Positions 1 to 64,000 of a stretch of 64,000 bases of DNA are shown here, one piece after another. The notes beneath the pieces are model-generated. The model worked only from the letters and a program-made list of their open reading frames with translations. It had not been told where the DNA came from and did no database searches. The translations under genes were made by a program, and so were the position numbers. The stretch comes from an uncultured Sulfitobacter sp. (GTDB lineage Bacteria; Pseudomonadota; Alphaproteobacteria; Rhodobacterales; Rhodobacteraceae), in NCBI GenBank assembly GCA_905182645.1, contig CAJJCJ010000014.1, positions 23,564 through 87,563 on the forward strand, written 5' to 3'. The number at the start of each line of letters is the position of its first letter. Position 1 is the stretch's first letter.

Positions 1-1141
1 TGCCCAAACCGGACCCACCGTGATCCTGACAAGAGACCGCAAATTCCGGTCCGATATTGGCCATACCCAGCTCTTCCATACGGGCAGCTGTGATATCCAA
101 GGCTTCCATTCCGTCGCGCATCATCGCAGGGGTGATGGCAGCAACGCCGTGGATTCCTTGCGCCGTTGCAACAGCTTCGGCAGCCAACATCGCGGCGTAC
201 ATGCCACGTGTATAAAGCACTGTACCAATGTTAGAACCGTCACCAGCAGCGTTGCCAGCATCATGCACAAGTGTGCGGATGTCGTCGAACACAGGCAAGC
301 TTGCATCAATCCGGTTCATGTTCAGCGACTTGTAACCGTTCGCCGCATCACCCGCAGGTATCACGTCATGCTCGGCACCAGCCCACCAGTTACCGATGAA
401 GTTTTCCATCGGAAAGCCAATGTTGGCGGCTTCTTGCACAGCCACTTGGTTCATCACACCCCAACCCCACATCAGGACATAATCAGGACGCTCACGACGG
501 ATTTGAAGCCACTGTGATTTTTGCTCCTGACCGGGGTGGTCAACGGCCAATTGTGTCAACTCAAAACCGTACTGCGCCGACAGGTTTTCCAGCGTGCGGA
601 TAGGTTCCTTACCGTAAGCAGAGTTATGATAGACAAGAGCGATATTTTTGCCATCAAGCGATCCACCGTTTTCATCCAGCAAATAGTTCACCATCACAGA
701 TGCAGCATCCCAATAGTTGGCAGGATAGTTGAACACCCAGTTGAACACTTCGCCATTGGCAGCCGACGTGCGGCCATAACCCATAGTGTGCAATGGAATT
801 CCATCTGCGGTTACTTTCGGGATAAGTTGATATGTGATGCCCGTGGAAAGTGGTTGATAAATCAACGCGCCTTCGCCCTTGGTGGACTCGTAACATTCAA
901 CACCCTTCTCGGTGTTGTATCCTGTTTCACATTCCAAAATGCGGAACATCTCACCGCCAACGCCACCATCACGGGCATTCAGCATGTTGAAATAGTCCTG
1001 ATACCCATCCGAAACTGGTGTTCCGCCAGCCGCATAAGGGCCAGTGCGATAGGACAAATCAGGAATGACCAGCTCGGCCAAAGCGGGGCCTGCGGCCAGC
1101 GTGCCCGCAAGGGCCATCGCTGCAAGTGTCTTAAGTTTCAT
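1..1141 (-). CDS. Branched-chain amino acid-type (Liv family) ABC transporter substrate-binding protein, 3' end runs off the window
   Basis: Manual minus-strand translation from ATG at 1141 gives MKLKTLAAMALAGTLAAGPALAELVIPDLSYRTGPYAAGG (signal peptide). SD GGAGG lies upstream and the gene follows the LivM-like permease. It is not in the ORF track because its stop is outside the window. Confidence 0.85.
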   Translation of the reverse strand, partial: MKLKTLAAMALAGTLAAGPALAELVIPDLSYRTGPYAAGGTPVSDGYQDYFNMLNARDGGVGGEMFRILECETGYNTEKGVECYESTKGEGALIYQPLSTGITYQLIPKVTADGIPLHTMGYGRTSAANGEVFNWVFNYPANYWDAASVMVNYLLDENGGSLDGKNIALVYHNSAYGKEPIRTLENLSAQYGFELTQLAVDHPGQEQKSQWLQIRRERPDYVLMWGWGVMNQVAVQEAANIGFPMENFIGNWWAGAEHDVIPAGDAANGYKSLNMNRIDASLPVFDDIRTLVHDAGNAAGDGSNIGTVLYTRGMYAAMLAAEAVATAQGIHGVAAITPAMMRDGMEALDITAARMEELGMANIGPEFAVSCQDHGGSGLG

Positions 1142-1212
1142 CGGTATATCCTCCCAAGGTTTCCGATAGTTTCATGTGCTGGGGGCAACCCCAACCGTAG
1201 ATCCTGCGCCCG

Positions 1213-2289
1213 TTAATACGGAAACGGCCACAGGCGTAATTTCTCTTTGGCAATGCGCCAGAACTGGGCCAAACCATGCGGCTCTTTAATCAGGAAAAAC
1301 ATGATCAGCGCGCCGATAATCACCAACTGCAGATGTGCCACGATATCCGTGGGCCAGCCCAACAGATCAACGCCAATCACCTTCAATGCGACTGGCAACA
1401 GCACAAGGAACCCAGCTCCGGCAAAGCTGCCAAAAATGGATCCAAGCCCGCCGATGATCACCATGAACAGCACCAAAAACGATTTTTGAATGCCAAAGGC
1501 CTCGCCGACTTCAACAGCGCCTAGGTAAACCGAAAAGAACAGCGCGCCCGATATCCCAATAAAGAACGACGACACCGCAAACGCGGTCAGCTTGGCTTGC
1601 AACGGGTTCACGCCGATGATCTCGGCGGCGATATCCATATCCCGAATGGCCATCCATTTACGGCCCATGGTGCCGCGGGTCAGGTTGCGCGCAATGATCG
1701 CGCAAACGGTCACAAAAACCAAACAGATCATATATTTTGCCCACGCATCCGTATTCGGCCCTGTCACAGCAATACCACCGACAAACCGTTCCGGAGCGTT
1801 GATCTGACCAGAGGCAGAATAGTTGTAAAACCATGCGACCTTGTTGAACAACCAAACAAGGAAAAACTGCGCCGCCAGCGTGGCCACGGCCAGATAAAAC
1901 CCTTTAATCCGTAAACTTGGCAGGCCAAAGGCCGCCCCAACAACGGCGGTGATCCCACCGGCCAATATGACATGGATTACGACAGATACATCCGGGAACG
2001 ACGTCATCAGCTTGTACATCGCATAAGCCCCGACAGCCATAAAGCCGCCCGTACCAAGGCTAACTTGCCCGCAATATCCGGTCAGAATATTCAGCCCAAT
2101 CGCGGCAATCGTGTAAATTAGAAACGGCACCAAAATCGCGTTGGCCCAATAATCGTTGATGATGAACGGGATGACCAAATAGGCAACAGCAAGCATCGCC
2201 CAAAACCTATAGCGGTCAAACTTAATCGGGAACGTCTGACTGTCCGCCTCATACGAGGTCTTAAAATCTCCGGCTTCACGATAAAACAT
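1213..2289 (-). CDS. Branched-chain amino acid ABC transporter permease (LivM-like)
   Basis: Hydrophobic 358 aa with GLNILTGYCGQVSLG and MVIIGGLGS motifs. Confidence 0.9.
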   Translation of the reverse strand: MFYREAGDFKTSYEADSQTFPIKFDRYRFWAMLAVAYLVIPFIINDYWANAILVPFLIYTIAAIGLNILTGYCGQVSLGTGGFMAVGAYAMYKLMTSFPDVSVVIHVILAGGITAVVGAAFGLPSLRIKGFYLAVATLAAQFFLVWLFNKVAWFYNYSASGQINAPERFVGGIAVTGPNTDAWAKYMICLVFVTVCAIIARNLTRGTMGRKWMAIRDMDIAAEIIGVNPLQAKLTAFAVSSFFIGISGALFFSVYLGAVEVGEAFGIQKSFLVLFMVIIGGLGSIFGSFAGAGFLVLLPVALKVIGVDLLGWPTDIVAHLQLVIIGALIMFFLIKEPHGLAQFWRIAKEKLRLWPFPY

Positions 2290-2303
2290 GGCAGCCTCCT
2301 ACA

Positions 2304-3299
2304 TTAAACCCGTTCAATGATCTTCTCCCCAAACAGACCCTGTGGGCGGAACACGAGGAAGATAAGCGCCAATACATAGGCGAACCAGTTTTCAGTCGCG
2401 CCGCCGATCATGCCGCCAATGGTATATTCAAACAGCTTTTCACCCACACCGATGATTAGGCCACCAACAATGGCCCCCGGAATGGACGTAAACCCACCCA
2501 GCATCAGTACCGGTAGGGCCTTTAGCGCGATCAACGACAGCGAGAACTGCACGCCAGATTTCGCGCCCCACATGACACCCGCCACCAGAGCCACAAGCCC
2601 CGCCAACGACCACACAAGCACCCAAATAAAATTGAGGGAGATACCAACCGACAGGGCCGCTTGGTGATCATCGGCCACAGCACGCATCGCGCGGCCTTGC
2701 TTGGAATACTGCGCAAACGCGATCAGGCTCATCACAAGGATCGCCGCCACGACAGTCGCGACCATATCCAGCTTATCTATAAAGAAGCCGTAGAAATCAT
2801 TGCCGCCAAGGCCAGACGTCATATCCTCGATCCAGCGCGATCCACCCTGCGGCAAGCCTACTTTCAAGGTCTTGATATCGGACCCCCACATCAGATCACC
2901 CATACCTTCAAGGAAATACGCGAGGCCAATGGTCGCCATGAACAAAATGATCGGCTCTTGGCCGACCAGATGTCGGAAAACGAACTTTTGTACGGCCCAA
3001 GCAAAGGCAACCATCACACATAGCGTCAGGAAAATCGCCAACAACGCGGGTACATGCCAGCCAAAATGATGGATCTTGGTGCCAAAGATCGCGTTTATTA
3101 TATGGGAAAACGGCACTTGGCCTTCCATGATTCCGACCAATGTTAGGGCTGCGAACAAGGCCATGACGCCTTGGGCATAGTTAAAGATGCCCGACGCCTT
3201 GAAGATTAACACAAAACCCAATGCGACCAGCGCATAAAGCACCCCGGCCATCAGGCCGTTTAGAATGACCTCGATGCCATATAGAAAATCAGCCGACAT
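2304..3299 (-). CDS. Branched-chain amino acid ABC transporter permease (LivH-like)
   Basis: YALVALGFVLIFKASGIFNYAQG and GRAMRAVADD motifs. Confidence 0.9.
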   Translation of the reverse strand: MSADFLYGIEVILNGLMAGVLYALVALGFVLIFKASGIFNYAQGVMALFAALTLVGIMEGQVPFSHIINAIFGTKIHHFGWHVPALLAIFLTLCVMVAFAWAVQKFVFRHLVGQEPIILFMATIGLAYFLEGMGDLMWGSDIKTLKVGLPQGGSRWIEDMTSGLGGNDFYGFFIDKLDMVATVVAAILVMSLIAFAQYSKQGRAMRAVADDHQAALSVGISLNFIWVLVWSLAGLVALVAGVMWGAKSGVQFSLSLIALKALPVLMLGGFTSIPGAIVGGLIIGVGEKLFEYTIGGMIGGATENWFAYVLALIFLVFRPQGLFGEKIIERV

Positions 3300-3310
3300 T
3301 GTTGTCTCCC

Positions 3311-4120
3311 TTAATCATGGGCCACGCCCAGATAAGCATCGATTACCTCTTGATTGCCGCGCACCTCGTCTGGTGTGCCATCACCAATCTTACGACCATA
3401 ATCCATCACGACCACACGGTCTGACAGGTCCATGACCACGCCCATGTCATGCTCAATAAGCGCAATCGTGGTTCCAAATTCGTCGTTCACATCAAGAATA
3501 AAGCGGCTCATGTCCTCTTTTTCCTCGACGTTCATGCCCGCCATCGGCTCGTCCAACAGCAACAGCTTTGGCTCTGCGGCCAAGGCACGAGCCAGCTCGA
3601 CACGCTTCTTCAGACCGTAAGGCAACCGACCCACAGGGGTTTTGCGAATGGCCTGAATTTCAAGAAAATCAATTATACGCTCAACAGCCTCGCGGTTTTC
3701 GACCTCTTCACGCTGCGCTGCACCATGCCAGATCGCCTGCGAAAAAATGCCGGTCTTCATATGAGTCAATCGACCGCACATGATATTGTCCAAAACAGAC
3801 ATACCCTCAAACAGAGCGATATTTTGGAACGTACGGGCGATGCCTTGGCGCGCAACATCATAAGGCCGCATTGTCGGGCGCTTGGCGCCACGGAACCAAA
3901 CCTCGCCATCTTGCGGATGATAAAACCCCGAGATGACATTCAACATCGACGACTTACCTGCGCCGTTTGGGCCGATAATCGCGCGGATTTCACCCTCGCG
4001 AATGTCAAAGCTGATGTTCTTGATCGCCTCGACACCACCAAATCGTAAGGTGATGCCGCGCATATCCATCAGCACACCGCCAATCGTGCGGCCGTCTGGC
4101 GTGATATAACTATCTTTCAT
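3311..4120 (-). CDS. ABC transporter ATP-binding protein (LivG-like)
   Basis: Walker A GPNGAGKS, Walker B LLLLDEP, H-loop IEHDM. Confidence 0.92.
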   Translation of the reverse strand: MKDSYITPDGRTIGGVLMDMRGITLRFGGVEAIKNISFDIREGEIRAIIGPNGAGKSSMLNVISGFYHPQDGEVWFRGAKRPTMRPYDVARQGIARTFQNIALFEGMSVLDNIMCGRLTHMKTGIFSQAIWHGAAQREEVENREAVERIIDFLEIQAIRKTPVGRLPYGLKKRVELARALAAEPKLLLLDEPMAGMNVEEKEDMSRFILDVNDEFGTTIALIEHDMGVVMDLSDRVVVMDYGRKIGDGTPDEVRGNQEVIDAYLGVAHD

Positions 4121-4183
4121 GGAAAATCTCCACAGATGATGGGATGGCGGGTGGGGCGACGTGCTTGCACGAGCGACAATCCG

Positions 4184-6124
4184 TCATGCCGCCACCTGCT
4201 CGGCAGCAACCACAGCATCGCGCAAATCCAACGTCGCTGTAATCTGGCCCTTGCGACCATCCTCATATGTGACTTCCGTTTCGGTATAAACGTCGGTCGC
4301 ATCGCTATAAAGTGCGGCAATCAAATCAGAAAACTTATCAGCAATCACAGCGCGGCGCACCTTGCGCGTGCGGGTCATTTCACCGTCATCGGCATCCAGT
4401 TCCTTATGCAACACAAGGAACCGGTGTATCTGGCAGCCTGCCAACATCGGATCAGACGCAACGGACGTGTTCACCTCTGACACATGCGCCTCGATCTGGC
4501 CCAAGACCTGCGGATGCTGTGACAATTCCTGATACGATGAATAAGCAATGTTGTTGCGCTCAGCCCAATTGCCCACCGCAGTCAGGTCAATGTTGATAAA
4601 TGCGGTGCAGTATTCACGCCCTGCACCAAACACGACCGCCTCTAGGATATTGGGATAAAATTTCAGCTTGTTCTCGACGTACTTCGGCGCAAACAAACGG
4701 CCATCGACCATTTGGCCAACATCTTTGGCACGATCAATGATACGCAAATGACCCGAGCCTTCCTCGATAAATCCAGCATCGCCCGTCGCAACCCAGCCCT
4801 CAGTATCCTTGGTCGATGCGGTGCTTTCAGGGTTTTTATAATACGACATGAACGTGCCAGGTGACCTGTAAAACACCTCGCCATTTTCAGCGATCTTTAA
4901 CTCCACACCAGGGCTAGGGACACCAACAGTATCAGACCGGACCTCACCATCAGGTTGCTGGGTGATAAACACCGTCGCCTCGGTCTGGCCGTAAAGCTGC
5001 TTAAGATTAATCCCAAGCGAGCGGTAAAAATCGAATATCTCGGGCCCAATCGCCTCGCCTGCCGTATACCCAACGCGCACACGGCTAAGGCCAAGCGTAT
5101 TTTTCAGCGGACCAAACACAAACAGGTTGCCCAGCGCATACCGCAACCGATACAACCCGCCCACGGGTTTGCCGTCTAACAGATCAGGGCCAACGCGGTG
5201 GGCGACGGCCATGAAATGATCAAACAGCCATTTCTTGACGCGCCCCGCATCCTCCATGCGGATCATGACTTGGGTCAACTGAGTTTCAAACACACGCGGT
5301 GGCGCAAAATAATACGTCGGACCAATCTCGCGCAAATCGGTCATCATTGTGGCCTCGGATTCAGGGCAATTGACGCAGAACCCTGTCCACATGGATTGAC
5401 CGATCGAAAAGATAAAATCGCCAACCCACGCCATCGGAAGATAGGCCAAAACCTCTTCGCCAACGCGCAGCCCGTCAAAGTCAGATGAATTTTTGGATGT
5501 CTCGATCACATTTCGGTTGGACAACACAACGCCTTTGGGGCGGCCAGTGGTGCCAGACGTATACAGCATCACACATGTATCATCGTAACCGCGTGCGGCA
5601 GACAATTCATCCAGACGCACCGACAATTCGGCAGCACGGCCAGCGGCTTGCACATCACCATAGCTGGTCATGGCGCCGTGGTCATATTTGCGCAGACCGC
5701 GCCCATCCAGATAGATAATATGCTCTAATTCAGTCAGGCCCTCACGGATATCCGCGATCTTATCGACCTGCTCTTGGTCGCTGACAACGGCAAAGCGGGC
5801 ACCACAATGGTCCAGCGCATAGGCCATCTCTTCTGCGGCGGCATCTGAATACATCGGAACGGGGACACAGCCGATACGCTGCGCAGCAACCATCGCCCAA
5901 TACAGCGCAGGACGGTTCCGGCCCACAATCGCGATATGATCGTCAGGCACAGCACCAAGGGTCAGCAACCCTGCGGCTAACGCGTCGATCTCGGCGGCGG
6001 CTTGTGTCCAAGTCCAGCTTTGCCAGATGCCAAATTCTTTTTCGCGGTACGCAGGCTTGTCACCAAACGATGCCACGTTGCGCGCTAAAAGCGCTGGAAT
6101 AGAATGCAGCTGATCTGCTGTCAT
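4184..6124 (-). CDS. Long-chain fatty acid-CoA ligase (AMP-binding family)
   Basis: YTSGTTGRPKG, YGQTE and ATGD...IIDRAKD adenylation motifs. Confidence 0.9.
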   Translation of the reverse strand: MTADQLHSIPALLARNVASFGDKPAYREKEFGIWQSWTWTQAAAEIDALAAGLLTLGAVPDDHIAIVGRNRPALYWAMVAAQRIGCVPVPMYSDAAAEEMAYALDHCGARFAVVSDQEQVDKIADIREGLTELEHIIYLDGRGLRKYDHGAMTSYGDVQAAGRAAELSVRLDELSAARGYDDTCVMLYTSGTTGRPKGVVLSNRNVIETSKNSSDFDGLRVGEEVLAYLPMAWVGDFIFSIGQSMWTGFCVNCPESEATMMTDLREIGPTYYFAPPRVFETQLTQVMIRMEDAGRVKKWLFDHFMAVAHRVGPDLLDGKPVGGLYRLRYALGNLFVFGPLKNTLGLSRVRVGYTAGEAIGPEIFDFYRSLGINLKQLYGQTEATVFITQQPDGEVRSDTVGVPSPGVELKIAENGEVFYRSPGTFMSYYKNPESTASTKDTEGWVATGDAGFIEEGSGHLRIIDRAKDVGQMVDGRLFAPKYVENKLKFYPNILEAVVFGAGREYCTAFINIDLTAVGNWAERNNIAYSSYQELSQHPQVLGQIEAHVSEVNTSVASDPMLAGCQIHRFLVLHKELDADDGEMTRTRKVRRAVIADKFSDLIAALYSDATDVYTETEVTYEDGRKGQITATLDLRDAVVAAEQVAA

Positions 6125-6269
6125 GTGAAACGATCCTCCCCCGTCGACCTAAACCAACACCGGGACCGAAATCACACCAACGCGATACCTGCCCCAACAA
6201 CTATACTGTCGCGGGGGTAAGCCATCCGTCAAATCATTTTTTGAACAAGCGTTCAGTTAATGTAAATTT

Positions 6270-6557
6270 CTAGTAAAACAACGAAAGATTGTTGATCAAA
6301 ATTATGCGGATCACCTCTAGTCCCAGCAGTGCCGCGATTGGTGACAGGTCAATCCCACCCATATTCGGCAGAAAGCGACGGATCGGTCCATAAATCGGCT
6401 CCAGAATACGTTGTAAAGTATGCCAGATTTGCCCGACCAACGGCTGACGGACGTTCAACACTTCAAAGCTGATCAGCCAGCTCATGATAAAGTAGGTGAA
6501 AATTAGGGTGCGGGCGACGCCTAGCAGCAGCATCAGGATATCAAACAAAGATTGCAT
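6270..6557 (-). CDS. YggT family membrane protein
   Basis: EPIYGPIRRFLPNMGGIDLSPI signature. Confidence 0.88.
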   Translation of the reverse strand: MQSLFDILMLLLGVARTLIFTYFIMSWLISFEVLNVRQPLVGQIWHTLQRILEPIYGPIRRFLPNMGGIDLSPIAALLGLEVIRIILINNLSLFY

Positions 6558-6639
6558 CTCGGGCCTTTCAATAGGTTTACGCGTATCTATGTGCTGATCA
6601 GCGTCCCGACAAGAGACACCTTACCCTTAGGTAACAAGT

Positions 6640-6653
6640 TGACGTTAACGTCA
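6640..6653. promoter_or_regulatory. Perfect 14-bp palindrome TGACGTTAACGTCA, candidate LiuR-type (MerR family) operator
   Basis: The palindrome is seen directly and overlaps a TTGACG -35-like hexamer ~40 bp upstream of the thioesterase ATG. It resembles the ACGT-NN-ACGT LiuR motif; the regulator identity is inferred. Confidence 0.5.
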
Positions 6654-6692
6654 CTTCACCTATGTAAAACTAAACATCAGCAAAGTAGTCCC

Positions 6693-7232
6693 ATGTATCC
6701 TTTCATCCGCCTCGCCAAAGAACTGTTCATTCATCGCAATGCACCCGCCCTGCCGATCACTGGCACGCATGTGTCGTACCACCGCTGTTGGCCGCAAGAC
6801 CTTGATGCATTCATGGAAATGAACAATGGGCGCATTCTGACAATCCTTGACCTGGGGCGCACTGTGTTGGCGCAGCGGTCTGGCTTGCTTGGCGCGCTTA
6901 AGGCCAAAGGCTGGGGGCTGACCATGGCAGGTAACTCTGTGCGTTACCGCAAGCGGATCAGGCCCTTCGTGCGGTTCAAGCTGGTCAGTCAGGCGATCGG
7001 ATGGGACGCGCGGTTCGCGTATCTTGAACACAACATCTGGATTGGCGGCGAATGTGCGGTCCAAGCGCTATTTCGCGCCGCCGTCACCGACAAAAACGGA
7101 ATTGTCGGACCAGAGCGGATCATTGAAGCGATGGGCCAAGACGTCACATCGCCCGCCCTGCCCGATTGGGTGCAAAACTGGATCGATGCCGATGCGACAC
7201 GAGTTTGGCCGCCACAGCTGGGCCAAGATTAA
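6693..7232 (+). CDS. Acyl-CoA thioesterase (hotdog fold, 4HBT-like)
   Basis: CWPQDLDAFMEMNNGRILTILDLGR motif; start reassigned to MYPFIRL. Confidence 0.82.
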   Translation: MYPFIRLAKELFIHRNAPALPITGTHVSYHRCWPQDLDAFMEMNNGRILTILDLGRTVLAQRSGLLGALKAKGWGLTMAGNSVRYRKRIRPFVRFKLVSQAIGWDARFAYLEHNIWIGGECAVQALFRAAVTDKNGIVGPERIIEAMGQDVTSPALPDWVQNWIDADATRVWPPQLGQD

Positions 7233-7312
7233 CGCAAGGGCAGGCAACGTTTGCTTGCCACTGCCGCCAAATACTGTGTCTTATTACCGCAGGGGAATAA
7301 GGGGACGGATAC

Positions 7313-8689
7313 ATGGCCATCACGCAAAAGAAACGCATCTGGGGCTGGATGGCCTTTGATTGGGCAACGCAGCCATTTTACACGCTTGGCCTGACGTTCA
7401 TCTTTGGCCCCTATTTCGCGGCTGTTGCTGCTGAATATTACCTTGGTTCGGGCATGTCCGCGGATGCGGCTGACGCACAAGCGCAATCAATCTGGGGCGT
7501 TGGGCAAACCATTTCAGGTATCCTGATCGCCATTTCTGCGCCCATACTTGGGGCATTAGCAGATACCTCTGGGCGCAAAATGCCGTGGATCGCGTTCTTT
7601 TCCATTATCTACGTGGTCGCAACCGCGATGCTATGGGGACTGACACCCGACGGGGCAAACCTGCTGTGGATGCTATTCATCTTTTACGTCGGCTTCTTTG
7701 CTGCCGAAAGTGCGTTGAATTTCGTGAACGCAATTTTACCATCGCTTGGCACCAACGAAGAAGTCGGGCGGATATCAGGATCAGGCGCCGCGTTTGGCTA
7801 TTGGGGCGGCGTGGTATCACTGTTCGCCATGCTTTTGCTATTGGCCGAAAGCGATGCAGGCGTGACCCTATTGGGCAACCCACCGCTGTTTGGCCTCGAC
7901 CCTGACATGCGCGAAGGCACACGGTCCGTTGGTCCGTTCATCGCCATCTGGTTCGCCATTTTCATGATCCCATTCTTCCTCTGGGTCCGCGACACGCCAT
8001 CTGCCAAAGACACGAAACCGGCGTTGGGCACCGCACTCGCAAACCTGTGGGTGACGTTGAAATCCGTCTACAAACGCAAAAGCCTATTTAACTTTCTGCT
8101 CGGTTCCATGGTCTACCGCGACGCGCTGAATGCGCTTTATGCATTTGGCGGCGTTTATGCAGCGCTGGTGCTCGATTGGGAGACGATCCAGATCGGCGTA
8201 TTTGGGATTATTGCTGCCATTGCAGCCGCGATCGCGACTTGGATCGGCGGGCTTTGCGATCAACGCTATGGGCCAAAACCGGTGATCCGCGTCTGCGTTT
8301 GGGTTCTGATCAGCGTGTCCACAATCATCGTTGGCATGTCACGCGAACAGGTGTTTGGGGTTCCACTGGCCGCGGGTTCAAACATTCCCGACATTATCTT
8401 CTTTGTATGCGGTGCAGGTATCGGCGGCGCGGGTGGCGCACTTTATGCAGCGTCACGGTCTATGATGGTCCGGCACGCACATCCACAGCGCCCGACCGAG
8501 GCCTTCGGCCTTTTCGCGCTGACAGGCAAAGCCACTGCATTCCTAGCACCTGCTTTGATCACCCTGTTCACCGTCATCAGCGGAAACACGCAGCTTGGCT
8601 TCCTTCCCGTGATCTTCCTATTTATTATTGGACTGATCTTGCTACGGTGGGTCAACAAAGACGGAGACAGTGCAGAATGGTCCGCCTAA
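7313..8689 (+). CDS. MFS transporter (UMF1/Atg22-like)
   Basis: WGWMAFDWATQPF N-terminus, ~12 hydrophobic segments, FGLFALTGKATAF. Confidence 0.85.
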   Translation: MAITQKKRIWGWMAFDWATQPFYTLGLTFIFGPYFAAVAAEYYLGSGMSADAADAQAQSIWGVGQTISGILIAISAPILGALADTSGRKMPWIAFFSIIYVVATAMLWGLTPDGANLLWMLFIFYVGFFAAESALNFVNAILPSLGTNEEVGRISGSGAAFGYWGGVVSLFAMLLLLAESDAGVTLLGNPPLFGLDPDMREGTRSVGPFIAIWFAIFMIPFFLWVRDTPSAKDTKPALGTALANLWVTLKSVYKRKSLFNFLLGSMVYRDALNALYAFGGVYAALVLDWETIQIGVFGIIAAIAAAIATWIGGLCDQRYGPKPVIRVCVWVLISVSTIIVGMSREQVFGVPLAAGSNIPDIIFFVCGAGIGGAGGALYAASRSMMVRHAHPQRPTEAFGLFALTGKATAFLAPALITLFTVISGNTQLGFLPVIFLFIIGLILLRWVNKDGDSAEWSA

Positions 8690-9588
8690 GCCTGACAGTC
8701 GCCCTTATTACCGGCCTCGCTGCATGCGACGGAGACAAAGAACCAGCGCAGATCGCTAAGGCCAGCATCAGCGCGCAAAATGCGGGTGACGATCGCGTGG
8801 CCAAGGACCTGTTTGGATATGTCCCGACGGGATCATCCCAGCCGGCGCAACCCATCGGTGGATACGCGCGTGGCTGCCAAGCAGGAGCCGTGCAACTGCC
8901 TGAAACGGGCGCAACATGGCAAGCGATGCGCCTGTCGCGCAACCGCAACTGGGCACAGCCTCGGACGGTTGATTTCATCCAAGACCTGTCACGCTTTGCC
9001 GCGACACTCCCTGGTTGGGACGGGCTTTATGTTGGTGACATGAGCCAGCCGCGCGGCGGTCCCATGTTAACCGGCCACGCCAGCCATCAATCTGGCCTTG
9101 ATGTTGATATCTGGATGCTTTCGCCCAGCCAGTTGGACCTGAACACCCAAGACCGCGAAGACCTGTCGTCCATTTCCATGCGCCGCGCGTCTGGCGCATT
9201 TACCAACAGCAGCTGGACCCCTCAGCACGAAGCAATCCTAAAAGCCGCTGCCTCTGACCCACGCACCGCACGGATATTCGTCTTTCCAGGAGCAAAGGTC
9301 GAGATGTGTAAAAACGCGACCGGTGACCGCAGTTGGCTCAATAAAATCCGGCCTTGGTGGGGGCATCATTACCACTTCCATGTGCGCCTGAAATGCGCTG
9401 CTGGGGAAGCAACTTGCACCAACCAAGCGCCGCCACCTGCAGGCGACGGCTGCGCAGATGCAGAGGGCTGGGTCGACCGCATTTTGAACCCACCACCACC
9501 AGATCCAAACGCCACACCAAGCCCAAGACGCGGACCACTGACAATGGCGCAGCTGCCAGGTCAGTGCTTGAGCGTGCTCAACAACTAA
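8677..9588 (+). CDS. mepA: Penicillin-insensitive murein endopeptidase
   Basis: Lipobox LAAC, RLSRNRNW, GDMSQPRGG, HASHQSGLDVDIW, HHYHFHVR. Start reassigned to MVRLSL. Confidence 0.9.
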   Translation: MVRLSLTVALITGLAACDGDKEPAQIAKASISAQNAGDDRVAKDLFGYVPTGSSQPAQPIGGYARGCQAGAVQLPETGATWQAMRLSRNRNWAQPRTVDFIQDLSRFAATLPGWDGLYVGDMSQPRGGPMLTGHASHQSGLDVDIWMLSPSQLDLNTQDREDLSSISMRRASGAFTNSSWTPQHEAILKAAASDPRTARIFVFPGAKVEMCKNATGDRSWLNKIRPWWGHHYHFHVRLKCAAGEATCTNQAPPPAGDGCADAEGWVDRILNPPPPDPNATPSPRRGPLTMAQLPGQCLSVLNN

Positions 9589-10438
9589 ATGCGCCAGACC
9601 CTGTTTATCTTGGCGCTGCTTGCAGGCTGTGGGCCGTTGTCCACAGGACCGAATGATTTTTCGCGGTTCGCTTGGACCAATGCAGACGACCGTTTTGGCG
9701 GACTGTCCGGATTGGACTATGTCCGATGATGGCACCAGCTTTACCGCGATTGGCGACCGCGGGGTATTTGTGACGGGGCAAATCATACGGGATGCAAACG
9801 GCGATATCAGCGGTATCACAAGCACCGAAGTCAAACCGTTATTACCGCCACTCGGATCAAAGACGCCTGACAGCGAAGGCATCGCGATTGGCGCTAGTGG
9901 GGACATCTATGTGTCGGTCGAAGCAAAGCACCGCGTCCTTGCATTTGACAGCCTCGACGCCACGTCCGCGCGCATTGCCACGCCATCCTGACTTTGCAGG
10001 GATGCAAGCAAACAGCTCGCTAGAAGCGCTCGCGATCGACGCGGACGGCACGCTTTACACAATCCCCGAACGGTCGGGTCGGGCGACGCGCCCCTTCCCT
10101 GTTTACCGGCTCAAAGACGGCGACTGGGATGTCCCGTTTCGCATCCCAAGACGTGGAAATTTTTTGATCTCGGGCGCTGACATCGGGCCCGACGGGCGGT
10201 TCTATATCCTAGAACGGCATTTCACCGGACGAGGGTTCCAATCCCGCGTGCGCAGGTTCGATCATGTCCGGCGGGTCAGAGGTCACGCTGATTGGAAACA
10301 CCCACCGGGACGCACGACAACCTTGAAGGGATCAGCGTCTGGGCCTCGTCCACTGGGTTGCGGATGACGCTGGTATCCGACGACAACTTCAGATTTTTCC
10401 AACGCACTGAACTGGTTGAATACGCGATCAGTAATTGA
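9589..10438 (+). pseudogene. Esterase-like activity of phytase family lipoprotein, broken by several frameshifts (possibly sequencing errors)
   Basis: Family-like pieces lie in different frames: [68 protein letters not shown]...ELVEY. Confidence 0.7.
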
Positions 10439-10529
10439 CGCGCGCAATGCAAGCGACTAACCCGCCCAAGTCCGCGGATTGGCTGCGGAACAAGTGCCGC
10501 ACCCTTGCAAAAACGGAAAATGTAATAAA

Positions 10530-11165
10530 ATGACACGTATCCTTCCCGGCGTTATCGCCATGGCCATCGTTGTGGTCGCCTCTAATATCCTCGTGCAATT
10601 CCTGATCCTCGACGGATTGCTGACTTGGGGGGCGTTCACTTATCCCCTCGCATTTCTTGTGACCGACATCATGAACCGAATTTACGGGGTCGCTGCGGCG
10701 CGCCGCGTTGTGTTCGTGGGCGTGATCGTGGGGATCATCTGTTCGCTGATCGGTAGTCAGGTCATGCTTGAGTACGGACCGGCTGTTGCGCTGCGCGTCG
10801 CGATTGGGTCGGCTACGGCGTTTTTGGTGGCGCAATTGCTTGATATTGCGATCTTTGATCGGTTGCGGAATGGGACTTGGTGGAAAGCGCCGCTGGTTTC
10901 CACTTTTGTCAGTTCAATTGTGGATACTGTGATCTTTTTCAGTATCGCGTTCGCGGCTTTCTTCAATGGTTTCAGCGGCATGGCTGCGGAGCAAGTGATG
11001 TGGGCGCAGGACGCTGTGCCGTTCTTGAACGCAGGGCCGCTGGTGCCGCTTTGGGTGTCGCTGGCTGTGGCGGATTGGGGTGTTAAAATTGGGATCGCGT
11101 TGATCGCGTTGGTGCCGTTCCGCATTATTGTTGCGCTGTATATGCCGCGCAAATCCGATATCTAG
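10530..11165 (+). CDS. Queuosine precursor transporter (YhhQ/VUT family)
   Basis: ASNILV, TWGAFTYPLAFLVTDI, AFLVAQLLDI, DTVIFF motifs. Confidence 0.85.
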   Translation: MTRILPGVIAMAIVVVASNILVQFLILDGLLTWGAFTYPLAFLVTDIMNRIYGVAAARRVVFVGVIVGIICSLIGSQVMLEYGPAVALRVAIGSATAFLVAQLLDIAIFDRLRNGTWWKAPLVSTFVSSIVDTVIFFSIAFAAFFNGFSGMAAEQVMWAQDAVPFLNAGPLVPLWVSLAVADWGVKIGIALIALVPFRIIVALYMPRKSDI

Positions 11166-11240
11166 TCAAAAACATTTTGACTTATACCAGATATATGCGA
11201 ACATCTGTTTAGTCGAAACATTTGAAAAGGAGGTGATCTA

Positions 11241-11297
11241 ATGCGTCATGAAGTATTGGAGAAGGCAGTCGGGACAACTTGGGGTAAACTAACCTAA
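11241..11297 (+). CDS. Putative 18-aa small ORF MRHEVLEKAVGTTWGKLT in a structured intergenic transcript
   Basis: Near-perfect SD AAGGAGGTGAT just before ATG 11241, a TTGACT -35-like hexamer near 11177, and hairpins downstream. Confidence 0.4.
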   Translation: MRHEVLEKAVGTTWGKLT

Positions 11298-11364
11298 GGC
11301 AATCTTTAGGTTTTTTGAACCAAGGTGGAGTTTCCTAACCGACCCCACCTCTGAAATTCAGATC

Positions 11365-11396
11365 AGGGCCATCCCAACGCGGGGTGGCCCTTTTTG
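11365..11396 (+). terminator. Rho-independent terminator
   Basis: GGGCCATCCC-aacgc-GGGGTGGCCC stem followed by TTTTT. Confidence 0.8.
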
Positions 11397-11462
11397 TTGG
11401 AAAATGGCTGTATTTTTCGCGTAGTTTTTGCATAAGTTTCGCATATGCCGTTTAAGGGCGAC

Positions 11463-11876
11463 ATGAAAATCACCGATACCATCGAGATTGCGGATTGGGA
11501 GCTGACCGAGAGCTTTACCCGCGCGTCCGGCCCCGGCGGGCAGAACGTGAACAAAGTGTCCACGGCGGTGGAACTGCGGTTCGAGGCGGAGCGGTCGCCA
11601 AACCTGACGGCGGCGGTTAAAATCCGACTGCAGCGGATCGCGGGTCAGAAGTGGACGAAGGACGGCGCGATTGTGATCTTTGTGCAAGACACACGAAGCC
11701 AAGCCCGCAACCGCGAGTTGGCCCGCGAACGGCTATCGGAGATGATCGTGGCGGCCACGCATGTGCCCAAACGCCGCCGCGCGACGAAGCCGACCTATGG
11801 GTCTGTGAAGCGGCGGCTGGCAGGGAAGAAAGAGCGCGGGGAAGTGAAGAAGCTGCGGGGGAAGGTGGAGGAGTAA
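11463..11876 (+). CDS. arfB: Alternative ribosome rescue aminoacyl-tRNA hydrolase ArfB
   Basis: RASGPGGQNVNKVSTAVELRF (GGQ), RSQARNR, basic C-terminal tail RRRATKPT. Confidence 0.93.
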   Translation: MKITDTIEIADWELTESFTRASGPGGQNVNKVSTAVELRFEAERSPNLTAAVKIRLQRIAGQKWTKDGAIVIFVQDTRSQARNRELARERLSEMIVAATHVPKRRRATKPTYGSVKRRLAGKKERGEVKKLRGKVEE

Positions 11877-11910
11877 TTATGCCTCGCCGCCCAATGATTT
11901 TTTGCCGCAT

Positions 11911-12090
11911 GAAACCCATATCAAAATTGATCTCAGCTTTAGGGGGTTTCCTGACCGCCATTTGTATTCACCTACTGGGATACTGATTGCGGAATGTGTG
12001 TTGGTGACCTGATGGGAATTCGGGCTGCCTGCTGTTTGGTTAAGGCTGGTCGCGTTTTTTGCGCGCCAGGTTGCTGAGAGGTCAAGGAGA
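11911..12090 (+). ncRNA. Putative structured RNA (msr/msd-like template or translational switch) upstream of the small protein-RT pair
   Basis: Long-range complementarity between TTGATCTCAGC (11927-11937) and GCTGAGAGGTCAA (12073-12085). Nested TGACCT/AGGTCA (12005-12010/12079-12084), hairpin 12046-12069, and GAAACCC/GGGTTTC (11911-11917/11944-11950). Boundaries are uncertain. Confidence 0.4.
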
Positions 12091-12095
12091 CGATC

Positions 12096-12293
12096 ATGGA
12101 GAAATTTATTCTTTATGTCCGCCTGTTTCGCGAAGTTGTGTTGACTTCAGTTCTTGTCATTAAGTTGATCAAGCTGATTCATGACTTTGTGATTCCGGCT
12201 CTTAACTATGTGAGCAGATGTTTTGAAAAACTATTCAAGCAAAATTCCATTAGGCGCCGACAAGTTTGCATACGAACAAGTTCCTTCGTTTAA
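12096..12293 (+). CDS. Small hydrophobic protein (65 aa), candidate RT-associated effector
   Basis: SD AAGGAG at 12084-12089; hydrophobic/amphipathic N-terminal half and basic tail; overlaps the RT start by 71 nt. Confidence 0.55.
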   Translation: MEKFILYVRLFREVVLTSVLVIKLIKLIHDFVIPALNYVSRCFEKLFKQNSIRRRQVCIRTSSFV

Positions 12294-13002
12294 ATTACTC
12301 GGCGAGGCCCTTAGCAGTAGAATATATGATGCTTGGCAGCCGCCATCTATATTCTATCACCATCGGAACGGAGGGCACATTGCAGTCCTAGACAAGCATC
12401 TTCAGAGTGACACTTTTTCAAGATTCGATATCAGCCAGTTTTTCAATCGTGTCACGAAAAACAAAATCATCAAGGCCCTCAAGACATGTGGATTCAGCCT
12501 CATAAAAGCCAGCGAGGCCACTGCGCATTCAGTTGTAAAAACCGAGGCCGGATTTCATTTGCCCTACGGGTTTACACAATCTCCTGCTTTGGCTTCACTG
12601 TGTCTGAATCGGAGCCAAGCAGGGAAATTCCTAGGGAAGCTGGATAAGGATATTTTGGTCAGCGTTTATGTCGATGACATAATCTTGTCGCACAAAAATG
12701 ACCCAATAAAGCTACGGAAAGTCTCCGAAAGTTTAATCGAAACTTTTACGTCTGTTGGATTCCCAATTTCAGAAACTAGAAGTGTCATCGCCCAACCAAC
12801 CATAACTGCATTCAACATCGAGCTTCATAATAATTCGATGGCGTTAACCCCTGAAAGACTTATTGGGTTTCACAATCAGGTTATTGCTGGCTGGCAAAGT
12901 GACGATGTACTGGTTGGCATTTATAACTACGTACTATCGGTTAACGCTGCACAAGGTGCTGAGATAGAGCATGCCATTAGCCGCATGCAGTCCCACCGTT
13001 AA
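12223..13002 (+). CDS. Short reverse transcriptase (retron-like / defence-associated)
   Basis: RT motif A RFDISQFF (12421-12444), motif B LPYGFTQSP (12559-12585), catalytic YVDD (12667-12678). TTG start; AT-richer than neighbours. Confidence 0.88.
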   Translation: MKNYSSKIPLGADKFAYEQVPSFKLLGEALSSRIYDAWQPPSIFYHHRNGGHIAVLDKHLQSDTFSRFDISQFFNRVTKNKIIKALKTCGFSLIKASEATAHSVVKTEAGFHLPYGFTQSPALASLCLNRSQAGKFLGKLDKDILVSVYVDDIILSHKNDPIKLRKVSESLIETFTSVGFPISETRSVIAQPTITAFNIELHNNSMALTPERLIGFHNQVIAGWQSDDVLVGIYNYVLSVNAAQGAEIEHAISRMQSHR

Positions 13003-14291
13003 ACCACAACCTCAACCTCCTCTTGCTCACCGACTCCAAACACCCGTTTGTAGCGAGCGATTTCTTTGCTTGGGCCCATGGCTTTGTTTGGGTTGTCGCT
13101 GAGTTTTACGGTAGGGTTGCCGTTGGCTTGGATTGCTTTGCACACGAGGGAGAATGGTGCGAGGGCGTCGTTTTGGGTGAGCCCTTTGAAGTCGTTGGTC
13201 AGCATGGTCCCCCACCCGAATGACACGCGGCAGCGCCCTGCGAATTGGGATTGCAGTTCGACGATTTTATCAACGTCGAGCCCGTCCGAGAAGATGACCA
13301 GTTTCTTGGTCGGGTCTTCGCCACGGGATTTCCACCAGTTGATCGCTGTCTCGCCCCCCGTCGCCGGATCGCCGCTGTCGACCCTGATCCCTGTCCAGCC
13401 AGCGAGCCAATCGGGCGCGCCGTTCAGAAACCCTTGTGTCCCGTAGGTGTCGGGCAGGATGATGCGCAGGTTGCCGTCGTGTTCCGCCTGCCAGTCCGCC
13501 AGCACGTCGTAGGGGGCTTGCCGCAGGGCGTCGTCGTTTTCGGCCAGCGCCGCATAGACCATCGGTAATTCATGTGCATTGGTGCCGATGGCGGGGACTT
13601 CGCGGTTTTTGGCGATCAGGCAGTTGGAGGTACCGATGAATTTGTCGCCCAACCCTTCGGACATGGCCTGCACGCACCAGTCTTGCCACAGGTGGCTGTG
13701 CCTGCGACGGGTGCCGAAATCAGCGATGGCCAGTTCCGGCAGGGTGCGCAGGGTTTCAACCTTTTCCCAGACTTTGGTTTTGGCGCGTGCGTAGAGCACT
13801 TCGAGCTCGAACCGCCCCATGATTTCCAGCACGGCCCGCCCGCGCAGTTCCATCAGGACCGCAAGTGCCGGAATTTCCCAAAGCATGACTTCGGGCCATG
13901 ATCCCTCAAACGTCAGCTCGTATTGCCCATCGACCTTTTCAAGATGGTAGGGCGGCAAGCGCAGGTTTTCAAACCAGTCCATGAATTCGGGCGTGAACAT
14001 TTGCCGTTTGCCATAGAACGTGTTGCCGCGCATCCAAGTGGATTCCCCGCGCGAAAGCGACAGGGTTCGGATGTGGTCAAGCTGTTCGCGCAGTTCGCCC
14101 TCGTCGACCAGATCAGCCAGCCGGATATGTTTGGACCGGTTGATCAGGGAGAACGTAACTTGCGTGTCGGGTTTGTTGCGGAACACGGACTGACACATCA
14201 GCAATTTGTAGAAATCCGTATCAATGAGCGACCGCACAATCGGGTCGATTTTCCATTTGTGATTCCAAACGCGGGAGGCAATATCGACCAT
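12999..14291 (-). CDS. pncB: Nicotinate phosphoribosyltransferase
   Basis: SLIDTDFYKLLM, DFGTRRRHS, GTNAHE, RVDSGDP, IFSDGL, VKLSDN motifs. Confidence 0.95.
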   Translation of the reverse strand: MVDIASRVWNHKWKIDPIVRSLIDTDFYKLLMCQSVFRNKPDTQVTFSLINRSKHIRLADLVDEGELREQLDHIRTLSLSRGESTWMRGNTFYGKRQMFTPEFMDWFENLRLPPYHLEKVDGQYELTFEGSWPEVMLWEIPALAVLMELRGRAVLEIMGRFELEVLYARAKTKVWEKVETLRTLPELAIADFGTRRRHSHLWQDWCVQAMSEGLGDKFIGTSNCLIAKNREVPAIGTNAHELPMVYAALAENDDALRQAPYDVLADWQAEHDGNLRIILPDTYGTQGFLNGAPDWLAGWTGIRVDSGDPATGGETAINWWKSRGEDPTKKLVIFSDGLDVDKIVELQSQFAGRCRVSFGWGTMLTNDFKGLTQNDALAPFSLVCKAIQANGNPTVKLSDNPNKAMGPSKEIARYKRVFGVGEQEEVEVVV

Positions 14292-14701
14292 AGATGTGTT
14301 CCTTTAGCTCTGGCTCGTTAGACCAAGGGACAGGGGGGCATGGCAAGGGCAATTACGTTGATAAACGTAGGCGAGGCTCAACCTTGGCCTTGCGGCAAAC
14401 GCGTCGCGAGATGTTGACCCACTTTTTTTGCCACGTCTTCACCAATCAGAACAACTGTAACGACTGCAAGTAGCACTGCACCTACGCCAGTTCCTTAAAC
14501 AAGCTGATCGATAGATCGGCATCCAAAATCAGTTGATAAAGAAATCCCGAAACATATTGCGGGGATCTTTGGGCATTTGACACACGCTTCATTATAGTAT
14601 GTCACCCTTTGATAGGCAATTTTGGCGCTAAAACTGAGACGCGACAAGTGCTTTTTTCGGACAGTTGTTGACCAGTGCCAAGCAATCAAAGGACCCAAAC
14701 C

Positions 14702-15553
14702 ATGCCCCCATCCCTGCCCCGCGTTGTTGTCATGGTCGTCATGGCCATGGTTCTTATCGTGTCGGGCGATGCGGCGGCGAAGGTACTGGGTGGTCAGGGG
14801 TTTGATCCTGTGTTCACTGCGTGGTCACGTTTTGCCTTGGCGGCGGTGATCATTGCGCCATTTGCGGGCTTACAGCGTAGCGACTTGGCGCAGGCAAAGG
14901 ACTGGCGGCTTATTCTGCGCGCAATGCTGATCGTTGGGGGGATTGTTTGCATTTTAACCGCGTTGCGGACCGAGGATATGGCGACCGTGTTTGGTGGGTT
15001 CTTTGTGGGGCCAATCGTGGCCTATGCGCTATCCGCGTTCTTGCTGGGTGAACGGGTAACTTTGGCCCGCACTATACTGCTTGGCCTCAGCTTTGTCGGG
15101 GTCCTGATCGTCGTGCGACCCGGGTTTGGGATGACGGCAGGCATGGGATTTGCCATCCTCGCGGGGTGTTTTCACGGATCGTATTTGGTGGCAACGCGGT
15201 GGCTGGCAGCTGGGTTCAGGCCACGATTTTTACTGCTATCACAACTTGTCATCGGGGCGGTCGTCTTGGCACCTTTCGCCGTCGGGCCATTGCCTGCCAT
15301 CACAGGCAACGCCGCGGTCTTGATTGGGATCAGCGCGATGGGGTCAGCATTGGGCAATCTGCTATTGGTGCTCGTGAACCGCACCACGCCTGCCAATGTG
15401 ATCGCCCCGCTAATCTATAGCCAACTGGTTGTGGCCACCGTTTTAGGAGTGATAATTTTCGGTGATTGGCCTGATAGTACAACATTGATCGGCCTTGCGG
15501 TTATCGCAATCGCAGGCGCGTCATCGGTGTGGTTTGCGGGGCGCGGACGCTAG
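14702..15553 (+). CDS. DMT/EamA family transporter
   Basis: Ten hydrophobic segments, FLLGERV, LIVVRPG, APLIYSQL. Confidence 0.85.
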   Translation: MPPSLPRVVVMVVMAMVLIVSGDAAAKVLGGQGFDPVFTAWSRFALAAVIIAPFAGLQRSDLAQAKDWRLILRAMLIVGGIVCILTALRTEDMATVFGGFFVGPIVAYALSAFLLGERVTLARTILLGLSFVGVLIVVRPGFGMTAGMGFAILAGCFHGSYLVATRWLAAGFRPRFLLLSQLVIGAVVLAPFAVGPLPAITGNAAVLIGISAMGSALGNLLLVLVNRTTPANVIAPLIYSQLVVATVLGVIIFGDWPDSTTLIGLAVIAIAGASSVWFAGRGR

Positions 15554-16032
15554 CCGCGTCTGACGACGGGGCGTTTGGCCATCTCTGTGTCATGGAGCCG
15601 CTTGGCGGTGGCGGGCGACACGCCAAGTGCGGCCTCGATGGCGTGCAGCAGTTCGTCTTCTTCTTCGTGCTCGACACCGTCGGCAAAGACCACTGACCAA
15701 AGGGCTGTCACCACCGCCTCGCGGTCATCGACGCTGATGGCATCGTGCAAAATACCCGCAAGATTTTTGGTATCGGACATTTCTTCTTCTAACAGCTCGC
15801 ATTGGGCGCGCATTTTGGCGGCTTGTACGGGGTTCAGATTGTAAAGCTTCGACAGGACTTTATCGATCTGTTCGACCTCTTCAAACAGATAGGCTTTGTC
15901 CACTTTGGAGGCGCGGACCATCAAGGCCCCAAGAGCCGTGCGCGCATCAGCGGCGGGCAGTTCGGTGTGAAACCCACCGTTGCCTGAGAAAAGCGATAAA
16001 ATACGGTCAAACATAAAGGCACCCAACATCAA
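15550..16032 (-). CDS. TerB family protein
   Basis: ALMVRASKVD and LWSVVFADGVEHEEEDELL motifs. Confidence 0.8.
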   Translation of the reverse strand: MMLGAFMFDRILSLFSGNGGFHTELPAADARTALGALMVRASKVDKAYLFEEVEQIDKVLSKLYNLNPVQAAKMRAQCELLEEEMSDTKNLAGILHDAISVDDREAVVTALWSVVFADGVEHEEEDELLHAIEAALGVSPATAKRLHDTEMAKRPVVRRG

Positions 16033-16081
16033 TCAATTCTGGCAACCACGCTAGGGGCAAGCGGCATAGGGCGCAATCATG

Positions 16082-18118
16082 TTAGCCTTCTTGCAGGATA
16101 TCCAGAAACGCTTCGCCAAAACGGTTGGCATATTTGTCACCCATCAGGCGGGCGAGCCCTGCTTGGTCCGCATTACGCAACTGTGCGACCTTAGCGAGCA
16201 CCGACGCAGAGCATGACATCGGCTTGTCTGCCCCGTCCGGTCCGCGTTGCAGGTCGGTTTGTGCCGCAAGCAAGCGGTCGTAAACCGCCCCCTCGTCGCG
16301 GCCTGCAAGTTTGCGCCGCACCGGATGCACGTCCTCAATGGCGCCTGCGATCACTTCAAGAAAAGCCTTGCCGAAACTTTCCAGTTTCTTGGCACCGACC
16401 CCGCCAATCGCGGCCATTTCATCTAAGTTTGATGGTCGTTTTTCCGCCATCTCGATCAATGTTTTGTCGTTGAAAATGATATAGGCCGGACCGCCAGCCT
16501 GTTCAGCAAGGAACCGTCGCTTGGCTTTCAGCGCCGACATCAACGGCGCGTCTTCCTCGGATACCAATTGGCGGACTTTGGGGCCCGACCCTTTGGCGTT
16601 ACGGATTGAATCGCGACGCAATGTTATCGACGCCTCGCCGCGCAAAATGGGCCGCGCATGGTCAGTCATGCGCAGTGCGCCGTATCTGTCGCGATCAGGG
16701 CGCATCAGATCGTGCCCCATCATTTGCCGGAAAATCGCCTGCCATTGGTTTTTACTAAACTCTTTGCCAACGCCGTAGGTCGGCAGACTGTCATGGCCGC
16801 GTTGATTGATTTTATCGGTTTTGGCGCCCAGCAAGATGTCAATCAGATGGCCTGCCCCAAACCATTCATCGGTCCGCAGCGCAGCTGACAAAGCCATGCG
16901 CACAGGCGTCGTAGCGTCAAACGTTTCAGGTGGTTTGTCGCAAAGATCACAATGGCCGCAGGGGCTTGGGTCTTCGCCAAAATAACTCAGCAGGGTCTGG
17001 CGGCGACATACCAGCGCCTCAGCCAAACCAAGCAGCGCGTTTAGGCGCCCATGATCGGCAGCGCGGCGATCGGCGGGGGCCAAGCCTTCGTCGATTTGCT
17101 GACGGCGATACCGGATATCGTCGGGGCCAAACAGCGTCAGGGTTTCAGCAGGGGCACCGTCACGACCCGCGCGACCGATTTCTTGGTAATAGCTTTCGAT
17201 CGTCTTGGGCAGATCGGCGTGCGCGACCCAGCGAATATCGGGCTTATCAATGCCCATGCCAAAGGCGACGGTGGCACAGACGATCAAGCCGTCTTCTTGT
17301 TGAAAACGACGTTCCACCATGCGCCTGCTTTCGGCGTCCATACCACCGTGATACGAACAAGCGGTATGGCCTGCATCATTCAACGCCTTAGCAAGCGTTT
17401 CGGTTTTCGCGCGGGTGCCGCAATAGACAATGCCGGACTGACCTTTACGGGCTGCAGCAAAGTTCAAAATCTGCGCGCGCGGGCCATCTTTGACCTCAAA
17501 CGCAAGATGAATATTGGGCCGATCAAAGCCCCGTAAAAACGTCGATGGTTGCACACCGTCAAACAGCTTTTCGATAATCTCGACTTGGGTTTCAGCGTCT
17601 GCAGTCGCGGTGAACGCGGCCAATGGGACATCCAGCAAGCGGCGTAATTCGCCAATACGCAGGTAATCAGGGCGGAAATCATGACCCCAAGCACTGACAC
17701 AATGCGCCTCGTCAACAGCGATCATGCCAACACCGACGCGGCGCAGCATCTGCATGGTGCCGCCTGACGACAACCGTTCGGGGGCCATGTAAAGCAGGCG
17801 CAATGTGCCCGCCTCAAGGCCCGCCCAAACGGCTTCGGTTTCTTCTTCGGTATTGCCGGACGTTAGTGCGCCTGCCTCGACGCCCACTGCCTTAAGCCCG
17901 CGCACCTGATCGCGCATCAGTGCAATCAGCGGGGAAATTACGACAGTCACACCAGTGCGCATCAGCGCTGGAAGCTGAAAACAAAGCGATTTACCACCGC
18001 CCGTCGGCATAATCGCCAGCGTGTTTTCGCCCGCAATGACGGCATCCACAATCTCGCGCTGACCGTCGCGAAATGCGTCGAATCCAAAGACATCCTTAAG
18101 CAGTTTATCTGCGGGCAT
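16082..18118 (-). CDS. recQ: ATP-dependent DNA helicase RecQ
   Basis: MPTGGGKSLCFQLPA, DEAHCVS, YYQEIGRAGRDG, Zn-binding Cys and HRDC. Start reassigned to MPADKL. Confidence 0.95.
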   Translation of the reverse strand: MPADKLLKDVFGFDAFRDGQREIVDAVIAGENTLAIMPTGGGKSLCFQLPALMRTGVTVVISPLIALMRDQVRGLKAVGVEAGALTSGNTEEETEAVWAGLEAGTLRLLYMAPERLSSGGTMQMLRRVGVGMIAVDEAHCVSAWGHDFRPDYLRIGELRRLLDVPLAAFTATADAETQVEIIEKLFDGVQPSTFLRGFDRPNIHLAFEVKDGPRAQILNFAAARKGQSGIVYCGTRAKTETLAKALNDAGHTACSYHGGMDAESRRMVERRFQQEDGLIVCATVAFGMGIDKPDIRWVAHADLPKTIESYYQEIGRAGRDGAPAETLTLFGPDDIRYRRQQIDEGLAPADRRAADHGRLNALLGLAEALVCRRQTLLSYFGEDPSPCGHCDLCDKPPETFDATTPVRMALSAALRTDEWFGAGHLIDILLGAKTDKINQRGHDSLPTYGVGKEFSKNQWQAIFRQMMGHDLMRPDRDRYGALRMTDHARPILRGEASITLRRDSIRNAKGSGPKVRQLVSEEDAPLMSALKAKRRFLAEQAGGPAYIIFNDKTLIEMAEKRPSNLDEMAAIGGVGAKKLESFGKAFLEVIAGAIEDVHPVRRKLAGRDEGAVYDRLLAAQTDLQRGPDGADKPMSCSASVLAKVAQLRNADQAGLARLMGDKYANRFGEAFLDILQEG

Positions 18119-18258
18119 ATACGGGGGACCTGTAGTGTTTTGGTTTCTATTGTTAGCGGCGACAATCCCACATGCGGAATCTGCAAACAAGGGCGCATCG
18201 CGCACCGTTGCCAAGCCAGACGCAACCGCTTACCCATATCGCAACATCAGGAGGCATC

Positions 18259-18906
18259 ATGGGCGAAATCATACTGGTCCGGCACGGGCAGGCAAATTCG
18301 GCGGCAACTGACGAGGCAGGTTATGACAAACTGTCAGAGCTAGGGCATCAGCAGGCAGCATGGCTTGGCGATTGGATCAACGCACATGATGGACCGTTTG
18401 ATGCGGTTTTCTCAGGCTCTCTGCGCCGCCAACGTGAGACCGTTGCGGGCATGGGATTCACGGATGTGACCGTAGATGAGCGATTGAACGAGATCGCCTA
18501 TTACGATCTGACCGCCGAAATGGACGCGCTGAAACTCGTGCCACCACGCACCAGCCCCGAGGACTTTGTGACACATTTCCCTGCGACATTGACCGCTTGG
18601 CGCGACGGGAAAATCCAAGGGACCGAAACCTACGCCAACTATAGCGACCGCGTTGAGGCCTTAGTTCAAGAGGCCGCCCAACCAGGTAAGCGCATCCTTT
18701 GCGTAACCTCTGGCGGGATCATCGCGCGGGCCGTGGCGCATATTTTGCACCTCGATATTCCGCAGATGGCCCAGATTGCGTTGCCGATTTTGAACACATC
18801 GGTGCACCGCATTCATGTGACCGATCACGGAAATATCCTTGGCACGTTTAACAGCGCCCCGCATCTGGACCACAGCGACCGGATTGCGGCGCGTACACAT
18901 TATTAG
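18259..18906 (+). CDS. Histidine phosphatase family protein
   Basis: LVRHGQA motif; SD AGGAGG before ATG 18259. Confidence 0.87.
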   Translation: MGEIILVRHGQANSAATDEAGYDKLSELGHQQAAWLGDWINAHDGPFDAVFSGSLRRQRETVAGMGFTDVTVDERLNEIAYYDLTAEMDALKLVPPRTSPEDFVTHFPATLTAWRDGKIQGTETYANYSDRVEALVQEAAQPGKRILCVTSGGIIARAVAHILHLDIPQMAQIALPILNTSVHRIHVTDHGNILGTFNSAPHLDHSDRIAARTHY

Positions 18907-18917
18907 GGAGAGGGCGG

Positions 18918-19949
18918 ATGCACCTTTGGGTTCGAGCCGAAACACGCCCCCATGAAGAACGGGTTGGACTGACACCAGCAGGCGCAAAAACGCTGCTGGA
19001 TGCGGGGCTCCAAGTCACCGTCGAAAACAGCGACCAACGCGCAATCCCAATCGGTGGATACAGCGACGTTGGCTGCGCTATTGTGGACCAAGGGGCATGG
19101 GTGGATGCACCCGCTGATGCGGTCATCTTTGGGCTGAAAGAATTGCCTGATGACGGCACCCCGTTGCGCCACAACCACATCATGTTCGGTCATGCGTATA
19201 AGGGACAAGCCTCGGGGCGGGTCCTGTTGGACCGGTTTCAGGCTGGCGGCAGCGCGCTTTATGATCTGGAATATCTTGTCGGCGAAGACGGACGGCGGAT
19301 CGCTGCGTTTGGATATTGGGCTGGGTATGCGGGGGCGGCAGTCAGCCTTCTGACATATGCAGCGCAGCAGCAGGGCCAGCTAATCGGACCGATCAATACC
19401 TTTGCTGATGCACCTGCGATGGTCGATCATATCCACGCGCAATTGGCCGGTACCACCCCCTCAGTCCTGATCATCGGCGCATTGGGTCGCGTCGGCACGG
19501 GCGGCGCGGATTTATGCGAGGCACTGGGGCTGAGCATGACCAAATGGGACATGGCCGAGACCGCTTCAGGTGGGCCTTTCCCTGAAGTGTTGGAGCACGA
19601 TGTGTTCCTCAACTGCATTCTTGCGCGCGACGGGACCCCTGTGTTTGTGCCCGCATCTGCGACGACAGACCAACGCAAGCTGCGCGTGATTGGGGACATC
19701 GCCTGCGATCCGCAAAGCGATTTTTCCCCGATCAAAGTGTATGGATCAGAGACAACATGGGACGCCCCCGCGCTGCGGGTTCACAACGATCCGCCGCTTG
19801 ATGTGATGGCGATTGATAATTTACCGTCACTGTTACCTGCCGAAAGCAGCGATGATTTTGCGGGCCAGCTGTTGCCACATCTTGGCACTTTGGGTCAGCT
19901 AGACTCAGGTGTCTGGGGACGGGCGAGAGAAATATTCGATGATGCGTAG
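18918..19949 (+). CDS. Saccharopine dehydrogenase (NAD+, Lys1-like; AlaDH/PNT fold)
   Basis: HLWVRAETRPHEER, GLKELP, HAYKGQ, YDLEYL, AFGYWAGYAG, IIGALGRVG, IDNLPSLLP. Confidence 0.85.
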   Translation: MHLWVRAETRPHEERVGLTPAGAKTLLDAGLQVTVENSDQRAIPIGGYSDVGCAIVDQGAWVDAPADAVIFGLKELPDDGTPLRHNHIMFGHAYKGQASGRVLLDRFQAGGSALYDLEYLVGEDGRRIAAFGYWAGYAGAAVSLLTYAAQQQGQLIGPINTFADAPAMVDHIHAQLAGTTPSVLIIGALGRVGTGGADLCEALGLSMTKWDMAETASGGPFPEVLEHDVFLNCILARDGTPVFVPASATTDQRKLRVIGDIACDPQSDFSPIKVYGSETTWDAPALRVHNDPPLDVMAIDNLPSLLPAESSDDFAGQLLPHLGTLGQLDSGVWGRAREIFDDA

Positions 19950-19967
19950 GGTGGGTTTTAACCGATC
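19946..19967 (+). repeat. GTAG-family REP-like repeat, degenerate single copy
   Basis: GTAGGGTGGGTTTTAACCGATC, two mismatches to the copies at 37371-37437. Confidence 0.6.
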
Positions 19968-19987
19968 AAACGTCATTTGCCCAAACC

Positions 19988-21157
19988 CTAGGATTTGCCT
20001 TGCGCAATAGGCAGCGGCACCGCGTCCTCTTTTGCGATCTCTTCAAAATCAAAGTTATCAAGCCGCGTCGCGCGTTTACCTGCCCGTTCCGCCGCGGTGT
20101 TGATGTCTTCAAGATCCTTGCGGGCCTGACCAAAATGCGTGTTCAACTTACCCACACGCTCAACCACCAGTTCCACATCGCGGTGCAACAGACGCAAGGT
20201 CGTGCGAATAGCCCCCGCCTGTTCGCGCATCCGCGCATCTTTCAGGATCGCCCGCATCGTGTTCAACGTGGCCATACAGGTCGTCGGTGACACGATCCAA
20301 ACACGTGCAGTGAACCCTTCTCGGACCAGTTCAGGAAAATTCGCATGCAATTCTGCATACACGGCCTCTGATGGCAGGAACATCAGCGCACCATCGGCGG
20401 TTTCTCCGTCTAGGATATACTTCTCAGAAATCGCCTTAATGTGGGCCTTGACCGATGTGCGCATGAACTTGGCGGCCTCATTGGCCTCCCAATCTGTCTT
20501 GGCATTGCGCAGGGCTTCATAGGCTTCCAGCGGAAATTTGCTGTCGATCACAATGGGTCCCGGAGGGTTCGGCAGGTGGATCAAACAGTCGGCCCGCTTG
20601 CCATTCGTCAGCGTGTGCTGGAACGTATAGGCATCTGATGGCAGCGCCTTGCTGACGATATCATTCAGTTGAATTTCCCCAAACGCGCCGCGCGTTTGCT
20701 TGTTCGACAAGATATCTTGCAACGACAAAACATCGCCTGACAGCTTGGTAATATTTTCCTGCGCTTTGTCGATGGTCAACAACCGCTGCTGCAATTCGCC
20801 CAGACTTTGGGCAGTTCGCTGCGCAGATGACGACAGGTTTATGTTCAACGATTCCGTCACTTGCGATAACCGCTGCTCCATCAATTGCAGCGTTTTGGCC
20901 TGCTGCTGCGCCTGTGCTTCGGTCACTGATGTCAGACCGCCAAACAACTGCTGTTGGCCGTTTGACAGCATCTCAACGCGGCTCCCTAGCCCGCCCATCT
21001 GGCTTGCCAACACCTGCGCCATTTCGCCCGATTTACCGGCACGGCGGACCGTCACAACCAACAGGACCACCATCGCAAGGAGAATGAGAGCAACGATCAG
21101 ACCGGCGATGAACAACGGGTCGACTAGGCTAAAGGTATAATCGCCGATGCTGATCAT
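19988..21157 (-). CDS. rmuC: DNA recombination protein RmuC
   Basis: N-terminal TM, coiled coil, KQTRGAFGEIQL, IDSKFPL, MFLPSEAVY. Confidence 0.92.
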   Translation of the reverse strand: MISIGDYTFSLVDPLFIAGLIVALILLAMVVLLVVTVRRAGKSGEMAQVLASQMGGLGSRVEMLSNGQQQLFGGLTSVTEAQAQQQAKTLQLMEQRLSQVTESLNINLSSSAQRTAQSLGELQQRLLTIDKAQENITKLSGDVLSLQDILSNKQTRGAFGEIQLNDIVSKALPSDAYTFQHTLTNGKRADCLIHLPNPPGPIVIDSKFPLEAYEALRNAKTDWEANEAAKFMRTSVKAHIKAISEKYILDGETADGALMFLPSEAVYAELHANFPELVREGFTARVWIVSPTTCMATLNTMRAILKDARMREQAGAIRTTLRLLHRDVELVVERVGKLNTHFGQARKDLEDINTAAERAGKRATRLDNFDFEEIAKEDAVPLPIAQGKS

Positions 21158-22965
21158 GTGCGGCCAAACAATCGTTCAATATCTGTCATTTTCAACTCTA
21201 CATATGTGGGGCGGCCGTGGTTGCATTGGCCGGACCTTGGGGTCGCTTCCATTTCGCGCAACAGGGCGTTCATTTCTTCGCCACGCATCCGGCGGCCCGT
21301 GCGGATCGATCCGTGGCAAGCCACGCGCGACAGGATTGCCTCGACTTTGGTTTGCACCCGATCAGACCCGCCCGTATCGGCAAGCTCGTCTAAAATATCA
21401 CGCAACATTGCGCCTGCGTTCACTTCGCCCAAGATCGCAGGCGTTTCGCGCACGGCCACAGCATTGCCGCCAAACGGTTCAATCCCGAGGCCAAAGCGGG
21501 CCAAGTCATCGGCTATTTCCAACAGTTGCGCTGCCTCGCCTTCGGCCAATTCAACAATCTCTGGGATCAATAATGCTTGGGCGGCAACACCGTTTTCGGC
21601 CATTTGCATCTTTAGTTTTTCATAGACCAATCGCTCGTGGGCCGCATGACCGTCCACGATCACAATGCCATCCGCAGTCTGCGCAATAATGTAATTCTCA
21701 TGGACTTGCGCGCGCGCAGCACCCAGTGGCAAATGATCCGGTTCGTCCAAAATATCAGGTTCAATCCGCGCGCTTGGTGCTTCCCCAAAACCAGGTGCTT
21801 GGGCCTGAAAAGACATCGACCGCGCGGTGAACGACGGGCGGTCCATCTGGTACACGCGCGGCTCTAGCGGCTTCGATTGCATCGCGCCCAACGTCGCATC
21901 AGCGACGGTCGTCGATGCACGGTGTCCTGCGCCCGCAATCGCATGGCGCAAGCCCGATACGATCAATCCGCGCACCGTTCCAGGATCACGAAACCGGACC
22001 TCAGATTTGGCGGGATGCACGTTCACATCGACCATCGCCGGTTCACAATCGATAAACAATGCGGCCACCGGATGCCTGTCGCGGCTTAGCACATCCATGT
22101 ATCCAGCCCGTAGCGCTCCCAGCAGCATTTTATCGCGCACGGGACGTCCGTTCACGAACACAAATTGCGCCACCGCAGCACCGCGCGAATAGGTCGGCAA
22201 AGCCGCATATCCCGTCAGGTGAAACCCGTCGCGTTCTGCATCAATCGCAAGCGCATTGTCGGCAAAATCGCGGCCAACCACCGACCGTAAACGCCCGTGC
22301 AGCGCATCAAACAGATCACCGCTTTCGGCGTCGGCGCGGAACGTGGTCCGGCTGTCGCCGCCCGATGCATCGCGCAGGATAAACGTAATAAACGGCTCTG
22401 CCATCGCAAGGCGCTTAATAACGTCGCCCACCGCCTGAGCTTCGGACCGATTGGTGCGCAAGAACTTGAGCCGCGCAGGTGTTGCGTAAAACATATCGCG
22501 CAATTCAACGACTGTGCCAGCTGACAATGCCGCGGGGCGCACATCGCACATCACACCACCAGCAACCGAAATTGACGCGCCTTCGCCGCCCGCGACGCGA
22601 CTGGTCATCGTCAAACGACCGACTGCGCCAAGGCTGGCCAAGGCTTCACCGCGAAAGCCAAAGGAATGGATATTTAGCAGGTCAGACCCATCAATTTTGC
22701 TGGTCGCATGGCGGGACAATGCCAGTGGCAAATCCGCCCCCGCGATACCGCAGCCATCGTCACTCACGCGGATCAGTGTTTTGCCTCCATCGGCGATCAC
22801 GACCTCAATCCGGTGCGCGCCCGCATCAATCGCGTTCTCGACCAATTCTTTGACGGCAGACGCCGGACGTTCCAACACTTCACCCGCTGCAATCCTATTG
22901 ATCGCGGCGTCGTCAAGCTGTCTGATGACAGGCTGAGGCTTTATGTTGGGGTCCAAATTGGCCAT
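21154..22965 (-). CDS. mutL: DNA mismatch repair protein MutL
   Basis: IAAGEV, KELVENAIDAG, GFRGEAL, DGHAAHERL, CNHGRPT. Confidence 0.96.
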   Translation of the reverse strand: MANLDPNIKPQPVIRQLDDAAINRIAAGEVLERPASAVKELVENAIDAGAHRIEVVIADGGKTLIRVSDDGCGIAGADLPLALSRHATSKIDGSDLLNIHSFGFRGEALASLGAVGRLTMTSRVAGGEGASISVAGGVMCDVRPAALSAGTVVELRDMFYATPARLKFLRTNRSEAQAVGDVIKRLAMAEPFITFILRDASGGDSRTTFRADAESGDLFDALHGRLRSVVGRDFADNALAIDAERDGFHLTGYAALPTYSRGAAVAQFVFVNGRPVRDKMLLGALRAGYMDVLSRDRHPVAALFIDCEPAMVDVNVHPAKSEVRFRDPGTVRGLIVSGLRHAIAGAGHRASTTVADATLGAMQSKPLEPRVYQMDRPSFTARSMSFQAQAPGFGEAPSARIEPDILDEPDHLPLGAARAQVHENYIIAQTADGIVIVDGHAAHERLVYEKLKMQMAENGVAAQALLIPEIVELAEGEAAQLLEIADDLARFGLGIEPFGGNAVAVRETPAILGEVNAGAMLRDILDELADTGGSDRVQTKVEAILSRVACHGSIRTGRRMRGEEMNALLREMEATPRSGQCNHGRPTYVELKMTDIERLFGRT

Positions 22966-23016
22966 GCCACAAGGGATAGCACGGCCAATTGCGATTCTGC
23001 GAGGGGCGAAAAATAG

Positions 23017-24327
23017 TTAATCGATGGTTTCTAGCCCAACTGGCTGACCCACAACGACAAAGTGCAGATCGTCAGGGCGCAGTAATTCTGCGGCGACACG
23101 GCTAATATCGTCCAGCGTTACCGCCTCAATATAATCGTTGCGATTGATCACATATTCCGGCGGCAAACCGATCATCTGCATGCCAACCATGATGCCCGCG
23201 ATTTTGGCGTTGCCATCAAACCGCAGCGGGTATTCGCCCGTCAGGTAGGTTTTGGTCACAGCCAATTCTTCTGCAGTCACGCCATTGGCGGCCAAGTCAG
23301 ACCAGACATCGCGGGTGACTGCGATCGCCTCTGAAATCGTTTCATTGCCGGATGCAACTTGCCCGATCCACATTTCTGTGTGGAATTTCGGAACCAAATA
23401 GGACGCGATGCCATACGTTAGACCACGCTTTTCGCGAACCTCATTCATCAGGCGGGATTCGAACCCAGAGCCGCCAAGAATTGAATTCAGAATATAGGCC
23501 ACAAAGAAATCATCGTCGTCACGTTCAATACCGCTGTGGCCGAACAACGCGACCGACTGCGGCGTGTCGAATGGAATAACGGTGACGCCACCAGCCAAAC
23601 TAAAGTCGACGTCAGCAATGGCGGGCGGACCTGTGGCTGGCAAACCGCCCAACAGTTCGTCGAGCAGTGGTCCAAGCGCGTCCGCCGAAATATCACCCAC
23701 AGCGGACACATAAATCTGGTCACGGGTCAACGTATTGCGGTGCGCTTCAAACATATCGTCTTGGGTCAATGCACCAACGCTGTCAGCAGTGCCGTCGATG
23801 GATGTCGCGTAAGGATGACCTTCAAACGCGGCACCATCAAAGAATGCGCCAGCAATCCGGTTCGGGCTTTTTGCGTCACTCAAAATGCCGGAAATAACCT
23901 GCGCGCGCACGCGGTCAATCGCGTCCTGGTCAAACCGCGGCTGGGTCAATGCTTGGCGCAATAATGCCAACACCTCGTCTTGATTTTCGGTCAGGAACTT
24001 CGCGGAAATCGACATGATGTCATCAGACACACGGAACGACAGGCTGGCCGCGAGCGCCTCAAGGCGCTTCTGGAACGCTTGCGCATCCATATCGCCGCTG
24101 CCTTCCTCAATGAGCGCGGTCATCAAGTTTACCGCACCGCGTTTGCCAGCCACGTCCAAAGACGCGCCGCCACGCATGCGAATTTCAAGCGCTGTGAACG
24201 GAATGGATGGTTCTTCAACGACCCACGCATTGATCCCACCAGCAGACGTAATCTGTTGAATTTCAACTTCGGCAAGGGCGCTGGTGCCCGCCACAACGGC
24301 ACAAATCGTCAGGATATATCGAAACAT
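23017..24327 (-). CDS. M16 family peptidase, non-catalytic partner subunit
   Basis: SRLMNEVREKRGLTYG motif, no HxxEH, signal peptide. Confidence 0.85.
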   Translation of the reverse strand: MFRYILTICAVVAGTSALAEVEIQQITSAGGINAWVVEEPSIPFTALEIRMRGGASLDVAGKRGAVNLMTALIEEGSGDMDAQAFQKRLEALAASLSFRVSDDIMSISAKFLTENQDEVLALLRQALTQPRFDQDAIDRVRAQVISGILSDAKSPNRIAGAFFDGAAFEGHPYATSIDGTADSVGALTQDDMFEAHRNTLTRDQIYVSAVGDISADALGPLLDELLGGLPATGPPAIADVDFSLAGGVTVIPFDTPQSVALFGHSGIERDDDDFFVAYILNSILGGSGFESRLMNEVREKRGLTYGIASYLVPKFHTEMWIGQVASGNETISEAIAVTRDVWSDLAANGVTAEELAVTKTYLTGEYPLRFDGNAKIAGIMVGMQMIGLPPEYVINRNDYIEAVTLDDISRVAAELLRPDDLHFVVVGQPVGLETID

Positions 24328-25655
24328 CAGCGTGCCTCCTCTGGGTTTGCCACGACCCATCCGGTCACGGCTTGATTACGGTCCAAAACCTTGGCGGCGA
24401 CGGCTTTGATATCGGCCTCTGTCACGTCTTGCAGAATTTGCGGCCAGTCTTGCACGTCTTGGATCGTCAGCCCTTGGGTCAACGCACGCCCGTACCGGTT
24501 GGCGATACCTTGCACGTTATCTTTGGCGAAAACCTCGGATGCACGCAGCTGGGTGCGCAGGCTTTCCATCTGGTCTTGGTCAATCGGAGCAGCAAGGAAT
24601 GCTGCGATCGCGGCGTCCATCGCGGCCTCTGCGTCCGACAGGCTCACGCCCTCAGATGGGGCCACGGATACGGCAAATGTGCTGTCATCCAGTGATGCGC
24701 CGTTATAGCTGGCGCCCGCATAAACCGCCGTCTGGGTTTCAAACTGCAGGGCTTGACCAAGCGCGGACGAGAATGGTGACCCACCCAACAGATCCGCGAG
24801 ATAGACCAAAGCGGCTGCTTCTTTCTGCGCACCGGCATCGCGTTCGGGCGCGATGTAAGAGCGCGTTAAATACGGCTGGCTGACGCGTGGGTCGGTATAG
24901 GTGATACGCCGCTCGGCGCGCTGGGGTGGTTCTTGTGGGCGAATACGTTCGGGCAGGTTTGGCTCGGATGGGATCACACCGTAATACTGCTCGGCCAAGG
25001 CCTTAACTTCATCGGGTGCGACGTCACCAGCAACAACCAAAATGGCGTTGTTCGGGCTGTAATACAGGTCGTAGAAATCAAACGCGTCTTGTAGTGACAG
25101 CTGTTCCATTTCGTGTTTCCAGCCAATGATCGGCACACCGTAGCGGTGGTTTTGATATTGAGCCGCCACGAATTGTTCGCGGGCAAGCGCGCCAGCAGAA
25201 TTCTCGGTACGCTGATTGCGTTCTTCCAAGACCACGTTGCGTTCAGTCTCTATGTCGGCCTCAGTAATCCGGAGGTTATTCATCCGGTTGCTTTCCATCT
25301 GCATCATCAGCTCCAACCTATCGGCGGCGATGCGTTGGAAATACGCGGTGTAATCATAGCTGGTGAACGCATTGTCAGACCCACCGTTGGCAGCAACGGT
25401 CGCGGAAAACTCGCCGCTTTCCAGAACATCCGTGGCCTTAAACAACAGATGCTCAAGGAAATGCGCGACACCGGATGCACCAACGGGTTCATCGGCTGAC
25501 CCGACCTTATACCAGACCATATGCACGACGACGGGGGCGCGGTGGTCTTCGATCACGACGACATCCATGCCGTTATCAAGTGAATAGGTCGTGACCTCTT
25601 GGGCCAGCGCGGGGGCGCTAAAGGCGATCAGGGCAAGGGTAAGCAATCGGCGCAT
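24327..25655 (-). CDS. M16 family zinc protease
   Basis: AHFLEHLLFK (HxxEH), NAFTSYDYT, VVLEER. Confidence 0.9.
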   Translation of the reverse strand: MRRLLTLALIAFSAPALAQEVTTYSLDNGMDVVVIEDHRAPVVVHMVWYKVGSADEPVGASGVAHFLEHLLFKATDVLESGEFSATVAANGGSDNAFTSYDYTAYFQRIAADRLELMMQMESNRMNNLRITEADIETERNVVLEERNQRTENSAGALAREQFVAAQYQNHRYGVPIIGWKHEMEQLSLQDAFDFYDLYYSPNNAILVVAGDVAPDEVKALAEQYYGVIPSEPNLPERIRPQEPPQRAERRITYTDPRVSQPYLTRSYIAPERDAGAQKEAAALVYLADLLGGSPFSSALGQALQFETQTAVYAGASYNGASLDDSTFAVSVAPSEGVSLSDAEAAMDAAIAAFLAAPIDQDQMESLRTQLRASEVFAKDNVQGIANRYGRALTQGLTIQDVQDWPQILQDVTEADIKAVAAKVLDRNQAVTGWVVANPEEAR

Positions 25656-25770
25656 TGGGCATCCTTATCTCGTGGGACTGTCTTGAATAGCAACCTACGT
25701 CACAACACAGCGCAATCAAGTGGTCATACGCGGATGTGACAACGCGCTATCGTGCCGAAGGCGGGCTGGG

Positions 25771-26283
25771 CTACTGAGCCGGAGGTGCGGTTGGCGTCGC
25801 GATGCCTAGGTTCCGGAGCCGCTGCAACTCTGCGTAAGCGTCAAGCGCTTGGGCGGCGTAGGCCTTAAAGTAACGACTGCGCGAGAAAATCCCGCCAAAC
25901 AGCGAGAACCGTTTGCGGGTTTGGCGGAACTGCGCGTCCTCGGTCGCCAGCGTTTCACGAATATTCGCGGTCACGCCGTTGCGGCCTGCACGGGCAACAA
26001 GCGCTGCATCTGCTGTGGGAATGCCGCCAGCGGACTGGGACGCACGCCTGCCACCAAGGGCCTCAATCGCGTCGCCTTTAGGGTCAGCATCTGTGCGGTT
26101 ACTAGCACCAGGGGTTGGTGTGGGCAGCGTGAATGTGTCCGGCAATTCCAAAGCCGCCACAGGCATCACCGAAAATTCATCCGGTCCGCCACTGCTGCTG
26201 CGCATGTCATGCAACGGACGATCGCCAGCGGAACATGCCGCCAGCACAAGTGCACCGAAAATTGCCAAAATAGCGTTACGCAT
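25771..26283 (-). CDS. DUF3035 family lipoprotein
   Basis: Lipobox LAAC, GPDEFSV, LPTPTPG; sits between lspA and the M16 genes. Confidence 0.75.
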   Translation of the reverse strand: MRNAILAIFGALVLAACSAGDRPLHDMRSSSGGPDEFSVMPVAALELPDTFTLPTPTPGASNRTDADPKGDAIEALGGRRASQSAGGIPTADAALVARAGRNGVTANIRETLATEDAQFRQTRKRFSLFGGIFSRSRYFKAYAAQALDAYAELQRLRNLGIATPTAPPAQ

Positions 26284-26335
26284 CACGTCGTCCTTGGTCA
26301 TTGTCGGGCATGTTTAGCCTAACCCGTAGGCTTCG

Positions 26336-26812
26336 TCACGCCCGTTTCTTTTTCGGCTTGTCCGGTTCGGCAAATGCAATGCCCACCGCGCCGACAAAAA
26401 TGGCCACATCGGCGATATTAAACGCATATGGGTTTTCAAACCCACAGCACGACATGTTCAAGAAATCGGCCACAGCGCCATACAGGACCCGATCAACGAC
26501 GTTGCCCAACGCGCCGCCGACCAGAAAACCAGCCGCGATATAGGTCCATTTATTGGTCACAGGTCTGCGCCACAGCCAAAACAACACAGCCACCGAGATC
26601 GCAACTGCGACACCAATCAACACCAAGCGCATATCGAACCCTGCGCCGATGCCAAAATTCACGCCGCGGTTCCATGCCATCCGAAACGTCAGGTACGGCG
26701 GCCACACATCGATGCGCAGCTTCGTGATCAGATCAAGATAATGGACGACCACGTATTTGCTGGCTTGATCCGCCAGAAACACCCAAAAACCTGTCCAGAA
26801 TAGCAAACGCAT
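26336..26812 (-). CDS. lspA: Lipoprotein signal peptidase II
   Basis: [29 protein letters not shown]. Confidence 0.95.
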
Positions 26813-26822
26813 CGATTAATCC

Positions 26823-28412
26823 TTAATGCCGAAAGTGGCGCATGCCGGTGAACACCATCGCGATACCGGCGTCATCTGCGGCAGCGATGACCTCATCGTC
26901 ACGCATCGAGCCACCCGGCTGAATGACGCAAGTCGCACCAGCGGCAGCTGCCTCAAGCAGGCCATCAGCGAACGGGAAGAACGCATCTGATGCAACTGCC
27001 GACCCGATTGCCAACGACTGCGGCAAGCCCATCGCGCCCGCCATGCGCTCTGCCTTTTGGGCGGCAATCAGCGCGCTATCAAGGCGCGACATCTGGCCTG
27101 CACCAACGCCGACCGTTGCGCCGTCTTTAACGTAAACAATCGCGTTAGATTTGACGTGCTTGGCAACGGTCCACGCAAATTGCAGATCGGCCATTTGGGC
27201 ATCGGTTGGCTGAACCTTGGTCACAACTTTTAGATCGCCCAAAGCCACATGACCGACGTCTTTGTCTTGGACAAGCATACCGCCAGCAACCTGTTTCATC
27301 GTGATCTGGGCTGCCTTTGGATCAGGCAAGCCGTCTGTTGTCAGCAAGCGCAGGTTCTTTTTAGTGGCGAAAATTGCGCAGGCTGAATCGGACGCACCCG
27401 GCGCAATCACAACTTCGGTGAAAATCTCGACAATCGCCTTTGCAGTGTCTTCATCCAGCGCAGTGTTCAGCGCAACAATGCCGCCAAACGCAGATGTGCG
27501 GTCGCAGTCAAACGCGTTGGTGTAGGCTTCAAGCAAGGTCGCGCCACGGGCCACGCCGCTTGGGTTTGCATGTTTGATAATCGCAACGGCTGGGCCATCC
27601 GCAGGGTCAAACTCGGCAACCAATTCAAACGCGGCATCGGTGTCGTTGATGTTGTTGTAGGACAATTCCTTGCCCTGATGCTGGGTCGCCGTCGCAACGC
27701 CCTGACGGTCGGTGCCATCGGTATAAAACGCAGCCGACTGGTGGGAGTTTTCACCGTAACGCATCGTCTGCTTATAAGTGCCAGCAATGGACCGACGGCG
27801 CGGCGTGTCGAGATCAATCACGCCAGCCATCCATGTGCTGACGGCAGTATCATAGGCGGCGGTGCGGCCATATGCGGTTTGCGCAAGTTTCTGGCGGAAC
27901 GCCAGTGTGGTCTGGCCGTCGTTTGCGTCCAGCTCAGTCAACAGCGCGGCGTAGTCTTGGACATCAGTAATCACGTTCACAAACGCATGGTTTTTGGCGG
28001 CAGAGCGGATCATCGCAGGGCCACCAATGTCGATGTTCTCAATACAGGTATCAAAATCCGCACCCTTGGCGACGGTTTCTTCAAACGGGTATAGGTTCAC
28101 GACCAACAGATCGATTGGGCAGATGTTATGCTCGGTCATCGCGTCCACATGCGCAGGCAAATCACGACGGGCCAAAAGGCCACCATGCACAACAGGGTGC
28201 AGCGTTTTAACCCGACCATCCATCATCTCAGGAAAGCCTGTCACATCGGCCACATCGCGCACGTCTAGCCCTGCATCGCGCAGCGCCTTGGCAGACCCAC
28301 CAGTCGACAACAGTTCGACCCCACGGGCGGCAAGCGCCTTACCTAGATCAAGCAATCCAGCTTTGTCAGATACAGAAAGAAGGGCGCGGCGCAGTGGTGC
28401 AAGGTCGGTCAT
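26823..28412 (-). CDS. purH: Bifunctional AICAR formyltransferase/IMP cyclohydrolase
   Basis: [42 protein letters not shown]. Confidence 0.97.
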
Positions 28413-28427
28413 GTGATCCCCCAAGAA

Positions 28428-30182
28428 TCAATCTTCATTTGGGTCCATCAGGTCGTCAGTGACCAGATCACGCACACCTTCGGGCGTATCTTGGGCCTTG
28501 GCCAACGACCAGCGGACGCGCGTCGCATATGCCATTGTGCGCCCAGATAAAACCACCTGCTGGCTCGGACGGGGCTTTAATCGGCCATTTTCCAAATAAA
28601 CTGACGGTTCAAGCGACATTTCAGCGTGTCCATCGTGGCGAAGTATCCAAATCTCTCCAGATTTGAGCGCCAATGAGATTGCAGCGCCACCCATATCAAT
28701 TGTGGCATCCACGTCAGGATGCAAATGAAACCGCACCGAATAGTGAACGCCTTGCAGGGCGGTTTGATCCAGAGCGGCGTCAAATTTCGCCTTGTCAGCT
28801 TCAAGCAGCGTGGTCAGTAGATCTTCGCCTACCATGCCGCGCCCATCCACGGCCAAATCGATTGTGCGGGCGTGCGTCAACCCGTGGGTGCCGCGATATC
28901 CATCATGTGACAGCTCTAATCTGCGCCCATCATGCAGGCTTGAAAAATGCGCCTGAACGAACTGTTGCACATCAACCAGCAGTTCTTGTCGTGCGGTGTT
29001 TAACCTGCTTGGCGGGCCAAGACGGGACGATGAATATCCTTCGAGGCAAACGGCGCTGTGCGACGGTGTGGCCCGACCAGCGCGCCGCCATTCCTCGCCA
29101 AACGAGCGACCCGATCCGCAGCTTACGATTACGGGACGGCGGCCTGATGTGACCTCAATCGCAAGTGTGCTGGCATGCGCATTGATCGATTCTGCCCCCG
29201 TCGGCGGGGCTGCGGCATCCATCACAATGGTCGTGCGTCCGGCGCTAAGACGGGCAAACCCCATATGCGGACCCTCACCCGCACGCGTCTTATCACCACT
29301 AGCGACCAAGGCATGATCCAAGCGACCAATAAGACCGCGGCCACCGCCGTGGAAACGGGCCAAGCCGCCATCCGCATGCCGCAAGGCGCGCAACGTCGGG
29401 GCAATGCGGGCAATCGCGGTCAGGATCGGCGCAGGCGGTTGGCGGTTCATTTTGGTCAATGCTTGCACGGTCAACGTGAGCAATGTCAGCACCTCAAGCA
29501 ATTCTTCGGGGTTGCGGGTCAAAATTCCGCCTGTGTCATCAATTTCACAGGCACAATCGCGGGCCAACGCCTTAACGGCAGGATCGACGTGTTCTTCCAT
29601 GCCCTCTAGCGAAAGACCTGCGTAGATCATCCCTGTCAGTGCCTCAAATCGAGGCAAGCCACGTTGGGATGTTTTCCAGCGGCGCGATAGAAAAATTGTC
29701 TGTTGCCCGAGTGAGCGGTAAAACGCCACGCTCGCCTCTTTTTCTTGGCCGCGCAGTAGGAAAAACCCGTGTTGTATCCAGCGAATTAGACGGCGACCAA
29801 CCAAATCAGGGGTCCAGCCCGCGCCGCGCCCACGCCCATAGTGCACTATCCAATCTGCGACCCAATCCTGCGCGCAGGCCCGCGCCTTTGCATCGCCAAC
29901 AGCGGCCAAATCATCAAGCCACGCGCAGCCCTGCAGTTCTTCGGCAACAACGGGGTTATCAGGCACGATGTCCCAAATCGACGCATCTTTGGCCTCTGTC
30001 AGGGCACCAGAAAACAGGAAATTGCCCGCAACGAGCTGGCGACCACGGGCGAAATGACCGATGGTTTTTGGCTCTGGCTGGCTGACAAATCTGGTCGCAG
30101 GACGCGCACGGCTGGCAGCACGCGCATGAACACGGTGCATGAAATGCGTAGCGCCAGCGCGCCATGTCTGCGGTCTTGCCAC
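28428..30182 (-). CDS. Heparinase II/III family protein
   Basis: LRHADGGLARFHGG, AHASTLAIE, RATPSHS, SHDGY; conserved position between rsmB and purH in alphaproteobacteria. Confidence 0.8.
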   Translation of the reverse strand: MARPQTWRAGATHFMHRVHARAASRARPATRFVSQPEPKTIGHFARGRQLVAGNFLFSGALTEAKDASIWDIVPDNPVVAEELQGCAWLDDLAAVGDAKARACAQDWVADWIVHYGRGRGAGWTPDLVGRRLIRWIQHGFFLLRGQEKEASVAFYRSLGQQTIFLSRRWKTSQRGLPRFEALTGMIYAGLSLEGMEEHVDPAVKALARDCACEIDDTGGILTRNPEELLEVLTLLTLTVQALTKMNRQPPAPILTAIARIAPTLRALRHADGGLARFHGGGRGLIGRLDHALVASGDKTRAGEGPHMGFARLSAGRTTIVMDAAAPPTGAESINAHASTLAIEVTSGRRPVIVSCGSGRSFGEEWRRAGRATPSHSAVCLEGYSSSRLGPPSRLNTARQELLVDVQQFVQAHFSSLHDGRRLELSHDGYRGTHGLTHARTIDLAVDGRGMVGEDLLTTLLEADKAKFDAALDQTALQGVHYSVRFHLHPDVDATIDMGGAAISLALKSGEIWILRHDGHAEMSLEPSVYLENGRLKPRPSQQVVLSGRTMAYATRVRWSLAKAQDTPEGVRDLVTDDLMDPNED

Positions 30183-30241
30183 GATACTGCTGCCTTCGAC
30201 TTCGCGCTGATGCGCTGTGTTATTGCAGCTATCTTAGGGCG

Positions 30242-31513
30242 CTAAGACGGCTTTGTCAGTACCGCAATATAGAAACCGTCCATGCCGCCCATTTCTGGCC
30301 AATAATCAGGGCGCAGACGCAGGCCACCTTCAAAGGTTGTCCAATCAGGATCAATGCCAGCGCGGTCTGTCGCGGTGCGGACCACAGTCAGGCCTGGATG
30401 ACGCTCTAGCGCCTCTTCGACCTGCACTTCGCCTTCGTCAGGCAGCAATGAACAGGTACAAAATACCAGCTTACCGCCCGGCTTTAGCAGGGTCAGGGAA
30501 TGGTCGATCATAGCTTCTTGTTGGGCGATCAAATCGGCGAATTCTGTGCCGTCTTTGGCATAGGGCAAATCGGGGTGACGGCGAATGGTGCCCGTCGCGG
30601 AACACGGTGCATCCAGCAGAACGGCATCATATTGGCCCGTCAGATCGAACGCATCTGCGACTTGCAGGTCAGCCTTTAGTTTCACGCGAGATAGATTTTC
30701 ATCCACGCGCCCCATGCGGGTTTTGGAAATATCCACCGCAGTGACCACAGCACCAGCCGCAGCCAATTGCATGGTTTTCCCACCCGGAGCGGCGCAAATA
30801 TCCAGAACGGTCATGCCCTTTGTCGGGGCAAGCATCTGCACGGGGATGGCAGCGGCCACATCTTGGACCCACCATTCACCTGCCTCAAATCCAGCAAGGC
30901 TACTGACCTGACCCACATTTAGCACGCGCACCGACCCTGTCGGCAAAACAAAACCGTCGACCGCAGCGGCCAAAGCCGCTGGATCACCTTTTGGTGTCAA
31001 ATCAAGCGGCGCGCCAGCAAAATGCGCGGCGTCCATTGCGTCCATCGGCTTGCGACCCCACGCGGCGACCATTGGCTGGCGTAACCAACCTGGCATCAGC
31101 GGGACGTTACGTTTATGCCAAGCATCAGGGCCCTCGGCTGCAATTTTCCGCAGCACGGCGTTGACCATACCCTTGAACGAATGGGTGTTCTTATTCTGCG
31201 ATGTGATCTCGACATAGGCGTTCACAACGCCGTGGGCTGCCTCGCCACCAGTCAGTTCGATCACCCCAAGACGCAGGGCATTCATGACGTTTTCTGGCGG
31301 GGCCTTTTTCAAATATGGCTTAAGCATCCGGTCAGCGCGGTCCAACCCACGCAACGCATCGGTGGTCAAACGCTGGGCGCGGGCACGGTCTGCTGGCTCC
31401 AGATGATCCAACGCACCTCCACCGATTAGCTCTGACAACAGGCGGCCGTCCTCAAAAATCTGATCCATCAGATAATGCGCGGCGCGGCGCGGTGGCAGAC
31501 CTGTTTTGCTCAT
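30242..31513 (-). CDS. RsmB/NOP family RNA m5C methyltransferase
   Basis: DICAAPGGKT, LLDAPCSATGTIRRHPD, CTCSL. Confidence 0.92.
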   Translation of the reverse strand: MSKTGLPPRRAAHYLMDQIFEDGRLLSELIGGGALDHLEPADRARAQRLTTDALRGLDRADRMLKPYLKKAPPENVMNALRLGVIELTGGEAAHGVVNAYVEITSQNKNTHSFKGMVNAVLRKIAAEGPDAWHKRNVPLMPGWLRQPMVAAWGRKPMDAMDAAHFAGAPLDLTPKGDPAALAAAVDGFVLPTGSVRVLNVGQVSSLAGFEAGEWWVQDVAAAIPVQMLAPTKGMTVLDICAAPGGKTMQLAAAGAVVTAVDISKTRMGRVDENLSRVKLKADLQVADAFDLTGQYDAVLLDAPCSATGTIRRHPDLPYAKDGTEFADLIAQQEAMIDHSLTLLKPGGKLVFCTCSLLPDEGEVQVEEALERHPGLTVVRTATDRAGIDPDWTTFEGGLRLRPDYWPEMGGMDGFYIAVLTKPS

Positions 31514-31582
31514 GGGGAATCCCTTGTTTTCACTGCCGCTGGGGGTATATCAATCATGACGATCCCACAAGGAGCAGCCCCA

Positions 31583-31750
31583 ATGACAAAAGACATGCCC
31601 GATGCGGCGAAGCGCGCCTTGGCCGAAGCCGATGAGCGACGCAAAAAAGCCGGCGATGTTGCGTTGCCAAAAGAGCTTGGCGGACGCGACGGCCCCGAAG
31701 CCGTGCGCTATGGCGATTGGGAGAAAAAGGGCATCGCCATCGATTTCTAA
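31583..31750 (+). CDS. DUF1674 / SdhAF4-like small protein
   Basis: ELGGRDGPEAVRYGDWEKKGIAIDF signature. Confidence 0.88.
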   Translation: MTKDMPDAAKRALAEADERRKKAGDVALPKELGGRDGPEAVRYGDWEKKGIAIDF

Positions 31751-31813
31751 TCGGCGATGGACAACGCAGGCCCATGGCGCAAAACTGACGCAACTGCATT
31801 AAGGGGCCACGCC

Positions 31814-32590
31814 ATGAAACTCGACATCAATCCATTCACCCACGCGATCAATGCGGGAACTAAGCAAATCGGTCTTTGGATCACCCTCGCTGACGGGCTT
31901 GCCGCCGAAGTTGTGGCGGGGTCTGGTTACGATTGGGTCGTTGTCGACACCGAGCATTCGCCTGGTGACGGGCTAGACACAGCTGCGCAACTACAAGCGT
32001 TCGCAGGGACAAACACAACCGCACTTGTACGCCCCGCTTGGAATGACGCCGTGCTGATCAAACGGGCGTTGGACCTTGGGGCAAAAGGCCTTGTGATCCC
32101 GATGATCCAATCGGTTGAGGAAGCAAAGCAAGCCATCGCCGCAACGCGCTATCCACCTCACGGCATTCGCGGTGTTGCTGGCGGCACGCGGGCCACGAAT
32201 TTCGGACGGATCACCGATTATTATGACCGCATAGACACCGAACTGACCGTCATCTTGCAGCTTGAAACCGCAGCAGCGATCAGTTGCGCGGCAGAAATCG
32301 CTGCCCTTGATGGGGTCGACGGGATCTTCTTTGGGCCCGCAGACATCGCGGCAGACATCGGACATTTGGGCAACCCGATGCATGAAGACGTCTGGGCATT
32401 GATCAAACCCGCAGCTGCCAAATTGCAAGCGATGGGCATGCCCTGCGGCACGCTGGTTTTGGACACGGAATTTGCAGCGGACCTGCTGAACAACGGTTTC
32501 ACATTCGTAGCAACAGGCACCGATGCATCCGCATTCGCGCGGGCTGTTGACGGGCTTTTGGCGCAGGTCAAAGACGGTTTGGCGGATTAA
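31814..32590 (+). CDS. HpcH/HpaI class II aldolase
   Basis: YDWVVVDTEHSP, LVRP, RYPPHGIRG, QLET, FFGPAD. Confidence 0.9.
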   Translation: MKLDINPFTHAINAGTKQIGLWITLADGLAAEVVAGSGYDWVVVDTEHSPGDGLDTAAQLQAFAGTNTTALVRPAWNDAVLIKRALDLGAKGLVIPMIQSVEEAKQAIAATRYPPHGIRGVAGGTRATNFGRITDYYDRIDTELTVILQLETAAAISCAAEIAALDGVDGIFFGPADIAADIGHLGNPMHEDVWALIKPAAAKLQAMGMPCGTLVLDTEFAADLLNNGFTFVATGTDASAFARAVDGLLAQVKDGLAD

Positions 32591-33432
32591 CCCCGCGCGC
32601 GACTTGGCGGTTGGCCAAATTTGCGGGCGAAATCACGGCTGAAATGGGTTGGGCTTTCGTATCCCACGGCATAGCTGACTGCGGACACTGAATCGTCCTG
32701 CGTCCGCAACAAATCACGCGCAGCAATCAGGCGGACGTCCTTGATATACTGCAGCGGAGTCGTGCCAGTGATGTGTTTAAAGTGGGTATGAAACGACGAC
32801 GGGCTCATGCCAACATCTGCAGCCAATGGGTTGATCGCAATCGGTGACCCGTATCGTGAACGGATCACGCCAATCGCCTTGGCGACGCGGCTGGCATGGC
32901 TATCCACTGTCATCAGATCGCGCAGCATGGCGCCCATATCGGACATCAACAAACGATAGTGGATTTCTTGCAAAACCTGCGGTCCCAGCACGGCTGCATC
33001 CAAAGGATTTTCAGCCAGCGCCATATATCGACCCAGCACGTCAATCACACTTTTGTCCGGCGTTTTGACCAACAATGGGGTCGCATCCCGTGTCGGCGGC
33101 AGATGGTCTGCAACCTGTTCGTAAAGGCCGCGCATAAGGCGCAGATCCAGCTGCAAAACCAGTGCCAAATAGGTCTGGGTCGGGCCTGCGCCAATGATTC
33201 TTGACCGGACAGGCACATGATGACTGACCAACAACGCATCACCTGCAGTGGGGCGGGCGCAATGATCACCGGACCACGTTTCCTTTGCGCCGCGCAGGAT
33301 AAGACAGATCACAGGGCTATACATTGTTGCCTCAAAATCCGTCGGCACCGCCTTTTCCAATACAAACGCATTGGGCAACGCGGGCAGCGCGGCGCGGGCA
33401 TAGGTCTCGCAAACTGGGATCAGGCTGTGCAT
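32587..33432 (-). CDS. AraC family transcriptional regulator
   Basis: C-terminal HTH with TTPLQYIK and VGYESPTHFSRDF; divergent from the aldo/keto reductase. Confidence 0.9.
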   Translation of the reverse strand: MHSLIPVCETYARAALPALPNAFVLEKAVPTDFEATMYSPVICLILRGAKETWSGDHCARPTAGDALLVSHHVPVRSRIIGAGPTQTYLALVLQLDLRLMRGLYEQVADHLPPTRDATPLLVKTPDKSVIDVLGRYMALAENPLDAAVLGPQVLQEIHYRLLMSDMGAMLRDLMTVDSHASRVAKAIGVIRSRYGSPIAINPLAADVGMSPSSFHTHFKHITGTTPLQYIKDVRLIAARDLLRTQDDSVSAVSYAVGYESPTHFSRDFARKFGQPPSRARG

Positions 33433-33598
33433 CGCTATCAGTCTCCAAATGGCTGGGACAGCCTTAGCTGGTCAAATTCACGCTGACACGCATTTTCGTG
33501 ATGATTTGTAGAAATTAATAGGTTTGCCGGAGGATACGGTAGGTAAACTTACGCGAACTCACATAATTTGAATGAAATAAATGCATCAGGAGCAAACC

Positions 33599-34513
33599 AT
33601 GACCATCACCCAAGACACGTTTCGCCTTAACGACACAACACAAATACCTGTGGTGGGGTTTGGAACTTATCTGATCGATAGCGCAGATGCAGCGGCGACT
33701 GTCGCGACCGCTGTTGAAATCGGCTACCGGCATATCGATACAGCTGCAGCCTATGGAAACGAGGCTGAAGTCGGCAAAGGCATCGCGCGCGGGTGCAAAG
33801 CCGCTGGGATCACGCGCGCCCACATCTTTGTGACCGCAAAACTATGGCCCGGGAATCCGGCATGGGGGGATGCCCCCAAAGACGGTGCGACGACGACCGC
33901 TGCGTTTGAAGATAGCATGACCAAGCTTGGGATCGACTATGCCGATCTTTACCTGATCCACGCACCTTACGGCGGTGACCTTCGGCTGATGCAATGGCGC
34001 GCGCTGCTTGACTTGCAATCCGCAGGCAAGGCACGCGCAATTGGGGTCAGCAATTTTAACGTCACACATTTGGACGAGATCAAGAATGCGGGCCTGCCGA
34101 TGCCAGATGCCAACCAAATCGAGTTGCATCCATGGGCCCAGAAACCTGCGTTTCTCAGCTATATGGTCGCAAATGAAATTGCGCCGATCGCCTATAGCAG
34201 CCTCGTGCCACTGTCGACGTGGCGCACACAAGACGGGCAAGCCAGCGCTAAAACGGATGACATGAAAGCCAGTTCTGCGGCGTTTGCATCTATGGCCGCC
34301 AAATATGGGATCAGTGAAGCGCAGTTGCTTTTACGGTGGGGTGTTCAAAACGGTTTTGCTGTCTTGCCAAAATCCATGAACGCAGACCGCATGCGATTGA
34401 ACATTGACCTAAGCGGGTTTGAAATAGACGCCGCCGATCTGGCCCTCATAAAAACGATGGACCGCGGTCATGGCGTTGCTTGGGCATCCGGCGATCCAAG
34501 TCTTGCAGAATAG
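33599..34513 (+). CDS. Aldo/keto reductase
   Basis: GYRHIDTAAAYGNE, DLYLIH, IGVSNF, NQIELHP, VLPKS. Confidence 0.92.
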   Translation: MTITQDTFRLNDTTQIPVVGFGTYLIDSADAAATVATAVEIGYRHIDTAAAYGNEAEVGKGIARGCKAAGITRAHIFVTAKLWPGNPAWGDAPKDGATTTAAFEDSMTKLGIDYADLYLIHAPYGGDLRLMQWRALLDLQSAGKARAIGVSNFNVTHLDEIKNAGLPMPDANQIELHPWAQKPAFLSYMVANEIAPIAYSSLVPLSTWRTQDGQASAKTDDMKASSAAFASMAAKYGISEAQLLLRWGVQNGFAVLPKSMNADRMRLNIDLSGFEIDAADLALIKTMDRGHGVAWASGDPSLAE

Positions 34514-34524
34514 TCGATAAAGAC

Positions 34525-34554
34525 AAAAATGCCCGCCAAACCTGGCGGGCATTT
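34525..34554. terminator. Terminator between convergent aldo/keto reductase and rpsO
   Basis: AAATGCCCGCCA-aacc-TGGCGGGCATTT, with the longer T-run on the minus strand. Confidence 0.8.
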
Positions 34555-34580
34555 CCGTATTAGCGTGACATGTGCGGCAG

Positions 34581-34850
34581 TTAGCGGCGCAGGCCCAAAC
34601 GTTTGATCAGGTCCTGATAACGGGCCTCATCTTTGCCGCGCGCATAATCCAGCAACTTACGACGCAGAGCAACCATTTTCAAAAGACCACGGCGACCGTG
34701 GTTGTCTTTTTTGTGGGTCTTGAAGTGCTCTGTCAGGGTGGCGATGCGGGATGACAGGATCGCAACTTGAACTTCGGGCGAACCAGTGTCGCCTTCTTTC
34801 GTTGCGAATTCTTTCATTACGCGTGCTTTTTCTTCAGCAGTAATCGACAT
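34581..34850 (-). CDS. rpsO: 30S ribosomal protein S15
   Basis: [27 protein letters not shown]. Confidence 0.98.
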
Positions 34851-34854
34851 CGGG

Positions 34855-34925
34855 GTCTCCTAGTCTAAGGGTTGATGGCGCGATCCGGGATGTCGTCCAG
34901 AAAAGGCCCATGGAGTATCCGCCCA
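34855..34925 (-). promoter_or_regulatory. Probable S15 autoregulatory leader
   Basis: GC-rich 5' UTR (CTGGACGACATCCCGG...GCCATCAACCC) upstream of rpsO. S15 leaders are known in alphaproteobacteria; the structure was not computed. Confidence 0.4.
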
Positions 34926-35005
34926 AAGGGATTCCCTGTGCGGATGGCTGCGTTTAAGACAGTAACATCAAAAAGAAAAGGATTTTGTCTAGACGTGCCG
35001 TCATG

Positions 35006-35860
35006 TCAAACTGCTGTCAGCAAAATTGGCACACTGGCCAAGTCCAGCGCGGCGTGCCCTGCAAAGGTGGCGACGATTTCACCGTCAGCAAACAGTCGAA
35101 CCCCATCGTCGGTATCTTCTAACCGCAATGTCGGGGCTGTCGTCAATGCATCATACGTCACTTCGATCGTATCTTCATCAAGTTTGAAGTCGTCTACATA
35201 GGCGTTGAAATCACTGCTTAACCCAAACAGATCGGACCCAGTGCCGCAATTCAAATGATCTCCAATACCAGCGAGCAGCACATCGTCATCCGCACTGCCA
35301 TTCAAGTAATCCATCGCGCCATCATCGTTGCTACCATGCAGCAGATCATCGCCATACCCACCAAACAGAACATCGGCACCATTACCGCCAATTAACGTGT
35401 CATTTCCCAGATATCCCTGAAGCGCGTCGTTGCCATCACCGCCTTGCAGAATATCCGTGCCGTCACCACCGATCATCTCATCGTCGCCGGTTCCACCGAA
35501 CATCATATCGTCACCGACATGGCCGAAAAGCGCGTCATCGCCACCGCCGCCAATGATCACGTCGTCGCCGCGCCCACCATGCAATTCATCATCACCATCA
35601 CCGCCGTCGATCGTGTCATTGCCGTCCTCGGCATCGATCAGGTCATCACCGTTACCTGATAATATAATGGCATCATCACTCGTTTGAACAGACACATCCT
35701 GCGCGCTGTCATCAAGAATGGCGTCCAAGCTTACGATTTCTGGTTCTTTACCAGTATAGGTCGATGTATCGTCTTCGGTGTCGTCGCCAAAGCCAAAGTC
35801 CGCGCCGGTAAACATTACCGCCGACAGTGCCAGGCTCAATAATCCAAGTATCGCGAACAT
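35006..35860 (-). CDS. RTX/hemolysin-type calcium-binding repeat protein
   Basis: Many GGxGxDxLx nonapeptides, hydrophobic N-terminus, very acidic. Confidence 0.85.
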   Translation of the reverse strand: MFAILGLLSLALSAVMFTGADFGFGDDTEDDTSTYTGKEPEIVSLDAILDDSAQDVSVQTSDDAIILSGNGDDLIDAEDGNDTIDGGDGDDELHGGRGDDVIIGGGGDDALFGHVGDDMMFGGTGDDEMIGGDGTDILQGGDGNDALQGYLGNDTLIGGNGADVLFGGYGDDLLHGSNDDGAMDYLNGSADDDVLLAGIGDHLNCGTGSDLFGLSSDFNAYVDDFKLDEDTIEVTYDALTTAPTLRLEDTDDGVRLFADGEIVATFAGHAALDLASVPILLTAV

Positions 35861-35950
35861 CGAGCATCTTCCGCAAATCAAGGTCGCCCCGACCCAAGCC
35901 ACAGATGTAGCACGTAGGGTCTGCTGGATGGATCAATTCGCAGCGAATGG

Positions 35951-36838
35951 TTAACGGCCAGTGAAATACGGGACGAATGCATCCAGAACGCTTGCGGGAT
36001 TTTCTTCCATCACAAAATGCCCACTGTCACAGCTGGAATCAGTTACGCCGTCACACCAGCCCTTCCAAAGTTCGGCAGGTTTTGTCGTCTGTGCCGGAAA
36101 TCCCGACCTCGCCCACAAGAAATGCAGCGGTGCTTTGATTTTTCGACCAGCAGCGCGGTCAGCCTCGTCCAATGCTTTGTCAAACGTCGCACCAGCGCGG
36201 TAGTCGGCGCACATCGCATGCAATCGGGCGGGGTCTTGGGCCTGCGCGCGGTAGCTGGCCAATGCATCCAGCGCAAAAACGTCCAGCGATTTAGCGAGGG
36301 TCCAGCCACCGAGCGTCCAATTGATATAGCCCACAGGGTCAGCCCCGATCATGCGCTCTGGTAAGGGGGCGGGTTGGGCAAGAAACGTCCAGTGGTATGC
36401 TTTGATCGCAATATTGGCATCCCAATTGGCCCAGAAATCCCCGGTGGGAACGATCTCGATGATCCCAAGGCGGTCGATCCTGTCGGGGTTATCCAACGCG
36501 AACCGGTATGCGACGCGCCCGCCGCGGTCATGTCCAAGGATATGTGCAGATGGCAGGTCCAGCGCTTCCATCATGGCCACGATATCCGCCGCCATCTGAC
36601 GTTTGCTATAGGTCGTATGATCGGCGTCATCCGCTGGTGCGTCGCTGTCGCCATACCCGCGCAGATCAGGGATGATCACGTCGAAATGTTCGGCCAGTGT
36701 CGGGGCAACTGAGGCCCAACAATGGTGGTTCTGCGGATACCCATGCAGCAAGATCAGCGGATGGCCTTTGCCGGCACGGTGAACAGACAAACGGACATCG
36801 CCACAGTGGATAGTGGACTGGGTGAAGCCTTGGATCAT
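35951..36838 (-). CDS. Alpha/beta hydrolase, haloacetate dehalogenase-like
   Basis: LLHGYPQ, DLRGYG, YSKRQMA, GHDRGGR (Asp nucleophile), YHWTFLAQ, CADYRA. Confidence 0.85.
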   Translation of the reverse strand: MIQGFTQSTIHCGDVRLSVHRAGKGHPLILLHGYPQNHHCWASVAPTLAEHFDVIIPDLRGYGDSDAPADDADHTTYSKRQMAADIVAMMEALDLPSAHILGHDRGGRVAYRFALDNPDRIDRLGIIEIVPTGDFWANWDANIAIKAYHWTFLAQPAPLPERMIGADPVGYINWTLGGWTLAKSLDVFALDALASYRAQAQDPARLHAMCADYRAGATFDKALDEADRAAGRKIKAPLHFLWARSGFPAQTTKPAELWKGWCDGVTDSSCDSGHFVMEENPASVLDAFVPYFTGR

Positions 36839-37347
36839 GTGTGCTCCCATAAGGCTGGCTGTTGGGTATAGGCGATATAAAGCGGGTGCTTTGGATGGCC
36901 GTGCTTGGTCAAACCAAGCGCGTATATAAGATGCGGTGCTTGTCGCAGCATCGCCTCGACCTGTGGGCCGCGGTCACGGTGCACACCGTGAGTGCCCCAC
37001 GCCGCAATGACAGTATCGGCCCAATCGGCGCCATCCCGGATCGTCGCGTCATTGTCTGGGCCAACCGGATCAGCGGCGGCCCGCATATTGCGCGGATCGG
37101 TGTCGCGCCACGCAAAGATATTCGTCACCCGAAAAGCACCAAACCCAAGCGCCCGAGAGCGCCGCTCGCAACGCTCAACAGTTGGGTCGTTCTGGATTTC
37201 GGTAGCAGTGGACGGATTGAGCATAACAAACAAGGCGCGTTTGCCAGTGTCATCCCAGACCCGCGTGAGCGCATAGCGATAGCGTTCACAATCAGAATAG
37301 ATCGCGGTGGATCGGGACAAAAGCGTGTCGTGGGTGCGTGTGATCAT
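36835..37347 (-). CDS. DUF1643 domain protein
   Basis: YRYALTRVW, MLNPSTA, DPTV, NIFAWRDTDP, AAWG, PKHPLY. Confidence 0.88.
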   Translation of the reverse strand: MITRTHDTLLSRSTAIYSDCERYRYALTRVWDDTGKRALFVMLNPSTATEIQNDPTVERCERRSRALGFGAFRVTNIFAWRDTDPRNMRAAADPVGPDNDATIRDGADWADTVIAAWGTHGVHRDRGPQVEAMLRQAPHLIYALGLTKHGHPKHPLYIAYTQQPALWEHT

Positions 37348-37370
37348 ATGCGGACCCTATGCAAAGGGAT

Positions 37371-37437
37371 GATGGGTTAAAACCCATCCTACACATGTCA
37401 GTGCCCGCTGCACGCGTAGGATGGGTTTTAACCCATC
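37371..37437. repeat. Inverted pair of 22-bp GTAG-family REP elements (REPIN-like)
   Basis: 37371-37392 is the exact reverse complement of 37416-37437 (GTAGGATGGGTTTTAACCCATC). Each copy has an internal GATGGGTT/AACCCATC palindrome. Confidence 0.8.
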
Positions 37438-38345
37438 TGCGCTGGTACAAACACGCGGGACGGATGTAACTCACCGCTCCGGTAATTACCAACAGCGACG
37501 GCTATGCCATCATGGCTCGCCCAGACTTCTTGGTCATAATCCAAACCACTGGCGATCACGGGTGCCGCATTGCCGTTGCGCAACTTCACAAGGCTCGACG
37601 CTGGACAGCTGACCTTTTCCAGATCAACCAACCCAAGCTCCAACGGTTGAATAAACGCATCCAATTCAACCGTCTTCGCCAACTCCTGAACGCGGTCCAG
37701 CGTGACCCCATCAGATGCATCAAATGGCCCAGACCAAGTCCGACGCAGTTTCAGGACATGACCATAGCACCCAAGCTTATCACCCAAATCGCGCGCAATC
37801 GAGCGCACATAGCCGCCTTTACCGCATGTCATCTCAAGCACCACATGATCCGCGTCAAGGCGGTCAATCAGCAGCAGTTCCTCAACCCACAGGTCACGGG
37901 CAGCCAGATCCATCTCTTCGCCATCGCGGGCCTTTTTATACGCACGCACACCGTCAACTTTGACAGCGGAAAACTGTGGCGGAACCTGCCGGATTTCACC
38001 AACAAACGGGCTGAGCGCGGCTTTGATCTGTTCGTCCGTAGGACGAATATCTGACGTAGAAATCACTTCACCTTCGGCATCGTCCGTGTTCGTAGCTTGG
38101 CCCAACCGCACAGTAAACGTGTAACACTTCAACGCATCGGTAATGTAGGGAACCGTCTTGGTGGCCTCGCCCAGCGCAATCGCCAACACACCTGTGGCTT
38201 CGGGATCAAGCGTACCCGCATGGCCCGCCTTCTTGGCATCCAGCGCCCAGCGCACCTTATTGACGACGGCGGTCGATGTGATGCCCGCAGGCTTATCCAC
38301 GATCACCCAGCCAGAAATGTCGCGTCCCTTGCGTCTGCGTCCCAT
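37428..38345 (-). CDS. truB: tRNA pseudouridine(55) synthase
   Basis: [40 protein letters not shown]. Confidence 0.96.
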
Positions 38346-38403
38346 GTGTCACCTTATTTGCATATCAGATTGGCCTGCTAGCGGGCCTAGGTCCGTGCGT
38401 CAA

Positions 38404-39120
38404 CTACTCGACGACACCAACGATCGGGCCAAGCCAGAAACCAACGTCAGATCGACCAAGATTCGGGGCGTGCAGGCGGGACACCTTGCCGTCAAAATAC
38501 AGCGCATTCGGCGTGCGTAAAACATCACGGAAAAACACGCCAAACGCGTGGAAATTCACAACATCATTTGAAATGACAAACATCGCGGTGGATCCATCAT
38601 CACTGGTGCCAACACCGTTACGAATATACTTGGATGTGCCGTCGGGCAAAAATCGAGGATGCAACGCGCCATCAATCACCAGCATCGGACCGGACTGTGT
38701 GGCATCACGACAAACCGGTGCGTCTTCCACAAACTGCAGCGTCTCATATACCCGCGCATCAGCGTCATTGATACAAAGCACGCCATTCGGCAGCAGCCCA
38801 AAATTTCCAGGACCGGCGTTCGGGACAATGCGCATAGCCTGCACACCGTCTTGCACAAAATGCCCAACAGGGGCGCGGTCCTCGTGGTACATGCCAGCGT
38901 TCATCGCAAACGCCAATCGGGTGTCACCCAACGTATCATCAATATTGCGAAAGTTGCCGAGGATATGACCATCGCCATCACGCAAGAACAGGCGCAAATC
39001 CTCGACCGCAACATCAACGGTGCAAACAGTATACCTGTTGCCAGCGCTTGTCATATCTTCGCAGGTGACTGCGACAGCTGAACTGGCCCAAAACAGGGCC
39101 AAAACAGCCCAGCGGATCAA
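38404..39120 (-). CDS. Phosphodiester glycosidase family protein (YigE/NAGPA-like)
   Basis: FAMNAGMY, GNFGLLPNGV, QSGPMLV, RNGVG, ALYFDG. Confidence 0.82.
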   Translation of the reverse strand: MIRWAVLALFWASSAVAVTCEDMTSAGNRYTVCTVDVAVEDLRLFLRDGDGHILGNFRNIDDTLGDTRLAFAMNAGMYHEDRAPVGHFVQDGVQAMRIVPNAGPGNFGLLPNGVLCINDADARVYETLQFVEDAPVCRDATQSGPMLVIDGALHPRFLPDGTSKYIRNGVGTSDDGSTAMFVISNDVVNFHAFGVFFRDVLRTPNALYFDGKVSRLHAPNLGRSDVGFWLGPIVGVVE

Positions 39121-39512
39121 TCGTCCAAATCCTGCTTTACATGGCCCTCGGCCAGCAAGGCGGCAGTGGCATCCATCTGATCAAACGTGCCATCAATCTC
39201 GAACCGCAATTCAGGAGCATGCTTCATGGAGCCACCTTTGACGACCAAATGGCGGATCTCATAGCGGTTGCGACGCACAGCCGACAACGCCTCTTCCTTT
39301 TGGTTTCCGCCAAGCGGCAAGATAAAGACGGTGGCGATCCGCAGATCAGGCGACATGCGGACCTCGCCCACGGTAATCATGAACTTTGACAGCTCAGGGT
39401 CATGGACCTCGCCGCGTTGCAAGATCGACGATAGGTCACGGCGGATCATCTCACCGACCTTGAGCATACGTTGTGTGGGCGCGCGCCCGTCGCGTGATGT
39501 ATTTTTAGCCAT
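39117..39512 (-). CDS. rbfA: Ribosome-binding factor A
   Basis: RMLKVGEMIR, ITVGEVRMSPDLRIATVF, PELRFEID. Confidence 0.93.
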   Translation of the reverse strand: MAKNTSRDGRAPTQRMLKVGEMIRRDLSSILQRGEVHDPELSKFMITVGEVRMSPDLRIATVFILPLGGNQKEEALSAVRRNRYEIRHLVVKGGSMKHAPELRFEIDGTFDQMDATAALLAEGHVKQDLDD

Positions 39513-39663
39513 GTGGTGCATGTATGCGGTTCCAGGGATTTTGCCAAGCGGGGGTTTTTAGCGGCAGGAACATCGGCGTCGCGCCCTTGGCGACGGTGTA
39601 ATCTCTTGCCGTCATCGTGAAATGCTGCAATTTTTCGATATATAACAATGGTGGAACACCAAA

Positions 39664-40086
39664 ATGCCAGACATAGCCCGAACAGCCCACCAAATGATCT
39701 CAGGGATGACGCCGGTTTTACAGCCCGGAGTTTTCGTTTTCATCACAACAGATGACCCCGCCCTTGTCGCTTCGCTATCTCCGAAAGCCATTTCAACGTT
39801 CAGGGAACAAGAGGGAATGTCGTTGCTGATCTCTGTGGCACTGGCAAAAGAATCGCTACTAAATACGGACTACCCGATGCGATGCATCACGCTCAACGTG
39901 TTTTCTTCACTAGAAGGTGTGGGACTAACTGCGGCTGTGTCATCCGCACTTGGGGACAGTGGTATTGCGTGCAACATGGTTGCCGCATTCCATCACGATC
40001 ACGTCTTTTTGCCGGCGAAAATGTGCGATCGAGCGATGGAGGTTCTACTATCACTGCAGAACCAAGCAGCCAAACACGGCCCATAA
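39664..40086 (+). CDS. ACT domain-containing protein (DUF2241-like)
   Basis: FREQEG, ITLNVFSSLEGVGLTAAV, CNMVAAFHHDHVF. Confidence 0.82.
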   Translation: MPDIARTAHQMISGMTPVLQPGVFVFITTDDPALVASLSPKAISTFREQEGMSLLISVALAKESLLNTDYPMRCITLNVFSSLEGVGLTAAVSSALGDSGIACNMVAAFHHDHVFLPAKMCDRAMEVLLSLQNQAAKHGP

Positions 40087-40250
40087 AAAACGTGATTGTC
40101 GCCCGCGCTGAGTGACGACGGCGCAACCAACATCGGCCTATCGCCCACGGCATACCCTTTCGCCCCCTCACTTCTTCCTAAATACTCACCTATTCCCCCC
40201 CCTTCCCAAACCGCCTATACCGCTGCAAAAGCACACGCAGGAGACACCCC

Positions 40251-41060
40251 ATGACAAACACGCCCGGTATCGTAATCACTGGCGGCTCTGGCCGGATGGG
40301 GCAGATGTTGATTAATCAGGTCACGGCGTCCGACCACTGCAACCTTGTTGGCGTGTTGGAACGGACGGGGCACCCTTGGGTTGGGCGCGATATAGGTGAA
40401 GCCATGGGCGGCGCTGCAATCGGGATCACCGTCACCGACGACGCGTTGGAGGCCTTCGCAAAAGCCCAAGCCGTCATCGATTTTACCGGACCCGAAGCCA
40501 CGGTTGCTTTCGCAGGGCTGGCAGCCCAAGCACGCGCCGTGCATGTGATCGGCACCACCGGACTGTCTGACGACGACCTGAAGGCAATTAACGCCGCAGC
40601 GCGCCACGCGGTTATCGTGCGGGCAGGAAACATGTCGCTGGGCGTGAACCTACTTGTGAAACTGACGGAGAAAGTCGCAGCAGCGCTGGACGCAGACTTC
40701 GATATCGAAATCACCGAGGCGCATCACAACCAAAAGGTCGACGCACCGTCGGGGACAGCCCTGATGCTGGGACAAGCAGCCGCAGCCGGTCGCGGGGTAG
40801 ACCTTGTTGTTGTGCGCGACAGCGGACGCGACGGCATCACCGGTGCGCGCAAACGCGGCGATATCGGGTTCACCGCGATCCGTGGCGGCGACATTGTGGG
40901 CGACCACGACGTGCTATTTGCAGCGATGGGCGAACAAATCACACTGCGGCACCGCGCCACCGATCGGGCCGTATTCGCACGTGGCGCGCTCAAGGCCGCG
41001 CTGTGGGGCCAAGATAAGCCCCCCGGCGAATACGATATGATGGATGTGCTTGGTCTTTAA
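40251..41060 (+). CDS. dapB: 4-hydroxy-tetrahydrodipicolinate reductase
   Basis: [32 protein letters not shown]. Confidence 0.96.
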
Positions 41061-41125
41061 GAAAAAGTGAACCAAACGGGCTGTGTCTACGTTAAAAGAG
41101 TAACCCTTTTGACAGGAGCCGCCCA

Positions 41126-41482
41126 ATGCGCCACCTCATCCTTGCGCTTACCTTGATCCTTACCCCCGCGATGGCGGTGGCCTATGAACGGGTCAGCAAC
41201 CAGCAATCGTTTGTTGCGCTGATATCAGGCAAAGCCCTGTCCAACCGATTTTATGGGGTCAGTCTGAACCTATCGCAAAATGGCAGCATCGCAGGCAAGG
41301 CTTGGGGGGCTAACATCACTGGCAACTGGGCATGGAACAATGGGTTCTTTTGTCGGGAAATGACATGGGGCGACTATTTCGTCGGCTACAACTGCCAACT
41401 AGTCGAAGTCCGCAGCGGCAACGAATTGCGGTTCACATCCGACCAAGGAACAGGTGACAACGCGTCGTTTAAGCTGCGCTAG
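41126..41482 (+). CDS. Exported hypothetical protein
   Basis: Signal peptide, SD AGGAG, GNWAWNNGFFCR...NCQ with paired Cys. Confidence 0.65.
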   Translation: MRHLILALTLILTPAMAVAYERVSNQQSFVALISGKALSNRFYGVSLNLSQNGSIAGKAWGANITGNWAWNNGFFCREMTWGDYFVGYNCQLVEVRSGNELRFTSDQGTGDNASFKLR

Positions 41483-41829
41483 GATCCGGCCCGCTGCTCA
41501 GCCAACGTCCGCCGGATCGTCAAACCAAGAAACACCAACGCCAAAAGCGTCGCAATTGTTGGTCCGACGCTTCCTGCTAAAACCAGAACCACCACCGAAA
41601 TCACAAATGTAATCGCCACGGCGCTTGCCCCGATCACGCGCGTCCGGACGAACATCATCATCAGACCACCAACCACTTGCACCGCGCCAAAAATAACAAG
41701 CAGTGGATTTGTGAAACCATATTCACCAAAGAACATCACGTCCTGCGGCACCAACATAATCTTGGTTACACCCGAAGAAACGGCCAAAAACACCAAAACG
41801 GCCAATGTAACGATCTGCGGTACTTTCAT
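41479..41829 (-). CDS. DoxX-like four-helix membrane protein
   Basis: Four hydrophobic segments, SGVTK, FGAVQVVGG. Confidence 0.55.
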   Translation of the reverse strand: MKVPQIVTLAVLVFLAVSSGVTKIMLVPQDVMFFGEYGFTNPLLVIFGAVQVVGGLMMMFVRTRVIGASAVAITFVISVVVLVLAGSVGPTIATLLALVFLGLTIRRTLAEQRAGS

Positions 41830-41960
41830 CTTCGCTATCCAATTAGTTTCACTGTGTAATCTTCTTTGGTCTACATTACTAACTGGCTTGGCCAAAGGGT
41901 GTAAAGTCACGCCAAAGGCAACGAACGGCGCGCCGTTCTGATACGCTTGGAGGCTAGACG

Positions 41961-42530
41961 ATGGATGAGGTGATATTTTTCACCAGCCAACAAGAGTTTA
42001 CTGATTGGCTAGAAAATCATGCTGACGCGCACGAACTTTGGGTGGGCTACTTCAGGAAAAGCACGGGGGGCGCAAGCCTGACGTGGTCGTCCTCAGTCGA
42101 TGTCGCACTTTGTTATGGCTGGATCGACGGAATCCGAAAAACCATTGACGATCAGAGCTATAAAATCCGATTTACGCCGCGCAAATTAAAAAGCGTGTGG
42201 AGCGCGGTGAACGTCAACAAGGTCAAGGAACTCATCCCTTTTTCATGATGAAACCAGTGGGACTGCACGTCAATAACAACCGCTCCGACATACAAGGCTA
42301 TACCTCTGACGACCAAAATGTACCCCTGTCCAGCGCATTCGAGGCGCAAATCAAGGCAAACCAAGCTGCTTGGCAATTCCTAACCAACTTAGCACCATCC
42401 TACAGACGTGATTCAATCTGGTGGGTCATGAGCACCAAGAAACAAGAAACCCAACTCAAAAGACTTGGCATATTGATTGCGTCATCTGAAGCAGGGATGA
42501 AAATACCAACACTGCGCAAAAAACTTAGAT
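41961..42530 (+). pseudogene. YdeI/OmpD-associated family protein, frameshifted
   Basis: N-half (WLENH...ALCYGWIDG...RFTPRK..SVWS.VN) ends at 42248. C-half (AWQFLTNLAPSYRR...WVMSTKKQETQLKRL) is in another frame. End coordinate is approximate. Confidence 0.7.
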
Positions 42531-42874
42531 TTTATCGACTGAGGACAACCTCTGCTGCACAACGCGCAAAAACCCGCTCTCCGTGTGATCTACTAATTGG
42601 ATCAATGTCCGGCTGGAGCCCAATTTGGTTTTCTCGCTGCATGTTCTCGCAGCGTGGAAAATACTGCGTCAGCGTAAAATTTGGTGCTGCTACGCGGCGG
42701 GAAAACCAGCCATTCGTGCAGAGTGTAGCAGGGATCGCATTCACAGAATGTTGCAGGTTTCTCGGAAACACTTGATGATGCACCAACGGCGAAGCCGACA
42801 TTAGTTTTTAGGCTATAATACGTCGTCAACGCTGTGTTGATGTTTGGGCAGGAGGGTTGGATGGAGAGCAAATC

Positions 42875-43507
42875 ATGCCAAGAGTTCAACTTCCCGCAGT
42901 CACCCCAAAACGAAGAGCCTAGAATAAGGGTCACCTCGTCGGGCAAAAGCGCCCGCTTCTACCCAAACAGGTCTGGGCCATCCGCGCTCGCCTCGAACTA
43001 GCGGGTAATCTCCGCGATCTCGCATTGTTCAACGTCGCAATAGATAGCAAGTTACGCGGTTGTGACTTGGTGTCACTGAAGGTCATTGACCTTCTCAGGG
43101 ACGACAGAATTCGTGAAAGAGTGTCCATCGTTCAAAATAAAACGAACAAGCCTGTCCAGTTTGAACTGGGTGAAAACACGCAAGAAACTGTGACCAACTG
43201 GATCAAGTCTGCGAAAATGATCGGATGCCAGTTCTTGTTTCCGAGCCGATTTCATGATCGACTTCACATCTCACCACGCCAGTATGGGCACTTGGTTCGG
43301 GATTGGGTTGTCTCGATTGGTTTGGAACCTAGTAGCTACGGCTCCCATTCTATGCGCCGAATGAAGGTGGCGGAAATTTATCACAAGACAGGCAACCTAC
43401 GTGCTGTTCAGCTTCTTCGTGGTCACACAAAAGTTGACAGCACCGTCAGATATTTGGGGGTCAAGCTCGAAGACGCGCTGAGCATTGCAGAAAGAATTGA
43501 TATCTGA
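42875..43507 (+). pseudogene. Tyrosine recombinase/integrase with a premature stop
   Basis: MPRVQLPAVTPKRRA*NKGHLVGQKRP: in-frame TAG at 42920-42922, where the family typically has W. Also AIDSKLRGCDLV, HSMRR, LRGH and TVRY catalytic motifs. Confidence 0.8.
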
Positions 43508-43675
43508 GAATTCTGCCGAACGGTTGGAGCCGTTCGTCATTTAGAAGCGGTCGTGATCGTTTGATACTTCCTACAGCAGCGCTGAGCCCATAGGATAGAT
43601 TTGCTATGTCGCAGCGAAGGTCCAGTTTCGGGGACGCTGATGAATTGGTATATTTCGATGAATTTCTCGCAAAAT

Positions 43676-44548
43676 TCAGATGAATTTTCTGAATAACTTC
43701 GTCTGATCGAACATGTCTTCCAGCGTTTCAATCCGCTCTTTGGTTTTGTCCCAGTTTAGATTTTGAACAGAAGAGATCATCGTTTCAATCAAGAGCATCG
43801 TCGTGGTCGCAGAGTCCCAAGCGGAAGGGACTATAATGCGGCAACTCAGACTTATGTCCGCCAAATGGTGAACTGGTGATCGCCATTGGTCCGTAAACAA
43901 TATGATCTTGGCGCCGCGTGCGCGCGCCATTTCAGCCAGTTTCAGGGTGTTATTTTCGTATCTACGGACATCAAAGATAACAAAGACGTCCCCATCTTTG
44001 GCGTTCAAAAGGTAATGCGGCCAAGTATTTGAGGTAGATTGCACATGCGTCACGTCCGCGCGGATGACCTGCATATGCATAAAGAAATACTCGGCCAATG
44101 TATGCGTGATGCGCCCACCAACAATATACAAGTGGCTTGCCTGGTTCGCCACAAGGTCACAGGCGTCATCAAATGCTTTGGGATCAATCTGCCCGAGGGT
44201 GAGGCGAATGTTGTCGATGACCGCGTCCGTGAACCGGTTCAAAAGATGTTCAGACGGTGCTCCATCTGCCCATGTATCGTGTTTAGCTATTGGGCCTTTA
44301 ACCTTTGCGCGCAATTCTTCGCGCAGTTCAGCCTGAAAGTCGGGATACCCTTTGAACCCCAGTTTTTGCACCATACGTGCAACCGTTGGCGCAGACACAT
44401 TCGCGTCCTTCGCCAATACGGCCAATGAGCCAAGACCAGATGCAGGGTAGTTTTCAAGAATCGAGAGCGCCAATTGCCGCTCAGCACGTGTCAAATTATC
44501 AAGCTCTTGCTGGATACGATCAGAAATTGTTTGCAACGCTTGGCTCAT
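43676..44548 (-). CDS. MurR/RpiR family transcriptional regulator
   Basis: LTRAERQLA, VSAPTVARMVQKLGFKGY HTH plus SIS domain; divergent from the catabolic operon. Confidence 0.9.
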   Translation of the reverse strand: MSQALQTISDRIQQELDNLTRAERQLALSILENYPASGLGSLAVLAKDANVSAPTVARMVQKLGFKGYPDFQAELREELRAKVKGPIAKHDTWADGAPSEHLLNRFTDAVIDNIRLTLGQIDPKAFDDACDLVANQASHLYIVGGRITHTLAEYFFMHMQVIRADVTHVQSTSNTWPHYLLNAKDGDVFVIFDVRRYENNTLKLAEMARARGAKIILFTDQWRSPVHHLADISLSCRIIVPSAWDSATTTMLLIETMISSVQNLNWDKTKERIETLEDMFDQTKLFRKFI

Positions 44549-44562
44549 CTCACTCTCCATTT

Positions 44563-44609
44563 TGTTTTTTTTATAACAAGAAGTTTGACTCTGTAATATT
44601 TTATAACAA
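44563..44609. promoter_or_regulatory. Tandem candidate operator sites for the RpiR regulator
   Basis: TTATAACAA at 44571-44579 and 44601-44609, 30 bp apart, each within a TGT...ACA dyad. TTGACA at 44615-44620 follows. Confidence 0.45.
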
Positions 44610-44661
44610 AAACATTGACAATCATCGTCTATCAGAAGCACCATTAGATCAAGGAGTTTGC

Positions 44662-45441
44662 ATGACACGCGTACCAACCACATCGACAGAAGGCTATGTA
44701 TCAGTCCTCAACCCAATGGGAAAATCTCCCGTTGTTGTGGTTTGTGAACATGCGAGTAACTTCATTCCGAGCGTGTATAACGGCCTTGGCTTGGCTGGCG
44801 GTGCTTTGGAAAGCCATGCTGCTTGGGATCCAGGCGCGCTTCCCGTCGCCATGGGTTTGTCGGACCTTTTGAACGCAAAACTTGTTGCTTCCCGCGTGTC
44901 CCGCCTTGTCTACGATTGCAATCGTCCTCCTTCAGCACCGGATGCCATGCCGCACCAAAGCGAGGCTATCAGGGTTCCCGGGAACGTGGGTCTAACCTCG
45001 GCGCAACGGCAGGACCGTGTTGATGAATTTTATGAGCCGTTTCGGGCGACCCTTGCTGAGGCGATTACCGCAACATCCACGCCGGTTATTGTGACGATAC
45101 ACAGCTTTACGCCAACCTATCACGGCAGGAGAAGATCCGTCGAAATTGGCGTTTTGCACGACACTGACGCGCGGCTTGCCGATGTCATGCTTGAGACAGC
45201 CTCCCAATTTACTGATACTTTGGTCTTACGGAATGATCCCTACGGGCCAGAGCATGGTGTCACGCATACGCTAAAAGAACACGCACTTGCGAACGGGCAT
45301 TTGAATGTGATGTTAGAAGTACGCAACGACCTCGTTCAAGACGCCCAACAGCAAGACGATATGGCCGATTGCATTGCCAGTTGGTTGGAGGACGCACTTG
45401 TCCGCCTAAGTGTTGAAGGGGCCGTCACATGTCAGGTGTGA
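44662..45441 (+). CDS. N-formylglutamate amidohydrolase family protein
   Basis: VCEHASN, HAAWDPGA, SRLVYDCNRP, TIHSFTP, MLEVRNDL. Confidence 0.88.
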   Translation: MTRVPTTSTEGYVSVLNPMGKSPVVVVCEHASNFIPSVYNGLGLAGGALESHAAWDPGALPVAMGLSDLLNAKLVASRVSRLVYDCNRPPSAPDAMPHQSEAIRVPGNVGLTSAQRQDRVDEFYEPFRATLAEAITATSTPVIVTIHSFTPTYHGRRRSVEIGVLHDTDARLADVMLETASQFTDTLVLRNDPYGPEHGVTHTLKEHALANGHLNVMLEVRNDLVQDAQQQDDMADCIASWLEDALVRLSVEGAVTCQV

Positions 45442-45998
45442 TGCTCGGATTTATACGCACAGTCGATGCCGTGAATTACCGCATTGGTCGTGTCGCAATG
45501 TACGGCATTTTTGTTCTCATGAGCATTTTGCTGTGGTCGTCGATCAGCAAGACGTTCTTCTTGCCGACGCTGTGGACGCTTGAGATGGCGCAGTTTGTAA
45601 TGGTTGCCTATTACATTCTGGGTGGTCCCTATTCGATCCAACTTGGGTCCAACGTACGGATGGATTTGCTGTACGGCGAATGGAGCCTGCGCAAGAAGGC
45701 GTGGTTTGATTTGTTCACTGTGCTGTTCCTGATCTTTTATCTCTGCGTCTTGCTTTACGGTGCTGTCAGCTCAACCGCCTATTCGCTGGGATACTGGGGA
45801 ACCGAGCCGTTTTCATACTTTGGCGGGCTAGTCACCGGAACCGAAGAGGTCGGGCGATTGGAACGATCATCAACCGCATGGCGTCCCTACATGTGGCCAA
45901 TCAAAGCAATTATGATTTTAGGAATGTTCCTGATGCTACTGCAATGTATCTCAGAACTGTTCAAAGACGTGTTACGTCTCAAAGGTGAAACTGTCTGA
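45429..45998 (+). CDS. TRAP transporter small permease (DctQ)
   Basis: Four TM segments, WTLEMAQF, VRMDLLY. Confidence 0.88.
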   Translation: MSGVMLGFIRTVDAVNYRIGRVAMYGIFVLMSILLWSSISKTFFLPTLWTLEMAQFVMVAYYILGGPYSIQLGSNVRMDLLYGEWSLRKKAWFDLFTVLFLIFYLCVLLYGAVSSTAYSLGYWGTEPFSYFGGLVTGTEEVGRLERSSTAWRPYMWPIKAIMILGMFLMLLQCISELFKDVLRLKGETV

Positions 45999-47326
45999 TG
46001 TCGTATGAATTAATAGCTACACTGATGTTTTCTTCCATGATGCTGATGCTGCTGACCGGACAACGCGTATTCGGGGCAATTGGGTTTATTGCTGTGATCG
46101 CCGCATTGTTGCTTTGGGGTGACAAAGGCGGCTTTGACATCGGATTTTCGGCAGCCATGAAGCTGATGAAATGGTATCCTCTGCTGACGTTGCCGATGTT
46201 TATTTTCATGGGCTACGTGCTGTCTGAAAGTAAGATCGCGGACGATCTTTATAAGATGTTCCATGTTTGGATGGGTGGCCTGCGAGGCGGTCTCGCGATT
46301 GGCACAATTGGGTTGATGGTTCTTATTTCCGCCATGAACGGGCTGAGTGTTGCGGGTATGGCCATCGGGTCCACCATCGCGCTCCCTGAACTTCTAAAAC
46401 GCGGCTACGACAAACGAATGGTCACGGGCGTGATCCAAGCGGGGTCCAGTTTGGGCATCCTTGTGCCGCCATCCGTGGTGCTTGTCTTATACGCGATGAT
46501 CGCGCGTCAACCCGTCGGGCAGCTGTGGTTGGCAGGGGTCGTTCCCGGCCTGATGATGGCTAGTTTGTTCGTCATCTATATCATCGTGCGCTGCCGCATT
46601 AACCCGACCCTCGGGCCCGTACTACCGTTAGAAGAACGTGATATTCCGCGCGCTGAAAAGCTGCGCCTGTTGCGGGCTGGCTTGCTGCCAATCGGTATCT
46701 TTGCCGTCATGATGGTGCCATTTGTAAACGGTTGGACATCGCTTGTCGAAAGCTCGGCCATTGGTGCGATTGCTGCGTTTGTCGCCGCTGTCCTTAAGGG
46801 GCGGATGAACCGCGAAGTGTTTGAAAACTCTGTGCGCAATACGCTTGGCATCACGTGTATGTTCATGTGGATTATTCTGGCTGCCCTGGCCTTTGGCGCG
46901 GTGTTTGACGGGCTGGGCGCCGTTAAGGCGATCGAAACCCTGTTCACAGACCGATTGAGCCTGAGCCCTTGGACGATCCTAATCTTGATGCAACTCAGCT
47001 TCATCCTGATGGGAACGTTCCTTGATGACACTGCGATGCTTGTGATCGTCGCGCCACTTTATGTGCCGCTTGTCGGGGAACTGGGTTTCGATCTGATCTG
47101 GTACGGGATTTTGTACACGATCACGACGCAGATCGCATATATGACACCGCCCTTCGGGTATAATCTGTTCTTGATGCGGGCAATGGCCCCGCCTGAAATC
47201 TCGCTACGCGACATCTATTCTTCCATCACGCCTTTTGTGCTCATCATGGTCTTTGCTCTTATCTTGATCATGGCCTTCCCTGGCATCGCAACTTGGCTTC
47301 CTGATTACGTTTACAACAAACCCTAA
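45998..47326 (+). CDS. TRAP transporter large permease (DctM)
   Basis: LPMFIFMG, LGILVPPS, TPPFGYNLF. Confidence 0.92.
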   Translation: MSYELIATLMFSSMMLMLLTGQRVFGAIGFIAVIAALLLWGDKGGFDIGFSAAMKLMKWYPLLTLPMFIFMGYVLSESKIADDLYKMFHVWMGGLRGGLAIGTIGLMVLISAMNGLSVAGMAIGSTIALPELLKRGYDKRMVTGVIQAGSSLGILVPPSVVLVLYAMIARQPVGQLWLAGVVPGLMMASLFVIYIIVRCRINPTLGPVLPLEERDIPRAEKLRLLRAGLLPIGIFAVMMVPFVNGWTSLVESSAIGAIAAFVAAVLKGRMNREVFENSVRNTLGITCMFMWIILAALAFGAVFDGLGAVKAIETLFTDRLSLSPWTILILMQLSFILMGTFLDDTAMLVIVAPLYVPLVGELGFDLIWYGILYTITTQIAYMTPPFGYNLFLMRAMAPPEISLRDIYSSITPFVLIMVFALILIMAFPGIATWLPDYVYNKP

Positions 47327-47376
47327 AAGAACTGCCAAAAAGGCGGTCGAATCTAAACCAACCAAGGAGAGAAAAC

Positions 47377-48408
47377 ATGACTTCAAGACGTAAGTTTATC
47401 CAAGGAGCCGCTGTGATACCGGCTGCAGCAATGGCAACACCAGCATTGGCGCAAAGCACAATCAAATGGCGGATGCAGACCTATGCGGGTTCCGCACTGG
47501 CCGCAGAGGTGATTGTGCCTGCGATTGAAATGTTCAACAAAATTGCGGGCGACCGCATGCAGATCGAACTGTTCTTTGCCGACCAACTGGTCCCGACGGG
47601 CGAATTGTTCCAAGCGATGCAGCGCGGCACAATCGATGCGGTTCAGTCTGACGACGATTCAATGGCATCCCCAACAGACGTCACTGTCTTTGGCGGCTAT
47701 TTCCCATTCGGCTCACGCTACTCGCTCGACGTGCCAGTGTTGTTCAACCAATATGGCCTGAACGAAATCTGGGACGAAGAATATTCCAAAGTTGGCGTGA
47801 AACACATCTCTGCCGGTGCTTGGGATCCTTGCCACTTTGCAACCAAAGACCCAATTCGCAGCCTTGAAGACCTTAAGGGCAAGAAAATCTTCACCTTCCC
47901 AACCGCCGGTCGCTTCCTGACACAGTTTGGCGTTGTTCCTGTAACGCTGCCTTGGGAAGACATCGAAGTTGCGCTTCAAACAGGCGAGCTTGACGGCGTT
48001 GCATGGTCTGGCATCACAGAAGACTACACTGTTGGCTGGGCTGACGTGACCAACTACTTCCTGACCAACAACATCTCTGGTGCATGGGCTGGTTCGTTCT
48101 TTGCCAACATGGATCGCTGGAACGAATTGCCAGAAGATCTGCAAACGCTGTTCCGCGTCTGCTGTGACCAATCACACTACTATCGTCAGTGGTGGTATTG
48201 GGGTGGTGAAGCCGCATTGCGCGTCAACGGACCGAAGATGGAATTGACAACAATCCCTGACGAAGAATGGGCAACCGTTGAAGCCGCAGCCGTTGATTTC
48301 TGGGAAGAAATTGCAGCTGAGTCTGATGTGAAACGCCGCGTCGTCGATATCTTCAAGAAATACAACGCTGATATGGTTAAGGCTGGTCGCCCATACCGTT
48401 ACGGCTAA
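47377..48408 (+). CDS. TRAP transporter substrate-binding protein (DctP), Tat-exported
   Basis: SRRKFI twin-arginine signal, KWRMQT, ALQTGELDG. Confidence 0.9.
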   Translation: MTSRRKFIQGAAVIPAAAMATPALAQSTIKWRMQTYAGSALAAEVIVPAIEMFNKIAGDRMQIELFFADQLVPTGELFQAMQRGTIDAVQSDDDSMASPTDVTVFGGYFPFGSRYSLDVPVLFNQYGLNEIWDEEYSKVGVKHISAGAWDPCHFATKDPIRSLEDLKGKKIFTFPTAGRFLTQFGVVPVTLPWEDIEVALQTGELDGVAWSGITEDYTVGWADVTNYFLTNNISGAWAGSFFANMDRWNELPEDLQTLFRVCCDQSHYYRQWWYWGGEAALRVNGPKMELTTIPDEEWATVEAAAVDFWEEIAAESDVKRRVVDIFKKYNADMVKAGRPYRYG

Positions 48409-48414
48409 ATGCCC

Positions 48415-48443
48415 ATTGGAGGCCGTTTCGCGCGGCCTCCAAT
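48415..48443 (+). other. Intra-operon 11-bp hairpin after the binding-protein gene (mRNA stabiliser or weak terminator)
   Basis: ATTGGAGGCCG-tttcgcg-CGGCCTCCAAT with no T-run. Confidence 0.55.
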
Positions 48444-48465
48444 ACCAACTCAAAATGGATAGAAC

Positions 48466-49827
48466 ATGCCCGGACCTATGACATTTGAAGACCTGAAATC
48501 CCAAGTTGCTGACGGATCAATTGATACCGTCCTTACCTGCTTTGTTGATATGCAGGGCCGGTTGATGGGCAAGCGGTTCCATGCACAGGCTTTTGTAGAA
48601 AGCGGCCATGAAGAAACCCATTGCTGCACATATCTGCTTGCCACTGATCTAGAGATGGCCACGCCTGATGGCTATGCCTCAACCAGTTGGGAACAGGGAT
48701 ATGGCGATTACACCATGAAGCCTGATCTAAGCACATTGCACCCTGTCCCTTGGTTAGAGGGCACGGCGATGGTGCTGTGCGATATGATGGATCATCACGG
48801 CAATCCAATCACCCATTCCCCGCGGGCTATGCTGCGCAAACAGATCGCGCGCCTTGCCGAGATGGGTTTCACCTCCATAATGGCGACCGAATTAGAATTC
48901 TTCCTGTTTGAAAAGAGCTTTAGCGAAATTTCAAAAGGCGGGTTTCGTGATCTGACACCGATCAGCGCCTACAACGAAGATTATCATATTCTTCAAACCA
49001 CCAAAGAAGAGAACGTGATGCGCCCCCTGCGCAACCATCTTTATGCAATGGGCATACCCATTGAGGGCTCCAAGGGTGAGGCAGAGGCCGGGCAAGAAGA
49101 GCTGAACATCAAATACGCCGAGGCCTTGGCCTGTGCGGATCATCATTCAATCTCAAAACACGCCGTAAAAGAGATCGCTTGGCAGCAAGGCCATGCAGCG
49201 ACGTTTTTGCCTAAGTGGGACAAGGACCGCGTCGGATCATCCAGCCACGTGCATCAGTCCCTTTGGAAAGACGGTAAACCCGCGTTTTTTGATGCTGCCC
49301 GTCCCCATGGAAAATCCGAACTGATGGATCAGTACATGGCGGGCCTGATCAAATATGCCGCTGAATACACTTATTTCATGGCCCCCTACGTCAACAGCTA
49401 TAAACGTTTTGCAAAAGGCAGTTTCGCGCCAACACGCATCATTTGGGCCGTCGACAATCGCACCGCCGCCTACCGTTTGTGCGGGGAAGGCAGCAAAGCG
49501 ATTCGCGTTGAATGCCGGATACCGGGGTCTGATATGAACCCATACCTTGCGCAGGCTGCGATGCTGGCTGCAGGTATTAAAGGGATCGAAGAGAAATTGT
49601 CCCTGCCGCCTGTTTTTGTAGGCGATGCCTATGAGGACAAAATGTCAGAGCATATTCCGCGAAATTTGCGTGACGCGAAAGATGCATTGCATGGATCAGA
49701 CATGCTGCGCGAGGCGTTTGGCGACGATGTCGTCGATCACTACACCCGCGCCGCAGAATGGGAACAAGAAGAATTTGACCGTACAGTGACCGATTGGGAA
49801 ATCGCACGCGGTTTTGAAAGGGCCTAA
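48466..49827 (+). CDS. Glutamine synthetase-like gamma-glutamyl-amine ligase
   Basis: DMQGRLMGKR, TELEFFLF, GQEELN, HVHQSL, NSYKRF, DNRT, RVECRIPGSDMNPY. Confidence 0.9.
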   Translation: MPGPMTFEDLKSQVADGSIDTVLTCFVDMQGRLMGKRFHAQAFVESGHEETHCCTYLLATDLEMATPDGYASTSWEQGYGDYTMKPDLSTLHPVPWLEGTAMVLCDMMDHHGNPITHSPRAMLRKQIARLAEMGFTSIMATELEFFLFEKSFSEISKGGFRDLTPISAYNEDYHILQTTKEENVMRPLRNHLYAMGIPIEGSKGEAEAGQEELNIKYAEALACADHHSISKHAVKEIAWQQGHAATFLPKWDKDRVGSSSHVHQSLWKDGKPAFFDAARPHGKSELMDQYMAGLIKYAAEYTYFMAPYVNSYKRFAKGSFAPTRIIWAVDNRTAAYRLCGEGSKAIRVECRIPGSDMNPYLAQAAMLAAGIKGIEEKLSLPPVFVGDAYEDKMSEHIPRNLRDAKDALHGSDMLREAFGDDVVDHYTRAAEWEQEEFDRTVTDWEIARGFERA

Positions 49828-49832
49828 TTTCA

Positions 49833-51206
49833 ATGACTATCACCTGTATCTCCCCTATTGATGGGTCCGTTTACGCAACGCGTGAGGTTCTATCCCGCGC
49901 AGACGCGGACGCCGCAGTAACACGGGCAAAAACCGCCCAATCCGAATGGGCTGCACGCCCCTTGGCTGAACGGATCGCACTGGTGCAAGCCGGTGTTGCA
50001 GCCGTGGGCGCCATGAACGGCGACATCGTGCCAGAGATTGCATGGCAAATGGGCCGTCCCGTCCGGTATGGCGGCGAATTTGGCGGTTTCAACGAACGCG
50101 CCAGCTACATGGCAGACATCGCAGTCGAGGCATTGGCCCCGATTGTCGTTGAAGACAGCGACGCCTTTCGCCGCGTTATCAAACATGTGCCACACGGGTT
50201 GGTCTTGGTCGTCGCTCCCTGGAACTATCCTTATATGACAGCCATCAACACGGTCGCCCCTGCCCTGATCGCAGGCAACGCAGTGATGCTGAAACACGCC
50301 TCACAAACACCACTGGTTGGCGAACGTATGGCAGCGGCTTTCCATTCCGTTGGCGTCCCTGAAGACGTGTTCCAAAACGTATTCCTTGATCACGCAACAA
50401 CATCCGGCCTGATCGCTGACCGCGCCTTTGGCTTTGTGAATTTCACCGGCTCTGTTGACGGCGGCAAAGCGATGGAGGCTGCGGCCTCTGGAACATTCAC
50501 CGGCATCGGGCTTGAGCTGGGCGGCAAAGACCCCGGTTATGTCATGGAAGACGCCAATTTGGACGCAGCCGTTGATACGTTGATTGATGGTGCCATGTTC
50601 AACTCCGGCCAATGCTGCTGTGGGATCGAACGGATTTATGTCCATGAAAGCCTGTTCAACGCCTTTGTCGAAAAAGCCGTGGCGATTGTGAACGGTTACA
50701 AGCTCGGCAACCCATTGAATACTGAAACAACAATTGGCCCAATGGCGCATGTCCGTTTCGCAGATGAAGTGCGCGCACAAACAGCCGAAGCAATTGCAGA
50801 TGGTGCCCGGGCCCACATCGATCCGGCCAATTTTCCAGAAGACGGCGGTGCCTACCTCATGCCGCAGATTCTGACAAACGTGACCCACGACATGCGCGTC
50901 ATGCGCGAGGAGAGCTTTGGTCCCGTTGTTGGCATTATGTCAGTCAATTCTGACGCCGAAGCCATCGCCTTGATGAACGACAGTGATTTTGGCCTGACCG
51001 CATCGCTGTGGACCCAAGATAGCGCGCGCGCCGAAGCCATCGCTGATCAGATCGAAACGGGCACCGTGTTTATGAACCGTGCCGATTACCTTGATCCGGG
51101 CCTGTGCTGGACTGGGTGCAAAAACACCGGTCGCGGTGGTGGTCTGTCTGTTATCGGCTATCACAATCTGACACGTCCTAAATCTTACCACATGAAGAAA
51201 GCTTAA
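49833..51206 (+). CDS. Aldehyde dehydrogenase
   Basis: PWNYP, FTGS, LELGGKDP, FNSGQCC, EESFGP. Confidence 0.93.
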   Translation: MTITCISPIDGSVYATREVLSRADADAAVTRAKTAQSEWAARPLAERIALVQAGVAAVGAMNGDIVPEIAWQMGRPVRYGGEFGGFNERASYMADIAVEALAPIVVEDSDAFRRVIKHVPHGLVLVVAPWNYPYMTAINTVAPALIAGNAVMLKHASQTPLVGERMAAAFHSVGVPEDVFQNVFLDHATTSGLIADRAFGFVNFTGSVDGGKAMEAAASGTFTGIGLELGGKDPGYVMEDANLDAAVDTLIDGAMFNSGQCCCGIERIYVHESLFNAFVEKAVAIVNGYKLGNPLNTETTIGPMAHVRFADEVRAQTAEAIADGARAHIDPANFPEDGGAYLMPQILTNVTHDMRVMREESFGPVVGIMSVNSDAEAIALMNDSDFGLTASLWTQDSARAEAIADQIETGTVFMNRADYLDPGLCWTGCKNTGRGGGLSVIGYHNLTRPKSYHMKKA

Positions 51207-51210
51207 ACCC

Positions 51211-52359
51211 ATGAGCATCACAGCAAACTGGTCCTACCCAACCTCAATCCGTTTTGGCGCTGGTCGTATTTCTGAAATCGCAGAGGCATGCGCGAGTGCT
51301 GGGATCAAAAAGCCGTTGCTTGTGACGGACCGTGGCTTGGCCAGCATGGACATCACAACCAAGACGCTTGATCTGCTTGAGGTTGCGGGTCTTGGCCGTG
51401 CGATATTCGCAGATGTTGACCCTAACCCGAACGAAAAGAACGCGGCTGCGGGTGTAAAAGCCTTTAAGGATGGCGGGCACGACGGCGTTGTAGCCTTTGG
51501 TGGCGGCTCCGGCCTCGACCTTGGCAAGTTGGTTGCATTTTTGGCAGGTCAAACGCGCCCACTTTGGGATTTTGAAGACATCGGCGATTGGTGGACCCGT
51601 GCAGACGCAGATGCGATTGCCCCGATTGTTGCTGTACCAACAACTGCAGGCACAGGGTCCGAAGTGGGCCGTGCATCGGTCATCACCAACTCGGTTACAG
51701 AAGAGAAAAAGATCATCTTCCACCCGAAATTCCTGCCAGCGGTTGTGATCTGCGATCCCAAACTCACAGTTGGTATGCCAAACTTCATCACCGCAGGCAC
51801 TGGCCTTGATGCCTTTGCGCACTGCATCGAAGCATTCTGTTCACCGCATTATCACCCGATGTCACAGGGCATGGCGCTTGAAGGCATGCGTTTGGTCAAA
51901 GAGTACCTTCCCCGTGCGTATGCTGACGGCACCGATATCGAAGCGCGCGCGCATATGATGTCAGCCGCAATCATGGGTGCAACGGCATTCCAAAAAGGCT
52001 TGGGTGCAATCCATGCTTTGTCACACCCGATTGGCGCGATGTATCACACGCACCACGGCACGACGAACGCGGTCTGCATGCCCACGGTGTTGCAGTTTAA
52101 TAGGCCCGCGATTGAAGGCGTTATTGAACAGGCCGCCAAATATTTGGACATTTCTGGTGGGTTCGACGGGTTCTGCGCCTATGTTGATGAGTTGAATGCA
52201 TCCCTTGGTATCCCCAAGACCCTGACCGCGTTAGGGATCGACGCGCCTGACGTTGAGCGGATCGTTGCAGGCGCGTTGACTGACCCAAGCACCGGCGGAA
52301 ACCCGATCAAGATGACAAAAGAGAACACAACAAAACTTTTACTTGAAATCATCGGGTAA
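51211..52359 (+). CDS. Iron-containing alcohol dehydrogenase
   Basis: GGGSGLD, PTTAGTGSEV, DAFAHCIE, HALSH, HHG. Confidence 0.93.
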   Translation: MSITANWSYPTSIRFGAGRISEIAEACASAGIKKPLLVTDRGLASMDITTKTLDLLEVAGLGRAIFADVDPNPNEKNAAAGVKAFKDGGHDGVVAFGGGSGLDLGKLVAFLAGQTRPLWDFEDIGDWWTRADADAIAPIVAVPTTAGTGSEVGRASVITNSVTEEKKIIFHPKFLPAVVICDPKLTVGMPNFITAGTGLDAFAHCIEAFCSPHYHPMSQGMALEGMRLVKEYLPRAYADGTDIEARAHMMSAAIMGATAFQKGLGAIHALSHPIGAMYHTHHGTTNAVCMPTVLQFNRPAIEGVIEQAAKYLDISGGFDGFCAYVDELNASLGIPKTLTALGIDAPDVERIVAGALTDPSTGGNPIKMTKENTTKLLLEIIG

Positions 52360-52573
52360 GCCTCTGATCAGACGATCGCCATTGTTGGAAGAACCCGTTG
52401 TCAGATGGCTTTGGTAATTTCACGCGCAAACATGTTGCTTGGGTTGTCGTGCCTCTTCATCATACCATGGATAGAACTATGCCCAGCGTGAAATTCTCAA
52501 CAATCGCTATGATACCGTCATCATCCCAGAAAGTCCGCATGACACTGAAAACCTATGTGCAAGAGCGTGAAAT

Positions 52574-53827
52574 ATGACCAACTCCGGCAATGACTTTGAT
52601 CTCGTCGTCATAGGTGCTGGCATTGTCGGAATGTCGACCGCGCTTTGGGCACAAAAAGAAGGGCTGAAAACTCTGATCTGTGATCCGAACCCACCGGGGT
52701 CCGGCACAACGTTTGGGTCGGCGTGTACAATTGCCACATACGCCTGCATCCCTGTGAACAGCCCATCAATTTTTGGCTCACTGCCGCACTTGTTGACGAG
52801 CCGTGAAAGCCCGCTCAGTTTTAACATCTTGCATGGGCTTAGAAACCCGCGTTGGATGCTGTCGTTTCTGAATAATTGCCGTGCTTCCCGCGTTGAAAGT
52901 ATCAGCGAAGCGCTCGGTCGATTTCTAATGCATGCGGACGCCGGACTTGATCCCCTCATAGCGGAGGCAAAGGCAGAAGATCTAATCGTCAGTAATGACT
53001 GCCTATACGTGTGGTCAAGCCAATCCGGCTTCGATAACGCAATAGAAGGCAATGCGATGCGGCGGGCTCAGGGGGTCAATTTTGATGAGTTGTCGCCTGA
53101 TCAAGTGCGCCACCTTGAGCCCAACCTAAGACAACCCATCCACCGCGGACTACATTTCAAAGGCGCTCGTCACGTAACCGATCCGCAAGAACTCGTTCAT
53201 CGGATGCAAACCCGTTTCGAAACACTTGGTGGGCGTTACTGCGATCATAGCGTCGAGCAAGTCCAACCTGACGACCAGGGGGTCACTGTCTATCTTGATG
53301 ATGGCACGGAAATTCGAGCGGACCGAATGGCACTCACTGCAGGTGCCCGTTCGCGCCATATCAAGGGTACCGGAGCTGAAAAATTGCCGTTAGGCACTGA
53401 GCGCGGCTACCATATCCTCTACCGTAACTCCGAAAACCTCGTTTCGCGGCCCGTTGGTTGGGCCGAAGCAGGGTTCTATGCAACTCCCATGGCACAGGGT
53501 TTGCGCGTTGCAGGCACAGTCGAAATCAATGCAATCGATGCCGCTCCGAATGGGAAATGTACCGCTTACCTCAAGCGAAAGTCGCACGAAATGTTTGGTA
53601 AGCTTGGCGAGCCTGATGAGACTTGGATGGGTCATCGCCCGACTATGCCTGATTCACTTCCTGTCATCGGATACTCGCCGAAGTCTGACCGTGTCGTCTT
53701 CGCATTTGGACACCAGCACATTGGTCTGACCCTAGGCGGGATTACTGGAAAAATTGTGACCAACCTGGCGCAAGGGAAACCTGCCCAACTTGATGTTTCT
53801 GACTTCGCACCACAACGGTTTTTTTAA
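52574..53827 (+). CDS. FAD-dependent oxidoreductase, D-amino acid dehydrogenase (DadA/DAO) family
   Basis: VIGAGIVG, ERGYH, RVAGTVE, WMGHRPTMPDSLPVIG, AFGHQHIGLT. Confidence 0.88.
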   Translation: MTNSGNDFDLVVIGAGIVGMSTALWAQKEGLKTLICDPNPPGSGTTFGSACTIATYACIPVNSPSIFGSLPHLLTSRESPLSFNILHGLRNPRWMLSFLNNCRASRVESISEALGRFLMHADAGLDPLIAEAKAEDLIVSNDCLYVWSSQSGFDNAIEGNAMRRAQGVNFDELSPDQVRHLEPNLRQPIHRGLHFKGARHVTDPQELVHRMQTRFETLGGRYCDHSVEQVQPDDQGVTVYLDDGTEIRADRMALTAGARSRHIKGTGAEKLPLGTERGYHILYRNSENLVSRPVGWAEAGFYATPMAQGLRVAGTVEINAIDAAPNGKCTAYLKRKSHEMFGKLGEPDETWMGHRPTMPDSLPVIGYSPKSDRVVFAFGHQHIGLTLGGITGKIVTNLAQGKPAQLDVSDFAPQRFF

Positions 53828-54031
53828 TGACCAAGAGGCCGTAATTGGAGCGCTCTTGAACTCTTCGCCCTCAAGCGAACTCTAGCACAAGTCCGCTTCG
53901 TCCGCCCTCTGTTAATTCGTAAAAGATGCAGCGAAGGGTCGGTCTGAAATCCACTGACGTCGGTGTCATTGATTGGCCACTTCCGCGACTTGGGCAGCAT
54001 CGCAGCATGAAATATGCTGCAGTCGCGAGGA

Positions 54032-54066
54032 AATGCATGTGTTGCGTCGATCAGTTGAGACCGCCA
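54032..54066 (+). mobile_element. IS30-like right-end remnant
   Basis: Encodes NACVASIS-stop followed by GACCGCC, resembling the C-terminus and terminal repeat of IS30-family elements. No transposase body is present. Confidence 0.4.
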
Positions 54067-54431
54067 CGCACAGCGGACATTACCTTGCGGCCCCGCCAAA
54101 ATTAACCCGCTCGACACATTCCCCACCGCCCTTTGCCTTAACCTGTCAAAATCCGACAAAACGGCATATGCGAAACTTATGCGGATCATATGCAAAACAT
54201 ACCGCAGATTTCCCAAGCTGGGTTGGCGTTAACCCTTGGATTCGGCACCGCGACCCAGTCCGCACAAATTGGCGTTGCGCCACAACGCTTCCCAAATGGG
54301 CAAATCTGCTGTATGGCCCAAAAATCTTGAAACGATTGGCGCCCGCATTCCAGCGCCCGCGTGAGATACCGGAATGAGGGGGAATACGCCCCCTACGCAA
54401 AATAAGGGCTGCGGCCCAAAGGAAAACATAC

Positions 54432-56561
54432 ATGTTTAACCACGTGAAAAAATCAATGCAGTGGGGCGAAGAGACGCTTTCGCTCGAATCCGGCAAAGTC
54501 GCCCGTCAAGCAGACGGTTCCGTGATTGCCACGCTGGGTGAAACCAGCGTTATGGCGAACGTGACATTTGCACGCAAGCAAAAGCCTGGACAGGATTTCT
54601 TCCCCCTGACAGTCCACTACCAAGAAAAGTATTACGCCGCCGGTAAAGTACCAGGTGGCTTTTTCAAGCGCGAAGCACGTCCTACTGAAAAAGAGACGCT
54701 GACATCCCGCCTGATCGACCGTCCAATTCGCCCGTTGTTCGTCCCTGGCTTTAAGAACGAAGTCCTTGTTATGTGTACTGTTTTGTCACACGACTTGGTC
54801 AACGATCCAGACATGGTCGCGATGATTGCGGCCTCCGCTGCGCTGACAATTTCCGGCGCACCGTTCCGCGGCCCAATCGCTGCTTGTCGCGTTGGTTTCG
54901 TTGAGGGTGAATACATCCTGAACCCAGAAATCGACGACATGCACAACCTGCGCCTCCAGCCAGAGCAGCGTCTTGACCTTGTCGTCGCCGGCACAAAAGA
55001 CGCCGTCATGATGGTTGAATCCGAAGCATACGAGCTTTCTGAAGAAGAAATGCTTGGTGCGGTTAAGTTTGCACATGACAGCATCCAGCCAGTCATCGAC
55101 CTGATCATTGATCTTGCCGAAGATTGCGCAAAAGAGCCATTTGACTTCCAGCCAGAGGATTACTCTGATCTGTCCGCTGCTGTGAAAACAGCTGGCGAAG
55201 ACAAAATGCGCGCTGCTTATGCGATCACTGACAAGCAAGAACGTACTGGTGCAGTAAACGCAGCCAAGGACGCAATCGTTGCGTCATTGACTGAAGACCA
55301 GCAAGCAGACAAAAACCTTGGCCCAGCACTTAAGGGTCTTGAGTCCGCAGTTCTTCGTGGCGACGTTGTGAAAAACGGCAAGCGTATCGATGGCCGCGCA
55401 TTGGACACTATCCGTCCAATCGTTTCCGAGACAGGCATCCTGCCACGTACACACGGGTCTGCACTGTTCACACGCGGTGAAACGCAGGGGCTTGTTGTTA
55501 CCACACTCGGCACCGGCGACGACGAGCAGATGATCGACGCGCTGACTGGTATGTATAAGTCTAACTTCATGCTGCACTATAACTTCCCACCATACTCTGT
55601 TGGTGAAGTTGGTCGTGTATCTGGCCCAGGTCGTCGTGAAATCGGCCACGGTAAATTGGCATGGCGTGCGCTTCAGGCTGTATTGCCTGCAGCAACAGAC
55701 TTCCCATACACAATCCGCTTGGTATCAGAAATCACTGAATCTAACGGCTCGTCTTCAATGGCCTCCGTATGTGGTGGTTCCTTGTCGATGATGGACGCGG
55801 GCGTTCCGCTTAAATCAGCAGTTGCTGGTGTGGCGATGGGTCTCGTGATGGAAGACGACGGCGAATACGCCATTCTGTCCGACATCTTGGGTGACGAAGA
55901 TCACCTTGGCGACATGGACTTTAAGGTTGCTGGTACTGCTGCCGGGATCACATCCTTGCAGATGGACATTAAGATCGCGGGTATTACCCAAGAGATTATG
56001 GCCAAGGCGCTTGACCAAGCCAAAGCTGGCCGTCTGCACATCCTTGAAGAAATGGGCAAAGCACTGACTGGTGCCAACGATCTGGGCGTGCACGCACCAA
56101 AGATCGAAACCATGCAGATCCCAACTGACAAGATCCGTGAAGTTATCGGTTCTGGTGGTAAAGTGATCCGTGAAATCGTTGAAGTGTCCGGCGCAAAAGT
56201 CGACATCAACGACGAAGGCATCATCAAGCTGGCATCTAACGACGCCGCCGCCATTAAGATCGCATACGACATGATCTATTCCATCGTAGCCGAGCCAGAA
56301 GAAGGCAAAGTCTACAAGGGTAAAGTTGTGAAGCTGGTTGATTTCGGCGCGTTCGTGAACTTCTTTGGTAAGCGCGATGGCTTGGTCCACGTGTCCCAGA
56401 TTGAGAACAAGCGTCTGAACCACCCATCTGACGTTCTGAAAGAAGGTCAGGAAGTTTGGGTTAAACTGCTTGGCTTTGATGACCGTGGCAAGGTTCGCCT
56501 GTCCATGAAAGTCGTCGATCAGGAAACTGGTCTTGAAGCAAAAGAAGAAGCTGCAGAGTAA
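54432..56561 (+). CDS. pnp: Polyribonucleotide nucleotidyltransferase (PNPase)
   Basis: [47 protein letters not shown] and S1 domains. Confidence 0.98.
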
Positions 56562-56584
56562 TCTGCGCCACTTCTGAATTTTAG

Positions 56585-56616
56585 AAAGGCCCCAGTGGAA
56601 ACGCTGGGGCCTTTTT
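56585..56616 (+). terminator. Rho-independent terminator of pnp
   Basis: AAAGGCCCCAGT-ggaaac-GCTGGGGCCTTTTT. Confidence 0.88.
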
Positions 56617-56761
56617 GTTTTGACTTAATTCAATTTCATTTGAGGTAATGCAATAATTCATCAACGATTTTTATTTACCACAAGCTCTCTAAGCACAAAC
56701 CGGAATTTCTGTTGTTAACATTTCAATGATTTTGTTCAACGGAACTTTTAGAGGTAAGAGC

Positions 56762-57310
56762 ATGATCAATCGACGTACATTCGTGGCATCGGCCACAGCA
56801 AGCCTTTTGGCTACGCCTGCGCTGACAAGCACCCGTTTGCCGCGCAAATTCCGCCCGCAAGAGGTGGATGTAAATCCTGAACTGCCCGCCGGTCAAATCC
56901 ATGTGATCAAGGAAAATTTTTATCTGTATTGGACATTGGGTGATGGGCGCGCACGTCGATATGGCATCGCCCTTGGCGCCCAAGGCCGCAACTACACCGG
57001 TGTTCTCACGATCCGTCGCAAGGCTGAATGGCCAAGCTGGACTCCGACGCAGAACATGATCAGACTTGAGCCTGAACTTTACGGTCCCTACCGCGCAGGT
57101 CTGCCTGGCGGGCATCCGCGCAATCCAATGGGCGCGCGAGCGTTATATTTGTATGATGGCGGGCGCGATACTTATTACCGTATTCACGGCACGCCTGATC
57201 CAGACTCCATCGGCCAAAGCTATTCTTCCAGCTGTGTGCGCCTGACGAACGATCACGTCGCCGAGCTTTACGATATGTTTCCTGTGAATACGCAGGTCTT
57301 TATCTTTTAA
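56762..57310 (+). CDS. L,D-transpeptidase (ErfK/YkuD family)
   Basis: NRRTF Tat signal, KAEWPSWTP, NPMGARALYL, RIHGT...SSSCVRL. Confidence 0.92.
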   Translation: MINRRTFVASATASLLATPALTSTRLPRKFRPQEVDVNPELPAGQIHVIKENFYLYWTLGDGRARRYGIALGAQGRNYTGVLTIRRKAEWPSWTPTQNMIRLEPELYGPYRAGLPGGHPRNPMGARALYLYDGGRDTYYRIHGTPDPDSIGQSYSSSCVRLTNDHVAELYDMFPVNTQVFIF

Positions 57311-57315
57311 AACGC

Positions 57316-57345
57316 AAAAGGCCCCACGCGCTGCAGGGGCCTTTT
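57316..57345. terminator. Bidirectional terminator
   Basis: AAAAGGCCCC...GGGGCCTTTT between convergent genes. Confidence 0.75.
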
Positions 57346-57366
57346 GGTACCGTAAGGCGCTTAGCT

Positions 57367-58014
57367 CTAGAGCTTTGTCATGCGCAAGTATGGCAGCACT
57401 TCGTCGAAATCACCGAACTTTTCTTTCGCTGCTTCTGCGTTGAAAGATGTCGGGATCACAACGTCGTCGCCTACGTTCCAGTTTGCGGGTGTCGCAACCG
57501 TGTGCTTTGCTGCGGTTTGCAAACCGTCGAGCGCCCGCAAGACTTCGGCAAAGTTCCGGCCCACGTTCATCGGGTAGGTCATCGACAGTTTCAGCTTTTT
57601 GTCTGGTCCCACGATAAACACGGCCCGCACAGTTTGCGAATCCGCAGGGGTGCGCCCTTCGGGCATATAGGCCTCGGCTGGCAGCATATCGAATGCTTTA
57701 GCCACGGTCAGGTCATTGTCCGCGATGATCGGGAACCCTACTTTGGCGCCGCCCACCAACTCAATATCAGTTTTCCATTTCTTGTGCTCTTCAACACTGT
57801 CAACGGAAATGCCCATCACCTTGGTGCCGCGCTTCTCCCATTCGTCGGCTAGTTGGGCCACGGCCCCAAACTCAGTTGTGCAAACAGGTGTGAAATCTTT
57901 GGGGTGGGAAAAAAGAATCGCCCAGCTGTCGCCAATCCAATCATGCAAGGACAATGTCCCTTGATCGGTTTCTACGGTCAAATTGGGGATTGTGTCGTTA
58001 ATGCGCAAACCCAT
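57367..58014 (-). CDS. 1-Cys peroxiredoxin (Prx6 family)
   Basis: FSHPKDFTPVCTTE, YPMNVGRNF. Confidence 0.93.
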   Translation of the reverse strand: MGLRINDTIPNLTVETDQGTLSLHDWIGDSWAILFSHPKDFTPVCTTEFGAVAQLADEWEKRGTKVMGISVDSVEEHKKWKTDIELVGGAKVGFPIIADNDLTVAKAFDMLPAEAYMPEGRTPADSQTVRAVFIVGPDKKLKLSMTYPMNVGRNFAEVLRALDGLQTAAKHTVATPANWNVGDDVVIPTSFNAEAAKEKFGDFDEVLPYLRMTKL

Positions 58015-58142
58015 GACGGTGCTCCTTTAAATGTGTTCGTTAATATAGATATAGTGACCCATAAATGGCCACACCAGCCCGCTTGTAGCTAAAGCTGTAC
58101 AGTGCCAGATTGCGTCAAACACATTCTAGCCGGAGCATACTC

Positions 58143-59579
58143 ATGATCAAGAAAAAACAGTTTTACATCGATGGCGCGTGGGTGTCCCCTGCCGTTGCCC
58201 GCGATTATCCGGTTATTGACCCTGCGACCGAAGAACAGGTTGCTGTGATTTCGCTTGGTGGGCAAGCCGATACCGATGCCGCTGTGGCAGCTGCCAGTGC
58301 TGCGTTCCCTGCGTGGTCGACCCTTTCAGTGGCCGCGCGCATTCAACACGTCGCGAATGTTATGGCGGTATATGAAGCTCGCGCTGACGAGATGGGCGAA
58401 GCGATCCGCATGGAAATGGGCGCACCATATGATTTTGCGCACGGTGAGCAGTCCCCCTGCATGCCTTGGGCATTGGAAGACGCGGTTGCTGCTGCTGACA
58501 AAATTCACTGGGACGCCCCGTTGGGTGACGGCACGCCAGGTGCCCATATTTTGCACGAACCAATTGGTGTTGTCGGGTTGATCACCCCGTGGAACTGGCC
58601 AATTAGTCAGATCGCGTTGAAGGTATTTCCCGCGATGATCGCGGGCTGCACGATGGTTTTGAAACCGTCAGAAGAGGCCCCGCTGTCAGGCATTCTATTC
58701 GCAGACATGTTGCGCGAGGCCGGCGTCCCTGCGGGCGTGTTCAACATGGTCAACGGCGACGGCCCCGGCGTGGGTCAGCAACTGTCGACACATGAAGACG
58801 TCGCGATGATCAGCTTTACCGGATCAACCCGCGCAGGTCGTTTGATTACAAAAGCTGCGGCAGATACTCTTAAACGCGTTCAACTCGAGCTTGGCGGCAA
58901 GGGTGCAAATGTTGTTTTCGCTGACGCCGATGACGGTGCCGTTGAATGGAGCGTGCGCGACTGCATGAGCAACTCTGGTCAATCGTGCAACGCGCCCACG
59001 CGCATGTTGGTCGAAGCATCCCACTATGATGCCGCTGTGCTTGAGGCGACCGAGATCGCGGCCAGCATTAAAGTCGGTCCAACGACCGAGGCTGGCGATC
59101 ATATGGGCCCCGTCGTCAACAGAACCCAATGGGATAAAATCCAGGGCATGATCCAAGTCGGCATTGATGAAGGCGCCCGCCTGACCATTGGCGGCACGGG
59201 CCTGCCTGAAAACGTAAACCGCGGGTTTTATGTCCGCCCGACGATCTTTGCTGATGTGACCAATGATATGCGCGTCGCTCAAGAGGAAATCTTTGGCCCT
59301 GTGCTGGTGATTATTCCGTTTAAAGACGAGGCCGATGCGATACGCATCGCCAATGACACGCCTTACGGGTTGACCAACTATGTGCAGTCCACTGATGGGG
59401 CTAAACGTAACCGGATGGCCCGCGCACTGAAGGCTGGTATGATCGAAATGAACCGTCAGTCGCGTGGCAATGGTGCCCCGTTTGGCGGCGTTAAACTGTC
59501 TGGGCGTGCGCGTGAAGGCGGCGTTTGGGGGATCAAGGAATACCTCGAATCAAAGTCGATCTCTGGCTGGGAAGCCTAG
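58143..59579 (+). CDS. Aldehyde dehydrogenase
   Basis: ITPWNWP, KPSE, FTGSTRAG, LELGGK, NSGQSCNAP, EEIFGP. Confidence 0.93.
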   Translation: MIKKKQFYIDGAWVSPAVARDYPVIDPATEEQVAVISLGGQADTDAAVAAASAAFPAWSTLSVAARIQHVANVMAVYEARADEMGEAIRMEMGAPYDFAHGEQSPCMPWALEDAVAAADKIHWDAPLGDGTPGAHILHEPIGVVGLITPWNWPISQIALKVFPAMIAGCTMVLKPSEEAPLSGILFADMLREAGVPAGVFNMVNGDGPGVGQQLSTHEDVAMISFTGSTRAGRLITKAAADTLKRVQLELGGKGANVVFADADDGAVEWSVRDCMSNSGQSCNAPTRMLVEASHYDAAVLEATEIAASIKVGPTTEAGDHMGPVVNRTQWDKIQGMIQVGIDEGARLTIGGTGLPENVNRGFYVRPTIFADVTNDMRVAQEEIFGPVLVIIPFKDEADAIRIANDTPYGLTNYVQSTDGAKRNRMARALKAGMIEMNRQSRGNGAPFGGVKLSGRAREGGVWGIKEYLESKSISGWEA

Positions 59580-59588
59580 ACACATGTG

Positions 59589-59617
59589 CAGGGGCGCACT
59601 GATTTCGTGCGCCCCTG
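59589..59617 (+). terminator. Hairpin after the aldehyde dehydrogenase gene
   Basis: CAGGGGCGCAC-tgatttc-GTGCGCCCCTG with a weak T tail. Confidence 0.5.
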
Positions 59618-59677
59618 ACCGTTTCACATGGATCTGCTTGGCGCTATGTAAGACGTAACTTAGCAAGGGGACCTCTT

Positions 59678-60604
59678 ATGCTCAAACAGATCAAAGGCCT
59701 GCACCACGTCACATCATTGGCTAGCAGCGCATCCGTCAACAATGCATTTTTCACCAATGTCCTTGGCCTGCGCCGTGTGAAAAAGACGGTGAATTTTGAT
59801 GCGCCTGACGTTTACCACCTTTATTACGGCGACGAGGTTGGCACCCCTGGCAGTGTGATGACCTATTTCCCATTCCAAAACGCCGCCCGTGGCAAACGCG
59901 GTGTTGGCGAGGTTGGGGTGACGTCTTTTTCCATACCATTTGGGTCTGCGACTGCTTGGGGCGAACGGCTTGCAACGTTTGAGGTCGAAAACGTGACCGC
60001 TGACGTCCGCTTTGGCCAGAACCGTATTTTGTTTGATGGCCCTGATGGTGATCGCTTTGCCCTTGTGGAAACCGACGATGACCGCACCCCTTGGACGGGG
60101 AATGGGATCGGCGCCGATATGGGCATTCGTGGATTTCAAGGCGCTGATATGCGGCTGGCTGATGGTGGGGCCACCGCCGAACTGTTAAAATTCATGGGAT
60201 ACGAAAAAACCGACCATGCAGATAATGTGACCCGTTTCACCGTATCGGGCGGAAATGCGGCCAATAGCATCGACGTTGAAACCTTGCCCGATGCGCCCCG
60301 CGCAACATCTAGCGCTGGATCGGTGCATCACATCGCCTTTGCCGTTGAAAACCGTGCCCGCCAGTTAGAAGTCCGTGAGGCGCTGCTGGATACCGGATAC
60401 CAAGTCACGCCTGTGATTGACCGCGACTATTTCCATGCGATTTATTTTCGCACACCGGGCGGCGTATTGTTCGAGGTGGCCACCAATGAGCCCGGATTTG
60501 ATCGCGATGAAGACACAGCACATCTGGGCGAGGCGTTGATGCTGCCCAGCCGCCATGAACATTTGCGCGCCACGCTTGAACGACAGCTCGAACAGTTGCC
60601 CTAA
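59678..60604 (+). CDS. Ring-cleaving dioxygenase (VOC/glyoxalase, MhqO-like)
   Basis: GLHHVT, KKTVNFDAPDVYHLYYG, VHHIAF, DRDYFHAIYFRTPGGVLFEVAT. Confidence 0.9.
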   Translation: MLKQIKGLHHVTSLASSASVNNAFFTNVLGLRRVKKTVNFDAPDVYHLYYGDEVGTPGSVMTYFPFQNAARGKRGVGEVGVTSFSIPFGSATAWGERLATFEVENVTADVRFGQNRILFDGPDGDRFALVETDDDRTPWTGNGIGADMGIRGFQGADMRLADGGATAELLKFMGYEKTDHADNVTRFTVSGGNAANSIDVETLPDAPRATSSAGSVHHIAFAVENRARQLEVREALLDTGYQVTPVIDRDYFHAIYFRTPGGVLFEVATNEPGFDRDEDTAHLGEALMLPSRHEHLRATLERQLEQLP

Positions 60605-61248
60605 AACGGTGCCTTTGCGGTGATGCGCGTGCCTTGCCCACCATCGGGATGGCGAAACTGGAACGTTTCAGAATGCAGCATAAGGCGCGGATAATCCCCC
60701 GCTGGCCCCTCTGCATAGAACGGATCGCCCAAGATCGGGTGGCCCAACGCCAGCATATGTAGACGCAATTGATGGGACCGTCCCGTTTTGGGCATCAGCC
60801 GGACACGGGTTTCGCCGTGACCTGTCCGCAGCACACGCCAATCGGTGATCGCCTGCCTACCTGTTTCATGGCAAATCTTTTGTTTGGGCCGGTTTTCCCA
60901 ATCGACGACGATGGGCAGATCAACAGTGCCTGTCTTTTCGGTCATCTCGCCCCATACACGGGCCAGATAGGTTTTCTTGGTCTGACGTTTCTCAAATTGC
61001 AGGCCCAAATGCCGCTGCGCGTGAGGTGTCAGTGCAAAGATCATCACGCCTGACGTATCGCGATCTAATCGGTGGACCAATAATGCCTGCGGATACACCG
61101 CCTGCACCCGTGCCAGCAGGCAATCGGTCAAAAGCGGGCCTTTGCCCGGCACAGACAGCAAACCGCTTGGCTTATTGACCAAAACGACCTGATGATCGTC
61201 GTGCAGAAATTCGAGCGGATCAGACGGTGGGTTATAGTCACTGCTCAT
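60601..61248 (-). CDS. RluA family pseudouridine synthase
   Basis: [33 protein letters not shown]. Confidence 0.92.
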
Positions 61249-61895
61249 AGACACGGTCGCCAAAAATGGCTGATCCAACGCGCACATGGGTCGCACCCAG
61301 CGCAATTGCGCTTTCAAAGTCACTACTCATACCCATTGATAATCCCACCAACCCGTTGCGGGCAGCGATTTTGGCGAGCAGCGCAAAATGCAGCGACGGT
61401 TCCTCGTCTGCAGGTGGGATGCACATCAGAGCCACGCACCGGCAGGTCCATGTCTTGGGCGGTCTTAATGAACGCATCTGCGTCTGCTGGCAGGCATCCG
61501 GCCTTTTGCGGCTCCATCCCCGTATTCACTTGTATATAGAGTGCGGGGCATTGCCCCATCTCTTGCGCCAAGCGCGCGATGGTCGTGGCGAGCTTAGGGC
61601 GGTCCAAGGTGTGGATGGATTGCGCCAGTTCCATGGCTTGGCGGGCCTTGTTGGTTTGCAGCGGCCCGATGAGGTGCAAATCGATCCCGTCATAGGTCTC
61701 GCGAAAGGCTGGCCACTTTCCAGCAGCCTCTTGAACCTTGTTTTCACCGAACACGCGGTGCCCTTGGTCGAGAATCGCTGCGACACGGTCATTGGGTTGC
61801 ACCTTGGATACAGCGACAAGGGTCACATCATCTATTTTACGCCCTGCCTTTTCACAGGCCTTGTTCAATGCGGCGCGAATTGTCTCAAGTGACAT
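61238..61895 (-). CDS. YggS/PLPBP pyridoxal phosphate homeostasis protein with one frameshift near 61430
   Basis: [14 protein letters not shown] and [10 protein letters not shown] are in one frame; LMCIPP, LSMGMS and [10 protein letters not shown] are in another. Removing one base restores RGLMCIPP. Confidence 0.85.
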
Positions 61896-62133
61896 TATAG
61901 GGTCCAGTATTTGCTATGGCTTTTATTTTGACCCACGAAATAATGGGTTATGCGGCAATTGTCATCTGCAATCTGGCCAAATCAGTGTGTGACCTTGATG
62001 CATCATTTATGCGGAACAGGGCATTTCATCAGGCATTTGTCTTGAGTGTGCAGCCTGATGGGCGCACTTAGATACCCAATGCTAGTCAATCTGGCATTCT
62101 TGGGAATGCACAACTAAACGAGGGTTTTAAACC

Positions 62134-63196
62134 ATGAAAAATATTCTTCTTACATCTACAGCTCTGGTCGCCTTTGCTGGCGCCGCTGCTGCCGGTGGTC
62201 ACACTTCAGTCAGCTTCGGCGGCGAAGCTTCTGCTGAGTACAACACATTAGGCGGTTACGCTACAGCTGCAGAAATGACTGCATCTGCTTCCGCAACTTT
62301 GGACAATGGCCTTACAGCGTCCACAAGCTTCACACTCGAAACAACTAACTTCGGTTCAGGTGAATTTGGTGCGGGTTCCGTATCATTGTCCAGCGACACT
62401 GCAAGCTTGACATTCGGCACAGCAGTTGTCGGTGCTGTCTTCGCAGCTACTGGAGACGAGTATGCAATCGGTTCCGGTGGTGATGACTGATGGTGAAGTT
62501 GCCGGTATCGCAGCTTCCGCAACATTCGGCGCAACAACTTTGGTTGTATCCGGCGAGATCAACGCCATTGATGCAGTTCAGCATTGCGATCGGCAACTGA
62601 GTTGTCTGCTGTTGATGCTGACACAACAGTTGAAAACATCGAAATTGGTGTAACAACATCCGCTGCTGGTTGGGACTTAGGTTTCGGCTTGGCTAATAGC
62701 GAATATGCAATGACTGCAGCAGGTACTGCTGGTGGTGCTACCGTTGGCTTCGGCATGTCCAGCAACAGCGATTGGGATGTTTCTGTTGCGTACCCAGTTG
62801 GTGCAGTAACTGTTTCCGCTTCCACAGACGAAGCAAATGCATGGGAAGTTGGTGCGGCTTACGCAGCAGACGGTGTGTCTGCTGGTATCGTGCTTAGCCC
62901 AGCTAACGCATGGAAAATCACAGCGGGTTACGCTGCTGATGGCATTACTGTAGCTGCTGAGTTCACAGCGCTACGCAATTCACTCGGTGCAACATACGAC
63001 ATGGGCAATGGCCTCACAGTTGGTGCTGGTATGCGAAACAGCTGCTTCAACAACAAACTACGCATTTGCTAGCTTCGACTTGGGTGGCGGTGCAAAGGCA
63101 TTTGCTGAATACGCAGACGGCGCACAAGTAGAGGTTGGTCCATCTGAGCGTGATATCGCTGAAGGCACAACCGTTGGTGTAAGCTTCACATTCTAA
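62134..63196 (+). CDS. Outer-membrane porin, interrupted by at least three frameshifts
   Basis: MKNILLTSTALVAFAGAAAA signal, amphipathic strands (LDNGLT, YDMGNG, FDLGGGA), terminal VGVSFTF. The pieces are spread over several frames. Confidence 0.82.
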
Positions 63197-63216
63197 TCTA
63201 GTTAGAATTTAGCAAT

Positions 63217-63252
63217 AGAGAGAGCGGCGCTTCGGCGTCGCTCTTTTCTTTT
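63217..63252 (+). terminator. Rho-independent terminator of the porin gene
   Basis: AGAGCGGCGC-ttcg-GCGTCGCTCT followed by TTTCTTTT. Confidence 0.85.
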
Positions 63253-63302
63253 GTGCAGCACCAAGTTAAGCTGACTTAATTGCTTAAAACACTGTGGTAC
63301 CA

Positions 63303-63446
63303 ATGAACAATATCATCATCTTGCTATGCGTAACCGTGTCGCTTGCCAGCTGTGGCACCACACGTGGTGTCTTTGAAGGCACAGGAACAGTGTTGGAAGG
63401 CGTTGCCACTGACTTACGCAGCGCGGGCAACATGTTTAACCGCTAG
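63303..63446 (+). CDS. Small entericidin EcnA/B-like lipoprotein (47 aa)
   Basis: Manual translation MNNIIILLCVTVSLASCGTTRGVFEGTGTVLEGVATDLRSAGNMFNR, with lipobox LASC and an amphipathic helix. Confidence 0.6.
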   Translation: MNNIIILLCVTVSLASCGTTRGVFEGTGTVLEGVATDLRSAGNMFNR

Positions 63447-63694
63447 CTGCACGGCTACAGGCACCCATCAACTATCACAACACACACATATGAGTGGTTA
63501 TGACGCTATAACAGCGATGCACACCTAGGATTTGACTGCGTTAACTTGCTGCAGTGCAAGCCGTGTGCGCAACACCAATACCTTACGCTGTGACAGCTAC
63601 TGTTGCTTGGTGAGAGACAAGTTTTTACGCAACCAAAGCTGCTGTGCCAGCTCACGCTTGAGCTGCTTGCTGAGTGCGATTGTCGAAGACGCCA

Positions 63695-64000
63695 TTAAAG
63701 CAGCTCGACAGCGTTGGCTAACTGTTCATCGTTAACGTCAATGTAGAGTTGTGTGACGGCAATACTTGAATGCCCAGCCAATGCTGCAAGCACACGCACA
63801 CCAATGCCCTTGTTAGCCAAGCGTGTGATGAATGTGCGTCTTCCACTGTGACTGCTTGCACCTTGCAGTCCACATGCGTAGAATATGTTGAGGAACAGCT
63901 GGCACATTGTGTTGGCTGAGAAGTGTCCCACCTTTTTGACTGCGGAACAGTGGCGCATTCGAAGCACTGCAGTGTCGCCACTTGCGATACACAGCGAGCT
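63695..64000 (-). CDS. Tyrosine recombinase/integrase, C-terminal part (5' end outside window)
   Basis: SSHSGRRTF (HxxR), LAGHSS, TQLY. One extra base near 63928 breaks PLFRSQKGG-HFSANT. Confidence 0.85.
   Translation of the reverse strand, partial: SSLCIASGDTAVLRMRHCSAVKKVGHFSANTMCQLFLNIFYACGLQGASSHSGRRTFITRLANKGIGVRVLAALAGHSSIAVTQLYIDVNDEQLANAVELL

Follow-up and report, generated by a model that had tools for sequence, protein, structure and literature searches.

A compact module of structured RNA, small protein and short reverse transcriptase in Sulfitobacter as a candidate new retron type

The window analyzed here, a stretch of 64,000 nucleotides (64 kb) of DNA from an uncultured Sulfitobacter sp., harbors a short reverse transcriptase (RT) gene between two host genes, arfB and pncB. 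The gene is preceded by a small ORF and a leader, and the question that it raises is whether this is the remnant of a larger element or a working unit and, in the latter case, to which of the known RT systems it belongs. An earlier note on this DNA had proposed a compact retron-like unit with a putative defense function. The proposal was examined by comparison with homologous loci, RT phylogeny, structure prediction and analysis of RNA covariation.

Genomic Organization of the Locus

The module is 1.1 kb long (11877–13002) and comprises a folded RNA, a small protein (SP) and the RT. The genes of the locus and the Shine-Dalgarno (SD) sequence of SP are as follows.

11445–11876, plus strand: arfB, host gene and left flank of a variable slot; NCBIfam NF006718 above cut-off; matched in genus relatives
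12085–12089, plus strand: SD of SP, −8.0 kcal/mol with the anti-SD 7-mer
12096–12293, plus strand: SP, 65 aa, with a conserved core (about 36–38 aa) ending in NY (12204–12209) and a variable tail; a predicted toxin
12223–13002, plus strand: RT, 259 aa, with D69 and YVDD at residues 149–152; start codon TTG at 12223, no SD of its own
12999–14291, minus strand: pncB, host gene and right flank; NCBIfam NF003704 above cut-off

The NCBIfam matches confirmed the two flanking genes named in the earlier note. The SP ORF lies 219 nt from arfB and overlaps the RT by 71 nt, and the stop codons of the RT (13000–13002) and of pncB (12999–13001), on opposite strands, overlap as had been described. The G+C content of 11877–13002 is 44.6%, as against 62.3% in arfB and 57.7% in pncB, and the module forms the deepest G+C dip of the window; the earlier hand count of 22 G+C in bases 1–60 of the RT was reproduced, and the AT-richness relative to the neighbors holds. 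Neither a CRISPR array nor a close repeat pair was found within the 64-kb window, and none of its 65 ORFs is a cas gene, in agreement with the reported absence of cas genes, arrays and DGR repeat pairs.

The same insert is present in the same arfB–pncB slot of two metagenome contigs at 98–99% identity, the only two copies found in the metagenome scan, so that it is not an assembly artefact. It was matched in none of 30 related genomes, and the flanks were matched in 18 of 18 genomes of the same genus. In relatives with both flanks on one contig, the slot measures about 0.46–2.0 kb and holds different cargo, forming a small hotspot. The cargo includes a TIGR04141 protein (L144), a Sll1717-family ATPase (L142), a GGDEF protein (L147) and, in L138, an AAA ATPase with weak defense-model matches.

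Two further elements were observed upstream. An 18-codon ORF with a strong SD (11241–11297) lies downstream of a queuosine-precursor transporter gene and is followed by a terminator-like hairpin; this region matches Rfam CC2171 weakly, at 23 bits (cut-off 75). A REP-like element of 45–60 nt at about 11389–11453 has about 20 partial copies, at 78–100% identity, on many contigs of the genome.

The Reverse Transcriptase and Its Family

The RT contains the motifs FDISQFF, LPYGFTQSP and YVDD and matches Pfam RVT_1 above the curated cut-off (E 7.6e-14). It ends at 259 aa, its relatives being about 245–270 aa long, and a maturase extension is absent, which bears out its description as a stand-alone RT. 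The family profile matches one protein in the genome, namely, the RT at 12223–13002.

A word-indexed search revealed 50 RT relatives among 299 candidates, and a profile of 37 relatives retrieved, at E ≤ 1e-30, a total of 281 clusters made at 50% identity; nearly all of the top 150 were 245–270 aa in length. Loci were found in GTDB (146, of which 80 were kept) and IMG/VR (26), and the whole RT frame is present in 103 of 106. The family ranges over Proteobacteria, plasmids and P2-like prophages; it occurs in 34 of 5426 E. coli genomes, in 13 Klebsiella phage records and in three genomes from a sample of 400 other Pseudomonadota, a draw that also contained seven HTH-bearing type VI loci. One member of the 90% cluster of the RT is labeled Yoonia sp.

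The catalytic residues D69, D151 and D152 are invariant (37/37 RTs), and [YF]xDD is present in 104 of 104 loci. The retron region X motif NAxxH was found in none of the 104; GGH-x6-H is present instead in 99, with its final His at the same place. Likewise, [VI]TG, corresponding to the retron region Y motif VTG, is seen in three of the 104 loci, and FN[IVL] occupies the aligned site in 88; VTG is also missing from some true retrons of the reference set. In the AlphaFold model (pLDDT 96.6) the RT fold is complete, with a short thumb and with the fingers β-hairpin as its first element, the region preceding the fingers in solved retron RTs being absent from the modeled N-terminus. Retron RTs took Foldseek ranks 1–13 and were also sequence matches 1–6 in the PDB.

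The family RTs fit none of the defense-system models examined. For twenty of them, the highest score was 76.6 bits over the PADLOC retron models and 72.9 bits on RT_VI, on which seven loci with the order SP-HTH-RT scored 234–334 bits. The best UG/DRT model for the family gave about 38 bits, where true members of UG17, DRT6 and DRT9 exceed 500 bits. In the trees the family came together as a single clade with 100/100 support; its branch is long and falls between retron and non-retron RTs. Long branches met in the quick tree of 73 rows; the careful tree was built after removal of 14 rows from the reference set and 17 from the family, and the set contained no type IV RT. The AU test rejected joining the family to group II intron RTs (p 0.018), which was the grouping that would have spoken for a degraded intron; joining it to type VI (p 0.287) or to type I-B (p 0.413) was not rejected. 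On the phylogenetic check suggested earlier, then, no PADLOC retron or DRT model takes in the RT, a group II intron origin is rejected, and the tree cannot place the family. Judged by its sequence, the RT is retron-like with its type unplaced, and the family may be a fast-evolving offshoot of type VI.

The Small Protein

Each of the 104 loci in which the RT frame is whole carries SP upstream of the RT, and in every one of 68 loci tested the RT start lies within the SP frame; the overlapping hydrophobic small ORF noted at 12096–12293 is therefore one that the homologues keep. A site of the form AAYTAY or AGCTAT occurs just before the RT in 101 of the 104 loci. An in-frame, SD-led ATG lies 28–52 codons (median 35.5) upstream of that site in 98 loci, and inspection revealed an SP-like ORF in the other six. 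The tail following NY is unconstrained (2–57 aa), and the RT starts 4–38 nt past the NY codons or, in some loci, inside them. A strong SD precedes SP in 61 of 68 loci and the RT in 8 of 68; in this computation the RT start of the window had been set at an upstream ATG that runs into a stop, the true start being the TTG at 12223. Fusion of SP to the RT via a fixed frameshift was ruled out, as among 101 loci the RT is read in frame +1 in 84 and in frame +2 in the other 17.

The core of SP has a basic start followed by an amphipathic-hydrophobic part, with a window-19 hydropathy of at least 1.6 in 48 of 72 loci. Indels within SP keep the frame, and the changes counted over 21 disjoint close pairs are 66 synonymous and 61 non-synonymous (neutral expectation about 1 to 3), a pattern which indicates that SP is coding and under purifying selection. 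No match to SP was found among Pfam, NCBIfam and PADLOC models; the ESM Atlas returned a single match at 0.80, which is chance level, and the family SP profile gave a best E of 0.023 against seven type VI SPs. In two loci (L035 and L038) the core is longer (93-aa ORFs) and has the same ends, suggesting that the helix tolerates in-frame extension.

The Leader RNA

The RNA extends from near 11930 to about 12208, into the coding sequence of SP. Its elements in the window, all on the plus strand, are as follows.

11930–11937, plus strand: 5′ arm of P1 (a1-like), pairing with 12073–12080; covaries over 72 loci; likely transcript start
11938–11943, plus strand: NNTAGG motif following P1; the A is invariant and both G are present in at least 90% of 30 aligned loci
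11939–11992, plus strand: two msr-like hairpins in the fold of the window sequence
11946–11955, plus strand: alternative anti-SD pairing with 12081–12091, the ribosome-binding site of SP; the cognate duplex beats the non-cognate one in 65 of 72 loci
11999–12072, plus strand: msd-like region, the predicted RT template, inside P1 and next to its 3′ arm
12037–12049, plus strand: 5′ strand of P4, in the msd-like region, pairing with SP codons at 12195–12208
12063–12071, plus strand: 5′ strand of P3, in the msd-like region, pairing with SP codons at 12121–12131
12073–12080, plus strand: 3′ arm of P1 (a2-like), supported by covariation

The structured leader of about 220 nt that had been proposed could be upheld only in part. 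In the window sequence alone, the fold is marginal (z −1.85, with 7 of 100 shuffles as good), and in a repeat search the inverted repeats do not stand out; the RNA also begins near 11930 and not at 11877. Comparison of homologues, on the other hand, showed a conserved RNA. The set comprised 72 loci after removal of near-copies, with the anchor of L009 and two start codons reset by eye and with L040 excluded, its leader being replaced. In L040 (about 1430–1630) an unrelated sequence takes the place of the leader upstream of the SD, and SP and the RT are intact and close to those of L041; the change may represent promoter loss or mis-assembly.

In the 72 non-redundant loci, an 8-nt arm preceding NNTAGG pairs about 140 nt downstream (median), just upstream of the SD, to form P1. 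The cognate pairing is better than the non-cognate in 72 of 72, five of the eight positions pair in every locus, and 36 compensatory double changes were counted on the branches of the RT tree, as against 0.05 per off-register pair. In P4, the codons at the end of the SP core pair with a T(G/A)GTT segment in the leader, the cognate pairing being better in 71 of 72 loci (28, 34 and 35 of 72 for three control pairs). The P3 pairing of the leader with SP codons 8–12 was favored in 57 of 72; covariation of P3 and of the anti-SD helix (57 and 65 of 72, mean z about −0.85) is weaker than that of P1 and P4. A pair-counting tool applied to 30 loci found 84.7% of cells paired, compared with 28–40% in slid controls, and 108 double-changed cells compared with 39 in the shuffled set. 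As P3, P4 and the anti-SD helix cross P1, they would represent alternative states or pseudoknots. Compared with synonymous shuffles, the SP codons are more strongly folded (median z −3.6; z < −1.64 in 67 of 72 loci), in contrast to the RT control (−0.1; 7 of 72). A profile of RNA and SP from 30 loci matched 73 of the 74 loci held out, each time directly upstream of the RT, and had no other match in 1.18 Mb that included type VI and other RT loci. It is this profile, along with the covariation of P1 and P4, that substantiates conservation of the leader RNA among homologues.

A TAnnnT box lies 5–7 nt before the first P1 arm in 43 of 72 loci, a spacing that places the start of transcription at P1. 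In the window no canonical box was seen at that spacing, and a promoter scan gave no plus-strand site before the RNA. Rfam returned only chance-level matches, none of them on the leader, and RNA-seq of an enterobacterial homologue showed flat depth in two contig runs, from which transcript ends could not be read. Retrons make msDNA from a 2′–5′ branch at a G, and the priming G of canonical retrons lies just after the closing stem; by this analogy, G11942 is a candidate priming (branch) G.

Neighbors, Mobile Context and Broken Copies

An HTH gene between SP and the RT was found in none of 104 loci, so that the lack of an HTH, first noted for the window, is family-wide. With a profile from type VI HTHs, an XRE-like HTH was detected in the fetched flanks of 10 of the 104 loci, at scattered positions and strands, and there was no match on the contig of the window. 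No conserved neighbor besides SP was found, the shared prophage backbone aside. In P2-like prophages (L176:3217–5083, L084–L098, L103, L105, and L106), the module is flanked by ogr and by the right end, which in E. coli E6 is at ssrA, and these copies have a longer template region, with a P1 span of about 170–190 nt. The accessory slots of P2 are described as defense hotspots (PMC13586616). Among 99 long flanking proteins scanned, out of 106 selected, 14 match PADLOC defense models at E ≤ 1e-30, including pAgo, Gabija, CBASS, AbiE and type IV restriction; one RmuC match was not counted. The 65 ORFs of the window gave one housekeeping cross-match to these models, a comparison that is not a matched control for the flanks. 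Judging from the P2 accessory slot and the neighbors matching defense models, a role in anti-phage defense is likely.

In six loci (L017, L039, L075, L103, L104, and L106), the RT is broken in its last third, SP is intact and arms or motifs of the RNA remain. The reverse case, a broken SP with a whole RT, was not encountered. Several of the 90% clusters also hold truncated RTs, and the broken copies could be assembly errors.

Comparison With Known Systems

Two features by which retrons are recognized are present, the three catalytic aspartates and an upstream ncRNA with a1/a2 arms and internal hairpins, and so is a feature of type VI, an SP coded within the same structured RNA as msr-msd (P3/P4 pairing and structured SP codons). 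A Cro/C1-type HTH gene next to the RT and the fit to the RT model, both expected of type VI, whose RTs make up Mestre clade 3, are lacking, as are two classical retron motifs.

According to the preprint on Retron-Vpa2, SP is untranslated there in the hybrid RNA, a dead RT is non-toxic, msDNA turns translation on even in trans, and the HTH restrains reverse transcription (bioRxiv 10.1101/2025.10.22.683967). Similar to that account of Vpa2, the family has one hybrid RNA containing msr-msd and the codons of a small hydrophobic protein, the 3′ part of which wraps back via an inverted repeat. Unlike in Vpa2 as described there, the wrap-back strand lies inside the SP codons, and the RNA is about 280 nt in length as compared to about 470. 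A Vpa2-like direct repeat gave no signal in the family (4.08 vs. 3.88 nt). With type VI at large the family shares YxDD, with V in some type VI members, and it differs from Vpa2 and type VI in having no HTH and an SP that overlaps the RT directly. Further deviations from type VI are an RT of about 250 aa (301–371 aa in type VI), a type VI model score that does not exceed 73 bits and no measured homology in RNA or SP sequence; the SPs of Vpa2 and Sen3 share almost no identity with each other. Since only about 78% of the listed type VI entries have an HTH gene, its absence alone is not decisive against type VI.

In Retron-Sen3, according to the preprint, SP is constitutive and the HTH is an antitoxin needed for viability (bioRxiv 10.64898/2026.04.27.721009). 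On the same account, Sen3 (cl2075 lineage) and the present family both have the ncRNA upstream of SP, RNA structure selected within the SP codons and a long-range IR1–IR2 pairing that spans the SP frame, starting in the 3′ part of the template hairpin. The differences are that IR2 follows the SP stop in Sen3 and precedes it here, and that SP measures 79 aa there, as against a core of about 36–38 aa here.

Of the canonical retrons, Eco1 (Ec86), Eco8 and Kva2 are the nearest solved RT structures (TM 0.67–0.78) and the nearest PDB sequences. The family resembles canonical retrons in its closing stem, internal hairpins and similar span (median about 140 nt). It differs from Eco1, Eco8 and Kva2 in having 15–18% identity, with GGH-x6-H and FN[IVL] replacing NAxxH and VTG, and from canonical retrons in that the effector is coded inside the RNA and not by a separate enzyme gene. 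With SP in every locus with a whole RT frame, a conserved RNA and no fitting PADLOC model, the earlier view of a compact unit of retron-like RT, RNA and small protein, similar to type VI without its HTH and possibly of an undescribed class, gains support.

Proposed Mechanism and Alternative Explanations

The RNA, SP and RT are co-conserved, P1 and P4 covary, the SP codons are structured, and the loci lie in mobile, defense-rich contexts. On balance, we lean toward the reading that these form a conserved two-gene unit, in which a structured RNA carries a retron-like template domain and an SP frame overlapping the RT, and which acts as an HTH-less abortive-infection system of the Vpa2 kind. The RNA fold would keep the predicted toxin SP untranslated until RT-made DNA builds up in phage infection. 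Retron RTs copy their RNA leftwards from the 3′ arm. Here, the RT would prime just after P1 and copy leftwards from about 12072 over roughly 60–110 nt. In its first 35–40 nt the cDNA would thus cover, as their complement, the leader strands of P3 and P4, whose pairing partners are SP codons. Either this DNA or the loss of its RNA template may then release the SP frame, the effect that msDNA has in Retron-Vpa2, and the freed SP could arrest or kill the cell via its amphipathic helix. As the RT has no SD and starts within the SP frame, its synthesis is presumably coupled to SP translation, which would create a self-amplifying switch, low at rest and rising after the flip. A low supply of RT, together with host nucleases degrading the cDNA, would replace the HTH brake of type VI, and the likeliest triggers, by analogy only, would be phage recombination or nuclease-inhibitor proteins. 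The occurrence of a broken RT with an intact SP in six loci, and of the reverse in none, fits an RT that is the trigger and is dispensable for neutralization, as in Vpa2.

One prediction of this scheme failed. The opening energy of the SP start window had a median of 10.0 kcal/mol, compared with 12.0 kcal/mol for 48 other genes (nested fold), and with the predicted template masked it fell by over 1 kcal in just 6 loci out of 36, the median change being 0.0. The test covered 36 of the 72 loci with a nested-fold model, which cannot hold crossing helices; within that model, repression of the ribosome-binding site and its release are unsupported. Only tentatively do we put forward the fuller proposal of a new retron type, the smallest (1.1 kb, 250-aa RT), functioning as a two-gene switch free of a protein brake, in which the RT would copy the strands that hold the toxin codons, translation of RT and toxin would be coupled, and the feedback would commit the infected cell to death.

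The start of SP, which is not predicted to be unusually closed, and its strong SD would also suit a canonical or Sen3-like arrangement, in which SP is made constantly, held inactive by the complex of RT, RNA and DNA, and freed when phage damages the DNA or a host nuclease changes. SP is reported to be constitutive in Retron-Sen3, and the missing pre-fingers N-terminus of the modeled RT could leave a surface for a helix. We consider this arrangement unlikely, as the Sen3 antitoxin is an HTH, which is absent here, six loci combine SP with a broken RT, and the RNA pairings extend into the SP codons.

The RT start, without an SD and close to or within the NY codons, the free length of the tail and the loose sequence conservation of SP, the ends of which are fixed partly by RNA pairing, are what would be expected if SP were a regulatory leader peptide or membrane anchor and no toxin, its translation opening the RT start and the active product being the RT or its DNA. 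A basic N-terminus with an amphipathic hydrophobic helix kept under purifying selection goes beyond the needs of a leader peptide, however, and no other effector gene is conserved, so that this explanation appears less probable still.

SP is, we presume, like type I toxins in size and hydrophobicity, and the module is frequent in prophages, plasmids and integrase-linked islands; it could accordingly be a selfish addiction or prophage-maintenance module, similar to a type I toxin-antitoxin with an attached RT, and not a phage defense. Retention of the catalytic residues of the RT in every locus, an RNA with retron-like closing arms, the frequent defense-gene neighbors and the location in P2 accessory slots, which are known defense hotspots (PMC13586616), make this improbable. 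A decayed group II intron or truncated retron remnant, to which the short RT and the weak scores on every model might point, is refuted by 281 clusters of uniform length, the invariant catalytic aspartates, a confident whole fold (pLDDT 96.6), the conserved SP and RNA and the rejected grouping with intron RTs.

Prior Record and Significance

A member of this family has been on record since Simon and Zimmerly (2008), whose sequence file (PMC2602772) contains NP_806368.1, near-identical to the RT of L091. Its GI is not in two tree files of that article, and no RNA or partner is described in the parts consulted. At 257 aa the protein falls below the range of retron RTs given there, 265–658 aa. 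The SPIRE survey of Toro (2026) retained only RTs that reached 160 bits on a general retron model, and it stated that divergent lineages are likely under-represented. The table of Toro (2014) had no match for the family names tried, and the main text of Moura de Sousa (2026) does not mention RTs. The family is undescribed in the full-text literature covered, including Mestre (2020), myRT, DefensePredictor and the ART preprint; most subscription papers and bioRxiv supplements lie outside that coverage, and a prior listing is possible. On the strength of its sequence features, the family is a candidate new retron type.

If active, an RT of 250 aa with a template domain of 140 nt would be a compact candidate tool for ssDNA production. 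As a type VI design stripped to RNA, peptide and RT, the module would allow a direct test of whether RT-made DNA alone is the trigger of the riboregulator, a question left open by the Vpa2 and Sen3 preprints, and of what the HTH contributes. If the proposal is true, a widespread defense family, present in the P2-like prophages of E. coli and Klebsiella, has been missed by the PADLOC and NCBIfam models.
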